50,786 bases of DNA from Girardia tigrina. Taxonomy: Eukaryota. The position numbers and the translations under genes are program-made. The notes beneath the pieces were generated by a model. The model ran no database searches. It saw only the letters and a list, made by a program, of their open reading frames with translations, and was not told where the DNA came from. The stretch is from assembly GCA_001938485.1 (NCBI GenBank), contig MQRK01243815.1, positions 27,616-78,401 of the forward strand, in the 5' to 3' direction. Positions 1-50,786 of this stretch are shown here, piece after piece. How positions within the stretch are numbered: the first letter of the stretch is position 1; each line of letters opens with the position of its first letter.

Positions 1-151
1 CATAAATCCGAAATATAACTGAATACATTTTTCAATTTGTTTTGTGTTTTCCACTATTTCTACGAAATATTAAAGTGGTTTTAAAACTCTAGTTACTTTA
101 TGATAACCCTGTATATTATGATTCCATATGGCATCAATAGTCAGTAAAGGG
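1..151. mobile_element. End of a piggyBac-like element (partial)
   Basis: Ends AAAGGG-TTAA at 146-155, the piggyBac terminus plus TTAA target. Only one end is visible. Confidence 0.4.
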
Positions 152-267
152 TTAAAAAATAATAATTTTTACCATTCCTCAATAAATCCCAAAATAATAA
201 AAATGTCATCAAATTATTAAAAATGCATTTAATTTAAATTTTACTAAAAATTATTAAACTTAATTTT
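152..267. repeat. Dispersed repeat with an inverted copy at 28806-28924
   Basis: Near-identical to the reverse complement of 28806-28924. Confidence 0.85.
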
Positions 268-622
268 AATTGTTAATTTAAGAAATATAAACTTATCAAT
301 TGATTATTTTAATTATGTTCTAATAGTCAGTCCTTTAAATTTAATAAAAAAAATACCAATTTTCATCGAGGTGGGAGAATCACCATTCTAAATTCTACAT
401 ACTTAAATCAACATACATCATCCATTCAAACAATTTAAAAAATTCCTCACAGTTACAATGTGCTGATCCCCTATTTATTAAAATTTTTCGTTCTCTCAAT
501 AGACCAAACACCTGATGACGTTCTGTTTAAAACGATACAAGTTAAATTTTTATCTTATAACAATATTTTTATTTCAAAACAAATATATCATGAAACTTTA
601 TAATCATTGATCGAATTTTCAG

Positions 623-770
623 GTTTCTAAATAGTACTGACATTCGATCTGAGTCGGATTTTGATTACAAAGATTCTACTTCCAAGAAGATGGAAAATGA
701 ATTATTGAACTACTTACCTGAGGGAAAAGCAAAAGTCATGATTATTTCATGGAATATGGCAGGAATTTCG
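623..770 (+). CDS. INPP5E: INPP5E-like inositol polyphosphate 5-phosphatase, internal exon (upstream exons lie outside the window)
   Basis: Bounded by tttcAG and GTAAGT. Translates FLNSTDIRSESDFDYKDSTSKKMENELLNYLPEGKAKVMIISWNMAGIS, which contains the 5-phosphatase (T/S)WN motif. Phase-0 join to the next exon. Confidence 0.85.
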
Positions 771-832
771 GTAAGTAACACAATTGATTTTATGTGGATT
801 ATTTATTTTTATTCTAATTTTTAATGCGTTGC

Positions 833-3800
833 CATTAATGTACAGATTAAGTGATTTAATCAATAATGCCTCACAAGTAACTCTTTCCCAATAATTTTTA
901 AAATTACTGCACAATATTTTAATATTAGTTGTTTTCACCTCCGATTTACAACCCTTCATATGTCCAGTAATATTAATCCCTTTACCCAATCGTCCATGCT
1001 CCTGAATCCGTGTACAGAGATGACGAGACGTCTCTCCAATGTATGTAGCGTAGCACCCATTACACGAAAATTGATCAACCAGATTGGAACATAAACTCAA
1101 AGGAGTACGAGATTTATTGCTGAACATACTTTGAATTTTGTAAGATTTAGAAAGGATTTATAAATTCAAATTTTTACTATCAATTGATTTTTAAATAGAC
1201 GATTTAAATTTTTTGTAACCTTTTGAATAAGGAACGATTAGCGTATATCCAATATTAGAATTTTCATTAGATAATTTATCGGGTTTTTATTCGTCTTTAC
1301 CATCATGTTCTTTATTCATTAATTTATCTATCATCTCATTAGTTTCTCTAAGAATGATTTCGAATAGCCATTTTTCTGCAATAGTTCTGTTGGTTTATCT
1401 ATGCTTGCATCTGCTTTTTCATATGTTGATGATAGAGACCAACACCTAAATAACAAACCTTTTATCATACTTCTATTGTACTTAGGTTCACAGTAGCTTT
1501 TAGTAGTAGTATATAGCCCTGTATCTGTTTTCTTTCTATAAATCTCTGTCTTGTAAAGACTCCCTTTTCTCTCAATTAACAAATCTAAAAATGGTAAAAC
1601 ACCATTATTCTCAAGCTCAACCGTGAAAACAATATTAGAATGAAGGGAATTCATATAAGATAAAAACGGTAACATATTTTCACTCTCTTTGAAAAAAAAA
1701 TATCATCTTGAAATGCTCTTTGAAAAGAAAAATATCATCAACATATCGTTTATAAGCTAAAGGTCTAACACCCGTAAACAAATGAATTTTATTTTCAATG
1801 TTAAACAGAAAAATGAATGCAAGTGTTGGTGCCAAAGGGGAACCCATGGCAACAACATCTACTTGTTTATACCAATTATCATTAAACAAAAAATGAACAT
1901 TTGATGTTGCAAAAGTAAGTAATTCACGAAAATAAAACTCATCAAGACTATCATGCTCACCACTATTGCATTTCCAGAGATCACAACACAGATCAATTGT
2001 TTCCATCAATGGGACATTGGTGAAAAGACTTGCAATGTCAAAAGAAACCATGAATTCATTTTCATTACCCAAATCAAAGTTTGAAATAAATTCAACAAAT
2101 TCAAAGCTATCCTTACACTGGAACTCAGAGGAAATCAAACATTTTAATTTCGAATCCAAAAATTTTGCAATACAGTATTAAGATGTTTGCATCATATATA
2201 AAACAGGTCTCATTGGAATCCCATCCTTATGTACCTTAGGAAGACCATAAAGTTTAGTAGGCTGGGAACCAGTAGGACATAAAAGTTTTTCTAGCTTCTT
2301 ATCCATGTGACCGTTTTTACAAAGTTTACTCAAAGAGAACGTAGAAATTCATCATCTTTCAATGGTGGAAGTTTCCCATTTTTCGAAAATTATCTGATTT
2401 TTTGAATTGTGGACCTTCTAACACTTCACGAAGCTTATTGAGATAATCCGATTTATCCAAAACAACTAAACCATTACCTTTATCAAATTTACAAATATTA
2501 ATTTTTTTTCGACAGGTTTTTTAAAATAGAAAAATCTCTATGACACTGTTTCTAATTTTTGTTTAAATAATGTGATGTACTCTTAAAAAGCGTGTTTTTA
2601 AAATTATCAAAATCAATATTAATAACTTCATTAAAATTTAAATAATAATTATACATAGATTCAATAGACGATTGGAACTTAAATCTATCTAATTTCTTTC
2701 TAATTCCATGTTTTGGACCAAATTTTAGTAAATCCAATTCATCTTTAGATAAAACAATTTTACTTAAATTTAAAACAGTATTTTCTACATTAAAATTACA
2801 AATTCCAAATAATTTTCAGTTAAATCTACAGGTTTCACTTCAGGATTCATAATATCAACAAATAGAATTTATTAATTATTTACAATCTTTTTAGGATACT
2901 TAAACAAATAATAATCACAAATTTCCCCTCTTTTATAATTCGTTATTCACTTTCTTAATCCATTCAATTCTTCGACGAATTATTTTTCCATCTTTCAAAT
3001 TCTGTAGTTCCAATTGGTGTGGCGATATATGTCTTAAAATTTGGTATGGTCCATCGAATGGGAAAGTGTCATTTCTCAGTTTTGTAGGATCTTGTTTTAC
3101 AAAGACTTTCTTCTGTTTCAATTTTATGGACAACAATATCCGTAAATCCCAGATCGTATTCATGTTTCATGAAAACATCATCATATCGTTTCACAAGGTC
3201 TTCCAGTCTTTTGTTTTGCTCTTGCAGTATCATATATGTCTCCACTGTCACAACTGACTTCTTGGTAGTTTTTTCAAGTTTGACTCCGAATTTATGCATG
3301 ACATTAACACCTCCAATGACTGCCGGTCGGATTGCTTTCACCACTAAAAAATCTACCACATGGCACTCTTCTTTCCATTTCAAATTCACTGTCATTTTTC
3401 CCAAACACTTATGGCCTTCTGAAAACGTTCCATTTAGTATAATTTGGCTCTTTTCTAATCTGGGTTGTCCGATATCCAACCAAACCTTCTCATTTATAAC
3501 TGAAATACCCGCTCCACTATCCCACAACATTAATACATTGTGATTGATCAGCTTAACATCGCTCCACCATCTACCATCTGACCCCTCTACTATCTCTGCA
3601 ATTCGATTTTTTGGATATTTTATGCCGACTCCACAGACGAAATGCTCACCATGGAGTCTCTGGCGTTTAAATCATATTCATATTCATCTTTATATGATAC
3701 GATATCCACGTTGTCTTCATTGTACACATCTTTGATGCATACTACATTAACATTCTTAATATGATTACAGTTTCTGAACCCGTGTCCACTTTTTCCACAG

Positions 3801-5280
3801 ATTAAACAACGATTATTTAAAGGACAATCTTTCCTCAAATGCCCATGTTTTCACAGCAATAACAATCCTCTCTGGTTAAATGCTCCTCTTCTGGAGTTGA
3901 AAGTCTCTTTATTTTGCAATATAACTTCCTTGCTTCGTACCAAGCCGAATGCACTGGGCGATTATATTGTTGTTTATCTTCTGACATTCTACTGGATCCT
4001 TTCTCATTACTTTTATTAAATCTTTCCGATGGTATTCTACGTTCCGTTCTTAATATTGGTTGTCTATCGTTTGATTCATTCAATCGAACTGTATTTCTTT
4101 TATGTTCAGGATTCTCATATCTTCTAACTTGATATTGGTCTTTCTTTGCCATTTCTGAATACGATGTTTTGACGGCTAAAACATCATTTCTTTCTTCTTT
4201 TGATATGTTGTCCTCATAAATCTTAGCTTCCGCTCTCATTTCGTCAACCGATATGTTAGGTTTGAAAACAAATCGATCCTTCAGAACTTGAGATTTTATA
4301 CTCTTTTTCAAAAGTTCATTCAAAATTTCTTCATCGCTGTGTTTCCTAAAATTTTAAATTGATTTCCGAACCCTTAATTCGAATGTTAAAAATCTTTCAT
4401 TCTCACCTTGACAAATTTGACTTAGTTTGTCTAATTCTTCCAACAGCGGTACTTTATTTATAAATGTTTTCTGGAACCAATTTTTGGATTCCACATCTGA
4501 CATTGGTTTCTTACCCTCTTCTGTTGCATTCCCTCAAAGAATTTTCGCTTCGTCTATCAACAAATAGTTACACATTTCCGAGAATGTTAACCCAAAAAAT
4601 TCTGAACATTGGCATATATCTCTATACCATATTTGACCTTCTTCAGAATCCACTCCATTGTACTCATTTATTTTCTTTTCGAGGGTTTCCTTAAAGATTG
4701 ATGGAAGTTCTAGTTTAGGAAGCCTCAAAACTTTTATTGGAACACCAGCGTGGTCGCAAGTTAAATCTCCAGGTTGCACTTCAGGTTTCATAATATCAAC
4801 AAGTAGAATTTATTAATTATTTACAATCTTTGTAGAATACTTAAACAAATAATAATCACAACTTTTTCTTAAATTGTTAAGTTTTTTATTTTGTGCAGTA
4901 ATTTTTTCATTAATTAATTTTTCGGAAATACTATCACAAAGTTCATTACACAATAGAAAGCAATAATCTCTTACATTTCTAAGAGCAGCTTCAACTATTG
5001 TAAATTCATTCATCAGTCGACTTCTGTGTTTCTTTTCTTTCTCGATCATTCTTCTCGGAATTTTTCTGTGAATTCTTCTAATATCCTCTGACAATAAGCA
5101 ATCATGTAATTTTGATTTAAAAATGAATGAACGTATCATTTTTTTTCTTTATTGCACGTTTCAAGAAAATATAAATCCGCTTCTTTTCTTTTAAAAGAAT
5201 TCACGATTTTCATATATCTCTTGAAAGGCTGCATTGCACTAGGATAATTCTTAATAAGAAATTTAAAAAATAATGACAAT
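833..5280 (-). mobile_element. Penelope-like retroelement (RT plus GIY-YIG endonuclease), decayed and interrupted by an LTR element
   Basis: Motifs KLYGLPKVHKDGIPMRPV (about 2200-2255), MVSFDIASLFTNVP, AMGSPLAP, RYVDD, LPFLDLLI, YRKKT and GIY-YIG CNGCYATYIGETSRHL..RI.EH. N-terminal part at 4864-5280. Confidence 0.92.
2818..4863 (-). mobile_element. Internally deleted Ty3/gypsy LTR retrotransposon
   Basis: 105-bp LTRs at 4759-4863 and 2818-2922 (7 mismatches). TSD GAAAA on both sides (minus strand), PPT AAAAGAGGGGAA, PBS-like TGCGACCACG. Encodes gag with two CCHC knuckles, protease LWDSGA, the RT start, and an integrase GPY/F tail (FDGPYQI). Confidence 0.92.
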
Positions 5281-5770
5281 AGTATGTTCAGCAATAAATC
5301 TTGTACTTCTTTGAGTTTATGTTCCAATCTGGTTTATCAATTTTCGTGTAATGGGTGCAACGCTACATACATTGGAGAGACATCTCATCATCTCTGTAAA
5401 CGGATTCAGGAGCATGGACGATTGGGTAATGGGAGTAATATTGCTGGACATATGAAGGGTTGTAAATCGGAGGTGAAAACAACTAATTTTAAAATGTTGG
5501 GCAGTGATTTTTAAAATTATTGGGAAAGAGTTACTTGTGAAGTATTATTGATTAAATCACTTAATCCGTTCATTAATGTCCAAACAAGTCTCTCTTCCAA
5601 TTTGTTGAACATATTTTATTAGTTATTACACAAGATGTTTGCATAATCATCAATTTGTAATATTTAAGACAGCGAAATTGTTGTTAATTCAGTCTGAAGA
5701 TGGTGGAAAATCCAACGAAATATATTGCTACAATAAAATTTGAGTTTAATGGCGTTCTTGATTTAAATTT
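5281..5770 (+). mobile_element. Inverted Penelope pseudo-LTR (copy of the GIY-YIG C-terminus plus 3' UTR)
   Basis: 5281-5578 is near-identical to the reverse complement of 833-1130. It continues to the natural stop and a UTR that holds a hammerhead ribozyme. Confidence 0.88.
5678..5736 (+). ncRNA. Minimal type I hammerhead ribozyme (Penelope-associated, slightly decayed)
   Basis: CTGAAGA-T-GGTGGA-AAA-TCCAAC-GAAA-TATA-TT. Proximal stem I AGT/GCT; distal stem TTGTTGT/ACAATAA. Confidence 0.75.
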
Positions 5771-5969
5771 TATTGTACTTCAAATTTTAAATTTATTAAA
5801 TTTTCTAATTGTTATTTTATTTAATTCATTTTTAAAAGCATATTTATTTGCTTAATTATGCTTAAGTTCGATCAATTTTTCATTTTTTCTCTACCAACCC
5901 AACTAAAAAGCGAGCAATGAAAGCCAAAATGTGTGTATTTCTTAGATATGTCATAGAGGTTATGGACAT

Positions 5970-6965
5970 CAGCTATCTTTTCACGTAGTCTTTATCATTC
6001 TCAACTCACACAGTCTACTGTCTAACTAGGTTAGAGAAGGCCCTTTTGTACCAGTCAGCATAGCTTTTCACTAAGGAATAAGGCTTCCACGTGTATCACT
6101 TCCTCTTTGTCTGTAAAATATTTCCATTTTAGATGCTTCTTCAAGTAGCAAAATAAGAAGAATTTGCTTGGAGCCAAATCCTGATTATAGGGAGGATGAG
6201 AAAGCACGGGCACATCTTTTAGGAGTAAGGACAATTAATGGTAGTATGGCTTTCACCTTTCCTTATGTGCTTCTTCTACAACAAGCACGGAGTATTCAAT
6301 ATTGACTTTGGTGGATTTGTCTGAGAAATAAATATGAGCAACTCCCTTCGAAATTCAAAAATGACCATCATCACCTCTCTCGTTGAGAGAATCCACTCTG
6401 GATTTTGGAGAGCTCACTTCTCTTGAGAGAATTTATTCTTTTGATGATTTACTATCTTATTGGATTTAAAGAGAGAGTGGTGTTTCGTTGTTTGTCACGA
6501 TAGTATCCTTGATACTTCAATATTTCAGCATGAATATTGAAGTTATCTTGACAGCATAGAAATCGCTTATCACATATATCCACATTGAGAAAGTAAGGCA
6601 CGAACACGAGCATAACTTCCTTGCTTTCAGTGAATGGAGCATGCTATCCGTGGTTCCACAGATTTTTAAAGTAATTTTTAAGCTGTTCATTCGTCGCTTT
6701 CCATTCATTTTAAACGATATTCTTCATTTTTTTTGAATTTGCTTCACTAATTTATTTTTGTCTCTCGTTCTTTTCTCTATTGTGCATATTTATTCTGCCG
6801 CACTTTCATTATTTAATCCACTTGTAAGTTTTAGATCGAGATAGAATCTCTTCACTATAGACATCACTTAGTTGCCGCATTATTTTATAAGGTTCGATTT
6901 TCCTTAGAAGCAAAAGCGTAATTTCCATACTCTTCAACGTCAAATTTAATATTAAATTGAATCAT
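5970..6965 (-). mobile_element. Degenerate mariner transposase
   Basis: Remnants QLSDVYSEEILSRSKTYKWIK, ARKLC, IVTNNET and HPPYNQDLAPSKFFLF..LKKHL, with many stops and frameshifts. Confidence 0.8.
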
Positions 6966-7409
6966 CGAGAAATATATCTGACAAAATAGTCAAACGCTAA
7001 AGTAAATGCCACTATTTTTACCTATTTAGATATATTTCTTTTGCATAAAAAATTTAGACATAAATTATTAATTAATCTACCAATCTGACTTTTCGACGTT
7101 AGCATGTGCATTTTAAATCTGGAAAATAAATCAGGATATATAAAGAATAAAAATCAAAATATCATCTAAATAAACTATTGTTTTCTTCCGATGTCGAAGA
7201 AGTCGAAGAAGCCTCTGGTATTCTTAAAGGCATCTGAGTGAAACAAAATTGATCAATTTTAGTGGAGAATTTCTTTACATTTTGAATCAATATTTAAGAG
7301 TTTTAGAGCTTTATTAAACCTTTCCAGTCTAGTCACTTGTTTATCAAAATGTGCATTGATATAGCAAGTATAATTATTATTTTGATTATTTTCAAAATTA
7401 TCAACTCTA

Positions 7410-7985
7410 TCAGTGGTTCTCATCCATTTCTATACGTTTCGTTAATAAGATCTCTCTCTCAGCCACCTGTCTCGTTTCAGAAACTTGTACACACGTAGCC
7501 TTAAATGGCAATCTGATCCTGTATTGTCCATCTAGATATTCGCGATCATTCATTCCTCGATTTACTAAATCATTCCCCTGCGAATCACGGTGTTTCTGGA
7601 ATTCTATTTCCTCAATTTTCCAAAATCTTTTCAAAATGCTGTCATTGTCATAATCATTTATCAAAAATATGTTGAGACATGTTGATGTATCTCTTGCTCG
7701 TCCCGGACTAGTTCCCATATAAGTCCAACCCAACTGCGCCACAGGTTGATCTCTCTGTCCTCGGACTTCCAGAATGCCCTCATATAGTCAAACAAATTCT
7801 GCGCCAATCAACACATCTGCTCAAGCACTGTACCCGATCGGATTGAATGGTATATTTTGTAAGTGTTTCCAACGGTAACGCAGCTTCTTCCAATCACATA
7901 CATGAATCACCATCCGAAATAGTCTTGATCACTAACACACGGAAATCAATATGTACTTTTCTGTCTACACTCTTTAACTCCAGTC
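7410..7985 (-). mobile_element. BEL/Pao LTR retrotransposon fragment (peptidase-RT junction)
   Basis: Motifs PVAQLGWTYMG, LKRFWKIEEI and DGQYRIRLPFK. Confidence 0.75.
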
Positions 7986-7989
7986 GATT

Positions 7990-8355
7990 TGTTGGCGTGA
8001 CAGCGGGCGCGGCGGGGTCGCGGGGTTCTAGGGTTGAGTAGTCGGTGTTTCCGGGACGAGGGGGAACGGAAAAACCAATCTTACCGTCATTCGCCTGCCG
8101 CTCATCAATCTCGTCTCCGCGGAAAAGTATCGCTTGAACTCCATTAAGATCTCAGGTATTCGATTCTACAATGTAACGACGTCGTGCATAAGTGCCTTCA
8201 CCGATACACCAACGTCTTTTCTTGTGGACATCGGTATTTCTCAATCATAATTCGAGATGGGAATTTACGTTTTGTGCTGAACAATAAGTGACCTTGAGTT
8301 TTTCTAATCCACCAAGATACGACTGACTCAACTTTGGAAATTTGTCACACCGACA
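7990..8355. mobile_element. Solo-LTR-like segment
   Basis: GC-rich block bounded by the imperfect inverted termini TGTTGGCGTGACA and TGTCACACCGACA. No clean TSD. Confidence 0.5.
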
Positions 8356-8727
8356 CAATGAGTTGGCAATTGGACCCGGATACAATTCAAAATATTTTCT
8401 TTTCCTTTTGAAATATTAAAGGAATACAATTATTGTCTGAATTGGAATCACAAACGAAATCAACTCCAAGATCCCACAGTTTTGTGTTTAATAATTCATT
8501 CGATACGTTTGACCCATTTTCAAATTCTCCATTACGTGATTTGATTAGAATTTATCGCAAAACAACCAGTATATAATACAATTTTAGAAATATATGGATT
8601 ATACATTTCGTGTAATTAAAATTTAAATGAATAATTTACATTAGTAAAATATCACATTTCTAAAATTACTAAATTCTGTTTTTAATAAAATTATTTACGT
8701 TTTAGAATTTGAAATTCTGTCAAAATA

Positions 8728-9995
8728 AGGACTGAGTGCGAAAAATATTACTAACTTTAAAATCCTCTATCTTCAAAACCATATTTTTGATTAAAAAAAT
8801 ACCGCCCGTTTTGAAAAATGTGTTTAATTCAAAATAATTTTAGTAAGCTAAGAAAGATTATTTATTTTTTTAATAAACTCTGCAAGCTTTTCCGGAATGC
8901 CTGCCATTAGACTTGCAATTGTAGTTTCTGTCACGTTTTTGGCTGCATTATTCCACTTGTTCAGAAAATCTACAATTGTCTGTGCCCTTTTGTTTGTCGT
9001 CTATAATTGCATTTTTACCAGGGCCCAATTTGACGAAGCTCTGGACAATTTGGTGGGTTTGCCTCTCTTTGCACCAAATCGATGTTATTGTCTTCGTACC
9101 ACTTCTTTTCTGCCTTACCATAGTGGCACGTAAGAAAGTAAGACCTCCGTGCTGACTTATGAATGGTAACAAACGCTTTTGCAAGCACTCCTTCGCATAG
9201 ACTTCTGTGTTTATTGTGCCAGATGTGACAAAGCATTTACTCCTTTTTCTTCATCCACATATAGCCTGTCAAACAAGAAATTTTTTGGGAAACTAAGATA
9301 TTTTCTTGCTTCTAACTTTTTCTTCAACTTCTCCTCTCTTAGTTTCAGAGTAAAATTCTTGTCCGAGTTACTGGGTAAACTTGCAGAGCACATAAGTCTC
9401 ATCATCCATAATGCAACATTTTTTCTTCGCAAGAAAACCAGATTTCAACTTTCTGGCTCACTACTGCGCCCTTACGTTCTTGTTAGTGTTCCGGTCCGGT
9501 ACTGTTTGAACTTTCTACGTTTTTAAGCCCACAGACTGTTTAATTTTCCGAACTATTTTCACGCTACAATTTTATTTTACCGCCAGTTTTCGATTTGATA
9601 GACGAGGATTTCTCTCTAACAGAGCCTTTACTTTCTTCACATTCTGTGTACATAAAAAACCCTTTCTTCTTCCCGAACCATTTTTTTTAAAAACGTTCAA
9701 ATTTTTATTGAAGTTTTTAATAACGTTAGAAACTGTTTTCTGATAAACCTTTGCCTTTCTGGTAATTGTTTTCCAACTTGATTGTGGATTTTCTTAAAAT
9801 AAACGAATAATTAATTCACAACTTCCTGTTTCTGACGACATATTCATGAAAAATGAAATTTAAAAATGAATACTAAAATGAATTTTATTTTGATTTATTC
9901 AAACAACAGCCTACTTGATTAGTTTTTTGTAATTTGTGAATTTATGTTGGAGTAATAGAGATTTAAAAATAGAAATATTTTTCGCACTCAGTCCT
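8728..9995 (-). mobile_element. Tc1/mariner ITmD37E-like DNA transposon, decayed
   Basis: 22-bp TIRs AGGACTGAGTGCGAAAAATATT with TA TSD on both sides. Motifs CIMDDETYV, KRLLPFI and NPPNCPELR. Confidence 0.88.
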
Positions 9996-10781
9996 TAGTC
10001 CAAATGTTCAAAACATTTAAAATATCAATCCCATCTGGGTAGTTGAGACACTTACAAAAACAACAAACAAAACACTGCATATAACACACTATTCGAAGAT
10101 ATTCCTTACGCTTATCAACTAATATTTATCTTCTTTCCAATTCTCACTGGATTACAGATGTGCTAATCTTTAGGAGTAGATGACATGGTCTTTTCAATAC
10201 TTATTTAACACCCATCTACTAAAATGGAAAAGTTCAAATGGAAAATATTTCTTTGTCCATCATTGGTTTTATTCATAAAAAAATTATTCACAGAAAAATA
10301 TTTTTTATTTTTGCTAATTATCCATTTTAGAAAGAGCACTATGATTGATGTATGGATGCATATAACGTTATAGAAGAAGTTATTTAAAACATTAAATGAA
10401 CAGTTTTTAAAGGTTTTTGAATCATTGAAAAATAATTTTTATTTTAAGTGATAGATTTGGTTAGGTGATCATTTGTGATCTTTTTTGTTTGATTCTTCAA
10501 TATTGTGTTTATAATCTCATTAGTGTCGTTATAAGCGGTCAAACCGGGGTTATTTATTTACACCCAGCCTTCGGATTGCAATATATTTTATATTCTTATG
10601 AACTCAAAAGACACTTAAACATTAAGTTCCATTAAAGTAAGAGTAAGTCAGTGTTTATCAAAAGCCCCGTTGATATTAAATTGTAAAGTGTAATAATTAT
10701 GTTTTCTTCAAAACAAGCTTGGAGATTTTCATATATTTATTTTTTTAATAAAGCTTTTATTTTTGATTGTATTGTGTTCAG

Positions 10782-10879
10782 AATTGTCCAGAGTTTCTAA
10801 ATGAACTTTTCAAAGTCGATAAAGAAACTGAAACGTGTGATTTGTTTTTGTTATGCTTTCAAGAAACAACTAATAATAA
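10782..10879 (+). CDS. INPP5E: INPP5E-like exon
   Basis: Bounded by ttcAG and GTAAGT. Translates NCPEFLNELFKVDKETETCDLFLLCFQETTNN (D-L-x-x-x-x-x-QE motif). Confidence 0.88.
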
Positions 10880-10959
10880 GTAAGTACATTATACTATCAA
10901 TGATAAAATTCGATTTATATAAATTTTGAGTAATTTTAAAAAAACAAAAGAATACGCCA

Positions 10960-11320
10960 TTTCCAAATATATTTTTTGTGATAATATATTTTGATGGTTT
11001 TACCGTCATCTTCAGATCACTGCTTTTATATGTGAAAAGGGTAATTATGCAATCTATTACTTATAATTAATCGAAAACTCTTAACAAATTGGTTGAGGGT
11101 GCCGTTTGAACATAATTTGTAGGACCATGATTATTAACAAAGCTTCGCACGACAATCTCTCCCATTAATTTTTACAATGCTTGCACAGAATTTTGAAATC
11201 ATTTATACTCAAATCACATTTACAAGTTTACCTATGCTCAGTAATATAACTCTTAACTTCTCTAAAAGCGTGTTCTTAGACTCGTTACTGATTACAATTA
11301 CCGATAAAAAACACCCAAAC
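10960..11320 (-). mobile_element. Penelope 3' fragment of a second, divergent subfamily
   Basis: CKCDLSINDFKILCKHCKN*WERLSCEALLI parallels the GIY-YIG tail of the first Penelope and is followed by a hammerhead. Confidence 0.75.
10978..11020 (-). ncRNA. Degenerate minimal hammerhead ribozyme
   Basis: Minus strand reads GTGAT-CTGAAGA-T-GACGGT-AAA-ACCATC-AAAA-TATA-TT-ATCAC. Stem I is a perfect 5 bp; GAAA is mutated to AAAA. Confidence 0.65.
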
Positions 11321-11910
11321 TCAAAGGAGTAAGTGATTAATTTCAAAACATATTTTCAACTTTAAATGATTGAGATATGATTTTTAAACTTAAAAAAATA
11401 TTTTTTTACTTTAAGAACAGAGTTCTTTAGATGTTTGAATCCTTCAGAATATGGTAAACTCAATGTATAACCCAATATGAAAGAATTTTAAATCTTAAAT
11501 ACCATTCTCGACTTTATCATTTACTTTTTTATTCCCAAGTGAATTTACCGTCTCGTTAGACTGAGCAATCTTAATTTGTTCTCTTTCGATTATTTTTTCT
11601 TAAGTCTTACGAGGGAATTTCTCAATAAAAGACATAGAATACCCATTGTTATTCAACAATTTACTCAATGCTTCAATGCTTTCATTAGATTTAATAAAAG
11701 TAGAAGAAAGGTATCAAGATAAAATCTAATAAAAGTATCGTTTTCTATCTTTCCTATTTCTTCTTTACAAGTTATAATATAATTTTCTGAAATTATTTTT
11801 TCTTTCAAAACACTGCATATATAAAAATTACATATTTAAGTTTAAAAACTGTCATATATATTTAATATTAATGAATATTTTTTAAAGGATTTATTTTCAT
11901 TTTATTTTAG

Positions 11911-12035
11911 AACTGAACTTCTCATTCGTATACAATCGGCCCTTGGTTCGGATTATGTGATCTATGATCAGGTTGAAAATAAAAAAATATTTGTAGTTTT
12001 AGCTGGTTATCGGCGATTTATTTGGAATATTAAAA
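11911..12035 (+). CDS. INPP5E: INPP5E-like exon
   Basis: Bounded by ttttAG and GTATG. Translates TELLIRIQSALGSDYVIYDQVENKKIFVVLAGYRRFIWNIK; phases fit both neighbouring exons. Confidence 0.88.
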
Positions 12036-12121
12036 GTATGAAATATGATTTAACAAGAATATTATATTTACTAATTTTTTTAAACTTATCATTGATAAAT
12101 ACATCATAATGGATTTTTCAG

Positions 12122-12235
12122 TCATTGGAAAGAATATTCTTTCAACAAGAATAACAACCATAACAAAAGGTGTTGCAGCAATCAGTTTTTATTTATTTGG
12201 ATCTTCGTTTCTATTTCTGGGTTCCCATTTTAGCA
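12122..12235 (+). CDS. INPP5E: INPP5E-like exon
   Basis: Bounded by ttcAG and GTAAG. Translates IGKNILSTRITTITKGVAAISFYLFGSSFLFLGSHFS (TKG..ISF..FG.SFLF..SHF motif). Confidence 0.92.
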
Positions 12236-12879
12236 GTAAGGAATATTATATTTCTTTATGGTTTTTTAAAAATACTTAATAGTAAATTAAACGGAGATCG
12301 TACTAAGCCACCTCTAGAAGCTCTACGATTCCTAAAATCTTCATTTTAAAATATCATATATAAAACTACTCATTTTGAGTCTTGTGAACGCTAATCCGAT
12401 ATTATTGATAAGTATTTTAATGTTTTTTTCGATAAGTTTTATCAAACAAAATATTTTTATATTTTCTTAAATTATCATTATTATGATGGTGCCCGAGCCT
12501 ATTGGAACTAGGAACTGCTCCCGTCGCAACAACATTAATGCGTGATCTGATCTACTTTTCAGGGAAATATGTGCCTTGACGACATGTAATTGAGGTAAAA
12601 TAGAAGTATAGTTTGAATGATTTTTATTATGAAAGTGAAAAGATCCACACATTTCGTTTTGACGCTGTCTGACATTTGGCTATCTTATAGAACATGCTCC
12701 TTTTAAAGCAATTATTTCAACAAATTCTCTTTTTATATATTATTATATAGTACAGAAAAAATAGTTAATGGTTTTTGATATGATAAAAAATAAAAACACT
12801 ATTTTAAAAAGAAAAACGTAACGTCTCCAGTTACCGTTAGTGGAGAGTGAACAACCATTAACGTTTTTAAGGGTGGTGG

Positions 12880-14155
12880 TATTCTTTGGCATTTACGAGA
12901 CTACCGTTTGGAGTTAAAAACGGAGTGGCAGCCTTTTATAGAACTATGAGCCATATTGTGGCTGGCTTATCTATTGTAGTATGTTATTTTGACGACATGG
13001 TCGTCTGTGATAGATCACGTGAAGAGCACGACATTAACTTGAAAGCCTTTCTCATTAAAACAAAAGAGATCAATCTCACCCTGAATTTAGCCAAATGCTC
13101 ACTGATTCAGACCGGAAGCACGAAGTTTAATATATGCAAATTCATATATGAAGTTTCATGTACGCGAAACTTCATACACAGCAATTTAATGTATGAAAAA
13201 TCATACATTGGGAAATTTAATATACGAAAAATTATACACGGATATTCAAACAATTTATTAAAACATAACATATTTAGTTTAACATGAACTAAAAAACTAG
13301 CTATTTTTTGAATTTTTAATTAAATGATATGATTTTAATTAAATGATATTTAATTACAATTACACGTGTAATTTTTTTCCAACCGAGCGAAGATAATACA
13401 TAGTAGGTAAAGTTCCATATTCCTCCACGACATTATTTAAACGATGAGCACTGTCGCGATAAGATTTTTTCTGTGAATCCTGTTGACCCGCCATGTATTC
13501 TGAAATTCGGACCTCATTCAATGATTTTTCCAGTTTTAGATTGTCAATTAACTTCCAAATAGAGGGATGTTCGGCTCCAACCATAAAATGAAACCCACGA
13601 TACCAACCTTCAACATAATTGTGTGTCCTTGCAATGCCTTGAATGACTATGAAAGCAATTCCACGATTTTATTTCATTTTGAGGGTCACACCTTTGTCCA
13701 CGTCGATTAGCACCATTCCATGTGTCCTCAAAGTAATCGGTAATCATTTGTGAAAGAAGTCATAATCCGCAACGTTATCTGACCTACTGTAGTTCAAGTT
13801 TGTTTGTCCAAGTCAGGAAGAGTGGACACGTATCATCTAGGTATTTGTCAAGGAGCCCTCTTGAAACCCAGAATCCGGTTTTGTATGTAGAGAACAGCAC
13901 GGATGAAACCCAAATAGAGACCAGTGGAACAAAAGTATCAACTGAAGAAACCCATGTTGATGACCGACCGTATCGTGTGAAAAGAAGCCCTTGATATTTA
14001 AAGGACTGTGTGAGAGATTTAATCAGTGGAGGAGAATGTGGTGATTGTTTAAATAATTGAAGCATTTTGTGGCGAAATTACAAATCATCCTTGTATACAT
14101 TTTCTGTATATTAATAAATTGATAATCTGACTTTGGTATTTAAAGGGATATACGA
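12880..14155 (+). mobile_element. Ty3/gypsy relic (RT fragment, integrase tail, PPT and 3' LTR start)
   Basis: FTRLPFGVKNG...CYFDD..EEH..NL..LTLNLAKC. PPT GGAGGAGAA is followed by TGTGG at 14037. Confidence 0.75.
13111..13770 (-). mobile_element. MULE transposase C-terminal fragment with terminal subrepeats
   Basis: YFEDTW, RTHNYVEGWY..F and HPSIWKLID.LK. Short degenerate tandem repeats at about 13121-13240. Confidence 0.75.
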
Positions 14156-14256
14156 TATCTAGTTCAAGTAACTAGCATTCAGATTTGTTCGATAAAAATA
14201 TTATCTAATTATAAAACATTAACTAAAATATTTTGCATAATTTTTAAATTATTCAG

Positions 14257-14349
14257 GTGATATGGACAAAAATGATCTTCGATTAGAAGATTATAAATCA
14301 ATACTTTACTCTAAAGATCTTATTGAAAGTTTGACTATTCCTTCAATGA
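14257..14349 (+). CDS. INPP5E: INPP5E-like exon
   Basis: Bounded by ttcAG and GTAAGT. Translates DMDKNDLRLEDYKSILYSKDLIESLTIPSM (R..DY..I motif); phase 1-1. Confidence 0.85.
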
Positions 14350-14437
14350 GTAAGTTTTATCTGCAAGTTTTTTAACTAAAACATTTTATATAGTGTCTAA
14401 CCTAAAATTCTTGAAATTCTCACACATTATTTTAGTA

Positions 14438-14940
14438 TTTATATTAGAAAAGCCCAAGTCACTCACTGCCTGCCTGCTTCACTAACGCTGACGTAATTGT
14501 TGACGTAATAATAGTATTATTTGTTGAAAAATAAATGTGAAAAAATATCAATTTATTATGAAAAATTCTGTATTTAATGTGAAAAAATATCAATTTATTA
14601 TGAAAAATTCTGNNNNNNNNNNNNNNNNNNNNNNNNNNNNNNNNNNNNNNNNNNNNNNNNNNNNNNNNNNNNNNNNNNNNNNNNNNNNNNNNNNNNNNNN
14701 NNNNNNNNNNNNNNNNNNNNNNNNNNNNNNNNNNNNNNNNNNNNNNNNNNNNNNNNNNNNNNNNNNNNNNNNNNNNNNNNNNAATATCAATTTATTATGA
14801 AAAATTCTGTTATTATTTCAAAAATTTACCTTACAGCATTAGTGAGGCAGTGAGGCAGGCAGTGAGTGACTTGGGCTTTTATAATATAAAAAATTGAACC
14901 CACGGCAAGAGAGGGCCGCGAAGCGGGCCGAGCGCGCTAG
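14438..14940 (+). mobile_element. Helitron-like non-autonomous element with an inverted duplicated head and an internal 42-bp tandem repeat
   Basis: About 50-bp inverted repeats (14438-14490 and 14834-14890). A 42-bp unit spans the N gap. 3' hairpin CCGC-GAA-GCGG, then CTAG|T. Confidence 0.6.
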
Positions 14941-14975
14941 TATATATATATATATATATATATATAGCGATCTTA

Positions 14976-16674
14976 GATATATATCAAAATAGCGACTTCA
15001 AAATAGCGATTTTTTTAATTTAAATATTCAAAATATAAAAAAAGTATTCTGCAACAAAGTATTTTAAAATTAAAGTTTTTATTTAAAATGAATATTAGTT
15101 ATAAGTGTTATAAATTTAAATATTTTACCTCAAAAACAATAATTTTAAAAATGTATTTTGCAAATTTAAATATATTTGAGTTCCTATTAATATGGAATTT
15201 CTTAAATCGAGAAAGGAGGAGAATTGATAAATTTTGAAGGATTCTTATATAGAAGAGACAAAATTCAATCAAGGGCAGTTAATTGGAGATGCATAAACAT
15301 GGGATGTAAGGGTCGCCTAATTACATATCTTCAATTTCGAGAACAGCTAGAACCACCGGTAAGTACTGATACCCATACACACCCTCCAAATCCAATGGAA
15401 GTGGGAGTTCGAAAAATAGAAAATTTTATTAAAATTACTGCTATTACAACGCGGAATCCACCTCGAAGAATTGTACAGGATGCATTGGCCGGAGTTAATC
15501 AGGAAATTTCATCAGCTTTAAGTTCTTTGGCGAATCTTCGTCTGATCATTCGACGGAAGAGAAAAGCTAACTTATATTATCCTTCAGCCCCTACCAGTCT
15601 CAGAGAATTAATGATTCCTCTAAATTTGAAACTTACTAGTAATCAACGACCATTTTTATTATATGATAGTGGTCAATGTGATGATAACAGGATTATTATT
15701 TTCAGTACTAATCAATTTCTTAAATAGTTGCATGAATATGAGTACTGGATGTGTGATGGAACATTCAAAGTATCCCCAAGATTATTTTATCAAGTTTTCA
15801 CAATACATGTTTTAATAAGAAACAATTTATTACCCTTTGTATTTGTTCTACTTCCAAATAAGCAACAATCAACCTATCGTGAAATGTGGAGACAAATCAA
15901 ATTTTTAAGGCCCGAACTATCTCCTAGAAGTATTCAAATAGATTTTGAAATAGCTTCTAAAAATTCCATAACAGAAGAAATTCCAGAAACACAAACTTAT
16001 GGCTGTTACTTTTATTTAGGACAATCGCTTTGGAGAAAAATCCAGGATGAAGGATTAAAAATGTCATATGTGCAGAACGAAAATATCCGCAAAGCAATAA
16101 AGATGCTCCCTTGCATTAGCTTTTATTCCAATAAATGAGGTAAATGATGCTTTTGACGAACTTGTTGCAGATTATCCACCACAACTAGTACCTTTAATAA
16201 ATTATTTTGAAGATAATTATATAGGTAGAAGAAATAGAAGAGGGGTGCGAAAAATCCCACTATTCCTTATAGAAATGTGGAATGCACGTACAAGACAAGA
16301 ATTGGGACTTCCTCGCACAAACAACCAGCTTGAAAGCTGGCATAATGCCTTCCAAGGGTTAATAGAAATGTTGCACCCTTCCATTTATAGATTTATTGAG
16401 GCGTTGCAACGAGAAGAATCTCTTCAACAAGTAAATTACATCCAAATTTTACAAGGCAGAGATTTAGTTCAAAAATGAAAAAAAATATGGAGCCATGAAT
16501 ACAAGAATTACTGTAGTACAAAAAAATCAAAATCAATACAATTTACTAGAGTTCTTACAAGCCATTGCATATAACTTGCAAATAAATGTTTCTTAATTGT
16601 TTAGCTTTTTATTTATAATTGCATTTTTATAATTATCGCTATTTTGAATGTGTCGCTATTTTTACATATATATT
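14976..16674 (+). mobile_element. MULE (FLYWCH plus MULE transposase), pseudogenised
   Basis: Inverted termini built from AAAATAGCGA repeats. Motifs FLYRRDK..WRC...CKGRL...HTH, WMCDGTFK, IDFE, GCYFY, WRKIQ..GL and PRTNNQLESWHN, with stops and frameshifts. Confidence 0.9.
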
Positions 16675-16989
16675 TGAAAAGTAAATGAGTTTAAACATTA
16701 CGACCTCTTCCGTGTAATGAAATAGTGTCATTACTACATATTATTTACATAGTTTAAAACTAAAACATGCTTTAAAAATATTTTAATGTTATTTTAAATA
16801 CTTATATATAATTGAATGAATCCCTTAACACGTTTAAACATTGATTATGATGCTTTAATATAAATATTACGGCAATATTCCTTTCATAATTTGTGTCGAA
16901 ATTATATAAAATGACTTTTAAATCTTAATTATGTTCATTGATGAGTATTGAGTATCATGATCATTTCAGGCGTTCCAATATGATCATAT

Positions 16990-17075
16990 TTTTTTAATTA
17001 AAACTTTTTTGGCAAAGTAGAGTTCTGTCTGCATAAAGAATGGATAAAAAATTTAATTTTTTGATTTACTAGTTA
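16990..17075 (+). repeat. Dispersed repeat with a second copy at about 36385-36470
   Basis: GGCAAAGTAGA(G/A)TTCTGTCTGCATAAAGAATGGATA...TACTAGTT is shared by both copies. Confidence 0.75.
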
Positions 17076-17126
17076 TTTGATTATTTTGTTTATTTTTCTT
17101 TTTAATTTAATTATATATTTTTTTAG

Positions 17127-17318
17127 AACTAGGATACGATGAAAATAATATTTCACATTATTTTGATTATACCATATGGGCTGGTGACCTAAATTTTCGA
17201 ATAAATCTTGAAGATTCTAAAGTGAGAAATATGATCAACAAAGAAAAGTCGTATTACAACGGTGCAAGTATTGAAAACCTACTAGAAAATGATGAACTAT
17301 TAGATGGCCAGATTAATG
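17127..17318 (+). CDS. INPP5E: INPP5E-like exon with first catalytic motif
   Basis: Bounded by ttttAG and GT. Translates LGYDENNISHYFDYTIWAGDLNFRINLEDSKV...LLENDELLDGQIN; contains the 5-phosphatase signature GDLNFR. Confidence 0.93.
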
Positions 17319-17431
17319 GTTGCTATTTTTAATTTTGAGAATAAAAATAATTATAACTATTACAATTTTTTATATACAGACGAAATTGGGTACAATGAAT
17401 AAATTCGTGGATTTAAAAAATCTTTTATTTA

Positions 17432-17855
17432 GGGCTCGTTCGTAAAATACATAACGCGAAAATTTAGATTTTTAGACCCCCCTCCCCCCTTGTCACAAAG
17501 TGTTACACTTACATAAAACCCCCTCTATGTGTCACGTCACAAATCACAAAAACAAAAAATATACAAACTACAATATTCTATTTATTTCTCATAAATTTTT
17601 CCCAAATTTGAGCTAAAATTGTAAAAATTGGTATATTTTCCTGTAATTCATATTCTTTGGGCATTGACAAATCCATAATTTCTAATGTTAAATTAAGCAT
17701 TATATTATTTATTGTTTTTTGAAAAAAGATTTCAATAATAATCATTTTTTGTGACGTAACAAATTTTTAGATCCCCTCTTCCCCCTTGTCATAAAGTGTC
17801 ACACTTTCACAGATCCACCCTCCCCCTATGTGTTATGTATTTTACGGACGAGCCC
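17432..17855. mobile_element. PIF/Harbinger-type MITE
   Basis: TIR GGGCTCGT(T/C)CGTAAAATACATAAC with a 3-bp TTA TSD on both sides. Confidence 0.85.
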
Positions 17856-18539
17856 TTAGCATAGAATTTTTTTTTAAAAAATAGTATTTTTAAAATACTA
17901 TAAATTCAGAAAATTAATATATTTTAATTAAATTTTAAACTTTTCTTTTCTAGTTGAGCACCATATCCTAAAAATTGTTATTCAATTTATTTTCTCGTTA
18001 TATATTTTTATATTTTCCTGATATTAAATAATTATAGTTAATACTTTTATTTCAAATTTTTCATGAACAATCTCTTTTCGCGTCATTTTCGGAATGGATT
18101 CATTAACTTCTTTATCTCTAAAAATATTTACTCTCAAACCAGACATCATATACCTTGTTAAATGCCTAACGTGTTATAAATTGACTATTTAAATTACTAC
18201 ATAATTGGTATCCCGTTTATTTGTGAAAATTCTTTTCTTAATAGACTTTGAGAGAAATTTTAGACATTGAGAGAAACTATACTATTTTCTATTTAATTTC
18301 GCACTAATGAAAATCAATTTCACAAAAATGAAAATCGATTTAAAAAAGCTGAAAATAGACAGGGAATTTGTTGAATCTTATTTTTTGTACTTTTAATCAA
18401 TTATCATAAATATATTGTCAGAAAATGCATCAAACAATTGCAAATTTCAATAATTATATTATAATAAAAATGAGAAAAAATGTTGTATTTTTATGCCAAA
18501 ATATTATAACAGATTGTTAAAATGTTAAAATTCAAAGAT

Positions 18540-19480
18540 ATGAGGTTGTTAAAACACCACCAAATATTTTCATTGAACATTGGTTCACAATGATTCAAAA
18601 AATGAATTAGTTTTTGCAGAGTTAAAATAATTTTTGCTTCCAAAAAGATTTTCTGCAGAACTTGCATTCTATATTCAGCAAAAGTTAGACCCCCGCCTTT
18701 TCTGAAATAATTTTAAATGTTCGGCATTTCACTCCTCAAACTATCTTTTACGGTGGTTTTGAATGAGCTCCACTCCAGTTCAATAGGGTTTATTAAGTAA
18801 GAATATGGAGCCAGACGAAGTAGCTGAACATCTTCATAATTTTCAATTACCTTTTCAAAACCGGCACGAATGGCAGCATTGTCGGTCACAAAAGTTGCGA
18901 ACTTGATACCAGTATCAATGCAGAGCTCTATGAGTTGTCGAAGTCACTGCTGACAATATTCTTCCTTGAAGGACCCTCATCGACACTGGAAATTAATCAA
19001 CTAGTTGAATGACATGGCTGCAATACAATGCAAGTTACTTCTGTTGTAATTTTCAAATGTCCTTGTTTAGGGCGAAAAAATAAGTTAAAATTTGATTTAT
19101 CGATCCAAATAATTGTCCTATTTTGTGATTGATTAGTCAATAGTGAGGTAATATTTTGAGAACGCTTCGTTTTGTTTTCTTCGAAGTTCATGCTAGCAAC
19201 TACAGGTCAAACATCCATAACGGAAACTAACAGTCTAACCAGTTTTAAGAGTGTTAATGCACACTCAAATATCGAATTCCTCTGCGAGACGATCTACACA
19301 CCGTTTTAAAGTTATTTGACAATCTTCCTCAATCTGCTTTATCAGACTTTCGACAACTTATTGTGTCTTTTTAGTTTTTCTGTATTCTTTTGAAAGTCGC
19401 TTGTTTCATTTGTTCCAATTCTAGTCGCCAGCTGTTCTTGTATTCATTTAATAGAGGTTACAGACTGAATTCTAATAACT
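18540..19480 (-). mobile_element. Degenerate Tc1/IS630-like transposase
   Basis: Motifs WIDKSNFNL and VTDNAA...LRLAPYSYLINPIELEWS. Confidence 0.75.
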
Positions 19481-19527
19481 TCCATTCTCATAGATTTCTA
19501 AAACTTTTTGGTGGCCACTTGTGTCAT

Positions 19528-19700
19528 TTTACCACGTTTTTCTTAGCTTGGTTTCTTGTCTGTCTGTCTGTTTGTCTGTCCGGAACAAATCTTGCGATTG
19601 ATTTTTCGACCACTTTCAGTCATCCAATTGAGCTGAATTTTTTTATACAGGCTTGCTTCCGATGACAATACAATATTTTAAAACATTTACTTTACGGATG
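19528..19700 (+). mobile_element. Helitron/Helentron-like non-autonomous head
   Basis: (GTCT)n microsatellite followed by CCAATTGAGCTGAATTTTT, a DINE/HINE-like layout. Runs into the N gap. Confidence 0.45.
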
Positions 19701-20771
19701 NNNNNNNNNNNNNNNNNNNNNNNNNNNNNNNNNNNNNNNNNNNNNNNNNNNNNNNNNNNNNNNNNNNNNNNNNNNNNNNNNNNNNNNNNNNNNNNNNNNN
19801 NNNNNNNNNNNNNNNNNNNNNNNNNNNNNNNNNNNNNNNNNNNNNNNNNNNNNNNNNNNNNNNNNNNNNNNNNNNNNNNNNNNNNNNNNNNNNNNNNNNN
19901 NNNNNNNNNNNNNNNNNNNNNNNNNNNNNNNNNNNNNNNNNNNNNNNNNNNNNNNNNNNNNNNNNNNNNNNNNNNNNNNNNNNNNNNNNNNNNNNNNNNN
20001 NNNNNNNNNNNNNNNNNNNNNNNNNNNNNNNNNNNNNNNNNNNNNNNNNNNNNNNNNNNNNNNNNNNNNNNNNNNNNNNNNNNNNNNNNNNNNNNNNNNN
20101 NNNNNNNGGTTAGGTATAAAATTTCGCACATGTCTAGAAAAAAATTATTTTTCTCTTTTTAGTGCATTGGTAATGCTTGAAAAACGTGGTTGTTTTTATA
20201 AAAAAAATTTTTTTATTAATAATATTTTTATTATATTTTCCGATTTGCATGATGATTGTTTTTTTTTATATGTTGATTAAATAAAACAAAAACATAATGA
20301 ATGTTATTTTTAATATTAACTGCATCAAATTCAAGAACTATTTATATTTGATATTTATTTTCATTTATGTTTTTATATATATATTTTTGTGAAATTGAAT
20401 TGTAAAAGGTATAGTTTTTTGAATCTGTAGTGCCCGCATTTACCGCTAAAACTTCCCTCCACACCTAAAATTATTATAATTTTCATAATGTAATTTTTAA
20501 TTATTTAATGTTTTCTTTTTTAATCATTTTAAAACTATTATTAAAACTGTTAAAATAAAAAAAAAATTTGTGATCCGTGTAAACAGAATTAAAATTTTAA
20601 AAAGTGTATTAAAAATGAATGGTAAAATTTAAACAGAAAAAATTCTTTTAATCTTTTATTTTAACCAAATTCATGTATTTAGAATTTTTCATAAAACATT
20701 TTTCTAAAATTAATAAACAGGACAGAACAATCATTATATTCAGATTTTTTACAACTTTACTCGACTATTTA

Positions 20772-21945
20772 CAGGGGTTTGATACAGTAATCAAAACACC
20801 GTGAAAAATCAATAAAGTATATTTTAATTTGGTGTATGTCCATTTTTTGTGGTAATTATAGGCGCAATTCTCAGAGATACTGATTCATATAAACTGTTAA
20901 TTATTTTCAAAGGAATTGCAGTCAATGTGTCATATAAAATACCCTCCAGTTATTTTAGAGACGGTGGCAGCGGGAATCAACTGAATATTCGAATTTCTAA
21001 AATTAACTATAAAGGCTCAATGTTTATGTCTGGAAACTGTAGTGTCTTGATGAGATGTTTAACTTCATTAAAATGTTCCTCATACCATTCATTAACAATT
21101 CTAGTTGTACGGGTTGATATATTATTATCTTTAAAGATGGCGTTCCTCCTGAAAATAGTTCTTGAATCATAGGATAAACTTGGTCACCGAAAATTCCCAA
21201 ATAGTCTTTGGTGTTAATTTTTCCTTGCAGAAAAATCATTGGCCAGGTGCATTTTCAAGAGATAGCACCCAAGTCATCATAAAATCTCCGGCGTGTTTTA
21301 GAGTGGGGAAAAGGCACTCTAGATGAAATGCTTATTTCAACTGTCTCCAAACATACATTCGGCTGGAGATCGGAAATAGGGTAAACTGTTATTCGTCATG
21401 AAAAATCTCATTTCTCCAACATTCGACGGACAAATTCTACTCTAAATTCTTTGAAACAGTTGTCTTTGATAGCATAGGTTTTCTTAGTTCAGCTCTTATG
21501 TCGAATCTTGATTTTTGCAGCTCCCGGTGAACAGTTTTTGTGGAAACTGGGTTCCATAAGTGTTCATTGAGCTGAGTAGTAGATTTTAGAAGCTGTGGTA
21601 TTGCGATCCTCTTTAAGAATTTGATTTAGAGTTCGTCGATATCTCTCAGACAACTTAGACTTTCGGTCGGACTTAGGCTTTGCTATGAATGCTTTTCTTT
21701 CTCTTTCTTTCGCCCTTTCAGACATATACAACATTTTAGCCTCACTGAAAGTACGAGTGGTCTTACTTCCTTCTGAAGTTCTAATCATTTTTAATTTCTA
21801 AAAAATAGTTATTTTAAATAAACGTGAAATAAAAAAGGATTAAACTAAAAAATAAAATATATCAAGTTTTGATTGTTTATTATATTTTTTAAAGATTATA
21901 ATGCTGAAATTTTAGATATTCCAGTCATTTTGTCCAATTTTTGTG
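20772..21945 (-). mobile_element. Degenerate Tc1 transposon
   Basis: TA-CAGGGGTT...AAACACC TIR at one end and a degenerate partner near 21915-21945. Transposase remnants RRTLNQILKEDRNTTASKI and GKINTKDYLGIFGDQVYPM. Confidence 0.75.
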
Positions 21946-22499
21946 TTAGAATCAGTCACCTAATTCACAAAAATTGCAATTTTAGCCGATTTTGATTTCA
22001 GATTTTTGATTTAAATTTGAAGTCTGATAAGATTTGCGATTTTTTATTTAGATAAAACTTTTCTTTGTTTTCTATACCATAAATGCTTTGAATACCAGAA
22101 AATCAGACCATGGTAGAACAGTAAATAAACCAGAACATGGTGGCCAACCTAATCACAGGTGGCGTCCATGTAAACATACAAATAATAAATCAGAGCACCC
22201 TTTGAACACGTGGTCAGAGCTTATCTGTACTACTGAAAGCAATATTAAATAGAGTGAAAGGAAAAAGATGAATTGATGTTTTTTTAGATTCTCAGCAATG
22301 AGCCTTTACAGAAATAACACTAATAAACGATATTTGAAAGAAGAAAAAGTAAAAAAAAGCATTTATATGGTTTCAAACATGTTAAAAAGTGAAATTTAGT
22401 GAAATTCGATAGAAAAATGGTTGTGTTAGTCCGTGATCCGAAAAATGCACACACCGAATTAATAATAAAAAATTTCAAAAACATTTATTACATTTATAT

Positions 22500-23144
22500 T
22501 GTTGGGGTTTCGAAAAATATAAATTTAATTTTTAAATCTAATAAAAAAATTTTAAAATAAATCGCTGGTTAAAATTCATAATTTTTTGATTATTATAATA
22601 GTATTTTAATAAAATTTATAAATATTTGTAAATATTTTGAGAATTGTTTTAGTTATTCAATTTTCAAGGTTAGGAAAAATTAGTATATAAGCAATAGTTA
22701 TTTCAGTTACAAGACACACAAATTATTACTCAAAGAAGATTTAAACCTGAATGTACGGAAAATTAGATTTTTGTTAATATTAAGAAATATTTAAGTATCC
22801 TGTAAAGGAGAAAGGTTAAGTTTATAAAATAAATTGTAACATTACGAAAATATCAGTATCCTATAAAGGAGAAGTTAAGTTTTAAATAAAATATTTTAGC
22901 ATCGCTCGAACTAAAAAGTTGTTGTAACTGTTTAATCGAAGTTTGATCTTTGAATTGAAGTGTACTGAAAAAGTTGAATTTATATTTGTACTTCAATTGT
23001 TGTTAGCAGAATAAATTATTATTAAAAGGTCTTGTTCATTCTTCATATATTATTGTTGGAAGAAACCTTTTGTTCATTTGGAGTCAGATTAGTAGTTGAT
23101 TATAAATTAAAAAATAAAAAGAGATTTTAACTGTATACCCAACA
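22500..23144 (+). mobile_element. Gypsy-type solo LTR
   Basis: TGTTGGG...CCCAACA termini with 4-bp TSD ATAT, plus TATA-like and AATAAA motifs. Related to the LTR at 42891-46746. Confidence 0.8.
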
Positions 23145-23292
23145 ATATTTCAAAAATATTTTTAGTATTAACGAAAACATTTATTCAATCTCCTTTTAGT
23201 GCATTTGTCGGGGTACCGTGCTTGTCTCTGATTTCATATTGTGATCTATAACAATTTGTCAAAATACAAGTGTTAACATATTTAAGCAAATA

Positions 23293-24800
23293 AAGTCGTG
23301 TGCAAAAGTCTGAATTTCACCTGTATTTTTTGTCTATATATCTAATATTTCATCCATACTGTTAATTTCTTATGTATAAAAGTGACTTTAGTGACATGAA
23401 AGTATATGTCTGAATAATAATATTATTTGATTATTCAAATTTTGACATTCTATCTAGTTTAACATCATGGAATTAAGAAAAGAAATAAGCAAATAATATC
23501 CTTTTTAAGAAGGTAGGACTTACATATTGTCAAATTGTAGCTCGATTGGATGTTAGTCTCGGTGCTGTACAACGGGCTTTTGTCCGTCAATCAATCACGC
23601 ATAAAAACGTCTAAAAGAACGGATCGTAGAATAAGCAAAGTAGTGATCGCGAATCCAAATGCTAGCAATACATTTATTCAGGCGCAGCTGCTACCCCATG
23701 TTCAAATTGACATTTCCACAATAAGACGTCGTCTCACAAGAGACTTTTGACTGTCTGCATACCGTCTAACGAAACCGAAAAACATTCGTGACTGCTTTGT
23801 ATTCTGTCGGGCCCCAGACATTGGAAAAAAAATTTTCAGTGACAAGACTGTCATCCGTCAATTAACATAACATGCTGCTTGCGTGCGACAGCCATTAAAT
23901 CAAAGTTTCATTACATGATATGGTCGTTCACCGGTCAAACAATCACCGTTAGTTTTGCTTTTGGGAGAAATTACTTGCTAGGTTGTACTCATCTTCATAT
24001 ACAGAGTAGCTAAAAGAAAACCAAAGGATTTTATGAAACCCAAGTGTATTTAGTTAAACAGGTGATAAAGGCAAATAATTATATTTACAAAAATAAGCTT
24101 GGTGTTCAGATGTGTTCCAAATGTCCTCCGTCATTGGTGCAAATAAAATAAATCATTTGGTTTTATTTATGTAAATATTAATTTGTTTGCATTTATCATG
24201 TGTTTATTTAAATACACTTTGGTTTTCTACTGTACACCCTGTAGTATCAGACAGGTAAACACTAGATGCCTAAAGATACATAAATGTTCTGAAGAATCAG
24301 TTGCTGTAATATATAAAAACTCGTTAATGTAACATATTTCAACATGATGGTACATTGTGTCACCAAGCAAAATCAACCAAAGATTGTTTTGTTTTGATGC
24401 TTTTCTTTAGAAGAAAAATATAAATGTGCTCTATCCTGGGCCTCGTTTCTCTCCAGATATAAATGCGGTAGAGCATTGCTGGGTAATATTGAAGAGGAGA
24501 GTTACTAAAATGAATCCTACGTCTGTAGAAGAATTCGTTGCGAAGATTGTGAGTATTTGGTGCCATGAGATAACTCAGAAATATTGTCGTTAATCGATTT
24601 TTTCTATACCTTGTAGAATAGTTACTTGGATCGAAGCTAAAGGATCGTATTGAATATTAAATACTGTGATAGTTTTAATAATGCATATTTTTTGATGTTT
24701 ATCTTTTATAAGATATATTTTTGTTGTTAACTGTTTAAGTTTTTTTAAGGTGCCTAAATGAAAAAAAATACAGATGCATTCAGACTTGTGCACACGACTG
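23293..24800 (+). mobile_element. Degenerate Tc1 transposon
   Basis: TIR (A/C)AGTCGTGTGCA(A/C)AAGTCTGAAT with TA TSD. Remnants RKTS.RTDRRI, STIRRRL and SPDINAVE. Confidence 0.85.
24002..24241. mobile_element. Tc1/mariner-type MITE nested in the Tc1
   Basis: TA-CAG(A/G)GT...ACCCTG-TA ends with long imperfect inverted arms. Confidence 0.7.
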
Positions 24801-24806
24801 TATATA

Positions 24807-24976
24807 CCGTGTTTCTCGAAATATAAGGCACTGTCTCATTAATTTTGATGGAAAATTACCAGTAGGTCTTATACTAACATATTTATATTATATGTCTTAT
24901 ATTATATTCCCAAAAAGTCTTTAAATTTTGGACTAAGTCTTATACGGGTGGATGTCTTATATTTGGAGAAACACGG
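24807..24976. mobile_element. Tc2/pogo-type MITE
   Basis: TIR CCGTGTTTCTC(G/C)AAATATAAG with TA TSD. Confidence 0.85.
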
Positions 24977-25137
24977 TACATTTCAAATTAAATATTGTTT
25001 ACTTAATACTGTTTATAAAAGATTCCAAATTTATAAATAAAGTTAAATAATAACTTATTTCAAAATATATGTATTAAATGAAAAATTCTCAATTTAATAT
25101 GAAAAATTCTAACAATTTTAAATTTTATTTCATTCAG

Positions 25138-25381
25138 GTACTGTGTTTCAAGAATTTGAAGAAGGTCGTATTACGTTCATGCCAACCTACAAGTTTATTA
25201 TTGGTAAAAATGAATACCATGAATCTCGTATTCCTGCATACACTGATCGGATACTTTTTCGTAGCCATGTGACTGGAGGAATAGATTATTTATTATATAA
25301 ACCAGTTCAATCTTTTGTTTGTTCTGATCACAAGCCTGTTCAATTAATTTTAGAGGTTTCTATTGCAAGACAGGAGAATGA
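25138..25381 (+). CDS. INPP5E: INPP5E-like exon with second catalytic motif
   Basis: Bounded by ttcAG and GTAAGT. Translates TVFQEFEEGRITFMPTYKF...RIPAYTDRILFR...CSDHKPV (P.Y/WTDRIL and SDHKPV signatures). Confidence 0.95.
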
Positions 25382-25395
25382 GTAAGTCATTAATG

Positions 25396-25396
<1 letters not shown>

Positions 25397-25442
<46 letters not shown>

Positions 25443-25492
25443 NNNNNNNNNNNNNNNNNNNNNNNNNNNNNNNNNNNNNNNNNNNNNNNNNN

Positions 25493-25539
<47 letters not shown>
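25397..25539. repeat. (TA)n microsatellite spanning an N gap
   Basis: Directly visible. Confidence 0.95.
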
Positions 25540-25544
<5 letters not shown>

Positions 25545-25643
25545 AAATGTCCTAGTAAAAAATAAGTATCATACTTACTTTCTATCTTCAGTTTCATATT
25601 TCGAATATTTTTATAGAGAATTAATTATTTTATATTTATTTAG

Positions 25644-25690
25644 ATCTTTTAAAGCATTAGGGAGATTTAATAATGAAATTTACGAAAAAT
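25644..25690 (+). CDS. INPP5E: INPP5E-like microexon (ciliary-targeting region)
   Basis: Bounded by tttAG and GTAAGT. Translates SFKALGRFNNEIYEK, resembling vertebrate INPP5E AGKFDRELYL. Confidence 0.8.
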
Positions 25691-26424
25691 GTAAGTTTTT
25701 TTCGGTTTTTCTAATTTTTTACATAATGATTTTCAACTTTAAAAATATTTAAACTCTGTTTATTCAAGTTTATAGTTTCCTTTCACAAGATAAATTTTAA
25801 TGAAGAACTGATAAAATAGAGGGTTCAATGGTATATAACCCATCACATAGAATCATAGGGCACATATTTCCTGTTTTATTATATAGACTTTATTATTTAC
25901 ACTCCTAATTATTCTAACTTATTAATTTATATAATTGTTTTATTACGGTTTTATATATTTGACTCAGCTTTATTTTAATAGCTTCTAGTTGTATAGTTTG
26001 TTATATATTGTTTTGTGTTGTATATCGTATGATTGCGGTTCATATTTATGTTTTTTATTTGAAGTAACATCAGTATTTATATATTAATACAAAATATTTA
26101 TATCTTACATCCTCACCAAGAAAGCGTAGGTTTGTTTTAATTGTCTACGGATTTTAATACATCGCACCTAGAAGAAAACAAATCATCTTTTACATTCCCT
26201 GAAAGATGGGCTAATTCTCTAGTATTAAAAGAAAATTTATTGATTCCGTAAGTATATTTTACTAAATCAAATAAATTTAATTATAAGGTTTTCAAAAACC
26301 AATTCATTTAAGGGTGCATAGTTTGAAAGATTCTTCAATCTACAGTTTTTATTTTAGTTTTCCATCTGGTATAAATTTATCTAATTCAAATTTGAACGTA
26401 AATAAGTAATTATATGCATTTTAA

Positions 26425-28129
26425 CCCTAGAACCTTTACCGGGTTGTACCACAACCCCACATCAAATTTAAAATTACTGCTATTTTTTAAGGTGTCACTT
26501 GGTACTTTATGGATGCTTGAACAAGCAGGAATTAATGCATTGATATTATTTACCAGCGTAAATAATATCAATCTAGAGAACGAAGAAATTTTCTTTTCGA
26601 TTTAGGAATGCAGCTAATAAAACCTCACATGAAAGGTTACTGAGACCCATACAAAGGGATTTTAAAAAATCCATTAAAACTATCCTTGGTATAGAGGAAA
26701 ATGAAGAGAAAAGTCCTCCACCTGCAAAATTAGTGAGGCAAAGCCCCTGTGGATTATGTCCTCGAAAGGCAGATAGAAAGACGAATCATTTATGTTGTGT
26801 ATGGAAAAAACCAGTTTGTGGTTAACATAAATTGGAAATTTGTGTTGAATGTAATAAATAAAGTATATAAATTTCCTATTTCAGGTATTTTTGTTTATTA
26901 TTGTTGGGTATTTAATTTGAATTTGATTTTGAACACAAAAATCAGAAGGATTTGTTTGGTGTTCGGCGCTCAATTATCTGACCCAACGTTTAAACTCGAT
27001 GAACTCTTTGACTCCAATAAATAACAAAGCTTCTTCAATAATCGTTTATTTCAAATTACAATTTCAGTCTTGAGCAAAGGTTTGTACAAATTTTGAAATG
27101 ATTGGAGGCGAGAATGTAATGTGCTATACAGCTTAATATATTAGAATGATTTTTAGATCCTATACAGGAAACTTAATTTAATTTCTTTTTGCTTTATTAT
27201 TATTTTTTTATTCCTTTTTTTGTGTGAACAATATATAAAAATATTGCTCTATTTATACTAGAGCTTACCATATAAAAAAATAGATAAAATATAAAAAAAT
27301 AAAAATTATTATTTTTTTAAAATAAATTAATTTTAAAGACCATTAAGGCCATTACTAAAATTGATTAGGCCATTAGGCCGATAAAAATCTATTAGGCCAA
27401 TACGGCCGACAATTTGACAGGCCACTAAGGCCATTAATTATTAATCCATCAAATTATGCCATCAACCAAATTATATTAGGCCATTAAGGCCGTCAATTTG
27501 CAACTAGGCCATTAAGGCCGTTAACATCTGATCAGGCCGTATTAAATTTTATTAGTCGACTGACGTCAACTCTTAATTCTTTTTTTAAAAAGGGAATATT
27601 TCCCAAAAATTTTCATTTTTCCTAGGATCCCAAATTCGAAGTCAATCCGGGAATGAGGCGGTAGTTCCTCATTCCCAGGTATGATCGAAAGTGGATCCCG
27701 AAACATCCATTCATTTTTCCTTGATTTAATCTTATAATTCCTTTTCTTATGTAATTTTCAGGCAACATTACAGGCCCCCAAAATTCGGCACCATTCCGGG
27801 GAATGAGACGTAATAATCTCTCATTCCCAGGAATGACCGAAAGAGGAGCCTCAGGCTTCCAAAAATCCAAATTCATTTCATAAATACTTTTAAAAACATT
27901 TTCAAAAATATTATTCTTATTATTCACCAAAAACCACCATAAAGCCATCACCGACTATATACAACTTCATACAACCGTATGGTATATATTTATATATACA
28001 TATAATTTTATACTCAAGACCTCAACATTATCACCATATAAGATTATTTAAATATTAAAAATATATTGGGGTATTGGTGCACCCCGGGTACGTATAAACG
28101 ACTTTTCAATATGCCTAATGGTTCTATGG
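26425..28129 (+). mobile_element. Internally deleted piggyBac element
   Basis: TTAA-CCCTAGAACC and GGTTCTATGG-TTAA ends with subterminal inverted repeats. Transposase tail AGINALIL, RRNFL..LGMQLIKPHM and Cys-rich CGLCPRK.DRKT..C....KPVC..H. Confidence 0.85.
27335..27545. repeat. Degenerate tandem GGCCATTAAGGCC repeats (MITE/MULE-type terminus)
   Basis: Multiple GGCCATTA(A)GGCC units. Confidence 0.6.
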
Positions 28130-28138
28130 TTAAATTAA

Positions 28139-28370
28139 CCCTTTCTCTCGCAGTGTTGTTTTACAACAACATTAAGTTTATTAGCTGAGAAATTTTAAGC
28201 AACAGAAATTCCACTATTTATTTTAGTGTTGTGCTACAACAACATTGCGAATATTTATATTGATTTAGGGAAACTTGAATGAATTAATTTTATGTTTTCA
28301 CGCTTGGAGTGTAATTAAAAATAACATGTAAACTTAATGTTGTTGTAAAACAACACTGCGAAAGAAAGGG
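28139..28370. mobile_element. piggyBac-type MITE
   Basis: About 42-bp TIR CCCTTTCT(C/T)TCGCAGTGTTGTTTTACAACAACATTAAGTTTA with TTAA TSD. Confidence 0.9.
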
Positions 28371-29472
28371 TTAATTATGGTTTGCCTAATACTAATTATA
28401 GAAGATTCGAAATTTACAGTGTCGAATGGTTACTTCAAACATTCGACAATCCGAATACCCACTAGTCCGACCGTTCGGATTATGAAATATAATATAGATC
28501 GTTTAATAAAATTCATTTATACGGAAAATAATACATAAAATCATAAGTATCATATAAAATGTTAATCATTTAAACTTTATTTTTGTAAGTTAGGCTTCTA
28601 AATTTTTATTAATTTATCTTATAATTTTACCGTTTTTTATTAATTTTCTACGTTCCAACCCTAACTCTAACCTATTGTGCTCACTTAACAAGCTTATTAA
28701 ATTTGGTATTTTTTATTTAAATTTAAAGTGATTGACTATTCGAACATAATTAAAAAATTAATTAAACATAAAAATTTGATAAGTTCATATTTTTAATTTT
28801 ACAAGTAAAATTAAGTGTAATAATTTTTAGTAAAATTTAAATTAAATGCATTTTTAATAAATTGATGACATTTTTATTATTTTGTGGGATTTATTGAGAA
28901 ATGGTAAAAATTATTATTTTTTAATTAATATTTTTAGAGGTTAAATATTTTTAAAAAATAACTTAGAAAAATTGTTCGAATAATCATGATTAAAAACAGA
29001 AATAAGAAAACCAATTAGAAGGATGACAAACGATGAAAGACTTTCTGAGAGTCATAATGACTCTAAATGTGATTGTAATAAAAATTCAAACGAGGCTTGT
29101 TTAAATGTTCTTAATACTGACTATTATTTTTTACAAGAAATTATGTATCTCATTTTGTTCTAATTTCAAGTCGCAAACGTTAGAGGTACAAATTTTAAAG
29201 TAAAAAATACTGTATTTGGTTGAGGATTTTTCTTTTTTTTGCAAAAATTAAAATTTTATTTTTTAACAAAAAAGTTACTACAAATTATTCACAAGTATAA
29301 TCTCCGCCATTGTTCACGAGTTCTTCCCAACGTTCAACGAGTTTTTCAATACCTCTTTTGTGGAAATCGCCCGGTCTTGACTCAAAAATTGATTAATTGA
29401 TTGATTGACTAAAAATTGATTAAAAATTCAAAAAACGGTGGGAACTTATTCCTCAACCTAATAAAAGGTTAA

Positions 29473-29888
29473 CTTCTTAACGTGCACTGACGAGTAAATT
29501 CGTTCGCGCTAAAATGCAAAACCGTGCAGAAACGAGTTAACTCGGTCACGCACACTAAACTCGCCAAACAAATTCAATGGCTTGGGGGTTATTTTGTACA
29601 TTCCCAATACGTGATTTTTCACGATTCGGCCATAATTCGACAAAATTTTACTGATAATGTTTTTTCTGAAATGGAAATTCGAAAAGAAAGATAAAAAAAG
29701 TCGATGTGTGTGTGATTTACAATATTCGACTATTTTTTGCAATATGCATTAAAATTCAAAATTATAGCAAAAATTTTAATTATTTTTATATTTTTGTAAT
29801 TTATTGCCAAGACAACGTTCTAAACTGTGTTTTTTTACAAAAAAAGATTTTTTTGGTCGTTTTTTTCAAAAAAATGTGCTTTATGGGG
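29473..29888. mobile_element. piggyBac-type MITE (degenerate)
   Basis: Flanked by TTAA. Subterminal palindromes ACGAGTAAATTCGT and CGAGTTAACTCG; right end GGGG-TTAA. Confidence 0.5.
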
Positions 29889-30982
29889 TTAATAACATTT
29901 TTTGAAATTTCTATTTAATCAACTTGTTATTATTTTTTAAAATTTATTTATAAAATATATTCTAATTTCAAATAAAATTATTAAATTTAATTTACACTAA
30001 ACTATAATTAATTTCAAATAATTTGTAAAACTATTTAACTTAATTTTAATTTCTTTAAAATTAATTTCGTAGTGGCATTTTATTATAAATTTACATTATA
30101 AATTTTATCCCGTTTATTATTTATTTTAAAAGCTTTTACTAATTATTTCCTTATTAAAATATATCGACTTTATTTAATGTAAGCTTATTAGATTTTAAAC
30201 TTTGTTTTTTTAATATAATAATTTAATTTTTGTTACAATTTTAAATTAAAAAAAAATACAGATTAATTGTTGAATTGAAAATTTTAACTAACTCCACATA
30301 AACTTTAAAATCAACTTTAATTGAAATTAAACATAATTTCAGGTCGTTTTTAAAATTTTTGTCTTTTAAATATTGAATATTTTCTGTTTCAAGCTATTAA
30401 GATTTAATGAAATATTTAAAGTTTTTTTCTATTATTGAAATATTTAAACGTTTATGATAATTTAAAAAATTGTTACATTTGGTAATTTTAAAACATCTTT
30501 TATACTTATTAATTTCGAAAATTGAAAATTAAAAGCTTTATTTATTAAACTATATTGTAAAGATTTATTTCATGTTAAGTAAGTTATTTTGAGAAATTAT
30601 TCTTATCCGATAGTTTTGATCAAGCTTTATAATGTTTATTTACTTAACAAGTATAAAAGAAAGCAGTTGTAATAAAGTCACAGTACTAAGATGATTAAAG
30701 TCCTTTGAATTTGTAATGCGTTTACTTTTAATACTTAAGAAGAGTTAGGTTTTCTAAACGATGTCTCATTTTCCTAATTAAAACTTATCACATTAGGTTT
30801 TGTTTCTATCGCATTTCGATTCTGTGCCGTTCAATCGTAATAAATAAGTTCGTTATAATATATTTGTTATTATCCTATCCGAAAATTATATCAAACATTA
30901 TTAAATTTGAAAATGTATAGAACAATGACTAGTTTTTAAAATCATTATTGATAAAGTCATTAATAAATTTTTATTTTCATAG

Positions 30983-31027
30983 TTATTAACAACATCAATA
31001 TGAGTTTTTTAAATTTAAATATATCAA
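30983..31027 (+). CDS. Possible additional 45-nt symmetric (phase 1-1) INPP5E exon
   Basis: Polypyrimidine tract plus catAG acceptor and GTAAAT donor. Open in the required frame (INNINMSFLNLNIS). No homology support. Confidence 0.4.
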
Positions 31028-31837
31028 GTAAATACTACATTCCAAGGGGTTTATTCACACCGACTTAGAAAAAATGATTGAGAGCAAACGAACATCACAG
31101 ACTGCTCACCTTACTCAGAATATCTTCACTCAATCACCTGCGTCTCGATCAGCACAACAAAAGACACCAACAACAGTTGTGAAGAACACCAAGAAACCAC
31201 GACCGGCCTCCAAAATGATTCCTAAGTCAGAAAAGAAACCAGACCTGGTGAAGAAGAAGATGGAGATGATATATGCTTTTGATGAAGATGGGTTCACTCT
31301 TGTTGACAAGAAGCGCAAAATAGCGAAGAAGCCATCTCCAGAAACAAAGAAATCCACACAATGACGGGATGGGCCCATCCCATCAACAAAAGCAGGGATG
31401 GATTGTCCACCCTCATATGTGGATAATGAATGCATTATAGAGAATGTGCAGGTTCCAAAGGTGATGACAACAGTCAACTCAATGTGGTTTAATAGTGAGC
31501 GCATTGGCTTTTACTTTAGGAACCATGCAGCTCTGATGACAGAAGAATGATGAAAAATGGACGAAACAAAACAGTGCCGGTCGATTTGCGAGAAGTCTGA
31601 TTTCTACAATTAGCTTCCACGGTGCGATTCCACTCCACCGTTCTCGTCATTTCCACCGAGGCTCTTGTTCGAATTTTTTAACCTTATTTTATTCCCTGCA
31701 ATCAACAATTTAACCATCAGTTATATTTATTTATTTTATTTTATCTTAAAAATCTCGAACATCAACTTTATTTTTTAAATAGTCTAAAATTCATTGCTAT
31801 AATTACTTGAGGATAAAATTTACTATATATTTTTCAG

Positions 31838-31896
31838 ATCAAAGTATTAGTTCAAACAATGCAACATCACAAAGCAGAACTTGCTCAATTCAATGA
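31838..31896 (+). CDS. INPP5E: INPP5E-like terminal exon ending in CaaX
   Basis: tttcAG acceptor, then QSISSNNATSQSRTCSIQ-TGA. Phase 1 matches the upstream exon, and CSIQ is a farnesylation-type CaaX like the INPP5E C-terminus. Confidence 0.85.
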
Positions 31897-32269
31897 AATC
31901 AAACATGAGAATACCTTTAGTTTTAATTTTTTCTTGTATTTTGTATGAAAGATTGTTATTTTTATTATTGTTTTAGATAAACAACTTTATTTTTCAAAAT
32001 CAGATTTTGTTTCTGATAAATATTTGTGATACAAATTTCTATCATTGTAATAAATGTTGTACTATTTCCTTTTACGATTCAGAATGACTGATGGAATTGA
32101 GTTATGTCATTCTCATTAAAGATTGTGAGAAGATTTCACAGAATTTTATCACTTATCTATTCAAAATAAAATGAAAATTGGGGATCTTGTGTACCAATTA
32201 TAGTAAAAAATCTAAATTACTGTCTTTTCATTTATTGCAATATCAGAATATCAATAATGTATATTTTCT

Positions 32270-32641
32270 GGTTTATACCCATAACAACGAATTACATAAC
32301 AGCGAATCCCAAAACAACTATTTACTTTCCAAATAGAAAAAAAGTCACTCAGATATAAAATTTTATTTTAAGGAAATTCCAACGGTCTTCCTAAAATACA
32401 TAAAGATGGAGTTCCAATGCGACTGGTTCTATCTATAAAAAATATATTGATATTAAAAAAAATATCTTAATACAAAAATTCTCAAATTTAAATGACAAAA
32501 ATCTCATTTTAAAATGAAAATTTTCTTTCACTGTTTTGCAGAATTCGCTGTTTTAATGAATTGCTGCTTTTGGATTCGCTGTTTTGAGAATCGCTATTAT
32601 GGGATTCGCTGTTATGTAATTCGCTGTTTTCGGGTATAACC
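32270..32641. mobile_element. MULE/foldback-type MITE with AACAGCGAAT subrepeats
   Basis: GGTT(T)ATACCC inverted termini with about 15-bp tandem subrepeats. No TSD found. Confidence 0.7.
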
Positions 32642-32826
32642 TGTGAGAGACAGGTCACTCTTAAAATTTTTGAAATAATTAATTTTTGTAAAGAATTTCT
32701 AAAATAAGAAAATATCTAAAATCAAAAGTTTTCTAAACGATTATAAATATCTTTAATTAACTTTAAAAAGTATTTTCAAAAATAATTCAATTTTGTTAGT
32801 TTAAAGAAAATCTTAAAATGAAATTA

Positions 32827-34435
32827 CTGTAAAATCCCGAGTATAAGCTGCAACACGTATTGACTGCAGAGAGTCTATTTCTGGAAGTGTACTTTTTAGT
32901 TGTATAAGCTGCAACACGTATTAGCTGCACTATTTGCAACAGATTTTCCACTTTTTATCATGCTGCTCATTTGTCCTTGCAAGAAAATATTGACTGTCTA
33001 TCTATATTGTAAAGGTAGGAATTTTAAGTAGTTTTTTAGGGTTTTATGTTTTTACTTTTACTTTCTTTTTAGAATGACTGAACAAATTTGATCTGGTACA
33101 ACTGATTTATAAAATGCTACCTGTTAATGAAATAGTAAGAATTTATGATTTTGTTTAAATATTACTGCAAGGTCATTTTCATTTTGTATGATTTTTTATC
33201 CGTAACAATGGCTGACAACGGAGAACCAAACCAAAAGAAACTACGAATATCTTTTACTTCAGCAAAGAAGAAAGAAATTATTGAATTAGCACGTCAATTA
33301 GGAAATACAAGAGAAGCTGCGCGACGATATGGAATTAACGAAACTGTGATTCGACGGTGGAGCGCCCAAGAACGTGTTATCAAAACAATGAATCCAAATC
33401 GAAGAGCGTTGCGTGGTGGCAATGCTAGATACCCAGAATTGGAATGTAAATTATACGAATGGGTGGTAAAGCAACGTGAACGCAAACTTCAAGTGTCAGT
33501 TACACAAATTCGATTACAAGCACAACTTATTGCCAAAGAGATGAAGGTTAAAAGATTTATTGCGAGCTCCCAGTGGGCCGATAATTTTATGAAACGCAAA
33601 AAATTTGGTGTTCGACGGCCAACAACAAAGCAAACAGTGGGAATTTCAAGTAGCTAAGTTTAGAAGCATCATCACTGACTTGGTAAAGGATTTGCCCGAT
33701 AATCAAATCGGGAATTTTGATGAAGTGTTCATTCAATGTGACATGCCTTTAGATTATATAGTTGATACTAAAGGTGCCACCGAAGTTCGAATTAAAACTG
33801 CAGGACACGAGAAAAAACGTTTTACTGTCAATCTATGTGTTCTCAAAGATGGTACTAAAATTCCTCCAAAGAGTCCAAAGTAGCTATCATTCCAGCCGGA
33901 CTGATATCAAAGCTGCAGCCATTGGATCTCACTGTTAACAGTTCCTTCAAATCTAAATTGCGCAAGAAGTGGGAGGATTGGATCATCAATGAATATGAGA
34001 ATATCAAATGTACTAAGTCAAACAATATGAAAGCCGCTGACTGGGATACTATTTTTGAATGAATTGTCTCTTCTTGGGAAGAAATAAATATTTCAACCAT
34101 TTTGAATGGCTTCCGAGTTTCTTTCGGTGAAGATGATGTTCTTGAAACTAAAGGGAATGAAACTGAAGTGAATANNNNNAGACCAAGTATTGTAGAAATT
34201 CCTGAATTTGCCAATTTACTAGAAAATTTCACTGTAATTGAGGATGAAAATACTGATGGCTTTGAAGAGTGTGACGTTGAAAATTTGGATGTACATGTAA
34301 ATAAATAAAAAATTTTATTTTCAAATTACTAGTAAATGATTTTTAGTCGTATAAGCTGCGCATCGTATTAGCTGCAGCGCAAAAATGTCTTATTTTTACA
34401 CGAATAAGCTGCAGCTTATACTCGGGATTTTACAG
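32827..34435 (+). mobile_element. pogo/Tc2-type (POGK-like) DNA transposon, pseudogenised
   Basis: Perfect 26-bp TIR CTGTAAAATCCCGAGTATAAGCTGCA with TA TSD. Brinker-like DBD, CENP-B HTH (YPELE..LYEWV..QR) and DDE_1 motifs (IGNFDE, GHEKKRFTV.L, KLQPLD). Confidence 0.93.
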
Positions 34436-35601
34436 TAATTGTGAAATAATTGATTTGGAATAAATATATAGAACCAAGGATAATTATGTTTTGGATTAAT
34501 TTTAAAAATTATTCTGGAAAATAAATTAATGAAATATTATTATCAGAAAGGTAATTAAAACAACAGATAGTTTTGAATCTTAAAGTCAGTATGAAATTCT
34601 GCAAATTAAAGATTTGACAAATAATTAATTCTAAACAGTTTTCGTAAAAAATAAAAATTAAAACTTTTATCATTAATATATCGTAATAATATAATAATAA
34701 GTTTGAATATTGTAAATTATTTTTTGTATTTAAATTGTATAGATACTAAAGGATTTTTAATTAAAATTGAGCTAAAACATTTAAATAAGTTTTAAATGAT
34801 AAATATCTTTTGTTAAGTTAATTAAAATATGTAAAAAATGAACGAATAAATCGTTAAAATAATTTTGGGTAATAAAATGTTTTTGAATTGAAAAAATGAT
34901 AATAAATAAAACGTTAAAATTTTTTATTAATTAAAACGGTTTTACAAATAAAATAACATTAAACTAATTCTCAAGTAATAAAAAATCTTTGTTAATTTAG
35001 TTAAAATATGACTAAAATAAATTATGTTGCTTTTGTTTTAAATGAAATTTTATAAAATAGTGAAATGTTAATTTTCAAATGAAGAGAATAAAAAAATAAA
35101 AATTCAATTTTAAAATAGCTTGTCAGTATTTATAATCCTATATTTTTATATATAAAGAATCTGGTCACAAAAAAAGAAAAGTTCTTCGACAAAAAATTGT
35201 TTAAATAATTTTTATTTGTGTTATAAATAAATTTTGGTGTTAATGAATTATAATCTTGATCAAGAACCCAACAAAACCTATTTTCTTATATTTATTAATA
35301 TTCAATAACATAATTAATGATGAAATCAAATCAATGTATTTTTCCATTCTTTTTTGTTAGCTTACTTTCTATATATATGTATGTATCCATGGAATTTAGA
35401 AACCTGTTTTTTGAAGGCATTCTACTCAATCAATTTTCTCCAAAATTTGCACACTTACTCATTTTTAATGACAATAAATGATAATGTGAAAATTTGATCA
35501 AAAAAACTTTTTAATGTCTCAGAATTGGGAAAAAACGGTTCCATCGGAATTTCTGAATAATATTAGTATAAAATGATATACTTATAAATTATAAGTAGTT
35601 T

Positions 35602-36337
35602 CATAGGCGCCCGCAGGATTTTTTCAAAGGGGGGCCAAATAAAAACGTTTCTTAGGTAGAATTTTTCTAGAGGGGGCAAATTTTTAAACTTCTACTAAGT
35701 AGAATTTTTTAAAAATTGCTATTTATTTATTTATTTTCCTTCTCATCAATTTCGAAATCATCAAAACATAAATCACACTAATAAACCACTGCTTACACTT
35801 TAGACAACATTAAAAAGAAAATATTAAATTGATTTTTATCAGAACACGCATTTTTTTCAAAAGTGTTTTATTTACAACCACAAATTATTTTGTGAAAAGA
35901 AATTGCAACCTTCTGTTTTCTAACGCAAACCGATTAAGGACATTTATAAAATATTGTTCTTGAATTTTTTCTATTATATAACGATGGACACTCATTTTGC
36001 AAAGGCCATTCAGTCTATTCTCTACCATAGTTGACCGTAACCAGGTTTTAAACCTGTGTAGAGTACTAAATGACCTTTCTACTGTAAAAGTAGTAACTGG
36101 AATTGTCAATGCCAGAGTAAGAGCCAAAGAAACAGAAAGATAAAATACTTACGAATGCTGTATTATATCTAAGAAAATCAAATTTCGAATACCATTTATG
36201 GGTTTATCGTTCCAATATGCAAACCAAAATGTAGCATCTGCTATGAAATTTAATTTACTAATTATATTTTGTTTTTTGTACACATTTAATTTTTTCCAGG
36301 GGGGGATGCCCCCTTGTCCCTCTTCAGGGCGCCTATG
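35602..36337 (-). mobile_element. Non-autonomous hAT element with a dimerisation-domain remnant
   Basis: TIR CATAGGCGCCC. Remnant TIPVTTFTVERSFSTL.R.KTWLRSTM..RLNGL. Confidence 0.85.
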
Positions 36338-36919
36338 AATAAATAGGTTATATTATTTTTTATTGTTTTTTAGAAATTATTTTTTTTGATTAAAAATTTT
36401 GTGGCAAAGTAGAATTCTGTCTGCATAAAGAATGGATATAATAAATTTAATTTTTTGTATTACTAGTTAAAAGGTATTTTCAATTTTAAATGAATTTCTT
36501 AATAAACTAATAGGTTTCAACTTAATATTTTAGATGACTTGTGCTGGTATAGTTTTAATTATTTTTGACAATTTTTAGGTGTGTATCGACTGATTCATCT
36601 GTCTGAATAATGAGTTTTACCATGCGACTTTAAGAATGATTTTGTATACAAAATTAATAGTCATTTGTTAGAAACATTTTAACAACTATGACTTAAAAAA
36701 TTAAAATTTTTTAGTAATTTAGGGTTTTCATTTCTATTTGGACTTTTTGCATTTCAATTTGGGCCATGAGGGTTAAAATTTTTATTTTTGCATTTCAATT
36801 TGGACTTTCAATATTTAATATTTCAATTAAGGCCTTTAAGGTCTTTAAAGCAATAAAAATAAATTGATTAAAATTTCATCACACATCAAAAAAACTATTT
36901 CTAATTTGAATCTACCAAA

Positions 36920-37330
36920 ATGTCTGAGAATAACGAGCACGAAGCCGAGGAGAATAAACAAAGCGGAAGGACGGGTACTTACGGAAAACACAGTTTGGAG
37001 ATCAGGAATACTGTGATTCGCCTTTACACAAATAATCAGAGTGTTCTACAAATTGCTTCAAACCTTTCAGTGCCTAAATATACGATTAAGAACATTATTA
37101 AAAGGTTTGTAGAAACAGGCTCAGCTGGTGTTTTGGTTAAGGGTAGTTCGTACAATATTAAATGTACAGCAGAAAAGAGAATGCTAATGAAAGAGCTTTT
37201 AAATGAGCAATGTACACATACATTAAAATACCTTCAAGAGAAAATTTGTGAAAGGTTTAATGTACAGTTGTGCTTAAGTGCAATAAAATTCTATTTAGAC
37301 CTCATTAATTTTGTATTGAATTTGTACTTA
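36920..37330 (+). mobile_element. Tc1/IS630-like transposase N-terminal HTH fragment
   Basis: Motifs QIASNLSVPKYTIKNIIKRFVETG and TLKYLQEKI.ERFNV. Confidence 0.7.
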
Positions 37331-37430
37331 TATTTATTACCTTATTTTGTATAAATTTGTTACCGTTTGTAACTTTTGTGAGTAGTTTTGGAAGCTCTTT
37401 TAAATTTTTTGAATTAAACAAAACATTTTA

Positions 37431-38783
37431 CGAGGAGTGTCCAAAAGTTCGCGGACTGATAAGTAACAACAAATTCAAAAAGTTTATTCCAGTTAACAAA
37501 ATTGATCTATCCTCATCAGAATCGCTATCGAACTTTTCAATATAATCCCCATTCAGTTTCACACACTTTTCCCATCTATGTGGCAACTTCCTAATACCAT
37601 TATCGAAGAAAATACGCGGTGTCTCCGCAATCCACGCACTGACTGCTGTTTTCATTTCATCCAAATTCTCGAAATGTTGTCCACGAAGGGGTTTCTTCAA
37701 TGCCGAGAAAAGGTGATAATCACTCGGCGCTAGGTCCGGTGAATATGGGGGTAAGGCAAAAGTGTCCAGCTCAATCGTTGCATGGTACTGACAGTCAACA
37801 TCGCTGTATTGGTACGTGCGTTGTCCTGTTGCAATAATGGGATGGATGAAAATATTCCTCGCCGCTTGTTCTTGAGAACTTTGTTCAGATCTTTGTCGAG
37901 CAGGTTCGTGTAGTATGCGCTGTTGATGGTGACCCCCTTTGACAGGTAATCAATGTGAATTATCCCATCACAGTCCGAAAAGACTGTAACCATTACCTTC
38001 CCGGCTGAAGGGACGGTCTTCGCCTTTAAAGGGGGTCTGTCATCTGGGCGGCACCATTGACGGGACTGCTCCTTCAGGAAGATAAAATGGGAGCCACGTT
38101 TCGTTCACTGTCACAATCCGAGACAAGAATGCCTCACCGAGATCATGAACCAGTTGCAGCATTTCTTGACAAGCAGACTTTCGATTAGCCTTATGGTCGT
38201 TGTTGAGGAGGCGCAGCACCCACCATGCAGTCAGTTTCCTCGTATGCAGCTCCTCTGACATGATACGGTGCACCTGACTTTTAGAAACGCCTGTTATAGC
38301 TGCTATCTCACGGATAGTGAGAAATCTGTCACCAAGAATGACTTCCTCGATAACTTTCACATTTTCTTGACATCCGGACGTTGTTGGTCGCCCACTGCGT
38401 TCATCATCCTCCAATGATTGACGCCCTTCCTGGAATCGTTGCACCCACTTAAAGACAGCCGTTCTTCCCATAGCGGCATCACCAAAGATGCGGTGTAAAC
38501 GATGCACAATATCTGCAGGGAGGGTGTCTTCCTTCCAGAGGAAATAAATGATTGCTAGGTGAGATTTCACTGCCTTTTCCATACTAACTACAAGAGAGAA
38601 AAATGACAAATTAATACATTCGTATGTCACACACATGCCGACGGGCAGCCAATGAGAGTTCACCTCAATTAAAATTAGTTGGTTCCCCCCTCATGTCATC
38701 GTACACACACCGCGCGTTACAGTCACGCATACACGTGACCACGCCATATTCTCTCAGTCCGTGAACTTTTGGGACACCCCTCG
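37431..38783 (-). mobile_element. Full-length mariner transposon with a frameshifted transposase
   Basis: TIR CGAGG(A/G)GTGTCC(A/C)AAAGTTC(G/A)CGGACTGA with TA TSD. Motifs DDERSGRP, WVLRLL, IVTVNETW, QDNAR, SPDLAPSDYHLF and RWEKCV. Confidence 0.95.
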
Positions 38784-38869
38784 TAAATTAATATTAAAAT
38801 ATAAAAGTAAAAAATATAAATTTATTGTAAAATAAGTAAAGGCAATAAAATGTGGTATAAAGTTACAAT

Positions 38870-40600
38870 ATTAATGTTTGGCAGCCGGAAGCACACTGGA
38901 AGCTTTGTATACCGAATAGGATCTCCCTTCGGTGCGCCAAAAACGGGAGGATGTATTTATTTATATTATGTAGATACTTAATAGATAAATATACATATAT
39001 CACATACTCAAAAAATAGCGTTAGTTCGCAAGCATCCATCTTGGCCATATGATCGCCCATTAACGTAATGATTTGAAGCCTTCCCGACGTTTCTTGTCGC
39101 TCCAGCTGTGCGTCCAGGGATGCCAGCGATCAATTTTTAAAATTTCCCGCCTTACGTTATTTTCCCGCATGACACAATGTTACTATTTACAAAATGTTGT
39201 ACTCCCCCAATGGAAATCAGATAATATTTCATCCTAAATACCCAATCAAATAGAAATGAAGATATATGTTTGCATAGGCACATTTGCATAGGTACTGAGA
39301 TTCATTTTCTCTAGAAGTCAAACATAATTGTTGCTATATATAACATAAATTAACAGAAGGGGCCATATACAGTCAGTATATCAGAAATTATTTATTTATG
39401 AAAAAGAAAAGCGTAAATTGCAAATCATAATTACTTTTAAAAATATTTTTAACTGATTAGTTTCTGAACGAATTTTTTTAAAAGTAAAAACATCGCGTGG
39501 GTTATCAGTACTATAAGTTATCATCAAAAGTATGGAAGTCTTTACTTTATCCATTCACATTAAAAAAACATGAAAAAACATTTACCATTTACCATTGAGG
39601 GATTTCCCGCACGGTCTGGCATCACTGGGTGCATCCTTGCGGTAATCCTCGTTAGTCCCACGACAGCCGGGATCAGTGGGTCGTTCACAACCATCGATTG
39701 ATACCCAGGGGATCTTTTGTCTGAACTAATCGATTTTCTGAAGTGTAATTCTAGAATAACCCCAATCCTCATTTGTGGTTCTAAAGAGGACTGTTCTCCT
39801 TTCTCTGCAGTTATAATAGTGAGCATATCCATATTCGCCGCTGTCAGTGGAACTAATAAATTCAATTGTGACATAATTTGAAAGACGAATATGTATAACC
39901 GAATCTTTAGATATAAACACTTGAGGAGAAGAATTAAAGGAATTTTCCACTCCACTTTCATCATTATTCGATTTTGCACTAACCCTGTCAGAAATTTGAC
40001 GACAATCAAAACTAGTAGCTCCAAGGAGAGCTTTTCCTCGTTATTTGTTTCGCCGAGAATTGCACTTCGCTGTTTGACCAGCAGGCTCAAAACACGCATC
40101 AGTAATCTCTACATCACTTGCTTGTTCACGTTAGACCTTCTTTACTAAAATAACCAGTGTAAATGTAGTCGCCGGTAATTGAATACAAGGATATTGAACC
40201 AAATTATTTGGAGAATCAGTCAAATCGACGTCGATAGTTCCATCGAACGGTAGAGAAGTTGTGATATAACTTCCAAATTTTAGTGTTTTATTGTCAGCCG
40301 CAGTGGCATGAACAGAATGTTCTAGTATGGATCAGATTGTAAGAATGAAATTGTAAGGCTCATCAATCTCGGTTGAGATATGAAGCGTTGAATATTCAAA
40401 TTCGGATTTCTTATCGTAATTATAATTGGTAATCATATTTCAAGATAATAACAACAAACTCCAACAAATAAATTTTTATTGATTATTAACTTTTGTAACT
40501 CTGACCTGCGTGTCCAGGCATTTATTTACAACAATTTTATTAAAGTAAAACACCCAAATTTTACAACATAAATAGATTTAAATACATTATTATTTGTCAT
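38870..40600 (-). pseudogene. Decayed coding sequence of an unidentified (possibly secreted, COLFI-like) protein
   Basis: One frame from 40436 to about 39585 (about 284 codons) has only four stops and an NNT codon bias. Further coding-like pieces lie at 38870-39230. Confidence 0.5.
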
Positions 40601-42153
40601 TTATTTTGAAACAAAAAGGAATATTTAAAAACGAAATCGAACAATTAATAATATTTAAAAAAATTTTAAATAAAATTTAACATATATCATACCACAAAGG
40701 AATTTTACGCTAACGAAATTTTACGAAGGAATATTACGAAAACGCTAAAAAATCAAAATTAAAGCAAAAATGTAAAATATTATTTATTTTTTGACAAATA
40801 TGTAATTAAATACATAGTCTATGACTACAATATCATAAAATGACTATTTGAACTTAAATGATTTTATCAAAAATACAGATTATTTAAACTGACGGTAGCA
40901 TAAAATGGGTTACAATAATGAAACTTGTAAATTAAATAATTTTAAAACAAATTAAATTTAAAGTAATCAAATTGGTAATTTAAATAGATTTAAAGTTGAT
41001 GGTAAATTAAATAGTTTTGAAAACGAATTAAATATATAATATATGGAATAGTTAAACAGAATTTAATAAATTTTTAAAAAGTTAATACAATAGGAAAAAA
41101 ATAAATATCATAATAAATAATATAAAATTAAACGAAGTTTAATAAAATATTGATTCAAAAGAAAATACAATATTAAAAAAAAAGAATACAAAATTAAATA
41201 GAAAATTAATATATAAAATACTCGAAAATAGATTATTTTTTATAATTTAATTTTTTTTTAAATTAAAAAAGCTTTATGAAATGTAATACAATACAATATT
41301 TTGAAAATAATTAATTTATATATATTTACAATTACATTGATATTATTGGGTTTTGAAAGAAAAATTAAAAATGGTTGCTCAGAAATTTACTTAGGCAAAA
41401 TTTGTTTAAATAATATATTTATAGTTATGAAATAAAAGTTTCAAAAAAATGTCTTTATCTGAATTTTCATCAGAATGTATTCCCGAACCTAAAATTTTTT
41501 GTATAATATTTTCAATATTCGTCTAACAAATTTTTACCAGTGATTTTTGAATTTTTAAATTATCAAATAGATAATCCGTTATACTGTTAGATTTAATTAG
41601 ATTTCATTTTATAATTGTTCTATTTTTATTGTTATTAGCTCAAACGGTAATTACTAAAACTTTTTTATGAGTAAATTATTATTTGTCGCTTTTTATATCA
41701 TTATTAATTCATTATTCCAGTATTAATTTTATATTGGTTGTTAATTGTTCTTAAAGAAATTAATTAAAGTCGATTTTGTCGTTTCTTTACTTTTCCTTCC
41801 GTCTCAAGCTCAGGCATTAATTAACTTTAAGTTTTTGGACAAATTATTTTGTACTTTCCAAAGCTGCATTAAATATTTTAATTATTATAAAAGTTTTTTT
41901 AGGGTTTCTTGGAAGTTTATATTTGAAAGGAGAGTCCTCTATTTTCTTTTACTAGACAGAAAAATTACGTTTTATGTAGTCATTGTTTTAAGATAATCAT
42001 TGATAAATTACACAAATGGTAGTTCTTGCAGGGTTGTATTTATATGTGTTATATTTTGTAGGGGTTTTCGTTCTACTGTCATTTCATATATTAGGTCGTT
42101 TCAAGTTTGTGGGGCGTTCAGCAAAGCCCGAATGGAAATTTATCTTCTTCATA

Positions 42154-42255
42154 TTAGGTGTACAACTAATTAATTTCGTATTTGTTATCACTTTTATACT
42201 TAAATAAATGGTTTTTTTAACAAAAAAATACGAAATTAATTAGTTGTACACCCAA
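42154..42255. mobile_element. MADE-like mariner MITE (about 100-bp hairpin)
   Basis: TIR TT(A/G)GGTGTACAACTAATTAATTTCGTATTT. Confidence 0.8.
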
Positions 42256-42989
42256 ATTATGCAATTAAGTGATTTTATAATGCTTATGTTTATCCACTTG
42301 GTCTAGAAGTTAAACGTATTGTTTGACCTTTTGGCACATAATCAGTAAGTCATGTTTCCAAAAAAACTGAAGTCTAAAATTTTCTTGCTGGTTTTATGGA
42401 TATTGCCTTCTTTTGTGACGGAGATCCCTATTTTTAAATTTAGTGAGATCGTTGGTTTTTATAGGGAGCCTAAGTTAAATCTATTTTAACATATTAGAGG
42501 ATATATTGGTTTCATTTGAATTAAAATGATCTAGATTCTCTTAATAAATTCTCATTTCCTGAGTGGTTTGGATCCATAGTTAATATGTGCGGGACTCGTC
42601 TTATCAAAAGCTTTTCCATCCCAAATTCAAAAATTTGGATATGAAATGTTTTTTTAATCTGAAATGTATGTATCAATAGCCATTTTTGATATCCTAAATC
42701 GGATGATCCTTCCAAATTATATCGTGAATTTTATCGACGATTTTTGGAGTTGTAATAGTACTCTACTACGTGGGTCACTTTCTAACCTCTGACGACCATG
42801 TTTATATTCAGTCATTAATTTATGCACTTTCGTAAATGATGAAGCAGATTACTCTAAAATTATCAAATACATTTTTATTAAGTTCTGTTATGTTGGGTTT
42901 TCAAAACTAATTTCAATAATTACTTTTTCAGCGCAAATCTTTAATCGGACTCCAATTAATATATAGATAAATGAACATTAATTCTTTTA

Positions 42990-43200
42990 ATAAAACCAAG
43001 AACTCTATTAAAATCAAATTTTATTGTCACGATATATTTCGGTGGATTTTCCACCATCTTCAGGCTGAATTAACAACAATTTTGCTGTCTTGTAGTATAG
43101 TAAATTGATGATTATGCAAACATCTTGCTTAAATTCATTACATAATTGAAAGCAATAATCATCACTTACATTTCTATGAGCAGCTTCAACTATTGTAAAT
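42990..43200 (-). mobile_element. Mini-Penelope (ORF N-terminal piece fused to the 3' UTR)
   Basis: 43131-43200 matches 4940-5005, and 42990-43130 matches the reverse complement of 5630-5765. Confidence 0.85.
43021..43079 (-). ncRNA. Minimal type I hammerhead ribozyme with an intact core
   Basis: Minus strand reads CTGAAGA-T-GGTGGA-AAA-TCCACC-GAAA-TATA-TC. Perfect 6-bp stem II, AUC cleavage triplet and distal stem I TTGTTGT/ACAATAA. Confidence 0.8.
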
Positions 43201-43659
43201 AATAATAACTCTTAATAACTCTTATTTTCAATAACACAGATTTAAACCACAGCTTCAAATTACTATTCCAATCTTCAATGATCAATTACCATTTGTGGTA
43301 TAAATCTAAATAACAATCAAACAAAATTAATAAACGCTGAGTACATAGTTATTCAATGTCAATACGTTTGTACGAGCGATACCGTTGAATAATAACAATT
43401 GTTTTAATCGTTTTCTCCTTTACAGGATCCTTGATTACTAAGAGGAATGAAAAATAATGAAAATCTTTTAAGGATTACTTCAAATTTCACTGGATTCTTA
43501 TTTTCGAAATTTTCTTTGGAATTAAGTTGTAAACCAAGTCAATATTTTATTTGCTTAAATAGCTATAATTATTTATTTATTCAATTGATTAGGTAAAACA
43601 AATTATAAAATATTTTGAAATATTAATATACGTTGAGTTAATATACATATTATACTGAA

Positions 43660-46655
43660 CAGTGGCGAACCCAGGATTTCTGTATGGGAAGGGCCCTATA
43701 AGTTTAGCTTTGCAAAATCGTCATTTTAAATATTTAAATACCAGCATTTCCGCGTAATTTCTGTTAGCATATCTGAAATTTGAACCACAAACGGAATAAC
43801 GATGGTATTCATGAAATCATCAAGTTATTTAATTACAAAACAACTAATGCTAGAAAACTTCACAAGCAGAAGTTCAGCTTTCTTTTGGATTAAGTCAATT
43901 CATCAACAATTTTATCCACACCATCTCGTGAAGAGCAATGGTTATGTCACGATTCATTGTCATGTGAGTCAATCCACTAAGTCTCGACGTCTTCATAGTA
44001 GAACGAAGGTATGTCTTCAGTCGACGCTGTGTTGAAAAGGAACGTTCGGAACTTATTGATGTGACAGGTAATGTTGCAAAGATATGCAGAAACACAAATA
44101 TATTTGGGAAAAATAAGCGATTGCAACTCTGAAGAGACTCAATTGCAGATGTTGGTCTTGGCGAGATTGGGAGTTTCGTCCACTTGCTTGTCCACCGGTT
44201 GAACTCAGCTTCCAATACTTCGAATGATGAATCGTGTAGATCATCCGCATAAAACTGTGCCGCTTCCATAATGTCTGGGAATGATGACATGGAAGAATAC
44301 TTTGGGATCAGACACTGCAGTTTTAAAGCGGTATTTCTTCTGTCTGCAAAATGTGACTTGAATTGCATTATCAGATAGTCAATATAGGGTAGAAAGATGT
44401 TGCGATTGTAATATTCCAAAGAATTTTCACTAGGCACATTCCCCCTGTGCACCTGCCTTGGGAGAATTCTCAGCAGCTTTATTTCTGATCCCGCAAGAAT
44501 AGCCATCGAACACGCATTAGCATGAATGACAGCAAAGGATCCATCCGCACGCATGGCTTCAAGTTGTTCTTTAACTTCTTCCACGTTTTCCACCGCAAAA
44601 TGCAGATCCAAATCAACTGACTGGAGGCTTCAGATAGAGGCAGTATTAAGGCCGAGGTCTTACTAAGTATGACAATAGATATCAAGAATTCAGAGGAGGA
44701 CAAACTTGTTAGTAGAGTTGATGCTTTAGATGAGGTCTTGGAATCATCATTTATGCTGAAGAAGTTCATAGCATGCAAAAGTGCAGGAAAGAGTTCGATA
44801 AAACGAAGGACTGCTACGTGGCTTTCAACCCAACGTGTAACGCAGAGAGTTTTCAACTTTCTTGCTAGTACGTTATCGTCTGTGTTCTCTTTTATTGACA
44901 GAGCAAGTTGATTTGACCGCTTTGGAGACTTTGAGAAAAAGTTACCCACTTGGTGATAACACTAATTGCATTGCGAATTTGATGCACTGTAGATGCATGA
45001 ATGAGACACAGATTAAGCTGATTAGAAAGGCAGTGAACATACAAAGCTTTTAGATAAGCATTTTTGACCTTTGCTTGGACGCCATTAAATTCACGCGACA
45101 TTGCCAAACACCCATCATAAGCTTGTCCTCGAAGAAGATTGCCATCCAAGTCCTTATCTTTCAAAATGTTGAGAATGTTCTCTGCACACGTGGAACTGAG
45201 TTCAGAAAAGCATAGAAATCTTTCCCGAATGTGCAAGTCATCCATATCAACATAACGAAGGCACATACTAAATTGTGATTGCGTTGCACAGTCCATCATT
45301 TCATCAGCAATCAAAGAGAAAAATCGTGATTTCTTCACTTCACTGGAAATTGTCTGACGGATAATGCTATCAATCGCCGCAATAATCTGATTTTGCAAAT
45401 TCCAACTGATGTATGTAGCATTTTGTGCACCTGTTGATATATGACGTTCAAGTGCTTTGTCTCCTGATCTGATTTTGAAACGCAGCAATGCTCTAAAAAC
45501 ACCATCATTTTTATCAGGTTCACTTAGTTTTAAAGCACCATGATCGCCATGTCCACGAAGGGGCAGTTCCGCAAGCCCGCAGAATAGAACAGACTCAACT
45601 GATGGTATAATTCGAGAACGATTCTCTAAGATCTGTGCACGCCGACCTCTATCAATTAAATTAAGAATTGCCTCGGATTCCTTGTTCTGTATCTTGCAGA
45701 AATTTTCACTAAACTCCATTGCGGTTTTGTGGTAGTTAGTATTTTCGTGACTCTGGCAAATTTCGATGGCCTTCTTAAACTTTACTAATGGCTGCTTCAC
45801 CAGAACACCAGGGGTTACGGAGGAATTGTATGACACGTTCGAACAGACAAAAAATACACAGCGCTTGTAGAACCCACCATTCACTTTCTTAAAGTAGAGC
45901 AGCCAAGGAAATCGGCAAATCCAAGAGAGTTGAAATACCCGTTGTTTACCGCCTTCGGCAACCGGGGGGAATTTGAAGTCTGCTGGTGGTATCCATGCAT
46001 CTTGTTTAAATTTCAACTTCTCTGTCTCACTGCAGTTAGTAGGATTCAGAGATGCATCACTGATGTCAAAGGGAAAAGAAACACAAGCTGCCACCCCGAT
46101 CGAAGTCGAAGAGATAGTTGTCATAGCGGAGTTTGTGTGGATACTTGCGGAATATATCTTCTTCTGTGGAGGTTCTTTGTTGGTGGGCATCGTGGCGTCA
46201 ACTTCAAATGGCCGTTTTACCAGAAAAGCAGAAAGTGAAGTTTGTTTCATCTAAAAGTACACTAGTAATATGTAAAAAAGTAAAATAGTATGTAAAATAT
46301 ATAAAAAAATTGTCGTCTTTCCTGAAATGGTCTTACCTTTTAGTTAAGAGATCAAACAGGTAAAACGACACACTGAGTATTAACAGGAATTAACAGCACA
46401 TACCATTATATAATGTTCAACTCAATATAAATACATCCCACTGCATTTCATTGATTGTGATTGTCCTATTTATAAAGTACAAGGCACAAAAAATTGGATG
46501 AGGCATAATGCTCTCTGAAAAGTCATACAAATGTCATAAATTCTGTGCACATTTTTGACTGAGTAGGGAGCCAATCATAAAAAGGTCAACTCCAAAAATT
46601 TCTTTGCATATTTCTTTGCCTGTGCCTCTTGTGCCCCCGCCTGTGTGCGCTACTG
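43660..46655 (-). mobile_element. Full-length hAT transposon (ZMYM1/Tip100/P52rIPK-like), frameshifted
   Basis: CAGTGGCG/CGCTACTG termini with exact 8-bp TSD ATACTGAA. TTF zinc-finger region, LPLRGH, FSLIADE, GQAYDG, VHCL..QLNL, TRW and LPVTS.SSERSFS. Confidence 0.95.
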
Positions 46656-46856
46656 ATACTGAACAAAAATTTCTAAAAATTATTTAAAACTTTATTATGA
46701 TTTTTTCTAAATAAAATTTTAATATATATGTTTTAGATCCCTAACAGTTATATTCTAATGATGTTTCACAAAATTTATGATACCAGAGCATATTTCAATT
46801 TTATCCATTTTTCAAAACTCAAAAAACTTGCTTTATTCACAGTAGTACCAAATTGA

Positions 46857-47311
46857 ACAACACTCCTCTATGGATGCGAGAGTTTGACAATAAATTAGAA
46901 GAGCATGGACAGACTTAAAGCGTTTGTAATGAACTGTTACAGGAAAATGCTGAAGATCACGTGGAAAGAAAAGAAGACCAACGACTTTTTCTGGGGAGAG
47001 TGACAGAAATACTTGGTAACAGACCAGAATCAATAGAAGAGACCATCAAGAGAAGGAAGCTGAAATTCTACGGTCATCAAATAAGAAAACCAGCACTAGC
47101 AAAGGTTATGATTGAAAGAAGAGTGGAAGGAGAAAGACCAAGAGGAAGACCAAAGAGACAATGAACATACAATTTAAAAGAATGAAGTGTATTGAACATG
47201 GAATGTCTGAGAAAAGAGGCTAAAAATAGAGAGATGTAGCAAAGGCTTGTGCATAAGTGGGTGCACTCATAGCCCTTATGTAATCATAGATAAGGTCAAA
47301 AAAGAAGAAGC
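46857..47311 (+). mobile_element. 5'-truncated RTE LINE
   Basis: Motifs YGCES, CYRKMLKITW, RRKLKFYGH and EG.RPRGRPK. (AAG)n tail and exact 10-bp TSD ACCAAATTGA (46847-46856, 47312-47321). Confidence 0.9.
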
Positions 47312-47915
47312 ACCAAATTGATACCTCGAGACAGAATAACATCAAATTGATGAACAAGACAATTGATATTAACTATTGTGTATATTTTTATTCAAAATTC
47401 ACTGCCATCTGTACTTCATTTTGGAAATTTTTCGAAGCACCCTCTTTAAGGACTAGTTATACTGAGTTTAAAAAATTATCTGACGCGATTTATATCATTT
47501 TATGGAATAAAAAAGTTTTAAGGCTATGGTTTTGTAATTTGAGATATCTTTCTCAAATCGGATATGATTTTGAAATTATGTTTCCAATATTTGGAATGGA
47601 AATCAAACCAAAGAACTTGAAGAATTAAATAAAATTATTTTTTATAATTAATATTTTTTTATTTTATCATTTTTTTAGAATTTTTGTAAAATTTTCAAAG
47701 AAGAATATTTCATTAATTTTTGTTGTCTCATCTTTCCCAAAAAAACTTTAAAACAGCATTTAATTATGATGTTTATATTATCGATATTTTTCATCAATTA
47801 TTATTGAGTCGTCATAGTTTTTTTAAAGATTTATTTTATTACTTTTTTTTCATTACAACCCATCGTTATTTCAAGATAGCTTTATTAACGAAATGATTGT
47901 ATTTAAATAAAATAA

Positions 47916-48468
47916 ATGGGTAACAAACATGACTTTTGCAGTTTTGGTAAATATAATGTACAAAAAAGTAAAAAACAAAAGAACAAAAAATCAAGACCGA
48001 TAGACGATGAGTTTTCATGTGATTTTGAGTCTTCTCGGCGAAAAAAACGAAAATCATCAAATCGATTTTCAAATGACAAATCGCCAAGTTCATCCTGTAA
48101 TGTTTCGTTACGATCAAGAGCGCCCAGTAAACTGTTGAATGACGCATTTGAATCTCCGTATGTCAGAAAACATTATTGTGATAGAAACGACAGTCCGAAA
48201 TTAACGACCCCGACCAAAAATCTAGATTTCCAAACATCCTCGAATTTATTTCCAGAGGTAGCGTGTAAAATTGATCGTAAAAAAACGTCTGCTTGCAATC
48301 CAGCCGAATTGACTTCCCGTGACAATACATCCATGAGGTCGTCCTTGGATCAGTTATCAGAGGAAACGTTTGAAAATGATCTCGATATGAATCTCGAATT
48401 ACCTTTTCGGTCAGCAGATTCCCCTAAAGATGAATTGGAAATTCCCGAAGACAGAGATTGGAGTGAAG
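47916..48468 (+). CDS. Probable first coding exon of an unidentified host gene (basic, Ser/Asp-rich, disordered N-terminus)
   Basis: ATG-initiated 184-codon open frame in very AT-rich surroundings, ending at a G|GTAATT donor. NLS-like RRKKRK; no transposon motifs. Confidence 0.6.
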
Positions 48469-48886
48469 GTAATTAATCAATTGAAAATTTCAAAATAAAA
48501 ACAAATTTCGACACTTATTTTAAAGATAATTATTTTAACTATTTCTGTTCTCATTTGGTTATACACCCATTCTTGTTTAGATATGCCATATCGGATTTTG
48601 ATTAGATGTCTTTATGAAATTTAATGTGTTAAAATGCATTAGAATAACTAGCATTTAACTGCATAGAATCCACGATTAAGAATGAAAATCCATAATAATA
48701 TGGATAATCTCAAAATAAATAGTATATTACTTACCGTCAATTTTATCTAAGGTCATTTTATTTTGACATTTTTGTTCAAACCTTTTCTTTAACCTTTCCT
48801 TATACCGCAAATTTCTATCGCACTTGCAGAGGTGGCCCTAGCATGGTACGGGGCTTTGTGCATGCGGCAGAGGGTGCGTAGCTTAA

Positions 48887-49128
48887 CCCATTAACGTCGA
48901 ACGGGAACATTCGTGCCCAGCTAATAAAAATGGCTGTAAAGTAAAGACATTGCATTTAGCTATGTTTCGTTGATAAGGTGTGTACACTGAAGGTTCAGAA
49001 CACATACGGAACATGTTTTGTTTCTCTGTCATCAGGCATGCATGCGCAGTAGCCGGCTGACCTTGACCAAGAAAGGAGTGTATGTAACATGGAAAAATTC
49101 ATATTACATAATTCTCGGCATTAATGGG
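48887..49128. mobile_element. piggyBac-type MITE
   Basis: TTAA-CCCATTAACGTCGA and TCGGCATTAATGGG-TTAA ends. Confidence 0.8.
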
Positions 49129-49283
49129 TTAACCCACGAGGAAAGCAATAATTAACATAATAGTTAATTAATTAGAGTTTTTTCGGTCTGCATTTTTACT
49201 TCTGTAAAATTTTTGATGACAGAGTAACAATGTCATTGTGGTTAGTGGCAAGTAAGTAGGGGAAAAATGTATGTTCGACACCA

Positions 49284-49655
49284 GACCCCCCCCGGGGGGG
49301 GGTCGTTACTAGTTACCGTGGTTGCCATGTTTACGTAACCAGTTACCATGCGGGGTTACCATGGCAACGGTCGCGATCACCTTAGCAACGCTTCTGATTG
49401 GTTCCTGGTTCCCTAGCAACGGTCGCGATTACCTAAAAACACTTCTGATTGGTCGACGGTTCCCTAGCAACGTTCACGATCACCTTAGGAACCGTTCCGG
49501 TTCACGTGGTGACGGTAACCAAGGTCACGGTTCCCAGGGTAACGGTAACCAAGGAACGTTTTTCATTAGCAACGGATACAGTGTTCCAAGGCGGTTGTAA
49601 CCATGGTTATGGTTCCCGCATTCATAGCAACCGTGACCCCGTAACTAAGGACCGT
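49284..49655. promoter_or_regulatory. GC-rich array of RFX X-box-like palindromes and CCAAT (Y) boxes, probably within a repeat element
   Basis: GTTACCATGGCAAC at 49355-49368, two GTTCCCTAGCAAC, GTTGCCATGTTTAC and GTTCCCAGGGTAAC. CTGATTGG at 49394 and 49445. Confidence 0.5.
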
Positions 49656-50411
49656 AGAAAAAAGTGCTAATCGATCACTGCACAGTGTCCAAATGTGCTA
49701 AGGAATATTTTGAAAGTGCTAATCGATAGTGCACATTTTGCCACACATTTCTAATGTGCTAGCCCAGTGCTTTTTAAGTTGCACATGTGTAAAAGTACGA
49801 AAATCAATACATTAAATTTTTTAAAAGTACTAGTGTCAAAAATCGATATCATGTATTTGATGCACATTTTGATTCTCTATTTGAATATGCAATTCAAATT
49901 TTCATATATTGATTACTTTTCTCTATAATTAGCATAATGTTTAAATTTACACAAAGTGCACATTGATTTTAAAGGTACAAGGAAGCAGAATATCAGAAAA
50001 ATGCTCATACACTTGAATAGGAAACTACATACGTACATTCAGATTCCACATCAACATTTTCGAAAAAGTGCTGATAAATCGATTTTTTCAAAAATTTTTG
50101 AAATTCTCAAAAAAGTGCTCAAAAATCTATTTTTTCGTACATATCTGAAACCTCTAGGATATATGTATGTTGTTTACCATCAAACAATACCCCATGAATC
50201 TCCTAATGTACACAAGTATAATCACAGGTACCGTGGTTACCGTAACCAAGATACATAACATTTTATTTTACATGTAAAAACGACATGTATAAAACTCCTA
50301 TTGTACTTTAAACATCAATAGAATACATAACATCTTTACAATCATCTATACAATCATGCACACAAGTATAATCACAAGTACCATGTTATTATTATATTAT
50401 ATATTATATTA

Positions 50412-50610
50412 TCTTATCTTATAAAAGCCCAAGTCACTCACTGCTTCACTAACGCTCATATTATCTACTTACAATTGTAAGTAGATATTTATATTAATAA
50501 TAATTCATATGGAAAATTATTATTAGCAGAATTATTCATGATAATTTTCCATATGAATTATTATTAATATAATTATCTACTTACAATTGTAAGTAGATAA
50601 TATGAGCATT
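50412..50610 (+). mobile_element. Helitron-like head (same as at 14438) followed by a 160-bp palindrome
   Basis: AAAAGCCCAAGTCACTCACTGC...TTCACTAACGCT is shared with 14448-14489. Inverted arms span 50451-50610. Confidence 0.6.
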
Positions 50611-50786
50611 CTTAATTTTGACTTTTTAAGCAAATTTTCGGTTGGCCTTTTGGAATTCAACATTTTCCATTCATTATATTTTTCGGTAGGATTTTCAACA
50701 ATGGCAACTTCTCAAAAGGGTAATTTACTGAATAATGAACGAGTATTTACCAAAAATATAGTTTATAAAGAAATTTTGTGAAGACA

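Follow-up and report, generated by a model that had tools for sequence, protein, structure and literature searches.

Polintons, also called Mavericks (adintoviruses; Alpha-type pfam03175 PolB), are the described elements closest to those reported here. They occur as one piece of 13-25 kb with long terminal inverted repeats (TIRs), AG...CT ends and 6-bp duplications, and their ends begin with (AGT)2. In the Girardia tigrina genome, we found long TIRs, AG...CT ends and 6-bp duplications on two separately inserting elements of about 9 kb, hereafter type A and type B, which end in AGTAGG. The Polinton-like genes are divided between them, with a protein-primed PolB (pPolB) in type A only, and an rve chromodomain integrase, an A32 ATPase, and a double-jelly-roll capsid in type B only. 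Together, A and B hold the usual Polinton/Maverick gene set, as given in the available portions of PMC8097293, PMC8502044, and 10.1101/2023.08.22.554363. Two surveys (PMC8097293; 10.1101/2023.08.22.554363) chose their loci, according to their accessible text, by linked polymerase and integrase genes, and a split layout would thus be skipped by such a requirement. No published split Polinton was found in the article texts available to the search, and the accessible portions of PMC6431247 and PMC12567637 are silent on it.

Segmentation is known among relatives of these elements. Bidnaviruses and the Drosophila Vesanto virus are segmented, carry a Polinton-derived pPolB, and have similar terminal repeats among their segments (PMC8363768; PMC8502044; PMC11161782, in the parts available), one of these reports describing a multi-segment pPolB virus with an ssDNA genome (PMC8363768). 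They differ from A and B by their ssDNA, an unrelated capsid, and, in the descriptions available, the lack of an integrase, whereas A and B are both found as insertions between target duplications, and the pair retains the double-jelly-roll module. The yeast killer/helper linear plasmids (zymocin) likewise consist of two cooperating Polinton-related linear dsDNA elements (accessible text of PMC13348850 and PMC11161782), but they are cytoplasmic, have no virions, do not integrate, and divide their genes differently. RFX sites within a viral terminal repeat also have a precedent, as RFX1 and RFX3 bind the D sequence of the AAV ITR (PMC5760533, available portion); in the TIR described below, the sites are tandemly multiplied and are candidates only. 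In MHC-II modules, X1, X2, and Y boxes act with CIITA, which is required (PMC4381081; PMC4889920; PMC4374748), and NLRC5 targets have a fixed X-Y spacing with the Y box 20-22 bp from the X box (PMC4381081; PMC4374748), as far as the accessible parts of these reports go.

Sequence comparison indicates that the window, the whole 50.8-kb stretch of DNA that was analyzed, holds one truncated element end, probably that of a type-A (polymerase) piece. The preliminary description had reported a feature of about 350 bp; the motif array it comprises is real, but it belongs to a longer TIR that begins at 49255 and extends to about 50410, in which it lies 50-400 bp from the terminus, and the identity of this TIR as the end of a Polinton-type element had been missed. 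The terminus, 5'-AGTAGG... (49255-49269, forward strand), has the identical boundary in 30/30 loci, with a sharp edge at 49255 and unrelated flanks among copies. The six host nucleotides before it (49249-49254, forward strand) are the predicted left half of a 6-bp target-site duplication, by analogy with other copies. A C-run/G-run palindrome (49284-49304, no strand assigned) is found in most copies and may play a role as an origin or in end processing. The outer 1.15 kb or so of the TIR (49255-50411, forward strand) ends in an AT microsatellite, where a different repeat (50412-50786, forward strand) breaks into it, and the contig stops at the window end.

The terminal pattern had 3,932 forward-strand matches genome-wide and 0 in the control, which would correspond to roughly 7,900 ends in the 1.43-Gb genome; the cassette is thus repeat-borne, as had been proposed, and belongs to a TIR with thousands of copies. 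The array stretch gave 4,786 first-look candidates in the same genome, of which 40 were scored, the top matches being 83-96% identical. AGTAGG was present at 61/69 termini, and the window terminus agrees in its first five bases with AGTAGT, the end of the complete Polintons that this genome also contains. In a tree of TIRs, the window copy was closest to a polymerase-bearing copy (L061, 96.7%), and sister copies run on into a longer A-type TIR and the polymerase. Two other identities, a Helitron (one hairpin end, no duplication) and a MITE (no coding capacity), were rejected, since the element has two inverted ends with 6-bp duplications and genes inside. Many short contigs start or stop about 200 bp or less from the AGTAGG terminus, where assembly was probably interrupted by the C/G palindrome.

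For type A, 34 polymerase-bearing contigs were extended from thousands of candidates. The element has 5'-AG...CT-3' ends and a TIR of about 1.7 kb. Its polymerase matched PF03175 above the cut-off (E 1.9e-14) and is thus a protein-primed PolB; the polymerase motifs are present, an endonuclease VII insertion was found, and two Cys-pair repeats stand at the head of the ORF, giving a zinc-finger-like N-terminus. The closest relatives (43-52%) are proteins from other animals and from metagenomes, including a homologue named adintovirus PolB (47%); a PDB sequence search with a polymerase fragment gave no match. All four copies in which both termini were readable showed 6-bp duplications, three perfect and one 5/6: 8,992 bp (ACGGTT), 8,518 bp (CCGTCT/CCGTCG), 7,747 bp (AATAAT), and a deleted copy of 3,955 bp (TCAACA). 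The inner TIR end adjoins the polymerase C-terminus in 18/30 loci. Integrase matches beside the polymerase in two contigs (C178456 and C234810) were traced to nested retrotransposons; two further, unassigned ORFs lie inside the former.

Besides the polymerase, type A recurrently carries just two genes, a small ORF that is often present and a TBP-like ORF seen in five loci. The small ORF is predicted to encode a T7 gp2.5-like SSB with an OB-fold. Its structure model (pLDDT 88) had as its top three fold matches SSBs of the gp2.5 family (4klk, 5odk, and 1je5; Z 8.3-8.7, rmsd 2.9-3.0, 103-110 of 121 residues aligned), and an earlier, poor model (pLDDT 51) yielded the identical top folds. Foldseek alone found nothing at E<=0.001 for this ORF; the Atlas lead was phi29 SSB (score 0.88, 14% of cluster members). 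No relative of the SSB or of the integrase was found when IMG/VR was scanned with an alignment of the former and with the latter. The SSB gene lies upstream or downstream of the polymerase in either orientation (L113, L117, L194, L204), as would be expected if A subfamilies had been rearranged internally. The TBP-like gene (PF00352, E 2e-15; L279:198-680, L204:3989-4420, L215:3291-3723), for which the genome gave 1,614 candidates, is found beside the SSB gene on type A and, in a sister lineage, on the ATPase side. One type-A copy contains an inserted Gypsy-like retrotransposon (L090:865-9643) that encodes a viral fusion glycoprotein domain between gag and pol and in frame with them, resembling the layout of Burro in the accessible part of PMC6431247. 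In another locus (L091:1591-4875), ORFs of 317 and 507 aa, without a Pfam match above the cut-off, lie directly inside a TIR of the AGTAGG family; they had no second copy among the loci compared and may be cargo or represent a third kind of segment.

Type B was reached through an SSB relative from a metagenome that adjoins an ATPase and a chromodomain integrase. The TIR of the window was found upstream of the ATPase in 13/20 genome loci and, once 14 type-B contigs had been extended, on both sides of the module in nine of them. Its order is TIR, ATPase, two small ORFs, integrase, likely penton, small ORF, major capsid, likely protease, and TIR, the TIR being about 0.9 kb long with 5'-AG...CT-3' ends. 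The integrase has rve and Chromo domains and the ATPase is of the Pox_A32 family. The major capsid protein aligned by HHalign (95.9%, E 5.6e-9) with a PF21738-positive, double-jelly-roll capsid; none of the 29 members of its family had a direct capsid match in Pfam. The protease call is based on motifs and a weak Pfam match (PF00770, E 0.041), with no PDB match, and the penton call on gene order and known motifs, with no name from Pfam or Atlas. TIR sequence followed the protease spacer in 36/40 scored copies, a proportion biased by the choice of best matches. One copy (C223974) measures 9,045 bp from end to end, lacks a polymerase, and is flanked by AAGATA/AACATA (5/6), and another (C226144) has a perfect duplication (ATGTTC/ATGTTC); C198431, one of the three type-B copies with both ends, showed no duplication.

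The subterminal array of X-box-like palindromes and half-sites (49305-49655, forward strand) was characterized from the sequence, TRF, shuffles, and copy comparison, and the motifs and their 24- and 25-nt spacings were all found where the preliminary description had placed them. A full X-box palindrome, GTTACCATGGCAAC (49355-49368, no strand assigned), matches the RFX consensus and is the sole strict X-box in the window. Y-box 1, the inverted CCAAT CTGATTGG (49394-49401, forward strand), lies 25 nt past one half-site, and a second X-like half-site in the same unit, missed in the preliminary description, ends just 4 nt ahead of it. An X-box-like site with a 1-nt spacer (49408-49420, forward strand) is followed by Y-box 2, again CTGATTGG (49445-49452, forward strand), 24 nt past a half-site, and CCCTAGCAAC occurs at 49411 and at 49462. 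The reported unit of 51-52 bp repeated about 2.5 times and the units of about 15 bp were recovered by TRF (51 bp x2.4 at 49364-49485; 15 bp x3.5 at 49508-49558). Motif density exceeded chance when 49255-49665 was shuffled 1,000 times with dinucleotides preserved: one strict X-box occurred in 1.8% of the shuffles, whereas four broad X-boxes and two Y-boxes each occurred in 0/1,000. The nearest element gene is >1 kb from the array, and an enhancer or origin role would thus suit it better than that of a core promoter.

Across copies, a strict X-box was present in 61/64 complete arrays (median 3) and a Y-box in 54/64, and the unit copy number varied freely. The spacing is conserved among copies: 92/100 Y-boxes in the 64 arrays lie 24/25 nt past a half-site, so that X1 and Y stand at a fixed distance as in the MHC-II X-Y module, with the difference that the Y-box is optional here. 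In 56 arrays, 38 of which were chosen by likeness to the window and 18 otherwise, the latter 18 had a Y-box in 13 cases and the 24/25-nt spacing for 15/19 Y-boxes. The comparison made earlier was with the HLA-DRA promoter, where an X-box is followed by a Y-box about 25 nt on. An MHC-II-type enhanceosome is not borne out, given that the Y-box is missing from 10/64 arrays and from 7/11 type-B ends (present in 4/11), that no X2/CRE motif is evident after the X-boxes of the array, and that the chance of a half-site falling in the MHC-II slot is about 6-9% at about 1.5 half-sites per 51 nt. The single TGACG (X2/CRE) within the array, at 49510, lies off the X-Y modules, and no S or W box was recognized in it. 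The sequences make cooperation of RFX and NF-Y at MHC-II spacing unlikely to be real, and chances that the array has been selected for RFX-type binding appear about evenly balanced.

The half-site can be written RGYAAC (R: 228 A, 154 G, 5 T; G: 367/387; Y: 300 C, 76 T, 11 other), with variation at the purine and pyrimidine positions and scarcely elsewhere. This variation fits the RFX consensus, and would also fit neutral transitions spread by unit duplication, A/G and C/T changes being the commonest neutral class as well. It is conceivable, though we hold it clearly short of an even chance, that the array is bound by a protein of the element itself, such as the integrase, a part of the packaging machinery, or the polymerase by way of its zinc-finger-like N-terminus, and that its likeness to RFX/NF-Y sites is incidental. 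Packaging and origin signals have to be present at either end of each piece, and the array is; its unit copy number is free to vary, the Y-box is dispensable, and the polymerase ORF is headed by two Cys-pair repeats. However, the sites fit the RFX consensus in their R/Y degeneracy and in having spacers of 1 as well as 2 nt, RFX domains are encoded in the host genome, and the small ORF is predicted to adopt an OB-fold of the ssDNA-binding kind, unlike a sequence-specific dsDNA binder. Host RFX docking at the X-boxes remains the reading that we prefer, and the array may be considered a concrete candidate host-factor site in a Polinton end.

A and B share a common TIR, have complementary gene sets, are each surrounded by 6-bp duplications, and are near-equal in size at about 9 kb. 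Type-B genes were found at 0/106 polymerase loci and the polymerase at 0/66 type-B loci, many of these loci being only about 3 kb long, and no polymerase, SSB, or TBP match was found in any of the 14 extended type-B contigs. Among the matches listed, the polymerase shares no contig with the integrase, ATPase, or capsid, while the integrase and ATPase occur on 31 common contigs and the ATPase also on 1/149 SSB contigs; as these are top-scoring subsets, contig sharing is a weak test taken alone. First-look candidates, which also count members of other families and should not be taken as copy numbers, amounted to 6,914 for the polymerase, 1,718 for the SSB, 1,614 for the TBP-like gene, 1,101 for the ATPase, and 742 for the B capsid. 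The TIRs of the two types are equally alike within and between types (AA 0.875, AB 0.872, BB 0.873). A tree of 430 bp of TIR with 23 A and 20 B rows, from which 11/54 candidate rows without the probed stretch were left out, interleaved the two types, the label changing 12 times where shuffling gave a mean of 14.5, with at least 4 of the 12 changes forced by strong branches, and none of 200 bootstrap trees separated A from B.

We consider it likely that A and B form a bipartite system, the two segments of one split Polinton. The X-boxes of these complementary segments are likely docking sites through which host RFX would serve the expression or replication of the element. The polymerase of A, with its fused terminal-protein region (such a domain is described for Polinton polymerases in the accessible text of PMC11161782), and the predicted SSB would copy both pieces as linear DNA from their common ends. 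The integrase of B would insert both, leaving the 6-bp duplications around A and B, and its ATPase and capsid would package both. Every cis-signal would then have to be on both pieces, which makes the TIR the natural site for origin, enhancer, and packaging signals and would localize those for replication, integration, and packaging to the shared TIR of about 0.9 kb. A stronger version, an obligately bipartite integrating dsDNA Polintovirus whose two segments, one for replication and one for integration and the virion, have RFX-site-rich ends in common, complement each other in trans, are packaged separately, have been amplified to thousands of insertions, and are tied via RFX to one host cell type, is possible at somewhat below an even chance. 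Nearly all A and B copies carry stops, so that the elements may no longer be active.

Observations that count against a split element were also made. Seven type-B contigs were read in their outer parts; in six of them, the middle leaves no room for a polymerase gene of about 3.9 kb, and in the other (C233042), about 3.5 kb is unaccounted for. On C206629, a distance of 1.2 kb separates an ATPase from an SSB of the A type. In a sister lineage, the SSB gene directly adjoins the ATPase (L280, L312, L317), showing that the two gene groups can be linked. A and B might accordingly be two deletion derivatives of a one-piece Polinton whose unsplit master, now rare, lost, or unassembled, supplied both functions; we regard this as rather unlikely. 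With its 255,254 contigs, the assembly is so fragmented that a rare unsplit master could escape detection, the ATPase/integrase module of the sister lineage is linked to SSB and TBP-like genes, and SSB and MCP homologues elsewhere on contigs of identical size (14,185 and 17,960 bp) may hint at one-piece relatives. On the other hand, A and B are exactly complementary, near-equal in size, and uniform in their junctions, TIR subfamilies are common to both types, no joined copy was present among the loci examined, and the complete Polintons found in this genome have other ends and polymerases that are merely 26-44% identical to that of type A over the matched segments.

These complete Polintons were recognized in 6/14 capsid or ATPase neighbourhoods as TIR pairs starting AGTAGT, five with readable 6-bp duplications, and no X-box was found in the first 600 nt of the six. 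By their sequences, they are a family distinct from A and B. An integrase-less satellite of the AGTAGT Polintons was considered for the window element and dropped, since the TIR of the window is also on the integrase/capsid element. In the AGTAGT Polintons, the terminus recurs in inverted orientation about 165-220 bp inside the TIR (L142:8214, L145:9106, L150:85, L155:5139, L160:1507), and each of their ends would thus be able to fold back. If the two-segment interpretation of A and B is true, this mutually dependent pair would constitute a segmented dsDNA virus-transposon that is invisible to linkage-based surveys, and might represent a stage between Polintons on one side and helper-dependent linear plasmids or segmented pPolB viruses on the other.

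It had also been proposed that the cassette acts as a mobile enhancer or drives a transposon, with a ciliary gene, INPP5E, 17 kb away; the transposon half of this proposal is the likelier, while the ciliary enhancer is without support, and the INPP5E-like exon (best PDB match 2xsw, E 5.6e-13) was found at 25122-25382, about 24 kb off. A mobile RFX/NF-Y enhanceosome regulating ciliary host genes such as INPP5E is very improbable, for although the motifs and their spacing are real and conserved, the exon lies within the window, and the host has RFX and NF-YA domains, the window copy is a single end among thousands that are nearly identical, it shows nothing special and matches a sister copy at 97% identity, the exon is separated from it by several other transposons, with about 7,900 ends in 1.43 Gb (one per about 180 kb) a neighbour at 24 kb would be unremarkable, and the MHC-II module requires X2/CREB and CIITA (PMC4381081, accessible part).

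Other features were observed near the element end in the window. A 242-bp element with short inverted ends and TTAA on both sides, resembling a piggyBac MITE (48883-49132), lies 120 bp to the left of the TIR. The repeat that breaks into the TIR at 50412-50786 begins with TC and an AT-rich tract, also breaks into another locus (L028), contains a 73-bp inverted repeat of 96% identity (50451-50610), and is presumably Helitron-like. Finally, an ATG-initiated frame of 185 codons without a Pfam match (47916-48469) runs up to a GT donor, and the Polinton end may lie within an intron of this frame.
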